Of a stretch of 48,145 nt of DNA, positions 1-48,145 are shown in pieces (positions within the stretch are counted from its first letter, which is position 1; the number at the start of each line of letters is the position of its first letter). The stretch is from a virus (lineage: Duplodnaviria > Heunggongvirae > Uroviricota > Caudoviricetes). The DNA is taken from IMG/VR virus record IMGVR_UViG_2526164669_000027; one strand, written 5' to 3'. The position numbers and the translations under genes were made by a program. The notes beneath the pieces are model-generated. The model saw nothing but the letters and a program-made list of their open reading frames with translations. It made no database searches and was not told where the DNA came from.

Positions 1-348
1 GTGGCTCATGATTTCAGTAATGCTGTAAAAGTAGCCGATGCAGAGGCCTCTCTACAAGAGAAGCAACTGTATAAAGTTCAGATTGCAGTGAAATCATTAA
101 TAGATTTTGTTGTCTTAAGTTTTGAACAGCTTGGGATTGAAAAACTTAACGAGTTAGTAGATCCCTCTCTAGATGAGTTACATCAAATAATTCTTGAGCT
201 GGATGCAAAAGCTAAAGAACTTGATGCCCTAGACTTACAGCAAATACTTCTGACCGCACAGATTATGATCCGCGACATCAAACAGAAAAATCCGGATTTG
301 TGCGCACAAAGCTCAAATATTCTGAAAAGAGCTAATATTTTTAAGTAA
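1..348 (+). CDS. hypothetical protein, 3' part only (5' end lies left of the window); AT-rich accessory gene beyond the tail fibre genes
   Basis: Open frame to the window edge; low GC and helical, Leu/Lys/Asp-rich composition unlike the adjacent tail genes; convergent with tfa. Confidence 0.4.
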   Translation: MAHDFSNAVKVADAEASLQEKQLYKVQIAVKSLIDFVVLSFEQLGIEKLNELVDPSLDELHQIILELDAKAKELDALDLQQILLTAQIMIRDIKQKNPDLCAQSSNILKRANIFK

Positions 349-380
349 CTTTAGATAATGAACGAGGCCCCCGGAGGCGT

Positions 381-509
381 ATGCACATGAACAAACTCCA
401 AACTATCGCTGATATGCTGAGACTAGCTAACCGTCTGAACGAAATCGTTGCAGAGATGGAAATCCGTAAGCAAGCTATGATTACTGAACTGGTCAGTAAA
501 GCTGCATAA
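381..509 (+). CDS. small hypothetical protein (42 aa)
   Basis: ATG at 381 preceded by GGAGG (372-376); stop just before a hairpin terminator; not in the ORF track (<60 aa). Confidence 0.3.
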   Translation: MHMNKLQTIADMLRLANRLNEIVAEMEIRKQAMITELVSKAA

Positions 510-514
510 TACTC

Positions 515-540
515 AAAACCCGGCTTAAAGCCGGGTTTTC
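515..540 (+). terminator. intrinsic terminator-like hairpin
   Basis: AAAACCCGGC-TTAAA-GCCGGGTTTT stem-loop with T-run, between convergent genes. Confidence 0.55.
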
Positions 541-632
541 TATTCCTTTAACTAAACTTCGCGATCTTTTCTGGGCTAATTGACGCACAATTCTGGGCAG
601 GGAGCGCGCAGCCAAAAGCCTAGAATTGACCG

Positions 633-1211
633 CTAATTACTGCTAATCACCATCTCTCTGATTGAGCGTAAATCATCCAGATTATTCAGTTCATCCTTCA
701 TCTCCCGCTGGCGACGATAAATCGCGTCATTGCGATCAACCTGTGCCTGCGCCATTGCTGTCGCCAGTTCTTCCAGTTCCGGCATTGACAGTTTCACCTG
801 TTGATTATCGGCGTCACCCCACGCAAGGGCGGTTCGTGCCGTATCGGATTTCGCCGCCATTACTACCGGATAAAGACGGGCCATTGAGTCGGGGCCAGCG
901 TTCCAGGTGCGACCGTTCCATTCGAACGTGAACGGCAGTGCTTCCTGTTCTGTACGCCACGCCTCGATTTCCCGCTTTTTGGCATCTTTTGCCGCAGCGA
1001 TAAGTTCCGGCGTGACGGTGAACGGGGCGATTTCGCCCCATTTGCCGCTCTGCAACTCTTCCCAGATGCGCTGGCCTGTCGGTGCGGTATCGTCCTGCAT
1101 GGCGGTATACAGGACGAATTCCGTTTCACCTTCAAATAACACCTCGCAGTCAACCGCACCATTTTCAAGATAATGCGCGTTTCTGATGCCTTTTACTGCT
1201 CTGATTTTCAT
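633..1211 (-). CDS. tfa: tail fibre assembly protein (Tfa-like)
   Basis: 192-aa ORF directly downstream of the side tail fibre gene; resembles lambdoid Tfa as recalled. Confidence 0.75.
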   Translation of the reverse strand: MKIRAVKGIRNAHYLENGAVDCEVLFEGETEFVLYTAMQDDTAPTGQRIWEELQSGKWGEIAPFTVTPELIAAAKDAKKREIEAWRTEQEALPFTFEWNGRTWNAGPDSMARLYPVVMAAKSDTARTALAWGDADNQQVKLSMPELEELATAMAQAQVDRNDAIYRRQREMKDELNNLDDLRSIREMVISSN

Positions 1212-1225
1212 GTCTTATCTCCCCG

Positions 1226-3340
1226 TTACTCGATGCGCACAAACAGACACGCATAACCATACTGACCGAGTGTGGTGGTTGCATTTTGCCCTGACAGCGC
1301 CATGTATCGACCGGGAAAACCAGCACATGCGCCTGATGAGCCCGGGGTGCCGACAAGGAATCGTGGATTTCCGGTAAAAATCCCGGTATCACCGGCACTG
1401 CAGAGTATTGCCAGTGGGCTGAGTCGTGAGCCCTGAACAACGTCACCCTGGGCTATTTTTTTATCGTCGTCGTTGAGATGGAGTCCCCGGTACACGGCAA
1501 AAATCGGGACGCCAACCGCCGGATATTTGTAGTATGAGGAGGAGTCAGTGCCTGCTGTTCTGGACAACAGGAACGCCAGCGAATCGCCGTCGTAAATAAT
1601 GGGGCTTACTGTTGCATTCCAGTTGTTTCCACTCCAGCGATAAGTCAGGCGATGAATACTGTGCTCACCTTCGTAATACTGGTTAAAACACAGCAGCGTT
1701 TTGAATTTGCGCGTCGTGTCTGACTCGTCGTTATCAAAGGGTGACCACATCACATCAATGATGCCGTTAAATTTCGTGGTGCCCGCCAGTAGTGTGGAAG
1801 AGTCCGCAATACTGACCGCATAACGCCCCGGGGTGGCCTCTTTCAGCCATTCAGCAAAATCGGCCTGTCCGTTAAATGTCAGGGCTTCGGTGCTGGTAAA
1901 TGCCTGACCGAACCCATGCATACCGGACAGTGCCAGCCTGCCCGGTGTACGGTCGCGGATATCGCTCTGGGGTTCCATCGTCGCAGCCGCTTTCAGTTCA
2001 AGCTCCGTGCGCATGGCCTCAGACGTGTCCAGCGCCAGTAATGCGCGGGCTTTTTCTGACAGTTGCGCCAGTAAAATCCGGCCCTCTGCACTGAAATAAG
2101 GCAGTGTGTTTTCTTCCGGTGTTATCTGGCTGACAGCCGTTAACACGTCATTAAGCGGCTGTTTACCTGCCAGTGCTTTAGTGACGGTTGTCGCAAAGTT
2201 CGGGTCATTACCCAGCGCCGCTGCCAGCTCGTTCAGTGTGTCCAGGGCTTCCGGTGACGAGTCAACCAGTGCGGCAAGCAGTTTGCGGACAAAAGCAGCA
2301 TTCGCTGTTTCCAGACCAGCAGCATCATCCGGTGGTGTTGGTGTGGTTGGCGTGCCGGTGAATGCCGGGCTGTCCAGCGGCGCTTTTGTTTTCATCTCGT
2401 CCATGACGGTTTTGACAGCCTTTGGTGTGGCAGCCAGTTCTTCGCTGTCGTTATCCGTATCACTACAGAGTTGCACCAGGCCTTTTTGCGTCGTGCTGGC
2501 GTTGGTTCCCTTCAGGTCATCAACTATCCGTTGCGCCTCGTCCCTGTGCTGTTTCGCGCTCTGCTCGCTTTTGGCAGCCGCTTCGGCGCTGGCTTTTGCC
2601 TCGCCGGTCAGCGTTGCGGCATCAGCAAGTTTATCGAGCGCTTTCTGGACTATCGCGTCAGCATCCTTGACAGCCTGCTCTGCGCGGGCGGCATCCTGTG
2701 TGGCAGATGATGCCAGGAGCGCCACCTGATTTTTATCTTCGGCAACGGCTTCTGCATTCTGCTGTACGTTATCCGCCAGCGTCTGGCAGTCGCTCTTAAT
2801 TTGTTGCGCATCAGCGACATGTTGCCCGGCCTGTCGTTCGCTTTCTGCAGCGGCTTCGGCATTTTGCTGTGCCTGATTTTTTAGCTCTTCTGCATTATTT
2901 TTACTGTCAAGAGCAGAAGTCGCTGCGTTTGTTGCCGTCTCCGCTGCCGCCTCTGCTCTTTCACGATCATTGGTGACCTGCTCCGACTGCCGGGCAACCG
3001 CATCCACCATTTCCTCAAAGCGCTTCATCACCTCCGGACGTAAATCACCATCCTTTGGTGCATCCAGAAACGCGTTAAGTGTCCCCGGTGCATCAGTCGG
3101 TGCCACATAAATATCCCCGACACGGGTTGGCTGCCAGCCGTTACGGTGAAGCGCAACCTCGTAATACCCCGGCTCAGCCTCAATCACATAAGCACCGTTA
3201 TTGTCCGTCACACAAGTGGCAACAACGTGTGCCACAACGGTCGGACTGGTTCTTCTGGCTCGCAATTCAATCGCACAATTTACGACAGGTTTACCCGCCC
3301 CATCTTTCAGTACACCTGAAATCTTTACTGCCATATTCAC
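1226..3340 (-). CDS. stf: side tail fibre protein (Stf-like), 704 aa
   Basis: Position between lom and tfa; long Ala/Gln/Glu-rich coiled central region and C-terminal fibre-tip domain. Confidence 0.8.
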   Translation of the reverse strand: MNMAVKISGVLKDGAGKPVVNCAIELRARRTSPTVVAHVVATCVTDNNGAYVIEAEPGYYEVALHRNGWQPTRVGDIYVAPTDAPGTLNAFLDAPKDGDLRPEVMKRFEEMVDAVARQSEQVTNDRERAEAAAETATNAATSALDSKNNAEELKNQAQQNAEAAAESERQAGQHVADAQQIKSDCQTLADNVQQNAEAVAEDKNQVALLASSATQDAARAEQAVKDADAIVQKALDKLADAATLTGEAKASAEAAAKSEQSAKQHRDEAQRIVDDLKGTNASTTQKGLVQLCSDTDNDSEELAATPKAVKTVMDEMKTKAPLDSPAFTGTPTTPTPPDDAAGLETANAAFVRKLLAALVDSSPEALDTLNELAAALGNDPNFATTVTKALAGKQPLNDVLTAVSQITPEENTLPYFSAEGRILLAQLSEKARALLALDTSEAMRTELELKAAATMEPQSDIRDRTPGRLALSGMHGFGQAFTSTEALTFNGQADFAEWLKEATPGRYAVSIADSSTLLAGTTKFNGIIDVMWSPFDNDESDTTRKFKTLLCFNQYYEGEHSIHRLTYRWSGNNWNATVSPIIYDGDSLAFLLSRTAGTDSSSYYKYPAVGVPIFAVYRGLHLNDDDKKIAQGDVVQGSRLSPLAILCSAGDTGIFTGNPRFLVGTPGSSGACAGFPGRYMALSGQNATTTLGQYGYACLFVRIE

Positions 3341-3398
3341 CCCACAAAAAAGCCCGCCTGAACCGGCGGGCTGTCATAACACTGTGTTACCTGGCTAA

Positions 3399-3998
3399 TC
3401 AGAACTTATAACCGACACCCATGATGAAACCGTCAGTGCGCCAGTCGCCACTGCCGGAGCCTTCATAAGCAATATCAATGGCCACGGATTCGGTCGGGTT
3501 AAACTGCACGCCAGCTCCCCACGCCAGAGACGTGTTGCTGTGGCGACCGTCATCACTTCCGGTCAGCACATCGTGCGTTTTCCCCTTGTTGTCAGTTACG
3601 CGGAGATAATCTCCGGAGAAAGTCGAAACACGGCTGTAAGCCATACCCGCCATCGCATACGCGCTGAACCATTCATTCACGCGCACAGACGGCCCCGCCA
3701 TTACGCTGAACCCGCGGTTACGAACGGAATCTTCATGCCAGCGGGTATCGCTGTAGTGCGTTTTTTGCTCATCTTTGGCATTGGCATAACTGAATGACGT
3801 CACAACACCCAGCATGTCCGTAAACTCATAACGGTATTTCACGTTAATCCCGTTCAGATCATCACTACCGGGAACGTTCGTCGAGGCATGGAGATACCCC
3901 GCGCTCAGCGTGGACTGATGTTCTGCTGCACTCGCTGGCGTGGCAGCGGCGACCTGCCAGACTACTGCGGACAAAATAACAGCACATAATTTACGCAT
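3399..3998 (-). CDS. lom: Lom/Ail-family outer membrane beta-barrel protein
   Basis: 199 aa, signal peptide, C-terminal ...GVGYKF typical of the Ail/Lom family; sits downstream of J as in lambda. Confidence 0.9.
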   Translation of the reverse strand: MRKLCAVILSAVVWQVAAATPASAAEHQSTLSAGYLHASTNVPGSDDLNGINVKYRYEFTDMLGVVTSFSYANAKDEQKTHYSDTRWHEDSVRNRGFSVMAGPSVRVNEWFSAYAMAGMAYSRVSTFSGDYLRVTDNKGKTHDVLTGSDDGRHSNTSLAWGAGVQFNPTESVAIDIAYEGSGSGDWRTDGFIMGVGYKF

Positions 3999-4065
3999 AA
4001 TTACCTCTCGCTTTTCTGCAATAAAAAAGGCGCCATTTCTGGCGCCCGTATCTGGGTTATAAAAT

Positions 4066-7000
4066 TCAGCTAATCGTGATGCCTGCAGTGGCTTTCTTCA
4101 TCACCACAACCAGCAAATCGCTGATACTTGCTGTGGGATACCAGTTATTTACCAGCCATGCTGACACCGAAAACTCCAGTGTCATGTGACCGTGACCGGC
4201 AGGCATATCAATAACACCACTGTAAATCAGCGTATTATCCAGCGCGGTACGGTTATAAATTTCAGCACCGTTTTTCCGTACTATCAGACGGCATGAGGAG
4301 TAAATATCAGTATACTCTTTCTCATGTTTAGCGCCGCTGAATGCCACCGCCGGAATAACAATCTGCCGGTCAAACGGCTGATCGTCATAAACCCTGACGG
4401 TAATGGTTCCTGATGGCCACCGCTCCGGTGCACGGGAGTCCCGGGGGAAAGCTTTGCCCACTGTTTTAACGAGATCGCCTTCAATCTGGTTGGCGGACAA
4501 TTTTCCCAGAACCCGACAGTTCTCGTTAATCGTGACGTTGTTGAGCGTCCCGGAGTTCGCATTCACGTTACCGCTGATATCGGCATTTTTCGCCGTCAGC
4601 CGCCCGTCCGGTGTCAGGGAAAATGCCGGAGGATTACCGCCGCTGGTAATGGTCGGAGCCGTCAGGCGTTTCAGGAACACGTCGTTCATGAATACCTGGT
4701 TGCCCTGCGCCACAAACATCGGAGTGGTGTTGCCATTGGACGGATCAATAAACGCGATACGGTTAGCGGCAACCAGGAACTGGCTCAGTTTGCCTTCCTC
4801 CGTGTCCTCCATGCTGAGGCCAAGTCCCGCGACATAATGCTTACCGTCTTCGGTCTGCTCAATTTTGACGCCCCACATGGCATTCCATTTATCGTTGGCG
4901 TCTTTCCACTCTTTCGAAAACTGATCCAGTCTGCTGGCGTTATCTTCCGTCAGGTCGACTTTTTCCAGCAGCTCCTTGCCGAGATGGGATTCGGTTATCT
5001 GGCCTTTGAAAAAATCCAGGTAACCTTCCGCATCATCGCTCGCCCGACCGACAGCCTCCACAAATGCCGATTTGCCAACAGTGTTCACACTACGGATATA
5101 AAAATAATAATCATGGCCCGGTTTGATATTGATACTGGCGGCTATCCAGTACAGCGCCGTGCCAAGATAGCGGGCTGTGGTTTCAACCTGCCTGATATCC
5201 GCAATCCGCTTTTCCGAGAACCAGAACTCAAACTGTACCGTCGGATCATAAACGGCAAGATGCGGCGTGGCGGTTATCTGAAAATAGCCCGGCGTCAGCT
5301 CAATCCGCGACGGTGCTGCCGGTGCGGCAATCCGGAACGATACCGATGCCGGATCGCCCTGCTGCCCCCAGGCATTTGCCGCCCGGACTGTCAACCTGTA
5401 GTTTCCCAGCGCCAGTTGCGTGAAGCGGTATGTGGTTTCCGTCGTCCGGGCCGTGCTGACCAGCCGCTCACTGCCGTCGTCTGCTGCCACAGTCAGGCGA
5501 AGCATAAAGCTCACACCCTTCACCACCTTCGGCGTGTCCCATCGCGCCAGCACCTGATATTCCCCGCTGTCTGCAGTGACTTCGGCGGTCAGATGCTGCA
5601 CTGCTGGCGGCGTGACACCCTTCACCGTGCCGCTCTGGTCACCGTCAAAGTGCGCCCCGTTATCCACGATGGCCTCTTTCTCCGGCACATGCTGCACGGC
5701 AGTGATGGCATACGTGCCGTCGTCGTTCTCACGGATACTCACGCAGCGGAACAGGCGCTGGCGCAGCGTCGGCAGCTTAAGCCCCCACACGCTGTATTCA
5801 GCAACACCGTCAGGAACACGGCTCACTTTTACCTTCACGCCGTCGGTGACGGACTGAACCTCCACGCTGACCGGATTGCCACTTCCGTCAACCAGGCTTA
5901 TCAGCGTGGTACCGGAGGGTGGCAGCATGATTTCACGGTCAAGCGTCAGCGTCCGGGTCTCGCTGTTCACCGCCAGCACGCGACCACCGGTACTGATACC
6001 GGCATAGTCATCATCGCAGACTTCAATGACGTCACCCGGTACATGGCGAAGCCCTTCTGCACCCACGCTGAAGTCCACCGTCTGCGTTTCCAGTAGTTCC
6101 GTTTTAATCAGCCACAGCCCGGCGCGGTGTGCCTGCCCCCGGCTGGTACAGCCAAAGGCATCCATCTTCGTAACATTACGACCGTAACGGGCAATGGCCT
6201 GCGTATCTTCAACAAGCTCTGTCGCCGTCTCCCAGCCGTTGTTCGGGTCAATCCAGTTCACCTCAACGGCATTATGGCGGTCCTTCAGGGCGCTGAAGCT
6301 GTAGCGGAACGGCGCGCCATCATCCGGCATCACCACATTACTGCGGTTATAGGTCCACGCCTTATCCGACGGTCGGTCCTGCACGAACGTCAGCGTCTGC
6401 CCGTTCCATACCGGCATACAGCGCATCGCCGAGCAGAAATCGCTGAGCACATCCCACGCCTTACGCTGTGTGGTCAGGTACGCATTACAGGTGATGCGCG
6501 GCTCCGTGCCGCCAAAGCCGTCCGGCACTGACTGGTCGCAGTACTGGCCGATGACATACAGCGCCCATTTATCCACATCTGCCGCACCAAGACGTTTCCC
6601 CATGCCGTAGCGTGGATGGGTCAGCATATCCCACAGACACCAGGCCATGTTGTCGCTGTACGCAGGCTTAAACGTTCCGTCCCAGATACCGCTGTATTGC
6701 CGCGTCTGCGGGTTATAGTTCGACGGCACCTGCAGAATGCGCCCGCGAAGATGATAATTACGACTCACCTGCTGGCTGCCGAACTGCTCCGAGTCCACCT
6801 GTACACCGACCAGTGCCGTGTTCGGGTAGCCCTGTTTCACATCGATGATTTCGGTGTATGACGACCAGAGCGTTTTGTTCTGCAGCTGGTCTGTAGTGCT
6901 GTCCGGCGTCATTCTGCGCATCCGGATATTAAACGGGCGCGGCGGCAGGTTACCCACCACCACCGAGGCCAGATACTGCGAGGTGGTTTTGCCCTTAATG

Positions 7001-7461
7001 GTGATGTCTTTTTCCGTCACCCAGCCACCATTACGCTGTATCTGAACCAGCAGACGGACTTCCGACGGATTCCTGTCACCCTTTGAGGTGGTTTCCACCA
7101 GTGCCTGCACACCGAAGGTAAAGCGCAGACGGTCGATGTTTGCAGACGTGATGGTCCGGGTAATCGGCGTGTCGTACTTCACTTCCGTACCCAGCACCGT
7201 CTCGGAGCCGGAGGATTCAAATCCCTCCGGCGGTGTCTGCTCCTGCTCACCTGCCCGGAACACCACCGTGACGCCGGATATATTGGTATTCCCCTCACTG
7301 TCCAGCACCGGCGTACTGTTCAGCAGCACGCTTTTTAATCCATCCACCGGACCTTCAATCGGCCCTTCACTGATCGCATCAATCACGCTCAGTAACTGCG
7401 TGGATTTCAGGTTATCTTTCGCTTCGCGAGGAGTGTGCCCCTTGCTGCCACCTTTACCCAT
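4066..7461 (-). CDS. J: host specificity / central tail fibre protein J (1131 aa)
   Basis: Size and position match lambda J; follows I/K/L/M. Confidence 0.95.
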
Positions 7462-7521
7462 TTATCTGGCTCCATTAACAACAAAACCGCCCGCAGGCGG
7501 TTTCACATAAAACGTTTTACA

Positions 7522-8169
7522 TCAGCGACCAATCACCACAACCTGACCACCATCACCCTCATCAGCAGTACTGATACTCTGTGAAATCACACGCGACCCC
7601 ACACGCATCTCACCATACAGTACCGGTAACGGATTCCCCTGGGCGATCATATTATCCAGCGAGGAAAAAAAGGTGTTCTGCTTGCCGTTATCCGTTGTCT
7701 GTGTACGGGGGGTTTTGGGTTTAGGTGCCAGCATCTGCGCCACACCGCCCAAGATCATACTGGCCCCTGCCGCATACATGCCCGATACAGCCGCGGCACC
7801 CAGCCAGCCCACAGGGTTCCACCATGCCACCGCAATCAACGCCGCCCCCAGCACCACCTGAAATACACCGCCACTTTTAGCTCCCGCCAGACGCGGCACG
7901 ATATGGATCACGGCACCATTTGCCAGCGGCTCATTAAGACGGGCAGATAATTCGGTTTCACCTGCATCACGCCCGGCAATGCGCACCTGATACCAGCCGT
8001 CATTCAGCTTCTGACGAAACGCCGGGAGCTGTGTGGCCAGCGCCCGGATGGCTTCGGCCCCCGTTTTCACACGAAGGTCGATGCGGCGGCCAAATCGTTG
8101 CAAATCCCCGTAAAGGCAGATGCGTGCCATGCCCGGTGACGCCAGAGGGAGTGTGTACGTCGCTGCCAT
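7522..8169 (-). CDS. I: tail assembly protein I
   Basis: Translation MAATYTLPLASPGMARICLYGDLQRFGRR... closely matches lambda I as recalled. Confidence 0.9.
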   Translation of the reverse strand: MAATYTLPLASPGMARICLYGDLQRFGRRIDLRVKTGAEAIRALATQLPAFRQKLNDGWYQVRIAGRDAGETELSARLNEPLANGAVIHIVPRLAGAKSGGVFQVVLGAALIAVAWWNPVGWLGAAAVSGMYAAGASMILGGVAQMLAPKPKTPRTQTTDNGKQNTFFSSLDNMIAQGNPLPVLYGEMRVGSRVISQSISTADEGDGGQVVVIGR

Positions 8170-8810
8170 TTGTCGGTATACCTCTCTCGTTTGCTCAGTT
8201 GTTCAGGAATATGGTGCAGCAGCTCGCCGTCACCACAGTAAATGGCGGCATGATTCGGCACCGATGAACCAAAACAGCACAGCAGCACATCGCCCGGTTG
8301 TGCTGATGACAACGGCACCTGATACAGCCCCGTGGCCTCCAGATTATCCAGATAGAGATTCTGACCGTTACGCCACCAGTCATCCCCGCGATGAAAATCC
8401 GGCATCTCAATCCCCGCCAGATGATAAGCATCCCGGAACAGCGTGTAACAGTCCGTCACCCCGTGCTCAAAGCGTCGCCCGGTAAGATGCGGCACACTGC
8501 GAAATTTATGAATCTCACCCCGGCAGACCAGCCACCAAGGCAAATCGCTCTGCACCTGCAGCCGCCGGTCGGCCTCACTCAGCCAGGGCAGACCACCGGG
8601 GTGGCTGTGGACCAGCGCCACAATCTCACCCTGCATCTCTGCCCGCAGCCAGTCCTCCGGCGACATCCGGAAATACGCCTCCGGCTCACCGGAGATATTC
8701 ACGCAGGGAAAATATCTTTCCCCTTCCGGCGTTCTCACCACGAAGCCGCACGACTCCGCTGGCGCACATCGCCGGGCGTGCGCCAGAATCGCTGATTCTG
8801 TCTCTGTCAT
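8067..8810 (-). CDS. K: tail assembly protein K (NlpC/P60 plus MPN-like domains)
   Basis: Translation MTETESAILAHARRCAPAESCGFVV... closely matches lambda K as recalled; overlaps I as in lambda. Confidence 0.9.
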   Translation of the reverse strand: MTETESAILAHARRCAPAESCGFVVRTPEGERYFPCVNISGEPEAYFRMSPEDWLRAEMQGEIVALVHSHPGGLPWLSEADRRLQVQSDLPWWLVCRGEIHKFRSVPHLTGRRFEHGVTDCYTLFRDAYHLAGIEMPDFHRGDDWWRNGQNLYLDNLEATGLYQVPLSSAQPGDVLLCCFGSSVPNHAAIYCGDGELLHHIPEQLSKRERYTDKWQRRTHSLWRHRAWHASAFTGICNDLAAASTFV

Positions 8811-8815
8811 GGGAT

Positions 8816-9514
8816 TTACTGCGAAAGTTTGTTAATGGAAAGGAAGCCGCCAAAGTTGCCGACGTTATTGCGGAACTTACAACCGCTCAGGCATTTGCTG
8901 CATTTATCCTTCGTGATATCGGACGTTGGCTGGTCATATTCATCCGCGACAGCCGGACCGTGATAACCGCACTCGTCACCGCGATAGGTCCAGGTGCAGG
9001 TGTTGGCCAGCATGATACGTCCCGGAAAAACAGCGCCATCCGTTTCCGTCGGCGTGGACAGTACAAAGGAGGCACTTACCGCTGTTAAATTGCTACACTG
9101 CTCGATGCGCCAGCGGCTGATAATCTCCTGCTCCGGATCGGCTTCGCTGTTTCCGTTTGCGAAATTCACCGCATCCAGAAAACGGGCGTAAACCTTACGC
9201 CGGACCACCGTTCCGCCGACCAGACTCTGCAGGTCTTCTGCCATTCCGGTGACCGTACCGTACAGGTTAGAGACCGTCAGTGTCGGACGGGCAGCACTGC
9301 CCTTGCCGTTCAGTTCAAAACCGCTCCCCTGAATGGGATACGCCTGATACTGTCGCCCCTGCCAGGTGACCGGCTCACCTTTTTCGTTCTGCTCATTACA
9401 GAAAAAATAACGTTCTCCACCGACCTCTGTCAGATCGATTTCCCAGAGCTCGACCAGCGCGGATTGCTCCGATTTTGTACACTCATTCTGTGTTTCCTGC
9501 TGTATATCCTGCAT
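8816..9514 (-). CDS. L: minor tail protein L
   Basis: 232 aa in lambda gene order with Cys-rich C-terminus. Confidence 0.9.
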   Translation of the reverse strand: MQDIQQETQNECTKSEQSALVELWEIDLTEVGGERYFFCNEQNEKGEPVTWQGRQYQAYPIQGSGFELNGKGSAARPTLTVSNLYGTVTGMAEDLQSLVGGTVVRRKVYARFLDAVNFANGNSEADPEQEIISRWRIEQCSNLTAVSASFVLSTPTETDGAVFPGRIMLANTCTWTYRGDECGYHGPAVADEYDQPTSDITKDKCSKCLSGCKFRNNVGNFGGFLSINKLSQ

Positions 9515-9843
9515 CAGTTTACCACCTGCTCAAAATCTGCCGTTACAGTTACCCATAACGCACCAACGCTTGCCGACCATTTACGACAAACCACCCTGAC
9601 AGGTTTCCAGCCATAAGGTGGTGTCCACTGAAACGCTCTGACACCGCCATGTCGCACCAGAAAATCCTCCAGCGACTGATGTTCTCCTTTACGTATCCGG
9701 ATAGTCACACTGTAAACGGGCAATACATTATTCAGCCCTGCCGGTCGCCGCTGCTCATAGCCATCCCCCAGCTTTACCGTCAACACCTTCGGTTCCGATG
9801 CCACAGTCATATCAGGGCGAATTTTCCAGTGAAAAGTTTCCAT
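9514..9843 (-). CDS. M: minor tail protein M
   Basis: 109 aa between H and L; stop/start overlap with L. Confidence 0.85.
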   Translation of the reverse strand: METFHWKIRPDMTVASEPKVLTVKLGDGYEQRRPAGLNNVLPVYSVTIRIRKGEHQSLEDFLVRHGGVRAFQWTPPYGWKPVRVVCRKWSASVGALWVTVTADFEQVVN

Positions 9844-12800
9844 TACCGATATGCTCCGCTTAACTGACCACCATCACGGGACTGCTGTTGCATAAAGTCC
9901 GCTGCTGCTTTTTTCCCGAGGTCATAAACCACCTTCAGGGCAGCCGGACCTATCTGCCCGTTCGTACCATCGTTATTGATCTCGATGTTGTACTGCGGGG
10001 CAAACATCACCATACCTGAACCACCAATATCCGCCACAACACCCAGCCTGCCATCAGCACCACGACGCAATGGCAGAATGGCTTCAGGCCCCGCTTCTCC
10101 CATCACACCCGCGCCTTTTGCAAAAGCAAAAAACGTAGGACGGTTAACCACCGTGCCACTGTAGCGACTCAAATCAGCAGACTGATAAACACCACCATCA
10201 GCATTGGGCGTCACACTGGCAGTTGCTGCACTCCCCCAGCCAAACGCCGAACCAATCCCCTTAACTGCCTGCATCATGGCCATCTGCGACATGATTTTTG
10301 CCAGATCAGAAAGGAGCGAGGCGGTAAAAGATTTGAAGTTCAGTTTTCCGGTGGTACAGAACGTCGCCAGTGCATTACCTGCACTGTTAAATGCCGCTGT
10401 AAACATCTGCTCAGCGGTACCTGCCGCGTTATCCGCACTCTCTGTAAAATTCTGAAACGCCCGCATGGCACCGTTTTTCCAGTCTGCCTGCATCAGTTCC
10501 TGTTCCTGCCAGTAGCGTCTGTTTTCATTCAGTTGCCGGTTAAGACTGTCTGTCAGCATCTGCTCAGCATTCCGGTATTCATCTGTGCCGTATGTTCCTT
10601 TCTGCTTACTGTCACGCTCCAGCTGTTCCAGTTGCTGCTGGTATTTTTGTTGCAGACTGAACTGCGCCTGGTATCGCTGACGCTGTTTATCCCCCATCCC
10701 TGTCGTGGCGATATCCAGGTCATGTTGCTGACGCAGAGTCCGTTCCTCTTCCGCCAGCTGGCTGGCAAGCTGAATGGATTTTTTCTTAAGGTCATTCAGC
10801 GCCGTCTGCTTCTGCAGCTCCTGCTGTTTTGCATCCAGCAGCGTCAGCGCCTGAATCAGTTCATCCTTATGCGCCAGCACGCTTTTTTCATCTGCCGTCA
10901 GCTTTTTACCGGCTAAATCACTGATACGCTGCTGCAGGGCCAGAAGCTGCTTATGCGCTTCCGTCATTTTTTCCGTGGTCAGTCCCGCAGACTGTCTGGC
11001 GGCGGCGATCTGCCCCTCCACCTGCGCCTGCTGCTGACTGTACTGCAACAGCAACCGGGTGGCTTCATCATTGCGGTTTTCAGATGTTTTTTTCTTAATG
11101 GCTTTTTCGTAACGTTCATTTTCACGCTGTATCGCTGCGTCCCTGACCGCCTGGTCGGCGTACTGCATGGCATTGATGCGCGCAATTTCACGTTGATGTC
11201 GCGCCGCTTCCGTTTCATTCATCCGGTTCAGCGCAGCATTTTCAGCATTCCGGCGTTTCTGCTGTTCCTGATAATTTCGTTCAGCCTGCGCTTTTGCATC
11301 CTGTAAATCTTTCTGGCGCTTTTTCTCCTGAAGTTCATCAAGGCGTTGCTGGTCGTATTCCACTGTGGTGGATGCATTTGTCCAGGGCGATTTTTTCGCA
11401 CGCTGAATTTTTTCCTGCAGCGCCGCAATCTGCGCATCAAGGGAATCATTACGCCCGATATTCATGGCGGCATCCCAGAACTGCTTCCACCAGTCAGATA
11501 AGGTTTGCAGCGTACTGCCCAGCGCATTGAGATTATTATCAATATCAGATGTGCGTTTACCGGTTTCCTCTGCCAGTGCAGACATGGCTATCCGGGCGGC
11601 GTCACTGGTGCGCCCCTGCTCTCCGAGCACACGGATCTGTTCAAGCTGGGTGGCTGTCAGAAAATGCAGTTCATCATCCAGCGCCTTCGCAGCACTGACC
11701 GGATCATCCTTCAGCCGTTTAAACTGACTGATGGTGTCACTGACAGACTGCCCTACCGAGCGTTCCATCTGTGCGGCAGCTTTCGCCACCATACCAATAT
11801 CGTTACCGTGAAATGCACCGCTCCCCACTACCTGCGCCAGTGCCCCCGCCATGGCATGTTGCGTGATGCCATTACCGGAAAGATTTTTACTGAGCGCCCA
11901 CAACTGCCCGGCTGTCACACCGGCATAGTGTCCGGTGAGCTCAAGCTGCCGGTTAAAGGCTTCGCCTTCTTCCTGCCCCTCCATCCAGGCTTTACCCAGA
12001 CCAATAACCGCAGCAGTGATCCCTCCGATAACTCCCCCCACCGCCAGGCCTTTCGGAGTCATTAATTTATCAATCCAGCCGGCACGGTTAGCCAGGGTGA
12101 TCCCGGAGCCACGAAGCGCACCGAAATTACCACGCGCCAGTTCACCAATCATGACCCCCAGCTCCCGACGGGCTGCCGCACTTTTCAGTCCCAGCGAATG
12201 TGTGACCTTCCCGGCTTTTTCCATTTTGCTGATATACACCTCAGCCGCACTACTGACACCCAGCTGCGCGGCTTTTGCCCTGAGCAGCTCCGTGGATGAA
12301 AGATTCTGAGCGGATACCTGCTCCTTCAGCCGCCGGATAAAGGCCGTCTTCTGGCGGGCGGCGGATTCTTCAGCCTGAGCCAGCACGCGGGTTTTCGCTG
12401 TCACCTCAGAAATCAGGGCCAGATAATCCTGCTGAGCAATCCCGCCACTGTTTCTGGCCTGTCGGATCTGCTGCTGAATACGCTGTAACTCCTGCAGCCC
12501 CGCACTGGCCTGTTTTACGCTGTCGATCTGACGATAAAATGCGGCAGCCATCTTATCCTGCGCCGCAGCCAGCGCAGCCGCCTGAACCTGCTCCTCCCGC
12601 ATCTGACGACTCAGGGCCTCCATCCGCAGGCGCGCCCTTTCCACATCTTCCGCCAGCGAAACATGCCCCTGCGCATGCTTCACCACGGCCTGAGTCTGTA
12701 TCACCGTCGCGCTGGCAGCCTGTTTCTGACTTTCCTCAAACCGTTTCATACGGGCTTCGGCCCGCTCCGCCTCCCTTGCTGTACCATTCAGCAGATTTTT

Positions 12801-12875
12801 TACACGCGGAAGCTGCTCTTTAAAATCGGCGGTATCAATGCTTAAATCAATGACAAGGTCAGCAATCTGGTCCAA
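9843..12875 (-). CDS. H: tail tape measure protein H (1010 aa)
   Basis: Long coiled-coil-rich ORF with Gly-rich C-terminal region, downstream of G/T. Confidence 0.9.
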   Translation of the reverse strand: MDQIADLVIDLSIDTADFKEQLPRVKNLLNGTAREAERAEARMKRFEESQKQAASATVIQTQAVVKHAQGHVSLAEDVERARLRMEALSRQMREEQVQAAALAAAQDKMAAAFYRQIDSVKQASAGLQELQRIQQQIRQARNSGGIAQQDYLALISEVTAKTRVLAQAEESAARQKTAFIRRLKEQVSAQNLSSTELLRAKAAQLGVSSAAEVYISKMEKAGKVTHSLGLKSAAARRELGVMIGELARGNFGALRGSGITLANRAGWIDKLMTPKGLAVGGVIGGITAAVIGLGKAWMEGQEEGEAFNRQLELTGHYAGVTAGQLWALSKNLSGNGITQHAMAGALAQVVGSGAFHGNDIGMVAKAAAQMERSVGQSVSDTISQFKRLKDDPVSAAKALDDELHFLTATQLEQIRVLGEQGRTSDAARIAMSALAEETGKRTSDIDNNLNALGSTLQTLSDWWKQFWDAAMNIGRNDSLDAQIAALQEKIQRAKKSPWTNASTTVEYDQQRLDELQEKKRQKDLQDAKAQAERNYQEQQKRRNAENAALNRMNETEAARHQREIARINAMQYADQAVRDAAIQRENERYEKAIKKKTSENRNDEATRLLLQYSQQQAQVEGQIAAARQSAGLTTEKMTEAHKQLLALQQRISDLAGKKLTADEKSVLAHKDELIQALTLLDAKQQELQKQTALNDLKKKSIQLASQLAEEERTLRQQHDLDIATTGMGDKQRQRYQAQFSLQQKYQQQLEQLERDSKQKGTYGTDEYRNAEQMLTDSLNRQLNENRRYWQEQELMQADWKNGAMRAFQNFTESADNAAGTAEQMFTAAFNSAGNALATFCTTGKLNFKSFTASLLSDLAKIMSQMAMMQAVKGIGSAFGWGSAATASVTPNADGGVYQSADLSRYSGTVVNRPTFFAFAKGAGVMGEAGPEAILPLRRGADGRLGVVADIGGSGMVMFAPQYNIEINNDGTNGQIGPAALKVVYDLGKKAAADFMQQQSRDGGQLSGAYR

Positions 12876-13173
12876 ATCTCATTCCTCCCGATATACCTTC
12901 CCCCAGATGCATCAGCTCTTCATCCGTGCGTTCAGGGATCACCCTGTCATCCGTAACCAGACTGAAATCATCCGCCGGAATACGTTCACCGGACACCATC
13001 TGAACCATCAGCGACTTCAGTGTGGAAATCTGTGCATCCAGCCAGATATCCCCGAAACTCTGCTTCCGGAAGAAATCCCCCCATTCGCCCAGTTCTGACG
13101 CTGACATTTCTGATAACATCCGCCGCCAGTCTGCCCGCCGGAACTCACGGGCAAGCTGCATCACAAACTGCAT
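12859..13173 (-). CDS. T: tail assembly protein T frame (made as a G-T fusion by -1 frameshift)
   Basis: ORF in the -1 frame relative to the G terminus, no independent start; conserved lambda G/GT arrangement. Confidence 0.7.
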   Translation of the reverse strand: MQFVMQLAREFRRADWRRMLSEMSASELGEWGDFFRKQSFGDIWLDAQISTLKSLMVQMVSGERIPADDFSLVTDDRVIPERTDEELMHLGEGISGGMRFGPDC

Positions 13174-13181
13174 CTCCCGCG

Positions 13182-13601
13182 TCAGGACTTTTCCGGTGTC
13201 AGGGGAACCTGTTCACCGTTCTGAACATCACCGGTGGAGACCGGCATACCACTCAGGGATAAAACCAGACTGCCCCCGTCGCCAAGCGCGTCATAAGACC
13301 AGGTGTTTTTTACATCCTCATTCAGCGCATCCACATCCTGTGACGGGTCCGTATTCCACATTGACCGGGAAACCAGCCAGGCATTGATATCCATCCCCAT
13401 ACGCAGAAATTCAATCTGACGATCAGCCACCGGCATGGCATCATCCAGGGCGTCAAACTCAGCTGTCCGTTTCTGGACAAACGCCAGATACTCCACCCGC
13501 TGAAGTCCGGATAATTCCGTCAGTACCACAGACTGATTACCGTAGTTAAATGTGTCCTGTTTCAGAAACATGTCCCCTCCGTAAACAAAAAACCCCGGCA
13601 T
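13182..13601 (-). CDS. G: tail assembly chaperone G
   Basis: MFLKQDTF...LTELSGLQRVEYLA resembles lambda G; ends at a GGAAAAG-type slip site. Confidence 0.85.
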   Translation of the reverse strand: MPGFFVYGGDMFLKQDTFNYGNQSVVLTELSGLQRVEYLAFVQKRTAEFDALDDAMPVADRQIEFLRMGMDINAWLVSRSMWNTDPSQDVDALNEDVKNTWSYDALGDGGSLVLSLSGMPVSTGDVQNGEQVPLTPEKS

Positions 13602-13627
13602 ACCGGGGTAAAAAACAGACTGCCAGG

Positions 13628-14368
13628 TTAATCACCATTAACGGTAATACCGGCCACAGCAACCTGCGCACCACCCGCAGTCATCCCCACAATCGAGGTG
13701 CTGCCCGCTTTCACACCTTTCACCGTGGCCACCATGCCACTCAGCGTAACCGTGGCGATATCAGGAGATGATGACGCCACACTCACCGTTTTATCAGAAG
13801 CATCTTCCGGTACTGTGCTGAATGTCAGCGTCGTCGTTGCCCCCACCCTGACACTGGCGGAAACCGGCATTACTGTCAGCCCGGTCACCCCCACAATTTC
13901 AGTCCCCTCCTCAGCCAGATACGGACGCCCCACACCGCTGATTTTAACCGTACGGGTCATCACATCTTTTGACGTAATGGTTTTACCCAGCGAACTCAGC
14001 CAGCCGCGGAACACATCAACGGTACCGTTAGGGTATTTAATGCGGAATGCACGAACTTCACCGGAATCAAACAACTGAATCAGTTTTTTCTGTCCGCTGT
14101 CACCCGGACGCCAGGCCAGCGTCGCGGATGTATCACCAACAGATTTTTGCCCCTGAGTTGTCGTTTTCCAGTCAGCATTTTCATCATCGAGATAATCGTC
14201 ATCTTCCGCATCTGCAGTCATTTCCCCCGGCTGCAGATCCTTCACCATCGCGAGGCGCAGCCAGTCCGTATCTGACAAAGGATTCGCAAATGCGTCGCCC
14301 TTGCCGGTATACATCCAGAACGTCGTCCCCGCCCCTTTCATTTTTTCAAGTGGATTCGGTGTCGTCAT
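13628..14368 (-). CDS. V: major tail protein V (with C-terminal Ig-like domain)
   Basis: MTTPNPLEKMKGAGTTFWMYTGKGD... matches lambda V as recalled; start trimmed to the ATG at 14368. Confidence 0.9.
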   Translation of the reverse strand: MTTPNPLEKMKGAGTTFWMYTGKGDAFANPLSDTDWLRLAMVKDLQPGEMTADAEDDDYLDDENADWKTTTQGQKSVGDTSATLAWRPGDSGQKKLIQLFDSGEVRAFRIKYPNGTVDVFRGWLSSLGKTITSKDVMTRTVKISGVGRPYLAEEGTEIVGVTGLTVMPVSASVRVGATTTLTFSTVPEDASDKTVSVASSSPDIATVTLSGMVATVKGVKAGSTSIVGMTAGGAQVAVAGITVNGD

Positions 14369-14378
14369 TTCCCACCCC

Positions 14379-14780
14379 TTAATTTGTATATGTGATTTGA
14401 TACGTGATTTCCGCCATCGCCCATGTTGCCATATCGTTATCACGCTGATAGTTAAATCCCCGTGGGATCATGGTATCGATAAGGCCGTAAAGCGCCGGAA
14501 TATCCTCCAGTGCCGGGTAAATAATGTTGTCCATCCACGTATCCAGATCAGAATCCGGTGCCTGTGCGCGGATAAAGACGGCGACATGCAGAACTGCCAG
14601 CCAGTCATCCTCATCCGTCATTTTTCCGGTGTACTGTGCATCACTCAGCCACACCGCCACGGCAGGCAGCTCCTGCGCATCAATAAAGGCAGGAAGGCCG
14701 TCAAACAGGACGGTCTTCTCCCCGCACGTCGTTTTCAGGCGCGACAATACGGCCTGACGAATTTGTGTGTGTCGGTTCAT
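14379..14780 (-). CDS. U: tail terminator protein U
   Basis: 133 aa resembling lambda U (..PAVAVWLSDAQYTG..). Confidence 0.85.
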   Translation of the reverse strand: MNRHTQIRQAVLSRLKTTCGEKTVLFDGLPAFIDAQELPAVAVWLSDAQYTGKMTDEDDWLAVLHVAVFIRAQAPDSDLDTWMDNIIYPALEDIPALYGLIDTMIPRGFNYQRDNDMATWAMAEITYQITYTN

Positions 14781-15367
14781 CGGGTCAGATATAACCTCAG
14801 TTGGTGTTTCAGGGCATACCCCAGCTGTTTCGGCATCTCGTTATCAATGACGCTTTTACGGGCATCCTCAAATGCCTGTGTCAGCGCTCCGGCCAGCGGG
14901 ATTTTCACAACCTCCACAGGTAGACGATTTTTTTTCGGTCTGCCCTGATGGTCGCGCCCTGTTGCGAAACGCGCTTCAGGAAGACGTCTCAGAACATGCC
15001 AGCGACCATTCGCCAGTTGCCGGATAAACGCGCCACGGAAAAAATATTTCCCCACCCTCAGCCCGTCACCGGCACGCCGTCGCGTTGTGTTCAGTTTGAT
15101 GGCGGGAAGGTTGCCACGATTAATGCGGATCCTGGCATACATTTTTCCGGAAGGGCTGGCTTTAAGTACCCTGACACGCTCACGCACCAGTTTCAGGGGG
15201 ATCCCCTTCACCTGGTTATCACCGGCTACGGTATCGCGGGCAACCTGTCGGGTAGCCTGAGAAATGGCTTTCTGTGCCACACGATTTATTGCCCAGGCGC
15301 TGGCCTGTGGCACCATACGGGTATCAAGGATGTCCAGATTACGGATGGCGTTTTCAAGACCTTTCAT
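14777..15367 (-). CDS. Z: tail completion protein Z
   Basis: MKGLENAIRNLDILD... resembles lambda Z; start trimmed to the ATG at 15367. Confidence 0.85.
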   Translation of the reverse strand: MKGLENAIRNLDILDTRMVPQASAWAINRVAQKAISQATRQVARDTVAGDNQVKGIPLKLVRERVRVLKASPSGKMYARIRINRGNLPAIKLNTTRRRAGDGLRVGKYFFRGAFIRQLANGRWHVLRRLPEARFATGRDHQGRPKKNRLPVEVVKIPLAGALTQAFEDARKSVIDNEMPKQLGYALKHQLRLYLTR

Positions 15368-15728
15368 AATATCGCCCCGTACTGATATCACCCCGGGAAC
15401 TGTCACACCGTTGCAGGCGGATATAACAGCATCCCCCGTCGTCCGGAGTAATGCGATCCACCCGAAAAAGATCCCCACCAACCTCCAGCGTATCCAGACG
15501 GCGCAGTCCCGTAATATCTGCTGTTTTCACAAACAAAGACGGTGAAGAATCTTCAAACCGTACTCCTCCGGCAACGAACGAAATTTTTTCAGGATCATCA
15601 AAAACACCCCTGAGTGTTTTTCCTTCAAGCTGACCGGACGTAATTACCGCCGTAATCCCCATATGACAAAGAATGACCTCGTCAGCCATGGCGACGGCGG
15701 CATCAAACGGATTATCGAAATCTGCCAC
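15354..15728 (-). CDS. FII: head-tail joining protein FII
   Basis: MADFDNPFDAAVAMADEVI... closely resembles lambda FII. Confidence 0.85.
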   Translation of the reverse strand: MADFDNPFDAAVAMADEVILCHMGITAVITSGQLEGKTLRGVFDDPEKISFVAGGVRFEDSSPSLFVKTADITGLRRLDTLEVGGDLFRVDRITPDDGGCCYIRLQRCDSSRGDISTGRYYERS

Positions 15729-15741
15729 CTTTCCCCCACAT

Positions 15742-16122
15742 TCAACACATTTTCACGAGGCCACTTTCTGCCATGCTGGCTGCCTCCACGGCAGATACAC
15801 GAAACACTTCTCCCGGACGTACAAATGCCACGGGGTTATCCCGTGTGGCGTGGAGTGCATTGACATGTAACATCACCACAGCTTTGACCATGACCATATC
15901 CACAGAATTTCGGTTCTCACTCTCCCCACGTTCGGATCGTGTTTCGTTTTTTTGTTGTGGTTCTTCATCATCCTTATACAGGCCGTCTGAACCATCACTT
16001 AATTCTTCTTCCCACTCCGCCAGGCGTTGTTCAAGATCAGCTTTAGAGCCTGAAATATCGGCATCGCGCCCGAGTACTGCCGCCAGCTCCTGAAGACGCG
16101 CTGTTATTTCTTCTTTTGTCAT
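15742..16122 (-). CDS. FI: DNA packaging protein FI
   Basis: MTKEEITARLQELAAVLGRD... resembles lambda FI; ATG at 16122 with AGGAGA RBS. Confidence 0.7.
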   Translation of the reverse strand: MTKEEITARLQELAAVLGRDADISGSKADLEQRLAEWEEELSDGSDGLYKDDEEPQQKNETRSERGESENRNSVDMVMVKAVVMLHVNALHATRDNPVAFVRPGEVFRVSAVEAASMAESGLVKMC

Positions 16123-16172
16123 CACATCTCTCCTGTGCGATAAAGAAAAAGGCGGGAATATCCCGCCTGACC

Positions 16173-17201
16173 TTATTTCACCTGAACCACCACAAACGCG
16201 TCTGGATCCGGCAACACCATCAACGGCGCAGACTGCGTCATGGTATATTCGCACCCCGGGTCCCCCACCTCTAACCAGTGTTTCGGATAACGAATTGCAG
16301 AGGTGATCCCTTCACTCAGCGCCTGGTTATCCTGGATTGCGCCATAACAACGGACACCCTCCACCTGAGTGTTTCCAAGAATCAGTGTGCCTTCCGGCAG
16401 ATAACGCTGCTCATCCCCGTTTTCATCAACATACGTTGTTTTCGCCACCATGATGGCCAGATCACCGTAATAACCTTTAAAAGAAACCACGGACCCCAGA
16501 TCTTTCAGCGCGGTTTCCAGTTCAGATTTTGAGCCACGGCGGGTATCCAGTTTTTCACGAAACAGTTTAAAACCGTTCAGCATACGCCAGACAGTACCGT
16601 CCATAATCGCAATATTGATGGTACCGGAAGCAAAATCGCAGTACGCATCCAGATCATGCGTCGGATCAAAGGTGTCAGCATTCTGTTTTGACCATTCGCG
16701 TCCCCCTGCCTGCGTAATGTTATTGGCGGCAGAACGTCCAAAATCCACTTCCACCGTCTCAAACTGTTCACCGCTCATGGTGTACTTACCCTGCAGAACA
16801 GCGCTGACCGCCTGCATTTCTTCCACCTGCACAATCGCTTGCTCTTCCTGTTTCAGGTTGTCAGTCAGAATACGCAGGCGACGGTAGGCCGGGTCATTAA
16901 GACGGGCCGGATCTTCCCCCGGAAGACGCTCCACCGCCTGCTGATAATCCAGCCGGTGTTTTGGTTTAACATAGCCGGGGCGTAACACGCGGGTTTCACC
17001 ACCACGACTGCGCAGTACCTTACCTGACACAACCGGAGACACATATGCCGCAACCGGTGTTTTTCCGGTGATTTTATCCAGCATCACTTCCTGAGTATGG
17101 AAAGTGACCGTACGACGAAAAAACAGCTCCAGAAACAGCGCACGGAATTTCACTTTCTGCTCGGTGTAGCCGAGCAACTGACGCGTGGTAAATAACCCCA
17201 T
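16173..17201 (-). CDS. E: major capsid protein E
   Basis: MGLFTTRQLLGYTEQKVKF...YVSPVVSGKVLRSRGG resembles lambda E; AAGGAAAG RBS. Confidence 0.9.
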   Translation of the reverse strand: MGLFTTRQLLGYTEQKVKFRALFLELFFRRTVTFHTQEVMLDKITGKTPVAAYVSPVVSGKVLRSRGGETRVLRPGYVKPKHRLDYQQAVERLPGEDPARLNDPAYRRLRILTDNLKQEEQAIVQVEEMQAVSAVLQGKYTMSGEQFETVEVDFGRSAANNITQAGGREWSKQNADTFDPTHDLDAYCDFASGTINIAIMDGTVWRMLNGFKLFREKLDTRRGSKSELETALKDLGSVVSFKGYYGDLAIMVAKTTYVDENGDEQRYLPEGTLILGNTQVEGVRCYGAIQDNQALSEGITSAIRYPKHWLEVGDPGCEYTMTQSAPLMVLPDPDAFVVVQVK

Positions 17202-17270
17202 AATTGACTTTCCTTTAAAAACACAAACGGGCCGCATCACGACCCGTTTTTTCAGTTAATCACTTCACCA

Positions 17271-17606
17271 TCAGGCGTGGCTGATGGCACTTCCCACAAA
17301 CGCGTTGGCTTTTTTCACCGCATCCACCGAATCCGGCCAGACCAGCGATTCGGTGGCAAACGTACCGCTTTTGTAGTACGTCAGTGTGGGCTCGGTCCCG
17401 GCCAGCGCCAGTACCAGCACCCCCACAGCCGTTCCGGCTTTCTGACCATCCCATGCCACCAGTTTTCCGCTGGCGTCATCCAGCATCAGTGGCGTCAGTG
17501 CAGGCGTGGCAACACTGATACCACTGGTACCTGTTGCGGTATATACCGGATCGCTTCCGGCAAAAATGCGCCCGTCCGCGCGCTTTTCTGTGGTGGTTTT
17601 AATCAT
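17271..17606 (-). CDS. D: head decoration protein D
   Basis: ..TPLMLDDASGKLVAWDG.. resembles lambda D; ATG at 17606 with AGGAGA RBS. Confidence 0.9.
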   Translation of the reverse strand: MIKTTTEKRADGRIFAGSDPVYTATGTSGISVATPALTPLMLDDASGKLVAWDGQKAGTAVGVLVLALAGTEPTLTYYKSGTFATESLVWPDSVDAVKKANAFVGSAISHA

Positions 17607-17646
17607 TTTCTCAGTCTCCTGATTTATCTGAATCACGGATCCCCGC

Positions 17647-19263
17647 TTACGGCATACTCATCAGCAGTTCTTCTTCCCCGTTCCCGGCAGTTCCGCCACC
17701 GGAAACGGCACTGGCGGCATGCTGTGCCATGAAGCGCTCAAAAAGTGTTACCTGTGACGGTTGCGATACTGATGGCGCAGCTGCCAGCAGCGTTTTCGCC
17801 TGCTCCACTGTCATTCCAGGTTGTTCAGCCAGCGCCTGTGCCAGTTTTTCGCGTCCTTTTGCTTCCGGCAACGCAATAATTTGATCGCCGGTACTTGCCG
17901 TACCGGTTGCCGGTGCCGCTGCCAGTAGCATTTTCGCCTGTTCCACCGTCATTCCCGGCTGTTCAGCCAGCGCCTGTGCGAGTTGTTCACGCCCTTTAGC
18001 TTCCGGCAACGCCATAATCTGCTCGCCGGTACTTGCCGCACCGGCAACCGGTGCCGCTGCCAGTAACGTTTTCGCCTGCTCCACCGTCATTCCCGGCTGT
18101 TCAGCCAGCGTCCGTGCCAGTTGTTCACGTCCTTTTGCTTCCGGAAGTGCCACAATCTGATCGCCTGTGCTGTCAGTACCGGCAACCGGTGCTGCCGCCA
18201 GTAATGTTTTTGCCTGCTCAACTGACATTCCCTGCTGACCTGCCAGCATCTGCGCCAGTTTTTCGCGTCCTTTCGCCTCCTGACAATTCAGGATCCCCAT
18301 CACGCGCTGATTTTCCTGGGACACCGCTTCAGCAACGGTGAGATTTTTTGTTGTCATCGTATTCTCCTGTGTAACAGAGTCGTTCAGAGCAGAAACCATT
18401 ACATCAACGGCATCTGCAGCATTAATCAGTTGATCAGCCAGGCCTGTATCAATGCCTGCCTGACCGTCATAAACGGCAGCCTCAGTATTCATCACCACCG
18501 CTGAACTCAGCCCCGTATAAAGTGCCACCTTGTCGACAAACATCCGGCGGGCCTCATCAATACGGAGCTGAAAATCCGCACGCACACCTGTCGGCAACGC
18601 CTGAATACTGTTGCCGTCAACCTTGTGCTGCCCGGAGTAAATCAGCGTGATATCCACGCCTTCCTGTGCCAGTTGTTTCTCGTAACTGGTGTGCGCCATC
18701 ATCACACCAATCGAACCAATTTTTGCCGTCTGCGTGACCAGCCGACGCGTACAGGCCGCCGCCAGCAACATGGCGGCTGAACAGGCCATGTCATTACACA
18801 GCGCCCACACGGGCTTCTGTTCCCGCAGACGGTAAATCATGTCAGCACAGTCAAACGCCCCGGCAGCCTGACCGCCCGGACTGTCGATATCCAGTAAAAT
18901 GCCGCGTACATCCGGGTCGTTCACCGCTGACTTAAGACGGGCAGTCAGACCGTCATAACCGGTCATACCGGAATATGGCCGCAGGGTACCCATTTTATGT
19001 ACCAGCGTGCCGCTCACCGGCAGAATGGCAATACCATTTTTCACCTGGTAACTCTTTACCGGACGCGGACCACCAGTCATATAATCGGTAACCGCCAGCT
19101 GCATACCATCGGCATCAAGCTGAACGGCCTGCTGCGGAACGGCAAGGCTGCCCGCCCCCATCTCCTTACCCAGTGCGCAAAAGAAAACCCGCGCATAGGC
19201 GGGTTCCAGTAAAAGCGGCTCATTAAATGCCATCGCGGCAATATGTGATAAATTACAGCGCAT
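17647..19263 (-). CDS. C: head maturation protease / scaffold protein C (S49 peptidase family, Nu3-like C-terminal part)
   Basis: N-terminus ..HIAAMAFNEPLLLEPAYARVFF.. matches lambda C; C-terminal part carries four in-frame 46-aa repeats. Confidence 0.85.
   Translation of the reverse strand: MRCNLSHIAAMAFNEPLLLEPAYARVFFCALGKEMGAGSLAVPQQAVQLDADGMQLAVTDYMTGGPRPVKSYQVKNGIAILPVSGTLVHKMGTLRPYSGMTGYDGLTARLKSAVNDPDVRGILLDIDSPGGQAAGAFDCADMIYRLREQKPVWALCNDMACSAAMLLAAACTRRLVTQTAKIGSIGVMMAHTSYEKQLAQEGVDITLIYSGQHKVDGNSIQALPTGVRADFQLRIDEARRMFVDKVALYTGLSSAVVMNTEAAVYDGQAGIDTGLADQLINAADAVDVMVSALNDSVTQENTMTTKNLTVAEAVSQENQRVMGILNCQEAKGREKLAQMLAGQQGMSVEQAKTLLAAAPVAGTDSTGDQIVALPEAKGREQLARTLAEQPGMTVEQAKTLLAAAPVAGAASTGEQIMALPEAKGREQLAQALAEQPGMTVEQAKMLLAAAPATGTASTGDQIIALPEAKGREKLAQALAEQPGMTVEQAKTLLAAAPSVSQPSQVTLFERFMAQHAASAVSGGGTAGNGEEELLMSMP
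17775..18310 (-). repeat. four tandem in-frame 138-bp repeats within gene C
   Basis: Marker GCCAG(C/T)A(G/A)CGTTTTCGCCTG recurs at about 17783, 17921, 18059 and 18197 (138-bp period); protein repeat EAKGRE(K/Q)LAQ..PGMTVEQAKTLLAAAP. Confidence 0.8.
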
Positions 19264-29488: not shown

Positions 29489-29511
29489 TTACATTCCAGT
29501 ATGGAATGTAA
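29489..29511. promoter_or_regulatory. perfect 10-3-10 inverted repeat TTACATTCCA-gta-TGGAATGTAA (putative operator)
   Basis: Read directly; lies about 30 bp upstream of the ATG at 29542 in an AT-rich promoter-like region. Confidence 0.5.
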
Positions 29512-29541
29512 CTTTAGACATTACTACACAGGGATTATCTT

Positions 29542-30729
29542 ATGTCTCTTCGCTTCAGACAAACTTTTACCATTTTCCCCGGAGTACGCCTTAACATCGG
29601 TAAACATGGGGTAAGCGCAAGTTTTGGTGTCCCCGGAGCCACAGTTAATGTTAACCAAAAAGGAATTAAAGCAACTCTAGGGTTACCAGGATCTGGTTTA
29701 TCGTATACATCCCCTCGTTTACCATACAAAGACAAACCATCCACAACCATTCAGCTAAATCCGTCGTCTGTAGAATCTCATATTGATGCACCCGAGTTAA
29801 TTTCAGACAACACCCCATCAAACGCAAAAATGTACATGCCACAAACAGGCATGAATGAAATCTCCAGTGCCTCAGTAGAGGCCTTGACAAGTACATCTCT
29901 TTTACCTTTACGAGACTTGATCGTTAAAGCACGAGAACAAAGAGCGGAAATAGCATCTGACTTACAAGAGGCTCTTGCAGAAGAATCAAGACAAAAGAGT
30001 GAATTGGCTCGACGTAAATCAAGCCTGTTTCGATGGTTTTATAAACGTCGCATTGCAGAACTTGAAGCAACGCTACCACAAATACAAGCAGAAGTATCTC
30101 GTCTTGTATCCTGGGAAGATAACACTAAAATCGTCATTAATTTCGAAACCAGCGATTCCTCACAGCGGGCTTATGCAGCAATGATTCGTGCTTTCGATAT
30201 TTTAAAATCAAGTATCAAAAAATGGGATATTACCGCAGATAAAGCTATAGATCAGTTTGCAGAAAGGACGTTAGCTACACGAGCAGTTGATCGTCATCCA
30301 GTCGTATTTGATTTCGCTTCAACAGATCTAATTCGTTTTACTGGAAGAGCAATGCGATTTGAAAATGTCAATGGCGACGATATATTGCTTTATCCGGGTA
30401 TTGCTGTAATTCCTCGCCCCGATGGGGCATTTGCTCTGATTGACTTACGGGAATTACAAATTAATGCGCAGCATCAAGGGTTCCATGAAGAGGATGGTGT
30501 TCCGAGTGATGCCAGCATAGCTGGGCATACATGGGCAAAAACAAATAAAGATGGCTCACCAGACCGACGATTTAAAGATAACTATCAAATCCCAATTTGC
30601 ATTTATGGAAAGTTATATTTCCAGTCCCAAACAGGCATTACAGAAGAATACATGGTATCAAATGCTGATGCTGCTCTAGCTTTCGCGGAGGCATTTAAGC
30701 GCTATCAGGATTCACTTAGCATGGAGTAA
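29542..30729 (+). CDS. hypothetical 395-aa protein; N-terminal Gly/Val-rich segment (DUF4236-like as recalled), coiled-coil segment, uncharacterised C-terminal domain
   Basis: Clean ORF with own upstream region, low GC, antisense to the late operon, in the Q-to-lysis cargo slot. Confidence 0.8.
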   Translation: MSLRFRQTFTIFPGVRLNIGKHGVSASFGVPGATVNVNQKGIKATLGLPGSGLSYTSPRLPYKDKPSTTIQLNPSSVESHIDAPELISDNTPSNAKMYMPQTGMNEISSASVEALTSTSLLPLRDLIVKAREQRAEIASDLQEALAEESRQKSELARRKSSLFRWFYKRRIAELEATLPQIQAEVSRLVSWEDNTKIVINFETSDSSQRAYAAMIRAFDILKSSIKKWDITADKAIDQFAERTLATRAVDRHPVVFDFASTDLIRFTGRAMRFENVNGDDILLYPGIAVIPRPDGAFALIDLRELQINAQHQGFHEEDGVPSDASIAGHTWAKTNKDGSPDRRFKDNYQIPICIYGKLYFQSQTGITEEYMVSNADAALAFAEAFKRYQDSLSME

Positions 30730-30896
30730 GCGTTAATATAGAACCCAGCTTCATATTTTATACCTTTTGAATGATTGCTTTAATAGCGAAAACCACTCAA
30801 CAACCTAATGCTGCCCAAATAATGAGGCAGCTATAATATTCTAGTTTAGGGGCATTATTCGCCCCTCATAAAGAAAAGAATTCTATGAGAATTAAA
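30730..30896 (-). promoter_or_regulatory. putative late promoter / Q-utilisation / terminator region downstream of Q
   Basis: AT-rich, contains hairpins GGGGCATTATTCGCCCC and GCTGCCCAAATAATGAGGCAGC; position equivalent to pR'-qut-tR'. Confidence 0.35.
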
Positions 30897-31262
30897 TTAA
30901 TATTCCATCTCTAGTTTGACATCCAACATCATTAACATACCAGCCACGATCCCCTCTGCTTTTTGCAACAAACGACCAACCCAGCAATCTGAACGTCCAT
31001 GTTTCCTTGCAAGCGCCATAAAAGTCATTCCCCCAACGTAATAATCCACGAGCAGATCATGCAAGTCACGGTTGTTCTTTTTCAGACGAGCCATGCAACC
31101 ACAAATGATCATCGCGTCATCGTCACAACATTGCGGACGTGACTTAACCTTTGACGGAATCAGTCCTTTGAATCCCGCAGCAATCGACGACCAGGTAACA
31201 TCTTCGTGGTTATTTGCCACCCACGCCCCCCAACGCTCAAGAACCATCTGAATATCACGCAT
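30897..31262 (-). CDS. late-gene antiterminator Q (phage 82 / DLP12 QuuD type)
   Basis: [34 protein letters not shown]...[21 protein letters not shown]... is near-identical to E. coli QuuD as recalled. Confidence 0.85.
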
Positions 31263-31504
31263 CAGCGCAGTACCTCCTGCACCAGTTTTTCAAACTTTCC
31301 AACTTTGGTTTCCAGCTCTGCCACACAATCCACCAGCTCATCCACTGCTTTTTGTGCGCGGTGTTTCGCCTGCATCAGTTCCCTGAGCGCTGGCACCATA
31401 TCCTTACGAATGGCATCTTTTGTTACACCTGTTTTTTCCAGTTGTTCCGCCTGTCGCAACATTTCCTGTGCCTGTTTACGTAATTTCTCAGGGGTAAAAG
31501 TCAT
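31262..31504 (-). CDS. hypothetical coiled-coil protein (about 80 aa)
   Basis: Between the helicase gene and Q; stop overlaps the Q start. Confidence 0.45.
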
Positions 31505-31515
31505 TATCTGGTTGT

Positions 31516-32916
31516 TCAAAAGAAACGCTCCATCTTACTGCTGTCAGTTCGTTTGTTACTGTATCTGCGCGGTCTGGACGGCTGCATTGATGTGGAAAGA
31601 ACCTGCGCGCTTTCCTGGTCTACAGGCAGAAAATGTCCGTTATAAAAACGTCGGTAAATCGTCCCCAGAGAACCATTACGTTGCTTCGTGATATTAATTT
31701 CTGCGATGCCTCTGGCCTGCGTATCCGGGTTGTACACTTCATCCCTGTAAAGCATCAGAATGATGTCAGCATCCGCCTCTATTTCTCCGGAATTTTTCAG
31801 GTCTGAGTTCATGGGACGTTTATTTGGTCTGGACTCCACACCGCGGGAGAGCTGACTCAGCGCAATCAACGGAAAACCACCGGATTTTGCCAGGCCTTTA
31901 AGCCCCTTTGAGATTTCACCCACGGCAAGGTCATGACGCCCCGTGGTTCGGGTTTTTATCAGCCCGAGATAATCAACCACCACCAGTGCCGTTTCCGGAT
32001 GTTTAATCAAATGGTGTTTCGTTGTTACGCATATCTCGTCAATGGTCAGGTTCGCCTGGTCCACCATCCAGATATTGCGTCCGGTCATCAGCTCCACACC
32101 CTTAATGAAACGCGCCCAGTCTTCGTCACCAAAGTTAGAGACAGATTTCAGGCGCGATACAGGCATTCCTCCGGCAGCAGACACCATGCGTTCACCGATC
32201 TGAATGTTCGCCATTTCCATTGTGAACAGAAGAACACCGCGCCCCTGTTCAGTCACTTTGTCGATGATATCCAGCGCCAGTTCTGTTTTCCCCATCGAAG
32301 GGCGCGCCGCGATGAATATCAGGTCGCCGGGCTCCATGCCTCCTGTTTTTGCGTCCAGCTCATCAATACCGGTCATCAACGTCCTGGATTTCTCCAGCCC
32401 CTGATTCCGGCATTCAACACGGTCAACCACCTCCGGAAGTACATCATCAATGTGTACAGGCTGAATAATGCCCTTTTCGGTCGACAATGAGACCATCATG
32501 TTTTGAGCATCCTTCAGGGCATCTTCAGCTGCTTCACAGGTATGCGCATCACGTAATTTCTGCAATGCTTCGGCCAGTGTTTTTTCTGCATCACGCAGTG
32601 CGGCATTGCGTCGCAGTGCTGCAACATAGTGTTCCAGAGATGACTTCACCCAGGTTTTACGCCCGGTATCAGTAATCACCGGGGCAAGTTCCGGCATCTC
32701 ATTGCACAACAGCACAGGATCAATCACGCCGGACACACGGGCCTGTCTGCAGATGCCTGTGTAGATATCCCGGTACGGTCGTACAGAAAAAACGTCCGCC
32801 GGTAGTGTGGCCAGAATATCCATCACTTCCGGATCTGCCCCACGCAAAAAGAATGCGCCAATAACAGCACCTTCCAGATCATCGTTACGCCAGACCGGAC
32901 TGTTCTGGCTGATCAT
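31516..32916 (-). CDS. replicative DNA helicase (DnaB family)
   Basis: 466 aa with Walker A ..GGRPSMGKTELALDI-like segment (ARPSMGKT) and DnaB-like C-terminal motifs. Confidence 0.9.
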   Translation of the reverse strand: MISQNSPVWRNDDLEGAVIGAFFLRGADPEVMDILATLPADVFSVRPYRDIYTGICRQARVSGVIDPVLLCNEMPELAPVITDTGRKTWVKSSLEHYVAALRRNAALRDAEKTLAEALQKLRDAHTCEAAEDALKDAQNMMVSLSTEKGIIQPVHIDDVLPEVVDRVECRNQGLEKSRTLMTGIDELDAKTGGMEPGDLIFIAARPSMGKTELALDIIDKVTEQGRGVLLFTMEMANIQIGERMVSAAGGMPVSRLKSVSNFGDEDWARFIKGVELMTGRNIWMVDQANLTIDEICVTTKHHLIKHPETALVVVDYLGLIKTRTTGRHDLAVGEISKGLKGLAKSGGFPLIALSQLSRGVESRPNKRPMNSDLKNSGEIEADADIILMLYRDEVYNPDTQARGIAEINITKQRNGSLGTIYRRFYNGHFLPVDQESAQVLSTSMQPSRPRRYSNKRTDSSKMERFF

Positions 32917-33800
32917 GCTGCCACACCTCCGGTATGTGCCCGGTAGCTGGGCCAGTTGAAGGACAACAGGTTACGGCCACCATCCGTAACCCTGTCAGCA
33001 ATACGTGGACTGATGTATGCCCACAACGCCTTCGGTGAAAGATTGCTGATCAGGATGGTTGGCAGAATACTTTCGTACCGGGCATTGATAATTTCCTGAA
33101 GAATGGCCATTTCCGCCGCGCTACCAAACTGGACACCCACTTCGTCGATAATCAGCAGATCCAGTGATGCATAATGCTCAATCACCTCATCCGCAGTTTT
33201 TTCGCTGTCATTCCGCCAGCAGTTTTTCACAGCCCGGGTCAGGCGCATCACGTCGGTGATCTCAACACTGGCGAGATAGTTGCGGATGACATATTTTGCC
33301 ATCGCAACCGCCAGGTGATTTTTCCCGGTGCCACAACTGCCAGTCAGCACGAGATTTGTGCCGTTCTCCAGAACATCCGCCCAGTTTTCGGCATAGCGAC
33401 GACAGGCAGCAAGATTTCTGGCTGCGTCAGGATTAATCTCCTGATAGTTTTCAAACTCACAGTCACGAAAACGCAGTGCAATTCCGGCGTTATCAGTCAG
33501 TTCTTCCGCCTTCAAGGACGACAACTCCATAATCACATCGTTGATTTCAGCACTCAGGCAGTGAGGGCAGTGTGAAATTTTCTCTCTGTCCTCGCCATTA
33601 CGATCCCCCCACACCAGAATATGCGTGTGATATTCGCCATGTTTTTCGCAATATCCGCGACCTTCACGCATCCGGCAGGAACGATAAGGCCACGGTTTTT
33701 CCCCAGTCTCCGCAAACGCCATCTCAGACCGTAACTCATCCATCCGCGCCTGTAGTCTTGTTTGTTGTTCACGCAGGTTAAACGTCATCATCGCTGTCAC
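32913..33800 (-). CDS. helicase loader (DnaC/IstB-like AAA+ ATPase) with Cys-rich N-terminal region
   Basis: Walker A LVLTGSCGTGKNHLAVA and Walker B LLIIDEVG; ATGA overlap with the helicase gene. Confidence 0.85.
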   Translation of the reverse strand: MTAMMTFNLREQQTRLQARMDELRSEMAFAETGEKPWPYRSCRMREGRGYCEKHGEYHTHILVWGDRNGEDREKISHCPHCLSAEINDVIMELSSLKAEELTDNAGIALRFRDCEFENYQEINPDAARNLAACRRYAENWADVLENGTNLVLTGSCGTGKNHLAVAMAKYVIRNYLASVEITDVMRLTRAVKNCWRNDSEKTADEVIEHYASLDLLIIDEVGVQFGSAAEMAILQEIINARYESILPTILISNLSPKALWAYISPRIADRVTDGGRNLLSFNWPSYRAHTGGVAA

Positions 33801-33801
33801 C

Positions 33802-34794
33802 TCAGAATGTTAAGTTGTCACTGGATTTACCGAATTCGTCAGACATGGCACCAAGACCAGACAGGATATCTATCTGTCGCTGTCGCCCACCTCCGGGAGC
33901 GGCTGGCTGTTGCCAGAAATCTTCGAAGTGACGATCGGGTCCAAAAAACGTCGCGGTCTGCTTCACGAATTGTGTGCCGGTATTTCCTGTGGCACGTACC
34001 CAGGCGGCATAACGCCTCACGCCATCAAGCATGGTTTCGGGTGTCACACCTTCCCTGATTCGGGCTTTCCAGGCTTTGAAGGCTGCCGACTTGGAATTAC
34101 CACCAGCACGTTTGGGGTATTCCTGCCAGGCCTGTTCAAATTCCGGTGAATATTCCTGTCGGGCAGAACGCGCTGGTGCAGACGCGTCAGCGGATGCGCC
34201 AATAGTGTTTTTAGTCTCCGTTGTAATCTCTGTAGTAATCTCTGTATTTGTATCAACATTCGGCGTATCCCCTGTTCCGTTATGACGTTGGGGGGTGTTC
34301 CGTTTTAACGTAATAGCTGTGTCGCTGACTGTGTTATTGCTGTTACTTTCTGACGAAACAGAAGAAGGTGTGGTGATGGCAGCAATTGCCTGTGGGTTGA
34401 TCCCGACAAACAAAATATTGCTGCATTTCACACCATCGAGCATTTCCACAGTGCGTAAATCCAGGGTAATAAAACCGGCATCCCGCAGACGCTTCAGCGC
34501 ATCTGCAGTTTCCCTTTTCCCGAAACCAAACTGCTCAGCAAACGCCTGATAGCTTCTTTGCAGCTTGTCCCCCTGAAAACGCTTGCGATATCCCAGCAAA
34601 GCCCCGGTATGCTCATCCCGGACTTCTGTCGGGCGGTACCAATAAACGATCTCTGAGAGCAGGGCGATAGCGGTCGCATCCGGACGACCACTGGGTAGCC
34701 GAATATGTTTCCACCAGTTCGCTGGTGTGACATTGCCGGAAATATTAATTTGACCAATAGCTATAACTTCCGGTGTGGGGGCGTAACGACTCAT
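33802..34794 (-). CDS. replication initiation / replisome organiser protein (lambda O analogue)
   Basis: Position immediately upstream of loader and helicase; internal direct repeats (iteron-like) in the middle of the gene. Confidence 0.8.
   Translation of the reverse strand: MSRYAPTPEVIAIGQINISGNVTPANWWKHIRLPSGRPDATAIALLSEIVYWYRPTEVRDEHTGALLGYRKRFQGDKLQRSYQAFAEQFGFGKRETADALKRLRDAGFITLDLRTVEMLDGVKCSNILFVGINPQAIAAITTPSSVSSESNSNNTVSDTAITLKRNTPQRHNGTGDTPNVDTNTEITTEITTETKNTIGASADASAPARSARQEYSPEFEQAWQEYPKRAGGNSKSAAFKAWKARIREGVTPETMLDGVRRYAAWVRATGNTGTQFVKQTATFFGPDRHFEDFWQQPAAPGGGRQRQIDILSGLGAMSDEFGKSSDNLTF
34223..34246. repeat. iteron-like tandem repeat GTAATCTCTGTA x2 inside the O-like gene (putative origin)
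   Basis: Two perfect 12-bp direct repeats followed by a partial third (TTTGTATC); encodes ..TEITTEITTE.. Confidence 0.5.
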
Positions 34795-35090
34795 ACAGCC
34801 TCCTTACGCGGCATAACAATGGTGTAACCCCGGGCAGGCTGGAACCGGGCTTTTACATCAATAGTGAGCGTTGCAATTTTTCGGATACGCAGATACCCCG
34901 CCCTTTCCAGGGCCAGGGTTTCTCTGAACATTGCCTGTTTTGAACAGCAACAAAAATCGGCAAGGACCTGGTGATCAATAACCCTCTCACCTTCACCGTC
35001 TGAAGAACCCGACATCAAAACACGCAACATAATCAGGCGCTGAATCGGATTATCGAAAACACTTCCGCATACAAACTGAAAACAGTTCAC
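34791..35090 (-). CDS. hypothetical protein with winged-helix-like segment (99 aa)
   Basis: ATGA-type overlaps with both flanking genes; ..ETLALERAGYLRIRK.. Confidence 0.5.
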   Translation of the reverse strand: MNCFQFVCGSVFDNPIQRLIMLRVLMSGSSDGEGERVIDHQVLADFCCCSKQAMFRETLALERAGYLRIRKIATLTIDVKARFQPARGYTIVMPRKEAV

Positions 35091-35311
35091 ACGGCACCTC
35101 CCAGGCGTTTAAACATTTTTCCGGACTGAAACACCGCCAGTGGGTAGCTAATGGTGTAGTTACGCCCCAGTAATTCACACACAACTTTCTGGTTTTCGGT
35201 GCTGACCAGACAAACCCGCAGAACGTGACCGTTGCTGGTGGCGAACCACTGCCCCACACGGGGGCAACGGTTGTATCGGTGATACAGGGAATTAACGACG
35301 CGGCGAATCAT
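35087..35311 (-). CDS. hypothetical protein (about 74 aa)
   Basis: Start MIRRVVNSLYHRYNRCPRVGQWF... overlaps the stop of the upstream paralog. Confidence 0.4.
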   Translation of the reverse strand: MIRRVVNSLYHRYNRCPRVGQWFATSNGHVLRVCLVSTENQKVVCELLGRNYTISYPLAVFQSGKMFKRLGGAV

Positions 35312-35964
35312 GGGCGCACCTCCCATTGATTACGACGGAAAGCGGTGTGACTGAGACTGGTTTCAGTTTCATGGAATGCTTCAATGCAGCTCTCGTAGTA
35401 CCGCATTGTGCGCAGACTTAACCCAAGCTGAAGCATCATCAGGCCATCAAGGGTGATGTAATAACCACGCAGGGAGTCACCATAGATGTGATAAGTACCC
35501 GGTATGAAATTGCGGGTAAAAAACTCGCGTGAGCAGTTCAGATACTCGATTTTGTCGACGATGTTCTGGTGCATGCGCTTGAAATGGCAGGCTACATGCA
35601 AAGAGAAAATAACGGTCTTACCGTTAATAATCTCAATTTTGAGGAATGGGTGGGTAGTGGTGGTAGTCATGGTGACAGCCCCTATGTTGAATTCAAAGAA
35701 CTCACCACATGGGACGCCAATCACAGAGGTGGTGAGACGTACAGGGTTGGCGTAACCGGTCAACATAGAACCCGGCGCATCTTGCGATGCCCCTGCACGC
35801 CCCACCATAATTTGGGCGTAGCAATGCTCATGACACGAAAAAACCGCATGAGCGCGGTTATGCTCTATATTGAATTTCAGGACGCCAATCCCGGCACCCG
35901 CTTTATAAGGTGCAGAGACAGTGTAACGTCCCAAAAGTGCAGAATCAATATGTTGGCGAATCAT
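35308..35964 (-). CDS. hypothetical protein, paralog B (about 218 aa)
   Basis: MIRQHIDSALLGRYTVSAPYKAGAG...; C-terminal 110 aa near-identical to the upstream copy; coupled to flanking genes. Confidence 0.6.
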   Translation of the reverse strand: MIRQHIDSALLGRYTVSAPYKAGAGIGVLKFNIEHNRAHAVFSCHEHCYAQIMVGRAGASQDAPGSMLTGYANPVRLTTSVIGVPCGEFFEFNIGAVTMTTTTTHPFLKIEIINGKTVIFSLHVACHFKRMHQNIVDKIEYLNCSREFFTRNFIPGTYHIYGDSLRGYYITLDGLMMLQLGLSLRTMRYYESCIEAFHETETSLSHTAFRRNQWEVRP

Positions 35965-36600
35965 GGGCGCACCTCCCATTGATTACGACGGAAAACAGTG
36001 TGATTCAGGTTGGTTTCAGCCTCATGGAATGCTTCAATACAGCTCTCGTAGTACCGCATTGTGCGCAGACTTAACCCAAGCTGAAGCATCATCAGGCCAT
36101 CAAGGGTGATGTAATAACCACGCAGGGAGTCACCATAGATGTGATAAGTACCCGGTATGAAATTGCGGGTAAAAAACTCGCGCGAGCAGTTCAGATACTC
36201 GATTTTGTCGACGATGTTCTGGTGCATGCGCTTGAAATGACAGGCAACATGCAGAGAGAAAATAACGGCCTTGCCGTTGACGACTTCGATTTTGAGGAAT
36301 GGGGAAGTTGGGACAGTAGCCATGATGGCAGCCTCCGTATGCAATGGATAACTTCCACCACCGGAGCTGCGAAACTCATGGGTGGTGAACTGAACAGGGT
36401 TCGCAGTACCGGCGCATACGGAAACCGGCGAGCCTTTCGGCCCCCCTGCCCAGCCCACCATAATTCTGGCGTGCGTGAGCGCGGACGATAAAAAAGACGC
36501 TGGCGCGTCATATATCGCCGTATGCAATTCCGGGCTGCGACCCCCGGCACCCGCTTTATAAGGTGCCGGAACAGTGTAACGTCCCGAAATTGCAGAATCA
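35961..36600 (-). pseudogene. paralog A of the 218-aa protein; no in-frame ATG/GTG/TTG at the position equivalent to the paralog B start (possibly 5'-truncated)
   Basis: Homology to paralog B starts near 36600 (..STQCIDSAISGRYTVPAPYKAGAG..); upstream frame runs antisense through the toxin-antitoxin genes. Confidence 0.4.
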
Positions 36601-36635
36601 ATACATTGTGTGGATATAACAATTTTGTTATCTTT

Positions 36636-36971
36636 ATGGACATGAACTACACTATCGAATACTACAGTGAAGAGGTCAGGCTGGAGGTCGACCAGCTTCC
36701 ATTGAGTATGCGTGCCCGATACCAGCATCTTGTTGAACGCATGAAGGTATATGGCAGCAATCTCGGAGAACCTCATACCAGTGCTTTCGGTAACGGGCTT
36801 TTCGAGCTTCGGATTAAAGGCAGCGATGGCATCGCACGCGTCTTTTACTGCACCCTGGCAGGAAAACGCATCATCATGCTGCATAGTTTCATCAAGAAGA
36901 CCCAGAAAACCCCACCAGCCGAACGCCAAAAAGCTGAAACCAGAATGAAGGAGGTAAAGCATGACTGGTAA
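36636..36971 (+). CDS. type II toxin, RelE/HigB-like (phage gp49-type)
   Basis: MDMNYTIEYYSEEVRLEVDQLP...FELRIKGSDGIARVFYCTLAGKRIIMLHSFIKKTQKTP: size and motifs typical of gp49/HigB-like toxins; overlaps the downstream HTH gene by 11 nt. Confidence 0.75.
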   Translation: MDMNYTIEYYSEEVRLEVDQLPLSMRARYQHLVERMKVYGSNLGEPHTSAFGNGLFELRIKGSDGIARVFYCTLAGKRIIMLHSFIKKTQKTPPAERQKAETRMKEVKHDW

Positions 36972-37269
36972 ACGTAATCCGCCAACCATTACACATGATG
37001 AAATGGCTGATAAATGGATGGAGGATCCAGCTTTTAAAGCAGAATACGACGCCATCGCCGACGAATTTGCGTTGCTTGATGAAATGCTGGCAGCACGTAA
37101 AGAAGCTGGTTTAACCCAGGCTGAGATCGCTGAGCGTATGGGAACCAAAGCAACTGTCATCAGCAGAATGGAAAGTAATCTGGCGTCAGGTGTCAGTGGA
37201 CCATCATTTTCCACACTGAAAAAATTTGCCCGCGCAACAGGAAAAAAACTCCAGATCCGCTTCGTGTAA
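36961..37269 (+). CDS. HTH (XRE-family) antitoxin, HigA-like
   Basis: ..EAGLTQAEIAERMGTKATVISRMESN.. helix-turn-helix; coupled to the toxin gene. Confidence 0.75.
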   Translation: MTGKRNPPTITHDEMADKWMEDPAFKAEYDAIADEFALLDEMLAARKEAGLTQAEIAERMGTKATVISRMESNLASGVSGPSFSTLKKFARATGKKLQIRFV

Positions 37270-37483
37270 GTTTCCACCATTACGCCGTCACTCTGGCGGC
37301 GCTTCACACTCCACAAAATCACGACGAAACAACCACAACGGACTGAAGCATTCATGCGAATAACCATCACGCAGGTAAATGACCCGCTGTGTTTCAGACT
37401 CCCAGCGTATAACGTGGACGCGACGCCCTCTGCCATCGCGGAACCAGCGATTGAGTACTTGCATGTGTTACCTGTGAGCATAA

Positions 37484-37930
37484 TCACACCTGCCAGCCCA
37501 GCGCCTGAAACAGGCCCATTTTCGGGTGATACCAGCGAGTACCTCGTGGTTCTGCTTCACTCATCATGCGATAAAAAGCAAACATGAAGGGTTCTACTGC
37601 AACAATCGCGCGACGAGACAATAATCCGTCCGGCGTCATAAATTCATGGGTGTCGGTAGGGATCTGATATGCGTTCACCAGATTGCGGCATTTCGCATCT
37701 GACATACCTGTTTTCGCCACCAGCTGACGGTATCCTGCATAACCATCGCATATGGTGCCTCTTTTGATTTGTTCGACAGTTTCGGCAACGTGGCTAACTT
37801 TTTCTTCCATCTTGTCGAGGCGTTTTTGCTGACGAACTGCTTCAAGAGCCATCGCGGCAACCATTTCGATTTCGCTCATTGGCTTACGGATCTGTTCTTC
37901 CAGTTCACGCCAACGATCTACCAGGCGGGC
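37484..37930 (-). pseudogene. Rha-family antirepressor, C-terminal fragment (gene split by IS insertion)
   Basis: Frame is open from the IS junction at 37930 downwards; continues the frame of the N-terminal fragment across the element. Confidence 0.7.
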
Positions 37931-37972
37931 TGAACCGCCCCGGGTTTCCTGGAGAGTGTTTTATCTGTGAAC

Positions 37973-45796: not shown

Positions 45797-47110
45797 ATGG
45801 ATAAAGTCAAATATCCAACAGGCGTCGAAAACCACGGTGGCACATTACGCATCTGGTTTAATTTTAAAGGTAAACGTGTCAGGGAAAATCTTGGTGTCCC
45901 TGACACTGCCAAGAACAGGAAGATCGCCGGAGAGCTGCGGACATCTGTATGTTTTGCCATTCGTACAGGAAACTTTGATTACGCTGCGCAGTTCCCTGAC
46001 TCTCCTAACCTCAAGGCTTTTGGGGTAAATAAAAAAGAAATTACGGTGAAAGAGCTTGAAGAAAAGTGGCTGGATCTGAAACGCATGGAAATCTCTGCAA
46101 ATGCATTCAATCGCTATGAATCCGTTGCAAGAACGGTGGTTCCGAAAATTGGAGGTAGCAGACTGGTGTCAACGGTGACCAAAGAGGAATTACTGTATAT
46201 CAGGAAAGATTTGCTGACCGGATATCAGAATTCAACGAAAGACAAAGCACCAGCAAGAGGACGGAGCGTCGTTACTGTAAATTATTATATGACGACAATC
46301 GCTGGAATGTTTCAGTTTGCTGCAGATCACGGTTACTTAGAAGCAAATCCCTTCGAGGGAATTAAGCCTCTTAAAAGAGCCAGGGCAGAGCCAGATCCGC
46401 TAACTCGTGACGAATTTATTCGCCTGATAGATGCTTGCCGGCATCAGCAGACAAAAAACCTGTGGTCATTGGCTGTGTACACAGGAATGCGTCATGGTGA
46501 ACTGGTCTCCCTGGCCTGGGAAGATATCGATCTGAAAGCAGGAACAATTACTATCAGGCGCAATTATACGAAACTCGGTGAGTTCACTCTACCTAAAACT
46601 GAAGCAAGTACAAACAGGGTTGTGCATCTTATCCAGCCCGCTATCAGTGTCCTGAAAAATCAGGCTGAAATGACAAGACTGGGTAAGCAGCACCACATCA
46701 AGGTTCAACTACGTGAATATGGACGTACAGTGAACCATGAATGTACTTTCGTATTTAACCCCCAGGTGGTTAGAAAAAGCAAACAGGTCGGTTTTATCTA
46801 CAAGGTAGATTCTATTGGCGACTCATGGGAAACAGCCATTAAGCGTGCGGGCATCAGGCACCGGAAAGCATACCAGTCACGACACACTTATGCGTGCTGG
46901 TCATTATCTGCCGGAGCAAACCCAAGCTTCATTGCCAGCCAGATGGGCCATGCAAGTGCCCAGATGGTGTTCAATGTATACGGAGCATGGATGACTGACA
47001 GTAATGCAGAACAGATCGCAATGCTGAATCAGAAGCTGGCAGATTATGTCCCAATGATGTCCCATGGTCACCAAAGTGACACAAGAGACTTATTAAAATC
47101 AGTGGGTTAG
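45797..47110 (+). CDS. int: tyrosine-type site-specific integrase
   Basis: 437 aa; C-terminal catalytic region with R..HxxR..Y pattern (..GMRHGEL.., ..SRHTYACWS.., ..NVYGAW..); adjacent to the host junction. Confidence 0.9.
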   Translation: MDKVKYPTGVENHGGTLRIWFNFKGKRVRENLGVPDTAKNRKIAGELRTSVCFAIRTGNFDYAAQFPDSPNLKAFGVNKKEITVKELEEKWLDLKRMEISANAFNRYESVARTVVPKIGGSRLVSTVTKEELLYIRKDLLTGYQNSTKDKAPARGRSVVTVNYYMTTIAGMFQFAADHGYLEANPFEGIKPLKRARAEPDPLTRDEFIRLIDACRHQQTKNLWSLAVYTGMRHGELVSLAWEDIDLKAGTITIRRNYTKLGEFTLPKTEASTNRVVHLIQPAISVLKNQAEMTRLGKQHHIKVQLREYGRTVNHECTFVFNPQVVRKSKQVGFIYKVDSIGDSWETAIKRAGIRHRKAYQSRHTYACWSLSAGANPSFIASQMGHASAQMVFNVYGAWMTDSNAEQIAMLNQKLADYVPMMSHGHQSDTRDLLKSVG

Positions 47111-47125
47111 CCTTCAATACCCGTC
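47100..47125. other. prophage-host junction (att core expected here)
   Basis: Integrase stop at 47108-47110; yecE-like translation begins about 47116-47122. Confidence 0.45.
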
Positions 47126-47862
47126 ATGTTAACTGCGTGGAGGGCAACACCACGCTTTACGCCCTGCCGAAACCCGAGGTTGTCCTGCGCTGGCGTGAAC
47201 AGACCACAGATGACTTCCGCTTCTGTTTTAAGTTTCCGGCGACCATTTCGCATCAGGCAGCATTACGACATTGCGATGATTTAGTGACTGAATTTTTGAC
47301 CCGCATGTCACCGTTGGCTCCGCGCATTGGGCAATACTGGCTGCAACTGCCTGCCACATTCGGCCCACGGGAGCTGCCTGCGCTTTGGCATTTTCTCGAT
47401 TCTCTCCCTGGCGAATTTAATTATGGTGTGGAAGTCCGCCATCCACAGTTTTTCGCCAAAGGGGAAGAGGAACAAACTCTTAATCGCGGTTTACATCAGC
47501 GCGGCGTTAATCGGGTGATTTTAGACAGCCGCCCGGTTCATGCAGCATGTCCACACAGTGAAGCTATTCGCGACGCTCAACGAAAAAAACCTAAAGTTCC
47601 GGTACATGCTGTACTGACGGCGACAAATCCGCTGATCCGTTTTATCGGTAGTGATGATATGACGCAAAACCGGGAATTATTTCAGGTCTGGTTACAGAAA
47701 TTAGCGCAGTGGCATCAGACCACTACGCCTTATCTTTTTTTACATACGCCAGACATTGCCCAGGCCCCGGAACTGGTACATACCCTGTGGGAAGACTTAC
47801 GTAAAACGCTTCCAGAGATCGGAGCAGTTCCGGCTATTCCACAGCAATCTTCTCTTTTCTGA
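47116..47862 (+). CDS. yecE: host yecE-like protein (DUF72 family), original 5' end displaced by the prophage
   Basis: ..NCVEGNTTLYALPKPEVVLRWREQTTDDFRFCFKFP.. matches E. coli YecE as recalled from about residue 30 on; GC content shifts. Confidence 0.7.
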   Translation, partial: NTRHVNCVEGNTTLYALPKPEVVLRWREQTTDDFRFCFKFPATISHQAALRHCDDLVTEFLTRMSPLAPRIGQYWLQLPATFGPRELPALWHFLDSLPGEFNYGVEVRHPQFFAKGEEEQTLNRGLHQRGVNRVILDSRPVHAACPHSEAIRDAQRKKPKVPVHAVLTATNPLIRFIGSDDMTQNRELFQVWLQKLAQWHQTTTPYLFLHTPDIAQAPELVHTLWEDLRKTLPEIGAVPAIPQQSSLF

Positions 47863-47926
47863 ATTTGCCACCTATCATAGACAGGTGCCATCGGCCATTT
47901 TAAAGGGAGTTTGTATGGTAAGCGCG

Positions 47927-48145
47927 CTATATGCCGTTTTAAGTGCGTTGTTATTAATGAAGTTCTCTTTTGATGTCGTTCGCTTGCGTTTGCAGTACCG
48001 CGTTGCCTATGGTGACGGTGGTTTTAGCGAACTGCAAAGCGCTATTCGCATTCATGGTAACGCGGTGGAATATATTCCCATCGCGATTGTGCTGATGCTG
48101 TTTATGGAAATGAATGGCGCAGAAACCTGGATGGTGCATATTTGA
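47927..48145 (+). CDS. yecN: host inner-membrane protein YecN-like (MAPEG family), 5' part (continues past window)
   Basis: MVSALYAVLSALLLMKFSFDVVRLR...NAVEYIPIAIVLML matches E. coli YecN as recalled. Confidence 0.7.
   Translation, partial: LYAVLSALLLMKFSFDVVRLRLQYRVAYGDGGFSELQSAIRIHGNAVEYIPIAIVLMLFMEMNGAETWMVHI

Follow-up and report, generated by a model that had tools for sequence, protein, structure and literature searches.

A probable two-gene moron cassette encoding a conserved protein-peptide pair at the yecE edge of a lambdoid prophage

The window, as the whole stretch of 48,145 nucleotides analysed here is called (IMG/VR virus record IMGVR_UViG_2526164669_000027), begins with two small open reading frames on the plus strand. 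The first, ORF115 (1-348), starts at window position 1 with a GTG and ends with a TAA (346-348) according to the ORF listing; the second was listed at 381-509. They are followed by an intrinsic terminator (515-549, plus strand), which was found by a scan and consists of an 11-bp stem (AAAACCCGGCT/AGCCGGGTTTT, 515-539) and a T-rich tail. The predicted folding energy of the hairpin is -16.9 kcal/mol (z = -4.1), and none of 200 shuffled sequences folded as well. Since A4/T4 tracts flank the GC core, the terminator may also stop the convergent transcript of the neighbouring DUF4376 gene. The sole Rfam match in the region, a sub-threshold 'P9 sRNA', was rejected because it is merely the terminator hairpin. 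The neighbour, with which the late operon ends, is a tail-fibre-associated gene on the minus strand (633-1211; Pfam DUF4376 4.9e-17, PHROG 1141 'tail fiber protein' 5.7e-88). The tail-fibre gene (1226-3340) is likewise on the minus strand, opposite to the two small frames, and a lom gene is found 3 kb from them. The G+C content is 0.365-0.41 over positions 1-500 and 0.50-0.60 in the tail module (0.371 for ORF115, 0.415 for the second gene and 0.541 for the tail/structural module). In these respects the original prediction, which had described two frames opposite in strand to tfa, of markedly lower GC than the tail module and ending in a strong hairpin terminator, was accurate.

The same prediction took the 115-codon frame for part of a gene that extends to the left and cannot be identified here. 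Thirty-nine homologues were found, about 115 residues long (almost all 114-116) and covering 100% of the query, and in the alignment their N-termini are in register from residue 1. The sequence to the left of the window was read in a proxy contig, L001, which comes from another sample, is 96.7% identical to the window over 822 nt and differs from it in ORF115 by one amino acid. In this contig the GTG is preceded by AAGGAG at a spacing of 7 nt, and there is an in-frame TGA 24 nt upstream of the GTG. The lengths and N-termini of the homologues, combined with the Shine-Dalgarno sequence and the in-frame stop codon of L001, indicate that the window starts at the start codon of ORF115 and that no part of the gene lies further left. 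ORF115 is thus whole, not partial, and it can be recognized from the window alone.

For the second frame a start at ATG 381 would give 42 residues. The most likely start, as judged from the sequence, is ATG 387, resulting in a peptide of 40 residues (ORF40, 387-509, plus strand), because the Shine-Dalgarno sequence GGAGG (373-377, plus strand) is located 9 nt upstream of this codon, and lineages devoid of the upstream ATG still have the 40-residue form. ORF40 starts 38 nt downstream of ORF115. It was found 3' of ORF115 in every locus examined, the distant ones included; in the 12 lineages for which the spacing was measured, the genes are 12-40 nt apart. In most of the 12 lineages listed, a GGAGG- or GAGGAG-like Shine-Dalgarno sequence precedes the start of the peptide by 5-9 nt; it is weaker in the two most distant ones (L025 and L026). 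The intergenic segment showed no regulatory hairpin (-5.2 kcal/mol, z = +1.5). The ORF40 frame is conserved in 13 lineages (uncorrected pN/pS 0.2-0.76), and the peptides share the core M-L-x-L-A-x-R-L-N-E-I-V-x-E-M. AlphaFold2 predicted a single amphipathic, charged helix spanning residues 3-39 (pLDDT 94; pI 8.3, GRAVY 0.03), and no Pfam, PHROG or NCBIfam assignment above threshold was obtained for the peptides. The C-terminus is Ala-Ala in 33 of the 42 database homologues (cluster representatives; the other nine end differently) and in 12 of the 13 DNA lineages, in which it is encoded by differing codons followed by differing stop codons. The ssrA-like degrons recognized by ClpXP depend critically on a terminal Ala-Ala, which is necessary but not sufficient, Leu at -3 and an aromatic residue or Leu at -5 being preferred (PMC10862746). 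ORF40 ends with ...V-S-K-A-A and does not have the upstream residues preferred by ClpXP.

Comparison of ORF115 with relatives whose synonymous sites are saturated gave dN/dS values of 0.05-0.10. Purifying selection acts on both genes, and their divergence is correlated (Spearman 0.80). The two frames, both ribosome binding sites and the terminator are preserved in lineages from at least ten genera, and distant members of the family keep the two-gene layout (110 + 37 and 122 + 37 residues). The family is narrow and patchy: only 18 cluster representatives, the longest of 135 residues, were present among 1.84 billion. At the protein level the sole relative in phage records was Klebsiella phage vB_Kpn_RAH1, a scan of species-representative genomes returned one locus only, in E. 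albertii, and the DNA of the pair (1-545) had no match in complete E. coli genomes or phage records. ORF115 is acidic (pI 4.9) and soluble, with a GRAVY of about 0. AlphaFold2 (pLDDT 85) predicted an antiparallel four-helix bundle (helices 18-50, 57-73, 77-94 and 98-109) preceded by a disordered tail of about 14 residues. The signature G-I-E-K-L-x-E-L-V-D-P-S-L-D-E-L, located at the loop between helices 1 and 2, is kept in distant members; the sole cysteine, C101 in helix 4, is absent from them. The predicted fold is that of a generic helical bundle, and searches of the PDB and of viral structures with Foldseek gave no match with E < 0.4. ORF115 had no match in Pfam, PHROG or NCBIfam, and a toxin motif was not recognizable in it. 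Neither protein matched any of 5,027 PADLOC defence models or, in Pfam and family scans, a DNA-binding domain. ORF115 and ORF40 constitute a compact, strongly conserved, unannotated family.

The integrase gene (45797-47110, plus strand; Pfam Arm-DNA-bind_2 4.6e-24, Phage_integrase 2.4e-18) is located at the opposite end of the prophage. The longest string common to L001 and the window is the 15-mer TTAACTGCGTGGAGG, the att core, which was also located by blastn-short; it lies in the window at the integrase end inside yecE (47129-47143, plus strand) and in L001 at positions 16-30, about 770 bp left of ORF115. A motif search detected two TGTCCCA motifs at 47047-47064 (plus strand), which are candidate arm-type sites of the integrase; five TG(T/C)CCCA copies are arranged as direct repeats beside the other att core, at 143-201 of L001. 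The yecE/yecN flank at the right end is 100% identical to E. coli. A circularly permuted genome, in which the cI gene of the right end would come to lie beside ORF115, was rejected because the right end consists of the integrase gene, truncated yecE and yecN, that is, host DNA.

The yecE att arm is common to 43 of 5,426 complete E. coli genomes. In the three yecE prophages that were inspected (L030, L031 and L032) the att arm leads directly to the DUF4376 gene and the pair is absent; the gene order in the related yecE prophages is att arm, DUF4376 gene, tail fibre, lom and J, with nothing between. Homology of L001 to these empty-site prophages stops at 326 and restarts at 1353 (window position ~555) or 1468. 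Since related yecE prophages of E. coli lack the pair, the pair and its low-GC leader appear in this prophage as some 1,026 bp of inserted DNA. The right boundary of the insert was placed at 550-555 of the window by blastn of L001 against L028, L030, L031 and L032; the sequence from about 556 on is common to DUF4376 tail modules of other prophages, and positions 555-640 match other E. coli DUF4376 loci. The view that the region carries accessory cargo beyond the tail-fibre genes was therefore upheld by the pairless yecE relatives and the insert, as well as by four other lineages with the pair at a prophage edge.

Genomic contexts of the pair were sampled by exact-protein look-ups. [quoted passage not shown] There the pair is situated upstream of the N gene region, with its own terminator at the end, and the adjoining cI proteins are of different immunity types (differing Pfam combinations, Cro versus HTH_3 partners). 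In five lineages (Enterobacter, Pantoea, Salmonella, Lonsdalea and this window) the pair occupies the prophage edge and is convergent with the tail-fibre genes; the prophages hosting these copies have lambda-like, P2-like or Mu-like tails. The cI-type repressor of the present prophage (40895-41626, plus strand; Pfam HTH_3 and Peptidase_S24) is 40 kb from the pair, and the frames that follow it bear no relation to the pair. Whatever the context, the roughly 50 nt that precede the ORF115 start, AAGGAG among them, are conserved. Homology of the window with the cI-linked copies begins at -46 nt and stops just past the terminator; with the Enterobacter edge copies it begins at -216 nt. A hairpin, usually with a CCCGGC/GCCGGG stem, follows the stop codon of the peptide in most lineages, and the terminator travels with the cassette in most of them. 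In the identity matrix cI-linked and edge copies are interleaved. The comparison of these loci shows that the cassette has switched repeatedly between two cargo sites of prophages, of which one is directly downstream of cI and the other at the edge, antisense to the tail-fibre genes. The interval between cI and N is a recognized moron hotspot, which holds rexAB and bstA and is presumably expressed from the repressor promoter (PMC8585504, PMC7067206), and accessory genes are typically found antisense to lytic genes (PMC7067206).

Sigma-70 promoter signals did not exceed shuffled expectation in any genomic context of the pair. A conserved TTGAT(T/C)-16-TATAGT was rejected as a promoter because it overlaps the ribosome binding site, and the transcript would begin inside the ORF. 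The 216-nt leader common to the Enterobacter copies could hold a promoter. Of the follow-up proposed with the original prediction, leftward extension (through the proxy contig) and database searches settled the bounds of the gene but returned no effector or defence match, and the upstream regulatory motifs came down to the AAGGAG ribosome binding site, promoter-like sites being no more frequent than expected by chance.

The cassette is made up of a low-GC leader (left of the window), a strong ribosome binding site, the 115-residue gene, the 40-residue gene and an intrinsic terminator. It is present or absent between syntenic phages with sharp boundaries, and it has a distinct base composition and its own terminator, as expected for a moron. 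Its identity is well supported, and the pair is an as yet uncharacterised member of this known kind of prophage element. We see an even chance that the full reading is correct, namely that positions 1-555 of the window are the 3' two-thirds of a self-contained moron cassette, roughly 1 kb long, that resides in a lambdoid prophage integrated in E. coli yecE and encodes a protein-peptide pair expressed during lysogeny. The lom and bor morons of lambda are similarly discrete extra segments that are variably present, differ in composition from conserved flanks and have their own terminator. Unlike the outer-membrane and lipoprotein products of lom and bor, the products of the pair are predicted to be cytoplasmic, and the same cassette is found at two moron sites.

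The closest positional parallels are at the cI-downstream site. Lambda rexA-rexB is also a two-gene unit on the repressor strand, right after cI and upstream of the N region, with a terminator of its own, the arrangement that the pair has in six lineages. RexA is a protein of about 279 residues, and RexB is a multi-pass membrane protein of about 144 residues. The pair is far smaller (115 + 40 residues) and has no sequence relationship to rexAB (no Pfam or PADLOC match); neither of its products is hydrophobic, ORF40 being a charged amphipathic helix where RexB spans the membrane, and in this window it does not adjoin cI as lambda rexAB does. BstA of Salmonella prophage BTP1 is likewise prophage-associated, has its own Rho-independent terminator and occupies the same slot as the cI-linked copies. 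It is encoded by one gene, which contains an anti-BstA DNA element, and its expression is presumed to come from the repressor promoter (PMC8585504); ORF115 and ORF40, in contrast, form a two-protein unit without a PADLOC match.

For the mechanism of the pair we infer the following. The pair would be transcribed in the lysogen, the cI-linked copies by read-through from the repressor promoter and the copy in this window from a promoter in the leader or by transcription entering across the att site. ORF115 and ORF40 would act jointly as a soluble protein-peptide complex lacking an enzyme or membrane component; the partners are of opposite charge (pI 4.9 and 8.3). It is possible, though we would call it tentative, that this complex follows toxin-antitoxin or abortive-infection logic. 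The ORF40 helix with its ssrA-like C-terminal Ala-Ala would then be a short-lived partner restraining the stable four-helix bundle of ORF115. If its resupply were halted, for example by a superinfecting phage shutting off host expression, ORF115 would be freed, bind its target and block the growth of the phage or the cell, and the resident prophage would benefit as with RexAB or BstA from the same genomic position. Like type II toxin-antitoxin systems, the pair consists of two small neighbouring genes that have the same orientation and are inherited together; unlike the typical antitoxin of such systems, ORF40 is a single predicted helix without an HTH, RHH or AbrB domain.

Several other explanations were weighed against a lysogeny-expressed pair. 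The location of ORF115 beyond the tail fibres, a recognized site for cargo, suggested that it might be the 3' end of a longer cargo gene, such as a secreted effector of lambdoid prophages, and its status as cargo was confirmed. We nevertheless give this explanation almost no credence: the gene length refutes it (homologues of about 115 residues aligned from Met1, a longest representative of 135 residues, the Shine-Dalgarno sequence and in-frame stop of L001), Pfam and NCBIfam gave no effector-family match, no secretion-related feature was seen, and half of the lineages have the pair in the repressor operon. Because of this position in six lineages, an intracellular function expressed during lysogeny fits better than a host-targeted effector. 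An equally negligible probability attaches to the idea that the frames are decaying or non-functional filler at the prophage end. No function or family can be assigned to them, but the dN/dS values of 0.05-0.10 with saturated synonymous sites contradict decay, as do the frames, ribosome binding sites and terminator kept in at least ten genera and the confident structure predictions. Nor did the ORF turn out to be a remnant of a structural or host gene, the outcome that had been named as refuting the original prediction.

A less easily dismissed, though still improbable, alternative is that the pair tunes how H-NS silences AT-rich genes of the prophage or the host, ORF115 being a TomB/YmoB-like bundle and ORF40 mimicking the N-terminal oligomerisation helix of H-NS. 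The cassette is AT-rich and shares the layout of the oxygen-dependent toxin-antitoxin module TomB/YmoB-Hha/YmoA, an acidic bundle of about 120 residues followed by a small helical protein, and an antiparallel four-helix bundle is what was predicted for ORF115. Eight of 30 peptide homologues gave sub-threshold matches to Pfam Histone_HNS_N (E 0.0045-0.03, 14-17 bits against a cut-off of 24.5), and these always span the whole peptide (model positions 19-55). The profiles, however, are not similar. In hhalign the ORF115 profile matched TomB with 0.1% probability, and the peptide profile matched Hha with 0.2% and E. coli H-NS with 0.3%; none of 22 ORF115 family members matched Pfam YbaJ/TomB at E <= 10, the PDB profile search did not return 2mn2, and the PDB search with the peptide profile returned no H-NS chain. 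The peptide of the window itself has no H-NS match. The conserved buried Cys18 in helix 1 of TomB (PMC5155140) has no counterpart in ORF115. ORF40, with 40 residues against about 70 for the TomB partner, is not of the Hha family, and TomB-Hha is a chromosomal or plasmid module while the pair is phage cargo. An Hha-like partner was rejected on the basis of the hhalign result and of Pfam scans of 30 peptides, which contained no Hha match; mimicry of the H-NS N-terminus by the peptide is kept as a weak lead. We likewise consider it doubtful, at about the same low level, that the pair controls the lysis-lysogeny switch of the resident prophage by binding RecA, cI or an antirepressor. The position right after cI on the same strand in six lineages would suit such a role, and there is a precedent for a small induction modulator made from the PRM transcript: Hex of phage 434 is a small protein co-transcribed with the repressor that blocks RecA-mediated repressor cleavage (PMC3564112). 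Against it, five lineages have the pair far from any repressor, including this window with its own cI 40 kb away, and a repressor-specific partner is unlikely because the adjoining cI proteins differ in immunity type. A function in counter-defence or host takeover, with the pair as a small acidic binder that inhibits a host defence or host protein and serves the phage and not the lysogen, seems no more probable than these two. Phage inhibitors are typically small, acidic and all-helical and have no enzymatic motifs, and the family of ORF115 is narrow and patchy. An early anti-defence gene would be ill served by either placement, however: the edge copies are antisense to the late operon, and the cI-linked copies, located upstream of the N region and closed by their own terminator, appear to be placed for lysogenic and not for early lytic transcription.

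The preferred reading, a moron cassette whose protein and peptide are expressed in the lysogen, sets the prophage boundary in yecE and corrects what was probably a mis-call of a truncated gene. A more specific version of it, which we regard as rather unlikely and rank below the general toxin-antitoxin scheme, is that the pair is a new minimal prophage defence or addiction system, in which the effector ORF115 would be held by ORF40, the terminal Ala-Ala would serve as a fuse timed by ClpXP, and interruption of host expression by a phage would free the effector. If this were true, the pair would be among the smallest two-protein defence or addiction systems, shuttled by prophages between the repressor operon and the cargo site distal to the tail-fibre genes. 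Prophage accessory genes that are expressed during lysogeny are a main source of phage-resistance, stress and virulence traits. RexAB, BstA and further exclusion functions are already known from the cI-downstream slot, and the pair inhabits this slot in several genera of Enterobacterales. With a total of about 0.5 kb, clear boundaries, natural 'empty-site' controls and a definite hypothesis to start from, that of a protease-labile peptide, it is a cheap and well-defined candidate for functional work.

The left end of the window carries two ORFs on the plus strand, ORF115 (1-348) and a small ORF listed at 381-509, followed on the minus strand by a DUF4376 gene (633-1211; Pfam 4.9e-17, PHROG 'tail fiber protein' 5.7e-88) and a tail-fibre gene with a prophage tail-fibre N-terminal domain (1226-3340). 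The opposite orientation of the two groups, the lower G+C of the ORFs and the strong hairpin terminator, all put forward in the original prediction, were borne out. G+C was 0.365-0.41 over the first 500 bases and 0.50-0.60 in the tail module (ORF115, 0.371; small ORF, 0.415; 633-23500, 0.541). The hairpin (515-539, an 11-bp stem and then a T-rich tail) had a folding energy of -16.9 kcal/mol (z = -4.1), a stability that no sequence among 200 shuffles equalled. The most probable start codon of the small ORF is ATG 387, which yields 40 residues (ORF40): GGAGG at 373-377 sits 9 nt upstream of this codon and the 40-aa form occurs in lineages lacking the upstream ATG.

The same prediction had taken the 115-codon ORF to be partial, which proved wrong. 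A search of 5.8 billion proteins gave 39 homologues of ORF115, almost all 114-116 aa long, with 100% query coverage and aligned from the first residue. L001, a 1,650-bp contig from a different sample, encodes ORF115 with one residue changed and the small ORF without change; it has AAGGAG spaced 7 nt from the GTG start, and a TGA stop in the same frame lies 24 nt before that codon. The lengths and N-termini of the homologues, together with this ribosome binding site and upstream stop, indicate that the window begins at the start codon of ORF115, and the idea of a truncated effector gene is contradicted. Both ORFs also bear marks of selection. For ORF115, dN/dS was 0.05-0.10 in comparisons with relatives that are saturated, or nearly so, at synonymous sites. 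The frame of the small ORF was intact, with no stop or indel across the last 36 codons in eight lineages (uncorrected pN/pS 0.2-0.76). It lay downstream of the large gene at every locus examined, distant members included (110+37 and 122+37 aa), with gaps of 12-40 nt in the 12 lineages measured, and divergence of the two genes was correlated (Spearman 0.80, 78 lineage pairs). By these comparisons both ORFs are genuine genes that form a unit; their interpretation as decaying filler DNA is likewise contradicted.

About 50 nt before the ORF115 start, including AAGGAG, were kept in all contexts. The start codon itself is GTG in nearly all lineages and ATG in Pantoea. A 27-nt stretch before it (GATCCTATATAAGGAGTATAGTTAGTG, within L001 771-800, with equivalents in L002, L011 and L024), which lies just left of window position 1 and holds a Dam GATC site, was more conserved than intragenic synonymous sites, suggesting a conserved element of translational or transcriptional control. 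No promoter signal above chance was detected, no RNA structure was found between the two genes, and the only Rfam match was the terminator itself.

The other end of the window is host DNA: beyond the integrase gene (45797-47110) come a DUF72 gene truncated at its 5' end and a gene for a small membrane protein, which match E. coli yecE and yecN at 100% identity. The 15-mer TTAACTGCGTGGAGG occurs at 47129-47143 and again at L001 16-30, where it terminates a stretch translating as the 5' part of yecE. Five TG(T/C)CCCA repeats accompany the L001 copy and two the integrase-end copy, which is the expected layout for att core and arm sites. The prophage is accordingly inserted in yecE. With L001 as proxy, its left end would lie some 770 bp to the left of the window, the caveat being that L001 comes from another sample (96.7% identity to the window across 822 nt). 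Genes for DUF5406, DUF4222 and a putative excisionase, DUF1233 (44626-45741, plus strand), lie immediately upstream of the integrase and fit an intact integration/excision module.

Prophages in yecE sharing the att arm were found in 43 of 5,426 complete E. coli genomes, the matches extending over L001 1-202, 1-296 or 1-326. In the three that were inspected, yecD, yecE' and the arm are followed directly by the DUF4376 gene, tail fibre, Lom and J. Homology of L001 to the yecE prophages ends at 326 and restarts within the DUF4376 gene; compared with the DUF4376 module of a prophage at another site, it restarts at 1353 (window ~555). These breakpoints define an extra segment of ~1,026 bp, consisting of a 471-bp low-GC leader (G+C 0.372 over L001 31-797), ORF115, ORF40 and the terminator. 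The DNA of the pair had no megablast-level match in any complete E. coli genome or in 50,697 phage records.

The pair was found at two recurrent prophage sites. At the first it shares a strand with a cI-type repressor gene (HTH plus Peptidase_S24) and lies directly downstream of it, usually with an N-like gene further downstream. This arrangement was seen in prophages of Citrobacter freundii and other Enterobacteriaceae carrying the protein P0006 (L002-L009), in Klebsiella phage vB_Kpn_RAH1 (L010, downstream of an annotated 'putative transcriptional regulator'), and in E. albertii (L015), Yersinia ruckeri (L016-L018), Siccibacter (L024) and Pectobacterium (L033). The cI-N interval is a mosaic hotspot for accessory loci such as rexAB and bstA, presumably expressed from the repressor promoter, and loci antisense to lytic genes are typically accessory (PMC8585504; PMC7067206). 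The second site is the outer prophage edge, where the pair has host DNA on one side and, on the other, tail-fibre or tail-fibre-assembly genes that converge with it: in the window and in Salmonella Give (lambda-like tails), Enterobacter hormaechei (P2-like tail), Pantoea vagans (baseplate J and tail genes) and Lonsdalea (Mu-like baseplate). One distant family member was located within a lambda-like tail module, upstream of a gpL-like gene.

Homology of the repressor-linked copies to L001 is confined to a region that begins 46 nt before the start and ends just beyond the terminator; for the Enterobacter edge copies it begins 216 nt upstream. The two contexts were interleaved in the identity matrix. 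The window copy was 86% identical to that of Enterobacter (edge), 84% to L002 and 82% to Pectobacterium (both repressor-linked), and the Salmonella edge copy was nearest to that of Siccibacter (repressor-linked). The pair has therefore changed site more than once.

An ORF of 67-74 aa converges on the terminator of the pair in several cI-linked lineages, Klebsiella phage RAH1 included (L002 10654-10857, L003 10644-10850, L005 10644-10868, L024 5557-5766, L010 5507-5710; all minus strand), and does not accompany the pair to prophage edges. At the Enterobacter edge (L011/L012, 6622-9532) the pair lies beside an SRAP-domain protein, a HicA/HicB toxin-antitoxin pair and a family-25 glycosyltransferase; several independent accessory modules thus accumulate in the slot distal to the tail fibre. 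The Enterobacter and Lonsdalea (L034/L035) prophages, two different myovirus-type elements, both adjoin yejM (yejK-yejL-yejM), suggesting a common integration site downstream of that gene.

Other cargo was present in the prophage of the window. A full-length Ail/Lom outer-membrane protein gene (3399-3998, minus strand; PF06316, E 1.6e-121), placed between a J-like tail-tip gene (4066-7461) and the tail-fibre gene, is the classic lambda lom moron; with the pair, this makes at least two separate cargo insertions in the tail-distal region. The prophage's own cI (40895-41626) has no N-like gene after it and is followed by a run of accessory-looking ORFs (41730-44660, plus strand). They encode a 138-aa HTH_3 protein, 123-aa and 212-aa proteins of no family, and a 275-aa SPFH/Band 7 protein whose N-terminus is lipoprotein-like and whose start is overlapped by a 62-aa hydrophobic ORF. 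PADLOC gave no match to any of them, and the cI-int interval may be a second cargo zone. Genes for an N6/N4 DNA methylase and a 395-aa DUF4236 protein were located at 27807-28853 (minus strand) and 29542-30729 (plus strand); the latter, on the strand opposite to its neighbours, is possibly another accessory locus.

ORF115, a predicted four-helix bundle, is acidic (pI 4.9) and not hydrophobic. Its family is very small (profile searching found 18 proteins at E <= 0.001 among 1.84 billion cluster representatives); distant members keep EL(V/T)DPSLD(E/D)L at the first inter-helix loop and do not keep Cys101. ORF40 (pI 8.3) is predicted to form a single helix over residues 3-39 (pLDDT 94) with the core M-L-x-L-A-x-R-L-N-E-I-V-x-E-M. 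Neither protein had a significant match in Pfam, PHROG, NCBIfam or PADLOC, or any match in profile searches against PDB sequences, and Foldseek against PDB and viral models gave nothing below E = 0.4. Kinship of ORF115 with TomB/YmoB was rejected (hhalign probability 0.1%; no member matched the Pfam TomB family), and the conserved buried Cys18 of TomB/YmoB (PMC5155140) has no counterpart in ORF115. ORF40 proved unrelated to Hha.

The ORF40 C-terminus is Ala-Ala in 12 of 13 DNA lineages, through differing codons and stop codons, and in 33 of 42 cluster representatives. Two of the representatives, the divergent 45-aa homologues P0089 and P0090, end in (V/E)AANDE in place of KAA; the E. coli ssrA tag, AANDENYALAA, opens with the same five residues, AANDE. 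The agreement could be fortuitous, or it may hint at engagement of the tmRNA-tag recognition machinery (SspB/ClpX) by the tail. A terminal Ala-Ala is critical yet insufficient for ssrA-like ClpXP degrons, and the upstream residues preferred in such degrons are absent from ORF40 (PMC10862746).

The pair is a complete, selected and mobile two-gene cassette with its own ribosome binding site and terminator. In the window it is inserted in a yecE prophage, at the edge distal to the tail fibre, and elsewhere it occupies a repressor operon position. We infer that it is expressed in lysogens and acts through a soluble protein-peptide complex. Among the mechanisms considered, toxin-antitoxin or abortive-infection logic is the likeliest, and is advanced tentatively: the Ala-Ala-tailed peptide ORF40 would be a labile inhibitor of the bundle protein ORF115. 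Modulation of H-NS/Hha-type silencing seems improbable; the model of the H-NS N-terminal domain was matched consistently by 8 of 30 ORF40 homologues, though below threshold (14-17 bits, cut-off 24.5), the peptide of the window did not match it, and reverse tests were negative. It is equally doubtful that the pair controls induction of its own prophage, and a counter-defence function has a similarly small chance of being correct.

Prophage morons at known cargo sites are a well-known kind of element, and the existence of this one will not surprise the specialist; we could find no annotation or characterization of the ORF115/ORF40 family. The cassette is of interest as a candidate for a new function expressed in lysogeny, one that is small, has clean boundaries and can be tested.

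Follow-up and report, generated by a model that had tools for sequence, protein, structure and literature searches.

The question raised by this locus is whether the overlapping tail genes G and T in the window, by which the whole 48,145-nucleotide stretch of viral DNA analysed here is meant, are expressed as two independent proteins or are joined by a programmed -1 ribosomal frameshift as in phage lambda. The lambda G/GT frameshift has been characterized (Levin, Hendrix & Casjens 1993; Xu, Hendrix & Duda 2004, 2013, 2014, cited in PMC5009743), its two products are made at a G:GT ratio of about 30:1 that is needed for tail assembly (PMC5009743), and such a ratio is known for lambda only (PMC5009743; PMC3296357). 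Judged from its sequence, the site in the window, which belongs to a lambda-like prophage of E. coli, is very probably a site of programmed -1 ribosomal frameshifting like that of lambda G/GT.

The genes around the overlap were assigned by Pfam domains, the reading frames were obtained by three-frame translation, and the features used below are the following.

Upstream, beyond V, minus strand: gene U (PF06141)
13628..14368, minus strand: gene V, major tail tube (PF16461, lambda TTP, E 7e-68, plus Big_2; PGAP coordinates)
13182..13571, minus strand: gene G, tail assembly chaperone of 129 aa (PF06894, Phage_TAC_2, E 3.6e-38), with start ATG at 13571, GGAGG 4 nt upstream of this ATG, and stop TGA at 13184..13182
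13182..13212, minus strand: G/T overlap of 31 nt, which is the shift window
13188..13194, minus strand: shift heptamer G_GAA_AAG, the sole in-phase A_AAG motif in the shift window
13171..13173, minus strand: ATG in the T frame, 15 nt after the last base of the heptamer and PGAP start of a separate 104-aa 'T'
12859..13188, minus strand: T-frame part of GT, 109 codons (PF06223, Phage_tail_T, E 1.5e-13), reading VLTREMQFVMQLAREF...GGMRFGPDC and then stop TGA at 12861..12859
9843..12875, minus strand: gene H, tape measure (PF06791, TMP_2, E 3e-47; PF09718, Tape_meas_lam_C, E 2e-24)

The gene order U-V-G-T-H on the minus strand, as given by the Pfam domains of the neighbours, is the order found in lambda. 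The two families concerned are named 'lambda tail assembly chaperone G' (PF06894) and 'minor tail protein T' (PF06223), and a modelled GT fusion matches both. The coordinates of G are the same as those of the gpG annotated by PGAP in E. coli genomes 99.8% identical to the window. ATG 13571 was taken as the start of G; a longer G ORF, from ATG 13601, begins inside a terminator-like hairpin. This hairpin, ACCCCGGTATGCCGGGGT followed by a T-run (13592..13609, minus strand), is located between the stop of V (13628) and the start of G (13571); a putative rho-independent terminator is annotated at the homologous spot in N15, Ayreon and mEp460, and the hairpin may lower the transcription of G, T and H relative to V. 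At the other end of the gene pair, the ORF of H starts with TTG at 12875 on the minus strand, which is also the PGAP start, with GGAGG 7 nt upstream and an overlap of 17 nt with the end of T. The overlap of T (or GT) with H at 12859..12875 suggests translational coupling. Elsewhere in the window, a tandem repeat was observed at 17780..18280, in the C-terminal half of a large ORF of 538 aa (17647..19263, minus strand) upstream of the head genes. It has a period of 138 nt (46 aa), 3.6 copies and 84% matches between copies, with units of the form '...GMTVEQAKTLLAAAP...STG(D/E)QI.ALPEAKGRE.LA..LAEQP'.

Relative to G, T lies in the -1 frame (T minus G frame = 2, mod 3). A TGA at 13215..13213 closes the T frame, which is open from 13212 onwards, and G ends with its own TGA at 13184..13182, so that any shift from G to T is confined to 13212..13182. 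The G-frame codons in this shift window are GAA CAG GTT CCC CTG ACA CCG GAA AAG TCC TGA, and the heptamer is read as (CC)G GAA AAG (Pro-Glu-Lys) in the zero frame and as GGA AAA G(TC) in the -1 frame. It does not conform to the canonical X_XXY_YYZ pattern, its bases 1-3 being GGA, and its YYZ half (A_AAG) is canonical. As a bare string GGAAAAG is not rare, with 11 occurrences in the window versus 7.0 +/- 2.9 expected. Of the codons in the window's long ORFs, 0.28% have an in-phase A_AAG, which gives a chance expectation of 0.025 for the nine positions available within the shift window. The 31-nt overlap contains no further in-phase repeat motif. CCC_C (13205..13202) was considered as a shift site and discarded, as it would give a +1 rather than a -1 shift and reads CCT_C in a 97% relative. 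According to the original prediction, T is entered from G around CCGGAAAAGTCC. This string was indeed found on the minus strand at 13196..13185, where the G frame reads CCG GAA AAG TCC and then TGA, and it holds the sole in-phase A_AAG heptamer. The range assigned to the site, 13170-13190, fits less well: the site is real, but only three of the seven heptamer bases lie inside this range, which mainly covers the G stop and the T-frame ATG.

The conservation of this arrangement was analysed with the modelled GT fusion as tblastn query against 50,697 phage records, of which 185 matched; among the matches listed, every one consisted of two pieces that lie in different frames. Additionally, 80 viral contigs, 77 bacterial loci (one genome per species) and reference phages were included. 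All intact loci, across dozens of genera, have T in the -1 frame relative to G, and the shift motif falls into one alignment column across all representatives. The predicted GT can be aligned over its whole length with its counterparts in lambda, N15, phi80, Gifsy-2, cdtI and Stx phages. G_GAA_AAG is found in the group of the window, in cdtI/mEp460/Ayreon (71% GT identity), in Gifsy-2 (51%) and in N15 and phi80 (35%), and the same column holds G_GGA_AAG in lambda (33% GT identity) and A_AAA_AAG in Stx phages (32%). The heptamer is thus unchanged across clades with diverged flanks, including many Enterobacterales prophages, and its column is kept in relatives down to about 33% protein identity.

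For a census of the junctions, 60 unique 72-nt contexts from many Enterobacterales genera were counted, uncorrected for shared ancestry, and copies of lambda present as contaminants in the genome collection were collapsed by this counting of unique contexts. G_GAA_AAG accounts for 49 of the 60 contexts, G_GGA_AAG for seven and A_AAA_AAG for one, and the remaining three are A_AAA variants directly followed by a TAG stop. The original prediction was right that the heptamer differs from the GGGAAAG of lambda; G_GAA_AAG is, however, the majority form in this family and no exception. On this count of sequences, it is G_GAA_AAG and not G_GGA_AAG that is the usual heptamer of the lambda-type G/T family. 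The codon before GAA in the 49 contexts is GCG, CCG, CTG, TTG, ACG or GTG, i.e. codons for Ala, Pro, Leu, Thr or Val with the third base always G. Moreover, Glu is always encoded by GAA and Lys always by AAG; in E. coli the Lys codon AAA is commoner than AAG (0.76 vs 0.24; PMC3296357). By this comparison of sequences, in which ancestry was uncorrected and G-ending codons are common in the hosts, the heptamer nucleotides, with the first base among them, appear to be kept beyond what the protein needs.

Several junctions deviate in detail. In Ewingella (L098), Kluyvera (L101) and one Providencia locus (L135) the motif ends in AAA and is directly followed by the G-frame stop, the variant junctions CTG GCA AAA TAG and ATG GGA AAA TAG being A_AAA with an adjacent stop, not A_AAG. 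Two other Providencia loci (L121 and L124) read G_GAA_AAG TAG. Junctions of the lambda type, with G_GGA_AAG, a 64-nt overlap and the same 38% match, were seen at loci L138-L143, L146-L150 and L157-L160 on short contigs of very low coverage (about 1) from the unrelated genomes of Neobacillus, Oceanobacillus, Kitasatospora, Shewanella, Pseudoxanthomonas, Paenibacillus and others, and they are almost certainly contamination with lambda DNA. Some cdtI-type relatives (L004, the L005 group and L021) were considered as candidates for an in-frame G-T and rejected: their slip site is intact, and the extra single-base indels that they carry lie at other places in G or T. These indels point to draft sequencing errors or decaying prophages.

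A lambda-type G/GT locus is recognized by two overlapping ORFs between the genes of the major tail tube and the tape measure, by a gpG homologue upstream and a gpT homologue in the downstream frame, by a -1 frame relation in which the two ORFs share a short overlap close to the 3' end of G, and by an in-phase shift-prone sequence within this overlap that is kept at the homologous position. At the level of sequence each of these features was found here. The conserved G/GT frameshift put forward by the original prediction is accordingly what the Pfam identities, the synteny, the -1 frame, the 31-nt overlap and the column-aligned heptamer point to.

We infer the slip itself and its role in assembly, both of which are described here by analogy and as a prediction. 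Most ribosomes on G would stay in frame over ...CCG GAA AAG TCC and stop at TGA, the product being the 129-aa chaperone G. In a small minority, the P-site tRNA-Glu on GAA and the A-site tRNA-Lys on AAG would both slip one base back to GGA AAA. tRNA-Lys would re-pair cognately, moving from AAG to AAA, and tRNA-Glu on GGA would keep its first and third pairs, with a G.U-type mismatch at the middle position, where the second-position G stands opposite U35 (the same point is made in PMC6924986). Translation would then start in the T frame by re-reading G13188 and proceed with GTC CTG ACG... to the stop at 12859. The predicted product GT, complement(join(13571..13188, 13188..12859)), would be 237 aa long and read ...VPLTPEK|VLTREMQF... 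across the junction. By analogy with lambda, coating of the tape measure protein H would fall to G and to the G part of GT, and recruitment of the tail tube protein V to the T part of GT, and neither G nor GT would end up in the virion.

That T is instead an independent gene with its own start, its overlap with G being incidental and a frameshift unneeded, is the reading implied by current annotation. In E. coli genomes 99.5-99.8% identical to the window, RefSeq/PGAP lets 'phage tail assembly protein T' start at ATG 13173, which lies 15 nt past the heptamer and gives a 104-aa ORF, and many phage records likewise list G and T as separate CDSs. However, the sole SD-like element at this ATG is GGGAG, which adjoins it with 0 nt spacing, and in the alignment the Met of the window corresponds to Leu in Gifsy-2, N15, phi80, lambda and Stx phages. 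The T-frame residues upstream of the ATG are kept back to the heptamer (K|V/A-L/F-x-x-E-M/L-x-F), which is itself kept including its synonymous positions. The start ATGs given for 'T' in other phage annotations differ and are non-homologous, as would be expected if no conserved start exists. Levin and coworkers reportedly found in 1993 that the T sequence of lambda is made solely as the GT fusion. An independent T is therefore considered very unlikely, and ATG 13173 is probably not a real start. The statement of the original prediction that T has no start of its own was too strong as worded, in that this ATG exists, but the spacing of 0 nt, the Leu in the relatives and the preserved upstream residues speak for its substance. 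It is exceedingly improbable that the two frames go back to a frameshift mutation or a sequencing error in a once-continuous GT, as in a decaying prophage, or that they are bridged by slippage of RNA polymerase on the A run. Additional indels at other places in G or T are seen in a few relatives (the L004, L005-group and L021 loci mentioned above), but the -1 arrangement with a G-frame stop is present in every intact relative, including lambda, N15, phi80 and cdtI, and the window is 99.5-99.8% identical across many complete genomes; as functional phages universally have this arrangement, a mutation or an error in sequencing is excluded. Productive transcriptional slippage usually takes place on homopolymer runs of about 7-9 nt and is implausible on the run of just four A residues present here.

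Given a frameshift at G_GAA_AAG, the slip might involve tRNA-Lys on A_AAG only, with tRNA-Glu not re-paired and the first G of the heptamer idle. Such -1 shifting on NNA_AAG is established for the CGA_AAG of IS1222 and of Bacillus cdd, where the tRNA of the 5' codon matters (PMC5009743), the second-position mismatch of tRNA-Glu on GGA is in line with it (PMC6924986), and one Morganella locus (L104), outside the tally of 60 contexts, has A_GAA_AAG. Against this, the base before GAA is always G in the 49 unique contexts, although these are uncorrected for ancestry and come from genomes in which G-ending codons are common. Since the third base is G across codons for five amino acids, re-pairing of the P-site tRNA on GGA would appear to be under selection, and the invariant first G speaks, as far as sequences can tell, for a slip of both tRNAs and against one by a single tRNA only on GAA_AAG. 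The single-tRNA slip is regarded as plausible but unlikely.

Stimulatory elements of the putative slip were searched for on both sides of the heptamer. Upstream, no core SD 4-mer (GGAG, GAGG or AGGA) is present at -17..-6 of the heptamer in the window. GAGG located 8-12 nt upstream is found in 33 of 65 contexts and in 12% of the control windows, being frequent in the cdtI clade and in some others. An SD-like upstream stimulator was nevertheless rejected, as the window has just AGGT at -16, the contexts with GAGG are phylogenetically redundant and the linker is rich in Glu (GAG codons). Downstream, the window folds no better than shuffled sequences (z of -0.09 for 125 nt and -0.75 for 60 nt), and z ranged from -1.61 to +0.67 for the window and four relatives at these two lengths. 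RNAalifold on nine representatives (-6.2 kcal/mol, covariation term -0.14) gave no conserved or covarying structure, and the consensus structure begins at least 29 nt downstream of the heptamer. A 5-bp hairpin, UCCUG-ACG-CGGGA, was dismissed as a stimulator, as it follows the heptamer with a spacer of 0 and is absent in Gifsy-2. In the Rfam scan of 12700-13700 no family matched, the V-G terminator hairpin giving just a sub-threshold chance match. The elements of stimulator-dependent cassettes of the dnaX or IS3/IS911 type, an SD-like element 6-17 nt before and/or a hairpin or pseudoknot about 5-9 nt after the heptamer, were thus not found at this site. G_GAA_AAG is here neither a canonical X_XXY_YYZ heptamer nor a stimulator-dependent cassette of the dnaX/IS3 type. 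The lambda shift site is likewise not known to need a defined stimulator.

The efficiency of the proposed slip has to be seen in the light of what is known about A_AAG. No other tetramer is as -1-prone in E. coli, because the sole tRNA-Lys (mnm5s2U34) pairs better with AAA than with AAG, and G_GGA_AAG and A_AAA_AAG are highly shift-prone heptamers (PMC5009743; PMC4066793). Bare A_AAG-type tetramers without a stimulator gave 0.147% in vivo versus a background of 0.112% (PMC4066793). In the reconstituted E. coli system of Peng et al., G GAA AAG was used as a 'less slippery' control and gave mainly the 0-frame product in vitro (PMC6924986), which is explained by the second-position mismatch that tRNA-Glu needs on GGA. 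The slip in the window is probably a tandem slip of low efficiency, of a few percent or less, a magnitude that would suit the needs of the system, and its efficiency may be below the roughly 4% of lambda, as the heptamer is non-canonical and no stimulator was found. A heptamer that is in the majority, with an apparently selected first G and no detectable stimulator, stands against its role in vitro as an unfavourable control that engages essentially one tRNA, and three speculative ways of reconciling the two, taken together as quite unlikely, can be named. tRNA-Glu (mnm5s2U34) may tolerate the middle mismatch on GGA far better in vivo than the in vitro work suggests; an unrecognised stimulator may be involved, for example the conserved ...T-P/A-E-K stretch of the nascent chain or the stop close by; or the GT:G ratio may be much lower in most lambdoid phages than in lambda. 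Furthermore, the G_GAA_AAG site might be more sensitive than that of lambda to the thiolation pathway of the host, since both tRNAs at the site carry a 2-thiolated U34.

A frameshift of the lambda G/GT kind, as predicted for this locus, is already known from other phages and is nothing new in kind, and the analysis adds nothing on tail assembly or on the mechanism of frameshifting. Its value lies in annotation: RefSeq/PGAP and most phage records split the locus into 'G' and a truncated 'T' from an arbitrary ATG, and the predicted GT fusion of 237 aa is the corrected product. Within the papers searched, no discussion of G_GAA_AAG in phage tail genes was found, and its majority status is useful for frameshift-prediction tools that are restricted to X_XXY_YYZ motifs.

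[quoted passage not shown] Genes 14/15 of N15 and G/G-T of phi80 (NC_001901, FN582354) have the identical GGAAAAG at the homologous position, which their GenBank records label as 'slippery sequence for -1 translational frameshift', and the phi80 record carries a joined gpG-T CDS. The differences are a protein identity of 35%, a 0-frame stop that is located five codons downstream, and the 3' context CCC versus TCC in the window. The closest named relatives are cdtI/mEp460/Ayreon and Salmonella Gifsy-2, at 71% and 51% GT identity, respectively. They share with the window an identical 15-nt block, GCCGGAAAAGTCCTGA or CCGGAAAAGTCCTGA, and a stop one codon past the heptamer, whereas the linker before the site has diverged. 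The Gifsy-2 record names T 'part of G+G' frameshift hybrid protein', and G and T are separate CDSs in most records of these phages, as they are in RefSeq for the sequence of the window.

From lambda itself the window differs in the heptamer, G_GAA_AAG versus G_GGA_AAG, and consequently in the P-site tRNA, which is tRNA-Glu with a middle mismatch after the slip in the window and tRNA-Gly with a change at the wobble position in lambda. Moreover, the G stop lies one codon past the heptamer versus five in lambda, and T has 109 codons versus 144 and is without the C-terminal duplication of lambda. The two have in common a site without an evident downstream stimulatory structure, homologous G and T domains (PF06894, PF06223) with GT proteins that are 33% identical, the order V-G-T-H, the -1 frame relation, and a shift site that is column-aligned between them, codes for x-Lys and has A_AAG at its end.

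What the first reader, a model, noticed from the sequence alone, without database searches (positions are those of the whole stretch)
17775..18310. Four in-frame 138-bp tandem repeats inside the head protease/scaffold gene C
The 46-aa unit EAKGRE(K/Q)LAQ(M/T/A)LA(G/E)QPGM(S/T)VEQAK(T/M)LLAAAP... is repeated four times in the scaffold-like C-terminal part of the gene. It may be a copy-number-variable locus (useful as a typing marker) and could affect scaffold length or protease processing.
Basis: seen in the sequence. Interest (0 to 1): 0.45.

Follow-up and report, generated by a model that had tools for sequence, protein, structure and literature searches.

The report
Repeated scaffold module in prophage head gene
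The head protease/scaffold gene of this lambda-like prophage carries four tandem copies of a small helical module that lambda has once and phage 21 three times; the array is real, selected at the protein level and varies in copy number, but repeats of this kind were already annotated in phage 21.

Summary
A 138-bp, in-frame tandem array lies at 17773-18309 on the minus strand, with three full 46-aa units and a fourth of 31 aa. It sits in the C-terminal part of a 538-aa S49 prohead protease, the lambda gpC homologue. It also lies in a nested Nu3-like scaffold ORF of 236 aa that has its own AGGAG-ATG start.

The unit is the conserved core of lambda-family scaffolds. It is predicted as a small, confident three-helix module joined by flexible linkers. 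Lambda has one copy, phage 21 and Gifsy-1 have three, and this clade has four. Nine complete E. coli genomes have five, and one close relative has three through an apparent unit 2/unit 3 crossover.

Each copy is under strong purifying selection (core dN/dS 0.04-0.19, dS up to 1.5), so the array is neither a neutral VNTR nor an assembly artefact. Units 2-4 were re-amplified or homogenised in this lineage.

GenBank M81255.1 already marks the phage 21 equivalents as 'Tri boxes', function unknown. This is therefore a new member of a known kind.

My best mechanistic guess is inferred, not shown: the modules act as multivalent binding units of the scaffold. Use as a typing marker is limited.

The parts
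17647..19263 (-). Gene for the 538-aa S49 prohead protease with a C-terminal scaffold region (lambda gpC / phage 21 gp5 homologue)
   Evidence: ORF. Pfam Peptidase_S49 at aa 146-290, E 1.5e-32. phrog_53 head maturation protease, E 1e-219. RefSeq annotates the same 538-aa CDS in strain VG35A2.
17647..18357 (-). Nested in-frame Nu3-like scaffold ORF of 236 aa (MTTKNLTVAEAV...), sharing frame and stop with the protease gene
   Evidence: The ATG at 18357 is preceded by AGGAG with a 6-nt spacer. Phage 21 gene 6 and its annotated RBS occupy the same position. Stand-alone database proteins start at the homologous position. Expression was not tested.
18364..18368 (-). Shine-Dalgarno AGGAG for the nested scaffold start
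   Evidence: Sequence read.
18142..18309 (-). Module 1: leading helix QRVMGILNCQ, core EAKGREKLAQMLAGQQGMSVEQAKTLLAAAP and linker. It is orthologous to unit 1 of phage 21 (81%) and of Gifsy-1 (73%).
   Evidence: AlphaFold helices at Nu3 residues 8-23, 32-39 and 46-55.
18004..18141 (-). Unit 2 (46 aa): EAKGREQLARTLAEQPGMTVEQAKTLLAAAP + VAGAASTGEQIMALP
   Evidence: Core dN/dS against the other units is 0.09-0.19.
17866..18003 (-). Unit 3 (46 aa): EAKGREQLAQALAEQPGMTVEQAKMLLAAAP + ATGTASTGDQIIALP
17773..17865 (-). Unit 4, core only (31 aa): EAKGREKLAQALAEQPGMTVEQAKTLLAAAP
17647..17772 (-). Unique C-terminal tail (SVSQPSQVTLFERFMAQHAASAVSGGGTAGNGEEELLMSMP, then stop). The LFERFM...LLMSMP motifs are shared with phage 21 and Gifsy-1 and resemble lambda LDRLM...DLLNTPV.
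   Evidence: Alignment. Tail comparison.
19253..20824 (-). Lambda-family portal gene immediately upstream (context)
   Evidence: Pfam Phage_portal_2, E 2e-95.
17271..17636 (-). gpD-type head decoration gene immediately downstream (context)
   Evidence: Pfam HDPD, E 3e-22.
16173..17240 (-). gpE-type major capsid protein gene (context)
   Evidence: Pfam Phage_cap_E, E 8e-65.

Best explanation
The array is a tandem, in-frame amplification of the conserved core module of lambda-family (Nu3-type) head scaffolding proteins.

Shown:
- It lies in the C-terminal region shared by the S49 prohead protease (gpC homologue) and a nested Nu3-like ORF that has its own RBS and ATG.
- Each unit is predicted to fold on its own into a small three-helix module. 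Low-confidence linkers join the modules like beads on a string, and a conserved C-terminal tail follows them.
- Single copy is the norm across the family. Three to five copies occur only in an enterobacterial lambdoid sub-lineage.
- Every copy here is kept by purifying selection on the protein.
- Copy number changes in steps of one unit. One three-copy relative carries a unit 2/unit 3 hybrid.
- Units 2-4 are more alike than their counterparts in phage 21 and Gifsy-1, which indicates lineage-specific re-amplification or homogenisation.

Inferred:
- Units are gained and lost by unequal homologous recombination or replication slippage between the 138-bp repeats.
- The module is the interaction surface of the scaffold, binding the capsid protein, the portal or other scaffold molecules. 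Several copies would then give one scaffold or protease molecule higher valency and reach inside the procapsid, without changing capsid size.
- The flexible linkers may also be where the protease cuts the scaffold for removal.
For: - Gene identity and context.
- Nested start: AGGAG-N6-ATG, at the same place as the annotated phage 21 gene 6 and its RBS.
- Repeat statistics.
- Structure: the single-unit AlphaFold model has pLDDT 86 (92 over the first 40 residues) and pTM 0.64, with helices at 2-7, 16-23 and 30-39. The whole 236-aa model has unit cores at pLDDT 85-93, linkers below 50 and pTM 0.30.
- Family spread: the unit profile hits 1330 50%-identity clusters. Of the best 150, 120 have one copy, 25 two, 4 three and 1 four. 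Lambda gpC has a single copy.
- Copy counts.
- Five-copy alleles: nine complete genomes match a five-copy query colinearly at 99.5-100% identity. Four-copy genomes span about 139 nt less.
- Selection: core dN/dS is 0.04-0.19 with dS 0.24-1.5.
- Recombination: unit 2 of P0123 equals the N-terminal part of window unit 2 joined to the C-terminal part of unit 3.
- Array-specific linkers, such as VAGTDNTG three times in A34 and GGTSAPVS three times in P0161, show concerted evolution.
- Unit 1 is orthologous across phages (81% and 73%). Units 2-4 are 89-92% alike but only 54-68% identical to phage 21 and Gifsy-1 units 2 and 3.
- Capsid size: the capsid protein is 97% identical between the four-copy and five-copy phages. 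Genomes with 1-3 copies are all 43-54 kb.
- Lambda Nu3 is reported to interact with itself and with C, E and B (PMC3224144).
Against: - No direct evidence shows what the module binds.
- The conserved tail, rather than the module, could be the capsid-binding element. The module might then serve only for self-association or spacing.
- The total length after the protease domain overlaps between single-copy proteins (149-313 aa) and multi-copy proteins (184-313 aa). That fits a length or spacer role as well as a valency role.
- Expression of the nested ORF is inferred by analogy with lambda and phage 21.
- The three-copy hybrid P0123 comes from short-read (Logan) contigs and could be an assembly collapse.
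Confidence: 0.65

Rival explanations
1. Assembly artefact: the true array has fewer or more units and was expanded or collapsed by the assembler.
For: Short-read assemblies clearly struggle here. Many deposited 'S49 family peptidase, partial' proteins end or begin inside the array, for example P0074 with 2623 members, P0071 with 380 and P0067 with 412. The three-copy P0123 is known only from Logan contigs.
Against: The four units differ at 11-41% of nucleotides, so they can be told apart within a read. The same four-copy sequence is colinear in one piece at 99.0-99.8% identity in independent complete genomes, with 7 records at >=99% in the summary, and about 99 records carry it at >=84%. The reading frame, the purifying selection and the conserved tail are all intact.
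Confidence: 0.03
2. Neutral minisatellite (VNTR) tolerated in a disordered, dispensable part of the protein. Copy number would drift without functional consequence and serve only as a marker.
For: Copy number differs among close relatives (3, 4, 5) and changes by whole units. My recollection, not checked here because the paper was not held, is that lambda Nu3 has been described as largely disordered in solution (Medina et al. 2011, title seen).
Against: Core dN/dS is 0.04-0.19 despite dS up to 1.5. The invariant EAxGRE...A...L motif is kept in every copy and across 1330 clusters. Each unit is predicted as a confident folded module. Phage 21 and Gifsy-1 keep three old, position-orthologous units. 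All 36 full-coverage records seen in detail in this clade have four copies.
Confidence: 0.1
3. Spacer or ruler with cleavage sites. What matters would be the total length and flexibility between the protease domain (or scaffold N-terminus) and the capsid-binding C-terminal tail, plus protease-cleavable linkers that let the scaffold be cut into small peptides for exit. The units themselves would bind nothing.
For: Single-copy proteins have a longer protease-to-unit linker (median 93 aa, range 67-191) than multi-copy proteins (53-56 aa). Two-copy and one-copy proteins have a similar total length (186 against 176 aa). Linkers have low pLDDT. The tail motifs are conserved.
Against: A mere spacer would not need an invariant EAxGRE motif and a folded core under strong purifying selection in every copy. 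Total length still rises to 233, 273 and 313 aa with 3, 4 and 5 copies.
Confidence: 0.2
4. DNA- or RNA-level element: the 138-bp repeats ('Tri boxes') are binding sites or structures that act in cis, for example in regulation, packaging or recombination, and the coding repeat is secondary.
For: GenBank M81255.1 annotates them as repeat_region features with 'function unknown' rather than as protein domains.
Against: Synonymous sites have diverged heavily between units (dS 0.24-1.5) while the peptide is conserved. In phage 21 and Gifsy-1 the units are recognisable mainly at the protein level. The unit occurs once, as protein, in more than a thousand clusters.
Confidence: 0.03

Closest known systems
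Phage 21 genes 5/6 with 'Tri1 box, Tri box, Tri3 box' repeats (GenBank M81255.1, head gene operon; also OL657228.1)
   Same: It has the same gene pair: an S49 protease with a nested scaffold gene and its own RBS. The repeat occupies the same position, has the same unit family (EAKGRE..LA..PGMTVE.A..LAAxP) and a 46-47 codon spacing. Unit 1 is 81% identical to the window's unit 1. The tail motifs FEHFM...MLMAMP are shared.
   Different: Phage 21 has three old, diverged units that are 51-57% alike. The window has four, and its units 2-4 are 89-92% alike and are not orthologous to phage 21 units 2 and 3 (54-62%). The N-terminal protease part is only 70% identical.
Lambda gpC protease / gpNu3 scaffold
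   Same: The architecture and genome position match: portal, C with nested Nu3, D, E. Lambda has an S49 domain, the catalytic-region motifs CSA and HKVDGN, one copy of the same module (GILNCEEAHGREEQARVLAETPGMTVKTARRILAAAP) and an analogous tail (LDRLM...DLLNTPV).
   Different: Lambda has a single module preceded by a low-complexity segment of about 55 aa, and its Nu3 is 131 aa against 236 aa here.
Gifsy-1 STM2605 (Salmonella prophage gpC homologue)
   Same: It has three tandem units at the same place. Its units 1 and 2 are orthologous to those of phage 21 (73% and 78%).
   Different: It has three copies, which are diverged, and a different tail ending (LLMSIPGTSAT).
P22 gp8 scaffolding protein C-terminal helix-turn-helix coat-binding domain (functional analogy only, from general knowledge)
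   Same: It is a small helical element in the C-terminal part of a scaffold protein that mediates capsid assembly. This is the kind of role I infer for the module.
   Different: No sequence or fold match to any PDB entry was found. The module here is not at the extreme C-terminus and is repeated. It is not a member of that family.

Membership tests
Lambda gpC/Nu3-type prohead protease with nested scaffold | S49 (SppA/ClpP-like) serine peptidase domain in the N-terminal two thirds | tested here: met
   Pfam PF01343 at aa 146-290, E 1.5e-32, 113 bits against a cutoff of 24.9. The CSA and HKVDGN motifs align with lambda gpC.
Lambda gpC/Nu3-type prohead protease with nested scaffold | Gene order: portal (lambda family), protease/scaffold, gpD-type decoration, gpE-type capsid protein | tested here: met
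   Pfam Phage_portal_2, HDPD and Phage_cap_E on the neighbouring ORFs. RefSeq shows the same order in VG35A2.
Lambda gpC/Nu3-type prohead protease with nested scaffold | In-frame internal translation start giving a separate scaffold protein | tested here: inconclusive
   AGGAG-N6-ATG at 18357 lies at the position of the annotated phage 21 gene 6 RBS and start. The sequence signal is present, but expression cannot be tested with these tools.
Lambda gpC/Nu3-type prohead protease with nested scaffold | Conserved Nu3 core motif (I..IL...EA.GRE..A..LA...GM.V..A...LAAAP) followed by a C-terminal tail | tested here: met
   Invariant columns E, A, G, R, E, A, A, L in an alignment of 29 scaffolds. phrog_8399 head scaffolding protein is matched in four stretches.
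Phage 21 'Tri box' tandem repeat | Tandem in-frame repetition of the core unit, about 46-47 codons, within genes 5/6 | tested here: met
   Period 138 nt with four units. Phage 21 boxes lie at 5542, 5682 and 5823. The HMM finds 3 units in phage 21 and 4 here.
Phage 21 'Tri box' tandem repeat | Unit-by-unit orthology with the phage 21 array | tested here: not met
   Only unit 1 is orthologous (81%). Units 2-4 are 54-62% identical to phage 21 units 2 and 3 but 89-92% identical to each other. The array was rebuilt in this lineage.
VNTR / typing marker | Copy number differs among closely related strains or elements | tested here: met
   Nine complete genomes have five copies and about 99 records have four. 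P0123 has three copies and P0122 and P0124 have five.
VNTR / typing marker | High variability and wide presence, so that it discriminates strains | tested here: not met
   All 36 full-coverage records sampled have four copies. Only 108 of 5426 complete E. coli genomes carry the clade.
P22-type scaffold helix-turn-helix coat-binding domain | Structural similarity to the solved domain | tested here: not met

The most novel reading that the evidence does not exclude
The roughly 40-aa EAxGRE three-helix module is an undescribed, widespread domain. It occurs in 1330 clusters and has no Pfam or NCBIfam model. It would be the actual capsid- or portal-binding unit of lambda-type scaffolds and prohead proteases. 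Its copy number would be an evolvable valency setting that an enterobacterial lambdoid lineage keeps at 3-5 by repeated unequal crossover under selection. Natural 1-, 2-, 3-, 4- and 5-copy alleles with nearly identical capsid proteins would then form a ready-made series for testing how scaffold valency controls procapsid nucleation and fidelity.
Probability: 0.3. Interest if true: 0.5.

Novelty: new member of a known kind. Interest (0 to 1): 0.3.

Why it matters
How lambda-type scaffolds (Nu3) contact the shell is still poorly defined. This analysis identifies the repeated unit as the most conserved, foldable part of the scaffold region. It also shows that nature supplies alleles with one to five copies on similar capsid backgrounds, which gives a direct handle for experiments on scaffold valency.

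In practice, the array breaks short-read assemblies. Thousands of truncated 'S49 peptidase, partial' entries in the databases end or start inside it. The array should therefore be checked with long reads before copy number is interpreted. As a strain-typing marker it has little value.

Tried and rejected
- Sequence search of the 236-aa scaffold against PDB found no hits even at E 10.
- Foldseek of the whole 236-aa model against PDB gave only meaningless hits at E > 3, as expected for a beads-on-a-string model.
- BFVD returned only other S49 prohead proteases (probability 0.96-0.98, E about 0.6). That confirms the family context but adds no function.
- Pfam and NCBIfam gave only sub-threshold, spurious hits on the repeat region, such as Peptidase_C23, T2SSK, HU, L34 and YmfL. 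I rejected these as compositional matches.
- Literature: the original phage 21 head-gene paper and the gpNu3 biophysics paper (PMC3247018) are not held. Searches for scaffold repeats and copy number returned nothing relevant.
- A capsid-size ruler was considered and judged unlikely. The capsid protein is 97% identical between the four-copy and five-copy phages, and genome sizes are similar across phages with 1-3 copies.
- The antisense ORFs over the array (18033-18341 + and 17277-17732 +) were dismissed. The substitution pattern fits the minus-strand frame.
- The first word-indexed protein search returned mostly truncated entries. The full-length query was needed to obtain lengths.

Full report
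**Observation**

Tandem Repeats Finder reports a single strong array at 17780-18280, with period 138, 3.6 copies, 84% matches, no indels and score 659. The repeat finder sees 231-nt copies at 138-nt spacing. Identity at lag 138 over 17773-18310 is 80%. The background for 929 equally long segments of the window is 26.4% +/- 2.5%, with a maximum of 33.8%.

The array lies on the minus strand inside the 538-aa ORF 17647..19263. The units begin at codons 329, 375, 421 and 467. Three units are full length (46 aa). The fourth keeps the 31-aa core and then continues into a unique 41-aa tail.

**What the gene is**

The ORF has a Peptidase_S49 domain at aa 146-290 (E 1.5e-32). It sits between a lambda-family portal gene, a gpD-type decoration gene and a gpE-type capsid gene. 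PHROGs assigns it to the head maturation protease family, and the head scaffolding family is matched in four separate stretches.

The window as a whole is a lambdoid prophage. It carries a tail fibre gene, J, a tape measure gene, head genes, a gpA-type terminase, a methylase, DnaB and an integrase.

An in-frame ATG at 18357 is preceded by AGGAG with a 6-nt spacer. This is the position where GenBank M81255.1 annotates phage 21 gene 6, the Nu3 homologue, together with its RBS. The array therefore belongs both to the protease and to a nested 236-aa scaffold protein. Expression of the nested product is inferred, not shown.

**The repeat is already on record in a relative**

An HMM built from the window's units finds three units in phage 21 gp5 and three in Gifsy-1 STM2605. 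It finds four in the window and in strain VG35A2, four in strain A34 and five in STEC313.

**Copy number across the family**

| Copies | Where found |
|---|---|
| 1 | Lambda-type scaffolds of 131-137 aa; lambda gpC itself |
| 2 | Some 451-aa proteins |
| 3 | 68 of the 120 best full-length homologues |
| 4 | 40 of the same 120, nearly all 538 aa |
| 5 | 2 of the same 120 |

The lambda gpC module reads GILNCEEAHGREEQARVLAETPGMTVKTARRILAAAP.

A profile of the unit searched against 1.84 billion representative proteins finds 1330 clusters at E <= 0.001. Of the best 150, 120 have one copy, 25 two, 4 three and 1 four. The ranking favours multi-copy proteins, so single copy is clearly the norm. In single-copy proteins the unit lies about 35-90 aa from the C-terminus.

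In complete E. coli genomes about 99 records carry a colinear four-copy array. Nine genomes carry a five-copy allele that matches a five-copy query in one piece at 99.5-100% identity: STEC005, 313, 316, 367, 719, 383, 308, 307 and 306. The four-copy genomes span about 139 nt less.

The locus is therefore polymorphic but not hypervariable. Only about 2% of complete genomes carry this clade.

**How the array evolves**

A three-copy close relative (P0123) has a second unit made of the N-terminal part of the window's unit 2 joined to the C-terminal part of unit 3. This is the product expected from an unequal crossover. The sequence comes from short-read contigs, so an assembly collapse cannot be excluded.

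Linker sequences are array-specific: VAGTDNTG three times in A34, GGTSAPVS three times in P0161 and AASAAGTG three times in P0152. That pattern indicates concerted evolution.

Unit 1 is orthologous across phages, at 81% to phage 21 unit 1 and 73% to Gifsy-1 unit 1. Phage 21 unit 2 matches Gifsy-1 unit 2 at 78%. The window's units 2-4 are 89-92% identical to each other but only 54-68% identical to phage 21 and Gifsy-1 units 2 and 3. The downstream part of the array was therefore re-amplified or homogenised in this lineage.

**Selection**

Nei-Gojobori estimates between the window's units give core dN/dS of 0.04-0.19, with dS of 0.24-1.5. Each copy is old enough to have accumulated many synonymous changes, yet its peptide is conserved. 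This argues against three alternatives: a neutral minisatellite, a DNA-level element and an assembly artefact.

**Structure**

A single unit, modelled with an alignment of 41 units, has pLDDT 86 (92 over the first 40 residues) and pTM 0.64. Its helices lie at residues 2-7, 16-23 and 30-39.

The full 236-aa model repeats this module four times. Linkers have low confidence, pTM is 0.30, and a C-terminal helix covers LFERFMAQH.

**Mechanism**

- **Shown:** the position, the architecture, the copy-number states, the selection on each copy and the predicted modular fold.
- **Inferred:** the module is the interaction unit of the scaffold. Lambda Nu3 is reported to interact with itself, C, E and B (PMC3224144). 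Tandem copies would raise the valency or reach of each scaffold or protease molecule inside the procapsid.

Capsid size is unlikely to change with copy number. The capsid protein is 97% identical between the four-copy and five-copy phages, and genomes of phages with 1-3 copies are all 43-54 kb.

A spacer or cleavable-linker role is the main rival. Single-copy proteins have longer linkers between the protease and the unit (median 93 aa against 53-56 aa). Total C-terminal length also overlaps between the classes.

**Verdict**

This is a real, functional and moderately copy-variable domain array in the scaffold/protease gene of a lambdoid prophage. It is a four-copy member of a kind already annotated in phage 21. 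Its interest is modest, mainly as a natural allelic series for studying scaffold valency and as a known trap for short-read assembly.

Noticed in passing
L006:5001-5594 (Bradyrhizobium, GCA_040548125.1) and L007: A stand-alone 197-aa protein with two copies of the same scaffold module lies in a small integrase-bearing element. Next to it are a 297-aa protein with no PHROG match and a PhageMin_Tail protein. No S49 protease, portal or terminase lies within 5 kb. It may be a satellite or defective element with its own scaffold-like protein.
   Followed up: partly
window 37973-38860 (-): An ORF with IS3-family transposase domains (rve, HTH_21) sits inside the prophage early region. This suggests an IS insertion in the prophage.
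   Followed up: no
window 27517-27589 (-) and 27807-28853 (-): A tRNA-Gly(TCC) gene is carried within the prophage next to an N6/N4 DNA methylase gene.
   Followed up: no
database proteins P0074, P0071, P0067, P0070, P0108, P0002 and others: Thousands of deposited 'S49 family peptidase, partial' sequences end or start inside the repeat array; the P0074 cluster alone has 2623 members. Short-read contigs routinely break at this locus.
   Followed up: partly
L004 (E. coli A34) versus window 17647-17772: In strain A34 nucleotide similarity to the window stops exactly at the end of the fourth unit. The tail is only 46% identical, while the N-terminal protease part is 85% identical. The array edge therefore looks like a mosaic or recombination boundary.
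   Followed up: partly
window 34215-34246: There is a short 12-bp tandem repeat (TCTCTGTAGTAA, 2.7 copies) in the replication/early region. It may be an iteron-like element.
   Followed up: no
genomes STEC316 and STEC719 (NZ_CP041431.1, NZ_CP041411.1): Each of these chromosomes carries both a four-copy and a five-copy allele, in two different prophages. This gives scope for inter-prophage recombination at the array.
   Followed up: no

Follow-up and report, generated by a model that had tools for sequence, protein, structure and literature searches.

In bacteriophages lambda and P22, the replication origin is carried by the initiator gene itself (gene O and gene 18, respectively), in the DNA coding for the linker between two domains. 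Iterons are typically 17-23 bp long and spaced 20-24 bp apart, and the lambda origin, halfway along gene O, comprises four of them together with an AT-rich tract. Both phages present the same order of elements, i.e., N-terminal domain, dyad-symmetric iterons about 20-24 bp apart, AT-rich tract and C-terminal domain (PMC7466680). The AT-rich tract of lambda is the site of unwinding, and O binds AT-rich single-stranded DNA (PMC7466680). In the annotated origins of lambda and P22, tandem ACAAAAGACAnTA units stand directly after the last iteron, at the start of the AT-rich tract.

The oriL of phage SPP1, located in gene 38 that encodes the replisome organiser G38P, presents iteron-like GAAAmGACAC repeats within the gene, followed by AT-rich 12-bp AACAATGAwAAC repeats. 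RepA_N plasmid replicons of Gram-positive bacteria (e.g., pSK41) have their origin midway along repA, whose product is made of a winged-helix N-terminal domain, a variable central region with the origin repeats and a host-specific C-terminal domain. More generally, unwinding elements commonly hold short repeats that are bound as single-stranded DNA by Rep, DnaA or RctB, and this recognition by the initiator is sequence-specific (PMC10797057). The 13-mers of oriC, the four 13-mers of RK2 oriV, the DnaA-trios and the sites of RepE, TrfA and RctB are short tandem repeats of this sort, placed beside the double-stranded sites of the initiator, where the origin is least stable.

An initiator gene with repeats in its linker

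The window (the whole stretch of 48,145 nucleotides analysed here, a Caudoviricetes record of IMG/VR) harbors a replication module in which an initiator gene is followed by genes for a DnaC-like loader and a DnaB-like helicase (Table 1). The initiator matches PHROG 270, "replication initiation protein" (E 1.8e-76), which together with this gene order supports an earlier placement of a tandem repeat within a replication gene. Over residues 176-311, in its C-terminal part, the protein matches PHROG families called "DnaD-like helicase loader" and "primosomal protein," and weak matches to PHROGs named "O-like" (E 1.5e-6) cover residues 73-208, linker included. Neither Pfam (E <= 0.01, Phage_rep_O included) nor NCBIfam returned a family for the protein, and a sequence search of the PDB gave nothing beyond weak GntR-type helix-turn-helix matches. 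The AlphaFold2 model of the N-terminal domain has a winged-helix topology (mean pLDDT 89.2), for which Foldseek found generic winged-helix matches only. A profile search with this domain retrieved 2,762 cluster representatives at E <= 0.001; a word-indexed protein search gave mostly fragments and served only as alignment seed. The subfamily to which these representatives belong is of the IVYWYRP type. A small upstream ORF (34791-35090) considered as a homologue of the N-domain family was rejected (hhalign probability 0.5%).

As in lambda and P22, the candidate origin is internal to the initiator gene and falls in the linker between the winged-helix N-domain and the DnaD/DnaT-like C-domain, and the order of domains, phased repeats and AT-rich segment is the same. 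Unlike that of lambda O, the N-domain is not detectably related to the O family (no Pfam match at E <= 0.01, hhalign probability of 0.3% against lambda O), and instead of lambda P, the partners comprise a DnaC-like loader and a DnaB-like helicase that the phage itself encodes. The term "O-like," applied to this gene in a preliminary description, is thus appropriate to its architecture and not to its homology: with respect to the Phage_rep_O family, there is no sequence match, an in-gene origin is indicated by anatomy only and the loader is not of the lambda-P type. The likeness to RepA_N lies in a winged-helix N-domain and candidate origin repeats in the central region, but those replicons are plasmids, not phages, and neither the window protein nor any of 45 representative relatives matched Pfam RepA_N. 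G38P of SPP1 and the window initiator both have a C-domain of the DnaD-like, helicase-loader-recruiting class.

Within the linker, GTAATCTCTGTA is present in two exact adjoining copies (34223-34234 and 34235-34246), with a degenerate third unit, TTAGTCTCCGTT, at 34211-34222 (reverse complement AACGGAGACTAA). Tandem Repeats Finder describes 34215-34246 as an array of period 12 with 2.7 copies, 90% matches and a score of 50; only three other arrays in the whole window reach a score of 40. The minus-strand translation over the array, NTEITTEITTETKN (initiator residues 183-196), reads TEITTEITTE. The sequence, the repeat finder and the translation therefore agree with what had first been noticed at 34200-34260, namely two tandem copies and a partial third. 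The window has a single exact 12+12 tandem, and such a tandem arose in 1 of 300 first-order Markov simulations; by weight matrix, the three units score 20.7, 20.7 and 10.2 bits, and nothing else in the window exceeds 12.4 bits. The consensus of the unit in relatives is ACAGAGAnTAC, and the units are contiguous, with a spacing of 12 bp in 90 of 107 intervals. The tandem found after the last iteron of lambda and P22 resembles an ACA(G/A)AGAnTAC unit, whereas the window unit is 12 bp long, shows far stronger conservation and varies in copy number. The best weight-matrix matches in lambda O do lie in its AT-rich tract, though they are weak (7.4 bits at most) and a hint only. SPP1 oriL was rejected as a carrier of the ACAGAGAnTAC motif: its layout is the same, but both its repeat sequences are unrelated to those of the window.

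The unit itself is only moderately rich in A+T (67%). The segment around the array has a GC content of 0.317, compared to about 0.5 in its flanks, and includes both the least stable 45-bp stretch (34209-34253) and the least stable 60-bp stretch (34201-34260) of the gene and of the module 31500-35400, as computed from nearest-neighbour free energies. It ranks within about the top 1% least stable of the 48 kb window, although with 30-bp stretches it is 34740-34769, and not the array, that is least stable within the gene. At the 45-60 bp scale, the segment thus has the sequence properties of a DNA-unwinding element, being AT-rich, least stable and adjacent to candidate initiator sites.

These candidate sites are repeats phased by 22-23 bp (TACGTTAAAACGGAACA, AACGTCATAACGGAACA and others) that occupy 34246-34358, directly 5' of the array. 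Two are of good quality, two moderate and one degenerate, so that the window presents fewer and weaker copies than many relatives. The copy at 34290-34312 is the window's best match (1 mismatch) to the iteron consensus of relatives in Serratia, Yersinia and Xenorhabdus. The 16 bases common to the two best copies are read in different frames (QRHNGT vs. TLKRNT); as these copies lie 23 bp apart, the repeat is one of DNA and not of peptide. The distal copy fits the pattern TACGTTNRAACGTAAC of other species with 3 mismatches and keeps the 22-23-bp phase. A 16-mer iteron pattern had no match at about 34250; the site is the junction box, which corresponds to the last iteron of relatives (e.g., TACGCCGAAAAGTGAGACGTAT in Rosenbergiella). 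Of 64 species, nearly all have a box AAnGTrrGACrwAT ahead of the array.

Table 1. Coordinates of the replication module and of the candidate origin elements in the window.
Feature	Position	Strand	Remarks
Replication initiator gene, 330 aa	33802..34794	-	Winged-helix N-domain, repeat-bearing linker, DnaD/DnaT-like C-domain
N-terminal winged-helix DNA-binding domain, coding	34381..34794	-	About residues 1-138
Candidate iteron, distal, TTTCGTCAGAAAGTAACAGCAAT on gene strand	34336..34358	-	Third member of repeat family D1
Phased slot, degenerate iteron-like AACACAGTCAGCGACACAGCTAT on gene strand	34313..34335	-	Phasing alone; weakest element
Candidate iteron, TACGTTAAAACGGAACACCCCCC on gene strand	34290..34312	-	Family D1
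Candidate iteron, AACGTCATAACGGAACAGGGGA on gene strand	34268..34289	-	Family D1, 23 bp from previous copy
Candidate last iteron / junction box, TACGCCGAATGTTGATACAAAT	34246..34267	-	Fused to first 12-mer unit
12-bp tandem array	34211..34246	-	Gene strand: TACAGAGATTAC, TACAGAGATTAC, AACGGAGACTAA
Proposed unwinding element, AT-rich and with the least stable duplex	34201..34260	.	Nearest-neighbour free energy
C-terminal domain, coding	33802..34167	-	Module common to Stx1/Stx2 phages and phiP27
DnaC/IstB-like AAA+ helicase loader gene	32913..33800	-	Pfam IstB_IS21 E 4.6e-16, also Bac_DnaA
DnaB-like replicative helicase gene	31516..32916	-	Pfam DnaB_C E 1e-71 and DnaB N-terminal domain

Distribution of the array and mosaic joints

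The array is widely distributed. Sampling by N-domain homology alone, two or more units were found in 64 of 80 species, which belong to Enterobacterales, Rickettsiales, Firmicutes, Cyanobacteria, Chloroflexota, Armatimonadota and Actinobacteria and whose loci range in GC content from 0.28 to 0.64; these species are not phylogenetically independent, and the array also moves by horizontal transfer. The latter is illustrated by a 40-bp island at 97.5% identity between otherwise unrelated alleles. When sampled by the DNA pattern instead, the array was recovered in at least 120 viral loci, in which the N-terminal parts group together by homology (95 of 98 in a single cluster) and the C-terminal parts split into 21 clusters.

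The joint between the two halves of the gene can be located in the window itself. Megablast matches to Stx phages cover only 33802-34245, that to phiP27 reaches about 34205, and the initiator is 88% identical to a Stx1-phage protein from residue 165 to its end. Since homology to the Stx phages starts exactly at the array, the specificity module, comprising the N-domain and whatever lies 5' of the array, is exchanged independently of it, which argues against the array as the determinant of specificity. A paper on Eru-type Stx phages makes no mention of origins or iterons, and a full-text search for the motif strings and TEITTE gave nothing relevant among open-access papers, which is weak evidence of absence. 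"P27" of the Wegrzyn group, considered as an experiment on this N-domain family, was rejected, as it is a lambda-O-type phage and not phiP27 (AJ298298).

Such a distribution bears on the possibility that the array is a double-stranded site for another conserved factor (a host protein, the loader or the helicase), or mainly a recombination linker, and not an unwinding element. Nine of the 12 positions of the unit have a high information content and the near-identity island lies exactly at mosaic boundaries, as would be expected of either role; furthermore, melting alone needs no such sequence conservation, so that the true role of the array could be factor binding. On the contrary, given hosts as diverse as Rickettsiales, Firmicutes and Cyanobacteria and C-domains (hence partner proteins) in 21 clusters, the N-domain family is the only constant partner of the array. 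A motif would hardly persist across phyla through selection for exchangeability alone, and both position and low stability fit an unwinding element, which makes another factor or a recombination linker a doubtful explanation.

Constraint on DNA and the probable identity of the iterons

Codon usage indicates at which level the array is constrained. In arrays detected at the protein level only, 84 of 86 threonines are encoded by ACA (39% outside the array), 57 of 59 glutamates by GAG (41% outside the array, Fisher p = 2e-19), and codon 3 of the unit ends in T in 82 of 86. The residues themselves vary (E/K, I/N/T) while these synonymous sites stay fixed, and within intact ORFs a unit may be read as YRDY and then as TExT, all of which indicates constraint on the DNA. 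Were the repeat to matter as protein only, as a flexible or functional (TEIT)n linker whose DNA repeat is a by-product of slippage without a role in cis, synonymous positions would hardly be so much more conserved than residues. Similarly, low-GC genomes replace GAG by AAG, a reversal of charge, and not by GAA, and units 11 or 13 bp apart occur in intact ORFs. Such a peptide linker would account for the nearly constant frame (118 of 120 loci sampled by DNA pattern, 149 of 171 units), for length polymorphism in multiples of four codons, and for T188, E189 and T191 being invariant or nearly so in a 45-sequence alignment. Some protein-level constraint may therefore coexist, but as the sole explanation a peptide linker appears quite unlikely.

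The preliminary description had taken the 12-mers for the iterons, bound by the DNA-binding domain of the initiator and setting the origin specificity of this prophage. They are indeed direct repeats in the linker of an initiator gene, tied to one N-domain superfamily, a conserved surface of which could in principle bind them. However, iterons are expected to co-vary with that domain, and identical units accompany N-domains of about 18-20% identity with unrelated flanking repeats. More than 100 viral contigs of IMG/VR carry the same motif shortly downstream of unrelated iterons, and it stands beside completely different iterons and very divergent N-domains in, e.g., Stx1 phage LC567819 and mEp460-type phages. 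The comparison with origin regions of related phages, suggested earlier as a check, thus finds a constant array adjoined by differing iterons and goes against specificity set by the array. In Stx phages, moreover, the array stays with the C-domain module at the mosaic joint. Contiguous 12-bp units also depart from the size and spacing of iterons (about 17-23 bp, about two helical turns apart), and their copy number is 1, 2, 3 or 4 among 80 close relatives that are otherwise near-identical here (86-100%, hence uninformative on the conservation of iterons).

The repeats at 34246-34358, on the other hand, behave as iterons: they are phased by about 22 bp, are independent of frame and change along with the lineage of the N-domain. 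Similar TACGTTnnAACGTAAC iterons are found in relatives whose N-domains are 60-72% identical, and those at 64-72% identity have them at a spacing of about 23 bp plus the array, while other N-domain lineages carry different phased repeats. From these comparisons, the phased repeats are better iteron candidates than the 12-mers, for which a role as specificity-setting iterons is very unlikely. A lambda-like origin within the gene nevertheless remains the likely location, given the linker position and the layout.

Constraint on the mRNA (a regulatory or processing site, or a primer-forming transcript) is highly improbable: codon data cannot separate DNA-level from RNA-level constraint and the orientation of the array relative to transcription is constant, but the array region has no Rfam family match, RNA folding predicted for 34190-34370 does not surpass that of shuffled controls (z = -0.64) and leaves the array unpaired, and no promoter-like site was found near the array.

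A candidate in-gene origin and its significance

Overall, we consider it probable that the array is the constant, AT-rich unwinding-type segment of a lambda-like in-gene origin, with the phased repeats as specificity iterons. The initiator gene would hold its own origin in the DNA coding for its inter-domain linker, as does lambda O. The winged-helix N-domain probably binds the phased, partly dyad-symmetric repeats (core TACGTTnnAACGGAAC), which would determine specificity, and the array (unit TACAGAGAnTAC), fused to the last iteron, would form the constant part of the origin. The iteron-bound initiator may then open the duplex at the array, its least stable AT-rich segment, where the DnaC-like loader and the DnaB-like helicase of the phage would enter. 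Because the unit is conserved at the level of single bases, in different phyla and at different GC contents, the array is probably recognised in a sequence-specific manner, possibly as single-stranded DNA by the initiator, as RepE, TrfA and DnaA do. Being common to otherwise unrelated alleles, it also serves as a recombination joint between N-domain-plus-iteron and C-domain modules, and it expands and contracts by slippage. Origin activity could, however, map elsewhere.

With its short tandem repeats beside putative double-stranded sites, in the least stable segment of a candidate origin, the array resembles the 13-mers of oriC and RK2, the DnaA-trios and the RepE, TrfA and RctB sites. Its sequence differs from theirs, and it sits in coding DNA, where it constrains the initiator's own linker codons; the likeness is known here from sequence alone, while theirs includes binding of single-stranded DNA. 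More tentatively, the ACAGAGAnTAC units may represent an undescribed, sequence-specific second recognition element of a very large Pfam-less superfamily of winged-helix initiators, in which the iteron-bound initiator would capture one strand of the array and thereby open the origin. This proposal would make the array a phage-world counterpart of the DnaA-trio or of the single-stranded DNA site of RepE. The superfamily concerned is that of phages and integrative elements; the element, kept from Rickettsiales to Firmicutes, would dictate the (TEIT)n codons.

For this prophage, the likely determinants of origin specificity move from the 12-mers to the neighbouring phased repeats. The conserved TEITTE peptide would be explained as a by-product of a DNA signal, and the array would account for mosaic joints falling at that point. 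Origin fragments from phages with different initiators are predicted to share an interchangeable opening module. If the array is read as single-stranded DNA by the initiator, the family would provide a tractable model for iteron-type DNA opening. More broadly, thousands of otherwise unannotated initiator genes of phages, prophages and integrative elements appear to have their origin marked by a single short DNA motif, which may serve as a sequence handle for origin finding, with the iterons lying directly 5' of the array.

The 12-bp array and the initiator gene

The preliminary description had reported a tandem 12-mer, translating to TEITTEITTE, within an O-like replication gene, and both the repeat and its translation were confirmed. 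GTAATCTCTGTA occurs twice exactly, next to a third, degenerate unit (see table), and the minus-strand ORF gives ...NTEITTEITTETKN.... Only four arrays scoring at least 40 were detected in the window by Tandem Repeats Finder, the 12-mer array being among them, and the exact 12+12 tandem is the only one in the window, a pattern seen in 1 of 300 first-order Markov simulations. The array is located in the low-complexity linker (approximately residues 139-210) between the two domains of the initiator, where GC falls to 0.317 (34200-34259). According to nearest-neighbour energies, the least stable 45-bp (34209-34253) and 60-bp (34201-34260) segments, both in the gene and across the entire replication module, comprise the array with its flanks, and for low stability they belong to roughly the top 1% in the 48-kb window; at the 30-bp scale, a spot near the start of the gene is less stable.

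The initiator protein matched PHROG 270 'replication initiation protein' (E 1.8e-76) and its C-terminal third matched PHROGs named DnaD-like helicase loader and primosomal protein, while no family was found for it in Pfam and NCBIfam. Residues 1-140 gave a confident winged-helix AlphaFold2 model (pLDDT 89), for which Foldseek returned generic winged-helix neighbours only. Since hhalign detected no similarity between this N-domain and lambda O (probability 0.3%), the term 'O-like' holds for the architecture of the gene, not for family membership. The N-domain family comprises 2,762 cluster representatives (50% clustering) at E <= 0.001 and 1,548 at E <= 1e-30, and the tandem is visible at the peptide level, near residue 179, in about half of its top full-length members. 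This IVYWYRP-type N-domain (34381-34794 in the window; relative loci L209-L288) is present in many phyla, yet has no Pfam or NCBIfam model.

Several other features were observed in the window. The 3' end of a 99-aa ORF overlaps the first 4 bp of the initiator gene; the ORF matches positions 1-93 of 223 in PHROG 4617 'replication initiation protein' (E 3e-28); a relationship with the initiator N-domain was rejected (hhalign probability 0.5%), and this ORF may encode a stand-alone winged-helix protein or be what is left of an initiator gene that was displaced. A direct duplication with a spacing of 653 bp lies immediately upstream of the replication genes. In both of its copies, a C4 antisense RNA (~80 bits) is accompanied by an isrK Hfq-binding RNA (59-62 bits), and the arrangement resembles a doubled P1/P7-type c4-ant (antirepressor control) unit. 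Between these units, two overlapping small ORFs resemble, from their translations alone, a pair of the toxin-antitoxin type, and the product of the second has a helix-turn-helix-like sequence. An ALIL pseudoknot (IS3-family frameshift element, 120 bits) overlaps the start of a transposase-like ORF, which indicates an insertion sequence a few kb upstream of the replication module. A 46-codon tandem repeat within a 538-aa ORF and a tRNA-Gly gene within a prophage-like region complete the list.

Coordinates of features in the window
Feature	Position	Strand	Details
538-aa ORF	17647-19263	minus	
138-bp tandem repeat in this ORF	17780-18280		3.6 copies, 84% matches, score 659
tRNA-Gly gene	27517-27589	minus	anticodon TCC
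DnaB-like helicase gene	31516-32916	minus	downstream of initiator gene
DnaC/IstB-like AAA+ gene	32913-33800	minus	downstream of initiator gene
Initiator gene	33802-34794	minus	330 aa
12-bp array	34215-34246		period 12, 2.7 copies, score 50 (Tandem Repeats Finder)
Degenerate unit	34211-34222		
Exact units	34223-34234; 34235-34246		
Phased repeats, slot 1	within 34246-34358		TACGCCGAATGTTGATACAAAT; abuts array
Slot 2	within 34246-34358		AACGTCATAACGGAACAGGGGA
Slot 3	within 34246-34358		TACGTTAAAACGGAACACCCCCC
Slot 4	within 34246-34358		degenerate
Slot 5	within 34246-34358		TTTCGTCAGAAAGTAACAGCAAT
Matches to other-species pattern TACGTTNRAACGTAAC	34297-34312; 34342-34357		first is best in window (1 mismatch)
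99-aa ORF	34791-35090	minus	
Duplicated segments	35302-35601 / 35955-36254		300 nt, 96% identity
Duplicated segments	35725-35812 / 36378-36465		88 nt, 82% identity
Duplicated segments	35837-35913 / 36490-36566		
Small ORF	36522-36971	plus	149 aa
Small ORF	36961-37269	plus	102 aa
Transposase-like ORF	37973-38860	minus	295 aa
ALIL pseudoknot	38789-38905		

Phased repeats and the mosaic joint

On the gene strand, the array is directly preceded by the direct repeats ACGTTAAAACGGAACA and ACGTCATAACGGAACA, spaced by 23 bp, and a weaker copy, TCGTCAGAAAGTAACA, lies 45 bp beyond this pair. As 23 is not a multiple of three, the bases common to both copies encode TLKRNT in the first frame but QRHNGT in the second; the pair is a DNA repeat, not a peptide repeat. 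Five slots are obtained when 34246-34358 is divided in steps of 22-23 bp.

Among 80 close relatives from IMG/VR, with proteins 86-100% identical to that of the window, the linkers are near-identical apart from the number of 12-bp units, which amounts to two at most loci, one at locus L019, three at L053, L077 and the L068 group, and four at L062; the array therefore expands and contracts by slippage. When phage genomes were searched by megablast, Stx1/Stx2-converting phages matched 33802-34245 only and phiP27 approximately 33802-34205 only, so that the array marks the exact end of the homology. From residue 165 to the end, the initiator and the Stx1-phage protein are 88% identical, whereas the N-domain of the latter is no more than a remote relative (hhalign probability 34%, 18% identity). 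This phage harbors four GTAwTCTCTGwA units, 5' of which are found obvious GGnTTTCCC..TCCGCG iterons with a 23-bp spacing; phiP27 lacks the 12-mer and presents other repeats instead. Between an mEp460-type allele and the Stx phages, the sole shared part is a 40-bp island with the array (97.5% identity). Across these alleles, DNA on the 5' side of the array goes with the N-domain, while the array itself is shared property.

Distribution of the array in distant lineages

Two contigs with N-domains 64-72% identical to that of the window, L083 (metagenomic) and L085 (Arsenophonus), present ACGTTnnAACGKAAC-type repeats about 23 bp apart, followed by three TACAGAGAyTAC units. At L083 (N-domain 72% identical), the ORF leaves the recognisable C-terminal replication-protein frame at an A7 run shortly after the array (~1330-1340), through either an assembly error or a natural frameshift.

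Scanning IMG/VR with the pattern ACAGAGAYTACWACAGAGA yielded at least 120 loci. Among the matches listed, the frame is ACA GAG AyT ACw in 118 of 120, and the motif lies inside an ORF of ~250-400 aa, ~140-200 codons from its start. Immediately on its 5' side are three to six conspicuous iterons, whose sequence varies by family (GGTCAAAATG.., GGGCAAATTGCAC.., CTACCCAAAATGGGTAG, GATTCAGGGAAAGTCAGAATCTA and others), in AT-rich and GC-rich contexts alike. For the same listed matches, blastp single-linkage clustering grouped 95 of 98 protein parts N-terminal to the repeats in one cluster, and the C-terminal parts formed 21 clusters. Pfam identified only C-terminal domains in these proteins (Phg_2220_C, DnaB_2, HNH, DnaA_N), and their PHROG names include 'replication initiation protein', 'O-like' and 'DnaD-like helicase loader'.

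Because a pattern scan selects for the motif, an unbiased sample of 80 loci from 80 species was fetched from GTDB genomes with an alignment of the N-domain only (A2). It includes Serratia, Yersinia, Xenorhabdus, Marinomonas, Acinetobacter, Rickettsiales, many Firmicutes, Cyanobacteria, Chloroflexota, Armatimonadota, Atribacterota and Slackia, with a locus GC of 0.28-0.64 and N-domains 40-70% identical to that of the window. At least two tandem units were found in 64 of these 80 species, 157-233 codons past the match start, and a single unit in 13 more. The unit weight matrix reads T-A-C-A-(G/a)-A-G-A-n-T-A-C; eight of its positions carry 1.5-1.9 bits each and position 9 carries 0.3. Of the intervals between units, 90 measure 12 bp, 11 measure 13 bp and 4 measure 11 bp. 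Almost everywhere the array is preceded by AAnGTrrGACrwAT, the right half of each lineage's last iteron. Lineages with similar N-domains share iteron types (e.g., TACGTTnnAACGTAAC in Enterobacterales) and other lineages differ.

In two Firmicute-type integrative elements (L086, 3001-4003, and L087), the called N-domain ORF of 211 aa reads the array in another frame (..YKEYYRKYRGDY..) and stops just past it, where a separate DUF6017 ORF starts; the frame with TENTEEIT continues into the latter, downstream of an A6T4 run. Either the initiator is frameshifted or split at these loci, or the origin is located at a gene junction.

Constraint on the array and its probable role

Codon usage was analyzed in 40 species with arrays detected at the protein level only, as at least two (TxxT) repeats. 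The first Thr codon of the unit is ACA in 84 of 86 cases (39% elsewhere in the same ORFs), the Glu codon is GAG in 57 of 59 (41% elsewhere; Fisher p = 2e-19), and the third codon ends in T in 82 of 86. At the protein level, by contrast, position 2 can be E or K and position 3 can be I, N or T; where GC is low, the genomes have ACAAAGA (Lys) in place of ACAGAAA (Glu). In the intact ORFs of seven loci (L241, L240, L283, L096, L104, L116, L172), the array begins with a unit translated as Y-R-D-Y, followed by one translated as T-E-x-T. Synonymous sites being more constrained than residues and the unit surviving a change of frame, the constraint acts on the nucleic acid. Some protein-level constraint may coexist, since the frame of the array is nearly constant. 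An RNA role is not favoured, given that Rfam gave no match at the array, that the predicted RNA fold is no better than shuffles (z = -0.64) and leaves the array unpaired, and that no promoter-like site was found near it.

The layout resembles that of characterised origins. In lambda, ACACAAAAGACACTATTACAAAAGAAAAAAGAAAAGATTATTCGTCAGAGAATTC comes immediately after annotated iterons 1-4, and the annotated rep_origin in gene 18 of P22 has TCGGTAAAAC iterons, then ACAAAAGACAATAT ACAAAAGACAATAA. The 14-15-bp units of both phages resemble ACA(G/A)AGAnTAC; the top weight-matrix scores in lambda O (7.4, 4.0 and 3.1 bits) all fall in the post-iteron tract, a weak signal that gives only a hint of common ancestry. 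Gene 38 of SPP1 has the same layout, but unrelated repeats. In lambda, initiator-induced unwinding was placed in the post-iteron AT-rich tract, and O was reported to bind AT-rich single-stranded DNA (PMC7466680). Unwinding elements of oriC, RK2 and other replicons carry short repeats; in single-stranded form, these are bound in a sequence-specific manner by DnaA, TrfA, RepE and RctB (PMC10797057). A description of the 12-mer motif was not found in the searchable literature, whose coverage is incomplete.

The preliminary description thus noted a genuine feature and rightly suspected an origin within the gene, but the role that it gave to the repeat, that of specificity-defining iterons, is not retained: the array is common to alleles with differing iterons, and the probable iterons are separate repeats 5' of the 12-mers that travel with the N-domain. 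Origin specificity most likely resides in the phased repeats at 34246-34358, which would be the iterons, and the array is the constant AT-rich segment adjoining them. Initiator binding, opening and origin activity are inferred throughout. Most plausibly, the array is an opening and helicase-entry element recognised sequence-specifically: it would be opened next to the iterons, perhaps recognised by the initiator as single-stranded DNA, and the helicase would enter there. The array also serves as a slippage-prone recombination joint between modules.

Follow-up and report, generated by a model that had tools for sequence, protein, structure and literature searches.

Tandem units of two specificities, probably P4/P1-type antisense-RNA control cassettes, upstream of the replication genes of a lambdoid prophage

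A direct repeat with one conserved and one variable half

The 48,145-nucleotide stretch of viral DNA analyzed here (the window; IMG/VR record IMGVR_UViG_2526164669_000027) comes from a yecE-integrated lambdoid prophage that carries a LexA-type CI repressor and, in its early operon, immediately upstream of the replication genes, two copies of a unit combining a nearly identical half with a strongly diverged one. An earlier note on this DNA interpreted the copies as paralogous ORFs in which a conserved domain is fused to variable N-terminal modules. What such a unit encodes, and why it is present twice, is the question addressed in this work. The answer that we favor, and hold with considerable confidence, is that these are two tandem antisense-RNA control cassettes of the P4/P1 type, each preceding a small Rha-like regulator gene.

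The repeat, estimated in the earlier note at about 650 bp, is a direct one on the minus strand, with a period of 653 bp (unit A, 35302-35954; unit B, 35955-36607). The segments 35302-35601 and 35955-36254 are 96% identical over 300 nt and, therefore, the repeat is not due to chance. Between positions ~35400 and 35579, 30-nt blocks are 100% identical between the copies, whereas in the other half of the unit, identity is only 40-83%. At the protein level, the C-terminal halves share 106 of 113 residues (94%) and the N-terminal halves 42 of 105 (40%), in full agreement with the earlier estimate. The units are joined by a motif that had been placed at about 35300 and 35957 and is found, reading along the minus strand, at 35328-35302 and 35981-35955:

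35302-35328, minus strand: junction motif CAATGGGAGGTGCGCCCATGATTCGCC, comprising the end of the Rha-like ORF, a Shine-Dalgarno (SD) sequence and ATGA
35955-35981, minus strand: second copy of the junction motif, identical to 35302-35328

The same joint is present between units in other arrays, and is likely to be the recombination joint of the array.

Two possible refutations named at the outset, namely, that the repeat is an assembly artefact or that the plus-strand ORFs 35569-35982 and 36141-36491 are the real genes, have a negligible probability. The copies are distinguished by 135 differences over 657 positions, and independent assemblies (L004, L008, L009 and others) contain similar arrays, which excludes an artefact: comparison of copy numbers among related prophages showed two or three units in tandem in 21 of the 79 contigs of related phages (27%), and the junction between a unit and an A-type unit is covered to at least 80% in 101 complete E. 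coli genomes. Nothing speaks for the plus-strand ORFs beyond the existence of open frames, and they match no Pfam or PHROGs family and are interrupted in the ST131, PPyecE and phiP27 relatives.

The downstream copy (A) contains an ATG-started ORF of 218 codons (35308-35964, minus strand), which is chained to a 74-aa ORF, a 99-aa ORF and an O-like gene via ATGA or GTGA overlaps. The chain continues with the loader, which starts 1 nt after the O-like gene and shares an ATGA overlap with the helicase. This order of O-like, loader and helicase genes after the cassettes in the window is widespread: among the related phage loci, the 74-aa ORF follows the cassettes in 79 of 79, and the O-like, loader and helicase genes in 70-72 of 79.

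In the upstream copy (B; frame 35961-36617, minus strand), there is no ATG, GTG or TTG within 12 codons of the equivalent start, as previously noticed; the head of this copy reads ATT GTT ATA where strain EC11 has ATG GTT ATG. As also noticed, the frame continues antisense across the toxin-antitoxin (TA) genes, forming a 508-codon ORF. We rejected this 508-aa ORF as a genuine upstream start of copy B because its frame is simply the codon complement of the toxin gene. Among the relatives, the TA modules share 90-100% protein identity, and the 508-aa frame is broken within the TA genes in the two most diverged loci, L075 and L076.

Two probable regulatory RNAs inside the variable halves

Scanning the window against Rfam identified, on the coding strand and inside the "N-terminal halves" of both copies, an isrK match and a C4 match, all four above the gathering scores of the respective families (50 bits for RF01394, isrK; 45 bits for RF01695, C4). 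Both C4 matches span model positions 1-87 of 87. Together with the sequence elements described below, these RNAs define the parts of each unit:

36573..36601, minus strand: unit B promoter-like element, -35 TTGATT, 17-nt spacer, -10 TACACT
36490..36566, minus strand: unit B IsrK / c4-a1b1-like leader RNA (Rfam RF01394, 58.8 bits)
36541-36533, minus strand: unit B leader J-target box, from covariation with the C4 junction
36526-36516, minus strand: unit B leader loop-target box T1, from covariation with the C4 loop
36509-36496 plus U run, minus strand: unit B leader intrinsic terminator, from the terminator scan
36378..36465, minus strand: unit B C4 / P4-CI-like antisense RNA (Rfam RF01695, 80.6 bits)
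36424-36413, minus strand: unit B C4 recognition loop UUUCCGUAUGCG
36406-36401, minus strand: unit B C4 junction element CUGCGA
36332..36373, minus strand: unit B downstream target boxes, complementary to the cognate C4 over 12 bp and 6 bp
36373-36365, minus strand: unit B downstream J-target UUCGCAGC
36343-36332, minus strand: unit B loop-target T2 UGCAUACGGAGG, overlapping the SD GGAGG
35961..36323, minus strand: unit B Rha-like winged-helix ORF of 120 aa, read from M99, the internal ATG (36323-36321)
35920..35948, minus strand: unit A promoter-like element TTGATT-17-TACACT, on the same alignment basis as in unit B
35837..35913, minus strand: unit A IsrK / c4-a1b1-like leader RNA (Rfam RF01394, 61.9 bits)
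35888-35880, minus strand: unit A leader J-target UUGGCGUCC, from covariation
35873-35862, minus strand: unit A leader T1 UCAAUAUAGAGC, from covariation
35859-35842, minus strand: unit A leader terminator hairpin and U run, from the terminator scan
35725..35812, minus strand: unit A C4 / CI-like antisense RNA (Rfam RF01695, 80.1 bits)
35771-35760, minus strand: unit A C4 loop GUUCUAUGUUGA
35753-35746, minus strand: unit A C4 junction ACGCCAAC
35679..35720, minus strand: unit A downstream target boxes
35720-35712, minus strand: unit A downstream J-target UUGGCGUCC
35690-35679, minus strand: unit A loop-target T2 UCAACAUAGGGG, overlapping the SD
35308..35670, minus strand: unit A Rha-like winged-helix ORF of 120 aa, read from its internal ATG (35670-35668), with the stop in an ATGA overlap with the 74-aa ORF start

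The minimum free energy fold of the C4-like RNA is the Rfam fold in both units (unit A, -46.0 kcal/mol, z = -5.1; unit B, -45.3 kcal/mol, z = -4.2), with a closing stem that encloses two hairpins as in Rfam C4. Pairing in the outer stem is complete (100%) and includes 4 compensatory pairs; in hairpin 1, 4 of the 5 pairs are compensatory. The 3' end of the leader is an intrinsic terminator (hairpin and U run) in both units; the c4-a1b1 family itself (RF03163) was matched only in Gifsy-1 and in L091. The promoter-like box aligns position by position with TTGACA-17-TATATT located just 5' of isrK in Gifsy-1 as well as with TTGCCT...TATAGT upstream of the P4 leader, and corresponds to the invariant or nearly invariant "IDSAISGRYTV" motif of the Ash frame in 68 homologues. 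A generic promoter scan did not report this box because it matches 8 of the 12 consensus positions. Judging from these alignments, the TTGATT-17-TACACT box would act as a promoter, and the C4-like RNA, by analogy with its relatives, would be processed from a longer transcript and repress the downstream gene.

None of the five RefSeq E. coli regions inspected lists an RNA gene here; the ORFs are labeled "ash family protein" or N-terminally extended "Rha family phage regulatory protein". A scan of species-representative genomes yielded only three loci, in Citrobacter braakii, Izhakiella australiensis and Salmonella, all with the same RNA pair.

Covariation of the antisense RNA with four target boxes

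The C4 hairpin loop pairs with one box in the leader and with a second box just upstream of the M99 ATG, where the target overlaps the SD sequence of M99, and the C4 3' junction likewise pairs with one box in the leader and one upstream of M99. We compared 117 related units (84 distinct sequences) by alignment columns and counted pairs on 22 representative units. Among the 117 units, there are 11 hairpin-2 loop sequences, each complementary over 9-12 bp to both of its own boxes; in terms of specificities, about 10 for the loop and 6 for the junction occur in 20 loop x junction combinations. The energies of cognate duplexes range from -12 to -19 kcal/mol, whereas non-cognate duplexes average -4 to -6, and the observed sum of duplex energies was reached in none of 20,000 permutations. 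Substitutions are compensatory in 7 of the 12 loop-T2 pairs (95.6% of cells paired), 7 of the 9 loop-T1 pairs (99.5%), 5 of the 6 pairs between the junction and the upstream box (99.2%) and 4 of the 5 between the junction and the downstream box, whereas in slid controls, about 40% of the cells are paired. The two units of the window differ in specificity, with loop CCGUAUGC and junction CUGCGA in unit B, and loop CUAUGUUGA and junction ACGCCA in unit A. The loop targets have no further occurrence on the minus strand of the window. A hairpin inside the ORF was considered as additional evidence and discarded, its variation being too limited to prove anything.

Thus, the suggestion that the variable halves switch specificity is correct inasmuch as a specificity determinant is present, but this determinant, as indicated by the covariation, is RNA-RNA pairing rather than a set of protein modules. 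The alternative, that the copies are paralogous two-domain proteins in which a hypervariable Ash domain sets partner specificity next to a conserved Rha-like domain, with the RNA matches being secondary or coincidental, appears unlikely. Variation falls precisely on the positions through which the C4 loop and junction pair with their boxes, a pattern that a protein model does not predict, and the supposedly conserved protein motifs map to the promoter-like box, the hairpins of IsrK and the stems of C4. The protein features to which this alternative can appeal are considered next.

The long "Ash" frame and the missing start of the upstream copy

The long ORF of both copies is a recognizable member of the Phage_ASH family (PF10554; 45.9 bits for copy A and 61.5 bits for copy B, against a cutoff of 26), and phrog_995 matches it over its full length. 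The earlier note could not assign the family but, in fact, an assignment is available from PGAP ("ash family protein"), PF10554, phrog_995 and, marginally, Phage_pRha. Furthermore, all 84 distinct units keep the long frame open, compared to 1.5% of shuffles, and every indel preserves it. In 110 of 118 units, the long ORF begins with a start codon, which frequently lies in an ATGA overlap preceded by a strong SD. These three observations, which also speak for two-domain proteins, mean that the RNA region is probably translated to some extent, and a full-length protein may be made by dual coding. On the other side, substitutions in the N-terminal half are evenly spread over codon positions, with a 3- to 6-fold excess of nonsynonymous over synonymous changes, and residues 1-106 are modeled by AF2 with a pLDDT of ~30, so that, as far as the model goes, the N-terminal half of the long ORF is not a folded domain. 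Eight N-half segments (seven units, including unit B, and one internal domain) lack a nearby start, three of these units being alone in their locus, and PF10554 was founded on the "cI" ORF of P4, which lies across the C4 match and the CI RNA. In all likelihood, the variable halves should not be read as protein, and the long "Ash family" ORF would at most represent a frame that stays open so that ribosomes can pass, comparable to orf45 of Gifsy-1.

Two points of annotation belong here. Two papers take the P4 epsilon protein as the meaning of "Ash"; we rejected this equation given that epsilon scans as PF25738 whereas the P4 "cI" ORF is PF10554. Units fused to DUF4222 (PPyecE and the 277-aa annotations) were considered as further start-less cases and dismissed, as most of them have an in-frame GTG or TTG just upstream. 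Judged by eye, the DUF4222-fused units resemble a deletion joint.

The absence of a start in unit B could also mean that a simple in situ duplication was followed by loss of the start and decay of the upstream copy into a pseudogene, leaving only the downstream copy functional. The head of copy B, devoid of ATG, GTG and TTG, fits this scenario, as does the inconsistent extension or truncation of such copies by PGAP and other annotators. Nevertheless, we consider decay very unlikely. Copy B retains full-scoring IsrK and C4 RNAs, four self-matched boxes, and the M99 SD and ATG, and its Rha-like ORF is intact and differs from homologues mainly by synonymous substitutions. With the promoter-like box, both RNAs, the four boxes, the SD and the internal ATG all in place, the missing start is not a defect. 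In L036, L075 and L076, the start-less allele next to the TA genes is the only unit present. Finally, nucleotide divergence between the two variable halves amounts to 36%, and their specificities are found separately elsewhere.

The Rha-like ORF in the conserved half

That the conserved half is a real coding domain, as the earlier note assumed, was borne out: relative to homologues, substitutions fall predominantly at third codon positions (for example, 2, 1 and 16 at the three positions), and AF2 models residues 110-205 of copy A with a pLDDT of 82-88. By these sequence criteria, the conserved half is a Rha-like winged-helix protein of about 120 aa under clear purifying selection. The M99 ATG and its SD are invariant among the homologues, and initiation at M99 yields the usual Rha N-terminus. 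The family scores are borderline: the 120-aa proteins reach 30.0 bits (B) and 29.1 bits (A) with Phage_pRha (PF09669; cutoff 29.9), and 36.7-38.2 bits with TIGR02681 (cutoff 45.95), whereas phrog_518, "Rha-like", is matched with E ~1e-14 (7e-15 for unit B), and long paralogues at the same position score 104.9 bits. A structure search with the conserved domain produced weak fold matches (Z <= 5.6). That the Rha-like cargo works as an antirepressor is a guess; it shows no significant similarity to AnrP of Gifsy-1.

Origin and reshuffling of the arrays

The region around the units matches 1,575 of 5,426 complete E. coli genomes. The specificity of unit B is found separately in the ash unit of MFDS1019527, and that of unit A matches the second unit of UR21/11-869. 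Given these separate occurrences and the divergence of the variable halves, the array results from recombination of distinct alleles rather than from a recent duplication followed by decay. Most likely, arrays arise and are reshuffled by unequal recombination, with the junction motif, the invariant 5' segment from the promoter to IsrK and the near-identical Rha-like ORFs as candidate recombination sites.

Proposed mechanism and its implications

Each unit is arranged as a promoter-like box, a 77-nt leader with a terminator, an 88-nt C4-like RNA, two boxes and the Rha-like ORF. By analogy with P1 c4-icd-ant, P4 seqA-CI-seqC and Gifsy-1 isrK-orf45-anrP, the C4-like RNA, cut from the unit's own transcript, would pair at the box over the ribosome-binding site and thereby block translation of the Rha-like gene, and polarity or termination would silence the translationally coupled downstream genes as well. 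The leader boxes might promote termination or, alternatively, the free short leader RNA might titrate C4 and turn the cassette on. With two specificities, the prophage could control or exclude two classes of related phages. We infer the promoter, the processing, the direction of the regulation (repression or activation) and the real start codon.

In a more far-reaching interpretation, which we regard as conceivable although doubtful, the cassettes would provide phiP27-like and Stx-type lambdoid phages with a second immunity system that is RNA-based and combinatorial. The phages to be silenced in trans would be selected by at least 20 loop x junction "barcodes", with the Rha-like regulator and the replication genes of co-resident or incoming phages as the targets, and tandem arrays would broaden the exclusion. 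The open frame would then serve as a switch, such that translated transcripts from the early promoter override the block and untranslated transcripts from the unit's own promoter enforce it.

On the evidence presented here, the Ash "domain" is a putative promoter and two regulatory RNAs of the P4/P1 immunity type. The start-codon puzzles, the 272-342-aa "variants" and the "double-Ash" proteins would then be by-products of annotation. An antisense-RNA gate located directly 5' of replication genes is a testable candidate for the differences in lysogen stability, and the three-site covariation over many natural alleles provides a data set on the diversification and reshuffling of antisense-RNA specificity.

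Comparison with known systems

A close counterpart in Salmonella is the isrK-orf45(STnc1160)-anrP locus of Gifsy-1 (Hershko-Shalev et al. 2016, PMC4825925). Promoter activity upstream of isrK and read-through of the terminator were demonstrated for this locus, anrP translation requires translation of orf45, and the role of the C4-like RNA STnc1160 was left unsettled by the authors (PMC4825925). Our Rfam scan of Gifsy-1 identified isrK, c4-a1b1 and C4 directly upstream of anrP. The order isrK / c4-a1b1, C4, box complementary to the C4 loop and cargo ATG is shared, as is the position of the promoter-like box; orf45 is homologous to codons 53-98 of the "Ash" frame, and its AUG at +107 corresponds to the AUG at +106 here, M53, located at 36461 in unit B and 35808 in unit A. 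The differences are that the cargo here is Rha-like, not AnrP; that the orf45 equivalent is in frame with the cargo whereas Gifsy-1 orf45 is ATGA-coupled; that the units lie in the early operon 5' of the replication genes rather than downstream of Q; and that there are two heterospecific units in tandem.

P4 immunity (PLE leader/seqA, CI RNA/seqB and seqC) likewise combines an IsrK-family leader with a C4-family CI RNA: in our Rfam scan of P4, the C4 match (8507-8420) occupies the expected position of the CI RNA, and isrK matches the leader. In both systems, a single antisense RNA has complementary sites on both sides, the cassette is upstream of replication genes (alpha in P4; the O-like, loader and helicase genes here), and the overlying ORF belongs to the same Pfam "Ash" family. 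Differences in specificity between P4 and phiR73 set heteroimmunity. P4 has one cassette, without a Rha-like ORF directly controlled at its ribosome-binding site, whereas the units described here reside in a lambdoid prophage whose CI repressor is of the LexA type.

In immI of P1 and P7, the c4 RNA has two recognition elements, each of which pairs with an upstream and a downstream target (a1b1/a2b2), the downstream target covering the ribosome-binding site of the first ORF, the cargo is icd-ant, and allelic loops define the specificity of P1 versus P7. The units described here share the two recognition elements, each with an upstream and a downstream target, the latter at the ribosome-binding site, but differ in cargo and genomic context, in the shuffling of about 10 x 6 recognition variants among close relatives, and in the tandem arrangement. 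Rha/Ash proteins have been described in Stx phages of the Eru6, Eru7 and Eru9 types (PMC8951638), and the Eru7 reference phage Stx2_14040 carries a homologous unit. "Ash family protein" (PF10554; the PGAP name) is the current label of these ORFs, whereas the evidence presented here indicates that the Ash "domain" corresponds to a putative promoter and two RNA genes read as protein. In the prophage studied here, the architecture of P1 immI, P4 and Gifsy-1 is arranged in tandem, with two specificities, directly upstream of replication genes.

The tandem repeat and its gene neighborhood

The element is a lambdoid prophage of E. coli, located at yecE and encoding a LexA-type CI repressor. It contains a direct repeat (period, 653 bp), in which positions 35302-35601 and 35955-36254 are 96% identical, including 30-nt blocks at 100% within ~35400-35579, and identity in the remaining half of the unit drops to 40-83%. 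Each copy holds a long frame:

35308-35964, minus: copy A (unit A, downstream), ATG start, 218 codons
35961-36617, minus: copy B (unit B, upstream), frame only

The two share 106 of 113 residues in the C-terminal half vs 42 of 105 in the N-terminal half. Copy A is chained through ATGA/GTGA overlaps to a 74-aa ORF (orf74), a 99-aa ORF and an O-like gene. After a gap of 1 nt comes an IstB/DnaC-like loader, which overlaps a DnaB-like helicase gene by ATGA. Near the position equivalent to the copy A start, copy B has no ATG, GTG or TTG, and its frame runs on antisense across the paired genes of a Gp49/RelE-type toxin and an HTH antitoxin. The repeat, the ORF chain, the half-wise identities and the start-less copy B were all described correctly in the earlier note.

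In both ORFs, the N-terminal half matches Pfam Phage_ASH and the C-terminal half, marginally, Phage_pRha; both match phrog_995, "transcriptional regulator" (E ~1e-95), and RefSeq names such ORFs "ash family protein". This region is matched in 1,575 of 5,426 complete E. coli genomes. Among relatives, the halves shuffle independently: the A-type variable half is joined to a short C-terminal half in the window, EC11 and UR21/11-869, and to a long canonical Rha half in MFDS1019527 and ST131 prophages. Strain UR21/11-869 carries three units in a row, and phage PPyecE_EH1910 carries two. In several Stx and yecE phages, a unit is joined directly to the 3' end of a DUF4222 gene at a common CGCCACCAG (for example, PPyecE_EH1910, 3870-4526 of locus L004, and 277-aa proteins such as P0052); this fusion removes the head ATG of the unit, and annotators then lengthen the ORF by 58 upstream codons that lie in an overlapping frame.

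The variable half probably encodes RNAs

Compared with homologues, substitutions in the C-terminal half concentrate at third codon positions (e.g., 2, 1, 16 or 7, 2, 27), and synonymous changes far exceed nonsynonymous ones. Substitutions in the N-terminal half are spread evenly across codon positions (8, 12, 9; 17, 17, 12); here nonsynonymous changes outnumber synonymous ones 3- to 6-fold, and no coding signature was found in any frame on either strand. AlphaFold2 models from a 68-sequence alignment gave pLDDT values of ~30 (residues 1-106) and 82-88 (residues 110-205). These findings are evidence against an ordinary protein domain in the variable half.

Scanning the window against Rfam yielded matches at the gathering level within the variable halves of both units:

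35913-35837, minus: unit A isrK (RF01394), 61.9 bits
35812-35725, minus: unit A C4 antisense RNA (RF01695), 80.1 bits
36566-36490, minus: unit B isrK (RF01394), 58.8 bits
36465-36378, minus: unit B C4 antisense RNA (RF01695), 80.6 bits

The earlier note had read the feature as a conserved protein domain fused to variable N-terminal modules, an interpretation that gives way to antisense-RNA cassettes. Every other Ash-like locus tested also has the isrK/C4 pair; among these are a "double-Ash" ORF and representatives from Citrobacter, Izhakiella and Salmonella. Some 342-357-aa "ash family proteins" (L087, 3545-4516; P0002, P0003, P0005, P0042) hold two variable halves in one frame, with two serial IsrK and C4 pairs ahead of one Rha-like ORF and the single frame open throughout.

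Nevertheless, none of the 84 distinct units has a stop in the long frame; the two other frames average 2.1 and 4.3 stops, and shuffled sequences are open in 1.5%. All indels seen in the frame are multiples of three or are compensated within 25 nt, and a start codon heads it in 110 of 118 units. Therefore, selection probably acts on ribosome passage across some or all of the RNA region, and not on the peptide sequence. The full-length 218-aa product may matter.

The literature takes "Ash" as the epsilon protein of phage P4, and PF10554 is given as the epsilon profile in a survey of P4 satellites (PMC8628076). We therefore scanned the P4 proteins and could rule out this identity: epsilon matches PF25738, "Derepression protein", not PF10554, and the PF10554 member in P4 is the historical "cI gene product" ORF, which lies over the CI RNA (L088, positions 7888-8175 and 8168-8584). 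In P4, the region of this ORF makes the CI immunity RNA. In the Rfam scan, P4 has C4 at 8507-8420 and isrK on the leader.

Anatomy of a unit

Each unit consists, on the minus strand, of a promoter-like box, an IsrK-like RNA closed by an intrinsic terminator, a C4-like RNA, two short target boxes, an ATG and a 120-aa ORF. The conserved TTGATT-17-TACACT box at the head, which appears as the "IDSAISGRYTV" motif of the Ash frame, aligns with sequences upstream of isrK in Gifsy-1 and upstream of the leader in P4. The C4-like RNA folds as in the Rfam model (z = -4.2 and -5.1). The internal ATG (M99; 36323 in unit B, 35670 in unit A) is invariant and preceded by a GGAGG/GGGG Shine-Dalgarno sequence, and the Rha profile match starts ~10-20 residues into the ORF, as in ordinary Rha proteins.

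The recognition elements of C4 are the 12-nt loop of the second hairpin and a 6-nt junction located 3' of it. Both have a complementary box in the IsrK-like leader and another one downstream; the downstream box of the loop overlaps the Shine-Dalgarno sequence.

36525-36518 and 36342-36335, minus: unit B loop targets, GCAUACGG (loop core CCGUAUGC)
35873-35865 and 35690-35682, minus: unit A loop targets, UCAAUAUAG and UCAACAUAG (loop core CUAUGUUGA)
Unit B: junction CUGCGA, targets UCGCAG
Unit A: junction ACGCCA, targets UGGCGU

The minus strand of the 48-kb window contains no further copies of the loop targets.

Each Rha-like ORF contains, 45 nt from its start, a terminator-like hairpin with AUUUUCUCU after it (36278-36264 and 35626-35610, minus; the "NGKAVIFSL" stretch). 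It carries a compensatory GGC/GCC to GGT/ACC change between the copies, the A/T amino acid difference pointed out previously, and might stop transcription whenever the ORF is not being translated.

Covariation across related units

We compared 117 units (84 distinct sequences) from 87 related loci and the window. Their loops are of 11 sequences (~10 specificities) and their junctions of 6 classes, giving 20 combinations, in all of which the upstream and downstream boxes fit the loop and junction of the same unit. Cognate loop-box duplexes reach -12 to -19 kcal/mol vs non-cognate means of -4 to -6, and none of 20,000 permutations attained the observed total. Pairing was also examined in 22 representative units:

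Loop with its leader box: compensatory changes in 7/9 pairs, 99.5% paired
Loop with its downstream box: 7/12 pairs, 95.6% of cells paired
Junction with its upstream box: 5/6 pairs, 99.2% paired
Junction with its downstream box: 4/5 pairs

When partners were slid as a control, ~40% were paired.

Origin of the array

Of 79 related phage contigs, 21 carry an array of two or three units, and the joint of a unit 3' end with the 5' part of an A-type unit is at least 80% covered in 101 complete E. coli genomes. Loops differ among all units in 23 of 25 arrays, the combination in the window being the commonest (7 loci). The variable half of unit B matches the single ash unit of MFDS1019527, that of unit A is identical to the second unit of UR21/11-869, and L036, the closest relative overall, carries a single unit with a different specificity. 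Thus, the array arose by recombination among alleles, the most plausible sites being the duplicated junction motif, the invariant 5' segment from promoter to IsrK and the conserved ORF. A recent gene conversion is suggested by the identical stretch that the two ORFs share.

The 74-aa ORF (35087-35311, minus) shares with unit A the SD-ATGATTCGCC joint at its start and belongs to phrog_1153, which is also matched weakly by a 58-aa DUF4222 protein (37288-37464, minus, upstream of the toxin-antitoxin module); the start regions of small genes of this kind may therefore have given rise to the borders of the units.

Unit B and its surroundings

Unit B is a toxin-antitoxin-linked allele (…KIVIS…) without a head start codon, which is the sole unit in three other loci. 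Because its own elements are all intact, we ruled out that it is a pseudogene. The toxin-antitoxin pair (36642-37269, plus) is inserted in the opposite orientation just upstream, with a perfect palindrome, ATAACAAttTTGTTAT, before the toxin start (36616-36631). The base change that perfects this palindrome also turns the EC11 ATG of the "Ash" frame into ATT, suggesting selection on the toxin-antitoxin operator rather than on the start codon. A 508-codon antisense ORF (35961-37487, minus), whose GTG start overlaps the stop of the upstream gene, spans the whole module. Most likely, this frame is accidental, because it merely mirrors the toxin gene as its codon-complement frame and is broken in the more diverged L075 and L076.

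Other features of the window are:

37931-39241: IS3-family insertion sequence (orfA 38860-39186, orfB 37973-38860)
38905-38789: ALIL frameshift pseudoknot of this element (RF01497, 120 bits)
39238-39507 and 37484-37879: flanks holding 89-aa N-terminal and 131-aa C-terminal pieces of a Rha-family regulator gene split by the element; intact in L036 and L010, with phiP27 L14 as counterpart
27518-27589, minus: tRNA-like match (RF00005, 51.6 bits), late region

Proposed regulation and comparison with known systems

The feature is a heterospecific tandem pair of antisense-RNA cassettes of a known type (C4 or CI with IsrK or a1b1), concealed by a protein-family name; what is new is the cargo and the position of the cassettes. 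By analogy with the known systems, the C4-like RNA would block the ribosome-binding site of the Rha-like gene and would thereby also limit the translationally coupled genes downstream. Behind the cassettes, orf74 is present in 79 of 79 related phage loci, and 70-72 of the 79 have the genes for the O-like protein, the loader and the helicase.

In Gifsy-1, the Rfam scan placed isrK and c4-a1b1 at 34329-34240 and, a short distance before anrP, C4 at 34214-34131. Experiments have shown that this locus is driven by a promoter at the corresponding place, that some transcripts pass the IsrK terminator, that translation is switched on in trans by short IsrK, and that translation of the cargo requires that of orf45, which overlies the C4-like RNA STnc1160 (PMC4825925). 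The start of orf45, whose homologous part in the Ash frame is codons 53-98, lies at +107, and the equivalent AUG in the window units (M53) is at +106; however, orf45 is ATGA-coupled to anrP, whereas its equivalent is in frame with the cargo. The Rha-like cargo is unrelated to AnrP and has only weak scores to winged-helix/APSES-like folds, so that a role as antirepressor or regulator is a guess. The pairing logic of the units is that of P1 a1b1/c4/a2b2 and P4 seqA/CI/seqC.

Follow-up and report, generated by a model that had tools for sequence, protein, structure and literature searches.

A Junction in yecE of Escherichia coli Read as the attR Site of a phiP27-Type Prophage

Introduction

In phage lambda the 3′ end of int abuts attP, in which the core is followed on the int side by an IHF site and then by arm-type repeats in tandem; the other arm holds more of them. 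The 7-bp overlap region of this site lies between imperfect inverted core-type sites, and the system includes an Int with an N-terminal arm-binding domain and a separate excisionase. Phages that integrate into genes often bring along a copy of the target's end, as do phage 21 and e14 in icd. In such gene-restoring integration, known also from tRNA genes, the element carries a replacement 3′ end and the gene stays intact.

The E. coli gene yecE is an integration site of Stx and lambdoid phages (PMC8065619, PMC9751135, PMC8705337); the initial annotation of the DNA studied here had named it as such, and the phiP27 record documents the same. Phage phiP27 (NC_003356 / AJ298298) is an Stx2e-converting phage (Recktenwald and Schmidt 2002, as cited in PMC8065619), and our comparison with it is based on its GenBank features and on reviews citing that paper. 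Other phages described at yecE carry stx2a or stx2d (Stx2_12E129_yecE, LC567842; vB_EcoS_ULI-O80_Stx2d, PMC9751135).

Results

Position of the Junction and Content of the Prophage

The DNA analysed was a stretch of 48,145 nt (IMG/VR virus record IMGVR_UViG_2526164669_000027), called the window below. We assign positions 47100–47140 with high confidence as attR (P′-core-B′) of an apparently complete, stx-negative prophage of ~47.9 kb, which has a phiP27-type integration module and is inserted in E. coli yecE. What carries this assignment is the anatomy of the sequence together with the direct repeat, the identity with phiP27 and the frequency of the junction in the population. As an attR junction in yecE it is ordinary and of a kind already known. 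The following features were recognized:

45505–45741, plus strand: excisionase gene, 78 aa, DUF1233 putative excisionase (Pfam PF06806, E 9.5e-33)
45797–47110, plus strand: tyrosine integrase gene, 437 aa, phiP27 type, stop codon TAG at 47108–47110 (ORF, Pfam, phiP27 identity)
47046–47065, plus strand: two putative arm-type repeats, ATGTCCCAA (47046–47054) and ATGTCCCAT (47057–47065), 11 bp apart in the 3′ coding end of int (P′ arm)
47097–47109, plus strand: IHF-consensus-like sequence AATCAGTGGGTTA, a lead only, between the arm repeats and the core and overlapping the int stop codon
47120–47128, plus strand: putative phage-side core-type half-site CCCGTCATG (C), from comparison of attR, attB, attL and attP; host counterpart CCCGCCACT
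47129–47139, plus strand: 11-bp att core TTAACTGCGTG, which holds the crossover and is identical in attR, attB, attL and the phiP27 att features
47131–47862, plus strand: 3′ part of yecE, native codons 30–272 and stop, separated from the promoter, start codon and first 28 codons
47915–48145, plus strand, running off the window end: host gene yecN (MAPEG family), from RefSeq annotation of the colinear region

The initial annotation had placed a prophage–host junction within yecE right after the integrase gene, and this was borne out by the integrase ORF, which stops at 47108–47110, and by yecE sequence reaching to 47862. Over all 437 aa the integrase shares 98.6% identity with phiP27 Int, and it matches the Pfam families Arm-DNA-bind_2 (PF12167, E 4.6e-24) and Phage_integrase (PF00589, E 2.4e-18); exactly this protein is listed in 769 blocks of a public assembly collection. 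The excisionase is annotated likewise in phiP27 and in RefSeq genomes. Also encoded in the window are a CI-like repressor with an S24 peptidase domain, a methylase, an endolysin, the terminase-to-tail genes and a tail fibre. An int–yecE fusion or frameshift was rejected, as yecE is read in another frame than int (+2 relative to it), with no sign of recoding.

The prophage shares with phiP27 the yecE target, the 11-bp core, the 18-nt spacing between the int stop codon and the core, and the xis-int and early region; over its last 5 kb the window is 97% identical to phiP27 bases 1–4998. The phiP27 att features (1–11 and 42565–42575) are the reverse complement of window positions 47129–47139. Unlike phiP27, the window prophage has neither stx2e nor the ileZ/argO tRNAs: phiP27 17.1–19.1 kb (tRNAs and stx2e) is unmatched in the window, and the matches flank instead ~690 bp (27134–27825) that hold only a tRNA-Gly(TCC). 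A Shiga-toxin-converting phage, which would have stxA/stxB between the Q antiterminator/methylase region and the lysis genes, was rejected on this ground, no stx being present. The tail genes differ as well, being lambda-like in the window (J, Lom, tail fibre), whereas phiP27 has contractile tail and baseplate genes.

The Stx2a/Stx2d phages are inserted at the same position of yecE (junction ...CCGTCACATTAACTGCGTGGAGGG), have the arm-type motif TG(T/C)CCCA in the 3′ end of int and encode an integrase of the same family with 76% identity. Yet their integrase (428 aa) forms a distinct lineage, their duplication is longer and imperfect (21 bp), and they carry stx2 and T3SS effector cargo.

The Core and the Left End of the Prophage

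The core TTAACTGCGTG was identical in the window attR, attB of K-12, attL of strain 2011C-4251, attL of the window prophage, attP and the phiP27 att features. In K-12, attB reads GCCCGCCACT-TTAACTGCGTG-GAGGG, and the homology of the window starts at the core. About 0.02 occurrences of an 11-mer are expected by chance in 48 kb on both strands; TTAACTGCGTG was seen once in the window, and a search for a second copy inside it found none, because attL lies outside the window.

The junction is real, and its exact site is a little further right than first placed. When unoccupied yecE alleles are aligned with the window, the match covers only the part to the right, beginning at 47117 or 47129. A yecE-like translation beginning 6–12 nt past the integrase stop had been proposed; there is indeed a resemblance at 47117–47128, but the true identity block starts 19 nt past the last base of the stop codon. 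Similarly, the core had been thought to overlap the 3′ end of the integrase gene. With 18 nt between the int stop and the core there is no such overlap with the integrase ORF. The arm repeats do lie within the 3′ coding end of int, so the wider attP overlaps int, through its P′ arm only.

The attL of the window prophage was read on other assemblies that share its left end, not on the window's own record. In six contigs (L005–L010, all those carrying the left-end gene of the window) it is CCCGCCACT-TTAACTGCGTG-ACAGGGCTATTTTAG, beside yecD, so that the direct repeat looked for at the other prophage boundary is present. Upstream of the attL core all six contigs have yecD and yecE codons 1–28. The native 5′ end of yecE, which the initial annotation held to have been replaced by the prophage, is as read from these contigs displaced to attL, ~47.9 kb leftward and just outside the window. 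In 6/6 contigs the distance from the end of the attL core to window position 1 is 763 nt, which gives a prophage length of ~47.9 kb. Four of the contigs (L005, L007, L008 and L010) differ from the left end of the window by 0–2 mismatches over 3.5–11.2 kb and L009 by 7 over 6.2 kb; L006 diverges deeper into the prophage (597 mismatches over 10.2 kb). Both attL and attR were seen in one genome in 2011C-4251 and in AST217. When window positions 1–4000 were compared with 5426 complete E. coli genomes, no record reached 80% coverage and none of those listed matched positions 1–655, which places the source genome outside this set. An exact 40-mer from window positions 61–100 gave 0 matches among the GTDB representative genomes.

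The 7-bp overlap region is probably TTAACTG (47129–47135). In AST217, core position 8 is C in attL and T in attR, and the T allele is the native one of unoccupied relatives (100% match over 301 bp). This polymorphism places the exchange left of 47136, which fits TTAACTG, with the reservation that just two natural polymorphisms bracket the region and that heteroduplex segregation could yield the same pattern. By analogy with lambda-type tyrosine integrases, strand exchange by Int would take place within TTAACTG, which corresponds to yecE codons 29–31.

Putative Integrase and IHF Binding Sites

Positions 47117–47128 are phage DNA with a partial likeness to yecE (CCCGTCATG vs. CCCGCCACT; translation TRHV vs. 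ARHF). They probably look like yecE because they form a core-type half-site of the integrase. A dyad partner could be read from the sequences right of the overlap (CGTGGAGGG / CGTGACAGGG). The unrelated gene ybdK is a secondary site; it has CCCGCCAT-TTTACTGCGTGG in common, and its half-site is CCCGCCATA.

The motif TG(T/C)CCCA of the two repeats in the int coding end was found by k-mer analysis of the reconstructed attP in 5 further copies, all of them in the P arm and beyond the window, giving 7 copies in 611 bp. Four attP variants retain it, as do two further integrase lineages that use yecE. Over the whole window ATGYCCCAW was not enriched (3 found vs. 2.35 expected); the evidence for arm sites is the clustering in attP and the conservation, not enrichment across the window. 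From the lambda P′ sites we infer that these repeats bind Int. The N-terminal arm-binding domain of Int would contact the two repeats in its own 3′ coding end and the five in the P arm, and its C-terminal domains would contact core-type half-sites of the form CCC(G/T)YCAY.

The IHF consensus is WATCAANNNNTTR, from which AATCAGTGGGTTA departs by one mismatch; the sequence is conserved in the strain 361 variant. The window resembles lambda in that the 3′ end of int adjoins attP, in the layout of core, IHF-like site and putative arm repeats, with more repeats in the other arm, in a probable 7-bp overlap between imperfect inverted core-type sites, and in having an Int with an N-terminal arm-binding domain and a separate excisionase. 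The sequences differ, however, and the target is a protein-coding gene here vs. the gal-bio intergenic region in lambda; the arm repeats of the window lie inside the int coding sequence, and the gap between int stop and core is just 18 nt.

Fate of yecE

Integration splits yecE. At attL, codons 1–28 remain beside yecD under the native promoter and read into a 36-aa fusion peptide, and at attR native codons 30–272 lie directly behind int. From N30 on, the attR translation is that of K-12 YecE except for R168C; codon 29 is changed from F to V. The product matches Pfam DUF72. The yecE frame remains open 17 codons into phage DNA, where the phage-derived codons agree with native YecE solely at Leu22, Arg27 and His28.

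No ATG, GTG or TTG occurs in the window between the in-frame stop at 47077–47079 and the native Val32 GTG at 47137. RefSeq calls a 256-aa product from an ATT start at 47092 and marks it as an intact CDS, and another caller starts at GTG 47137 (241 aa). Scans of 46700–47400 found no promoter-like site on the plus strand and no terminator between int and the yecE remainder. Since the attR copy has neither its own promoter nor a canonical start, the presence of the prophage, judging from the DNA, most likely leaves yecE inactive. A functional YecE from this copy is unlikely, and some expression through read-through from int may occur.

As in gene-restoring integration, the insertion lies within a gene and the phage DNA by the core resembles the target. 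Here, in contrast, the break is near the 5′ end of yecE, the phage gives at most ~9–16 codons with no canonical start, and the attR copy lacks native residues 1–28, so that the gene is split, not restored. Upon excision, Int and the adjacent excisionase would restore yecE precisely.

Frequency in E. coli

The same junction as in the window was present in 326 of 5426 complete E. coli genomes, while 4903/5426 had an uninterrupted yecE site and 100/5426 a junction of the Stx2a/Stx2d type. Strains SE11 and 2011C-4251 are examples of lysogens with the junction of the window. Thus ~6% of complete genomes are occupied by this integrase type, and yecE is interrupted in some way in ~10%. Strain 361-type junctions were counted in 258 genomes at ≥80% coverage, a number that is probably inflated, since 182 of the best places, all at <90% identity, are likely phiP27-type junctions picked up by cross-matching; the real number is probably near 80.

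Discussion

A split and inactive yecE could be disputed by supposing that the phage deliberately re-expresses the gene, the phage DNA behind int giving a new start and a short N-terminus to a functional, remodelled YecE translationally linked to int. We consider this very improbable. In 3/3 integrase lineages examined, the DNA contributed by the phage keeps the yecE frame open. The strain 361 lineage has an ATG in this frame that shares bases with the int stop (ATATGA); translation from it gives MRMIKISKLVHHARHF-NCVEG, in which MIKIS is loosely like native MIYIG and ARHF is exactly reproduced. In RefSeq the CDS at attR counts as intact, with a length of 256 or 259 aa, and Pfam DUF72 scores 160 bits for the attR product vs. 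171 for native YecE, with profile positions 10–215 covered in both. However, the two ATG positions of strain 361 read AAG and CTT in the window, where just ATT 47092 or the internal GTG 47137 is on offer, neither with a good Shine-Dalgarno sequence nor with a promoter-like site. Between strand 1 and the ARHF segment every variant is some 20 residues short, and the native N-terminus (MIxxGL...) is conserved out to the distant solved homologue EF0366 and is therefore probably part of the YecE fold. The conserved phage bases are also explained more simply as attP elements, namely the core-type half-site, found also at ybdK, and the IHF-like site. In its general form the idea would be that yecE-targeting integrase modules use the region of the int stop codon also to begin translation of a YecE with a remodelled N-terminus, an arrangement plain to see in the strain 361 lineage and degenerate (ATT or nothing) in that of the window. 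We give it very little credence; if true, lysogeny would rewire yecE to int expression and not just destroy it.

The likeness of bases 47117–47128 to yecE might otherwise be a relic of a yecE fragment captured from a former host, the identity block having once been longer, with no relation to integrase binding. Gene-integrating phages with a copied target end offer a precedent, the strain 361 lineage has 21 bp identical to yecE (GCCCGCCACTTTAACTGCGTG), and an Stx2a phage record annotates a 21-bp imperfect duplication. We regard this as unlikely, because the ybdK secondary site, in the opposite coding orientation, has CCCGCCA at the same distance from the overlap, and because the motif recurs inverted right of the overlap in attB and attP, as core-type sites would. 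Capture and binding by the integrase are, in fact, compatible with each other. Many E. coli prophages are defective, and the window could likewise hold a decayed, immobile remnant whose apparent att site is a mere scar. That is highly unlikely here, given that int and xis are intact, that the repressor, methylase, endolysin, terminase-to-tail and tail fibre genes are all encoded, that both core copies are perfect and that hundreds of assemblies share one and the same Int protein. The attR junction of an apparently complete prophage, with a putative core-type half-site beside its core, stays our preferred reading.

The value of these results is mostly one of annotation, as they fix the exact attR core (47129–47139) and the boundaries of the ~47.9-kb prophage. 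What RefSeq annotates beside these integrases as a 256-aa "DUF72 protein" is a piece of a split gene, and its ATT start is doubtful. The small refinements gained, none of them new biology, concern the arm-site motif within the coding end of int, the secondary site in ybdK and the 7-bp stretch that is the probable overlap. Since phiP27-type modules bear stx2e in other strains, recognition of the module helps to type Stx and non-Stx prophages at yecE.

The integrase–yecE junction

The right end of the prophage carries its integration genes next to host sequence, arranged as follows:

45505-45741: excisionase gene (78 aa, DUF1233), upstream of the integrase gene
45797-47110, plus strand: integrase ORF (437 aa), stop codon TAG at 47108-47110
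47129-47139: att core, the exact identity block TTAACTGCGTG
from 47915: yecN, after the yecE stop

The integrase combines an N-terminal arm-DNA-binding domain (PF12167) with a tyrosine recombinase catalytic domain (PF00589). Its gene is followed by GTGGGTTAG CCTTCAATACCCGTCATG TTAACTGCGTG GAGGGCAACACC and then by yecE up to the stop at 47862, and at the matching place K-12 yecE reads GAAGAGTATGCCCGCCACT TTAACTGCGTG GAGGGCAACACC. Bases 47111-47128 are phage DNA. When the right end of the window was compared by megablast with 5426 complete E. coli genomes, unoccupied yecE alleles aligned only rightward from 47117 or 47129 and none further left. The host sequence proper begins 19-29 nt past the integrase stop, either inside the core or just behind it. 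The initial annotation was right to place a prophage-host junction in yecE at 47100-47140, just behind the integrase stop. It also read yecE-like translation soon after the stop, because phage CCCGTCATG (47120-47128) resembles host CCCGCCACT; the resemblance is real (TRHV in the yecE frame vs. the native ARHF), but these bases belong to the phage. The proposed overlap of the core with the 3′ end of the integrase gene did not hold, as 18 nt separate the two.

Anatomy of the attachment site

Four variants of attP, each rebuilt from the P′ side of its attR and the P side of its attL, were aligned. The motif TG(T/C)CCCA occurs in seven copies of one orientation within 611 bp of attP, vs. about 0.15 expected by chance (our estimate from motif length). 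Five copies lie 117-180 nt into the P arm, and the other two, 11 bp apart, are inside the 3′ coding end of the integrase gene:

47046-47054: putative arm repeat ATGTCCCAA
47057-47065: putative arm repeat ATGTCCCAT

As the motif is not enriched across the whole window, the case for it as an arm site rests on clustering and conservation; two further yecE-using integrase lineages also have it in their C-terminal codons. Because the P′ arm repeats are encoded within the last 22 integrase codons, the functional attP almost certainly overlaps the integrase gene. Between the arm repeats and the core, AATCAGTGGGTTA (47097-47109) has one mismatch to an IHF consensus, and is a lead only.

Dyad symmetry was seen about the core, in attP as CCCGTCATG-TTAACTG-CGTGACAGGG and in attB as CCCGCCACT-TTAACTG-CGTGGAGGG. 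The arrangement is of lambda type, with a putative 7-bp overlap, TTAACTG, between two putative core-type half-sites for the integrase.

Two natural variants fit this anatomy. In E. coli AST217 (L022) the cores at 9703 and 49495 differ at position 8, with C in attL (TTAACTGCGTG) and T in attR (TTAACTGTGTG). Since unoccupied relatives (100% match over 301 bp) natively carry the T, strand exchange to the left of position 8, within TTAACTG, would fit. GCA_900603255.1 has an occupied yecE (L015) and, next to ybdK, the identical 437-aa integrase a second time (L016 4333-4343, UWKA01000001.1). The native ybdK site CCCGCCATATTTACTGCGTGG (L021, ~300-325) shares 17 of 20 positions with attP, and one of the mismatches falls in the putative overlap. 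ybdK is thus a secondary attachment site, its junction being present in only one of the 5426 complete E. coli genomes. The gene has no relation to yecE and runs in the opposite orientation, so the CCCGCCA that the two sites have in common is better read as a recognition element of the integrase than as a relic of yecE.

The left end and extent of the prophage

The core TTAACTGCGTG was found only once in the window, and attL therefore lies outside it. A search for exact copies of the 192-aa tail-fibre assembly protein (633-1211, minus strand) yielded six contigs. Four of these (L005, L007, L008, L010) show 0-2 mismatches to the left end of the window over 3.5-11.2 kb; L009 shows 7, and L006 diverges deeper into the prophage. 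All six carry attL as yecD, yecE codons 1-28 and CCCGCCACT TTAACTGCGTG ACAGGGCTATTTTAG. The matching direct repeat sought at the other prophage end is thus present, and the native 5′ end of yecE, taken to have been replaced, instead lies beside yecD. There it runs into a 36-aa peptide (...NCV-TGLF*) called by gene callers. On every contig the attL core ends 763 nt left of position 1, so that with attL taken from these contigs the prophage would span about 47,902 bp between core ends. Both ends were seen within one complete genome each in 2011C-4251 and AST217, each with a 97%-identical integrase.

The tail-side end of the window (1-632) holds two ORFs, one of 115 aa (1-348) that has no Pfam match and a small one of ~40 aa; it looks like cargo, with the tail fibre genes on one side and attL on the other. 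Among the matches listed, 1-655 had no counterpart in complete E. coli records.

Relation to phage phiP27

The best phage match to the integration module is the Stx2e phage phiP27, whose bases 1-4998 are 97% identical to window 42142-47139, the last 5 kb. The integrases are 98.6% identical, the integrase-to-core distance is the same 18 nt, and the annotated 11-bp attL (1-11) and attR (42565-42575) of phiP27 are the reverse complement of 47129-47139. From the integrase to the replication region the window is phiP27-like in blocks of 71-97% identity (most 84-97%). A gene for a 275-aa SPFH/Band 7 lipoprotein near the integrase end (43833-44660) is kept in phiP27 (L05) and in Stx2a yecE phages. 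The 395-aa ORF with N-terminal DUF4236 (29542-30729, plus strand) is flanked by replication and methylase genes on the minus strand; phiP27 has a GIY-YIG nuclease gene at this place.

Unlike phiP27, which carries ileZ, argO and stx2e, the window has there ~690 bp with a single tRNA gene, and where phiP27 has contractile tail and baseplate genes, its tail module is lambda-like:

27517-27589: tRNA-Gly(TCC), the sole tRNA in 27134-27825
633-12875, minus strand: lambda-like tail module (tape measure, minor tail proteins L, K and I, 1131-aa J, Lom, 704-aa tail fibre, DUF4376 assembly protein)

By this comparison stx2e was not found and the prophage is stx-negative. It is a mosaic, phiP27-like in its early region and siphovirus in its late region. 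With genes for a CI-like repressor (HTH and S24 peptidase), an endolysin and a DNA methylase, it looks complete.

A review (PMC8065619), citing Recktenwald and Schmidt (2002), credits phiP27 with the first report of yecE as an Stx-phage integration site. Later reports place Stx2e, Stx2a and Stx2d prophages there (PMC8705337, PMC9751135), in agreement with the initial annotation. The assembly collection has 769 blocks with the exact integrase protein, and the 3′ part of yecE follows it in 9 of 10 among the matches listed. In the 5426 complete E. coli genomes, junctions of the window's type number 326 and those of Stx2a type 100; strain 361-type junctions number at most 258, a count probably inflated by cross-matches, with a true value probably near 80. 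The site is uninterrupted in 4903.

Fate of yecE in the lysogen

Native YecE has 272 aa and is broken in codons 29-32. At attR its frame is open leftward to a TGA at 47077-47079, and between this stop and the native Val32 codon (GTG, 47137) it contains no ATG, GTG or TTG. For the colinear sequence of other genomes RefSeq (PGAP) calls an intact 256-aa DUF72 domain-containing protein (47092-47862) from an ATT at 47092, overlapping the integrase gene by 19 nt; a second gene caller starts at GTG 47137 (241 aa). No convincing Shine-Dalgarno sequence precedes either start, and the RefSeq call looks like an annotation artefact of a split gene. As 46700-47400 holds no plus-strand promoter-like site (and no terminator), transcription of yecE at attR could come only from integrase read-through; attL keeps the native promoter, as well as the ATGA at which yecD and the yecE start overlap. 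EF0366, a distant homologue of solved structure (1VPY), begins MIRLGLTSF... in alignment with the lost N-terminus (MIYIGLPQW...), which therefore probably belongs to the YecE fold.

Re-expression of a remodelled YecE by some yecE phages is improbable, although the E. coli strain 361 lineage (L024 1790-1860, NZ_CM132949.1; integrase 77% aa identity, same yecE site) offers an argument for it. Here an in-frame ATG overlaps the integrase stop (ATATGA), phage DNA matches yecE codons 26-29 exactly, so that ARHF is kept, and the product reads MRMIKISKLVHHARHF-NCVEG...; RefSeq calls a 259-aa yecE starting MRMIKISKLVHHARHF. In the window, however, the places of that variant's two ATGs are taken by AAG and CTT. 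The phage-supplied start considered in the initial annotation is thus missing from the window's variant, and any product is probably non-functional.

The junction is a genuine but routine attR, formed by a known module at a known site, and as a finding it is not new. For the lysogen, we infer that yecE is inactivated.
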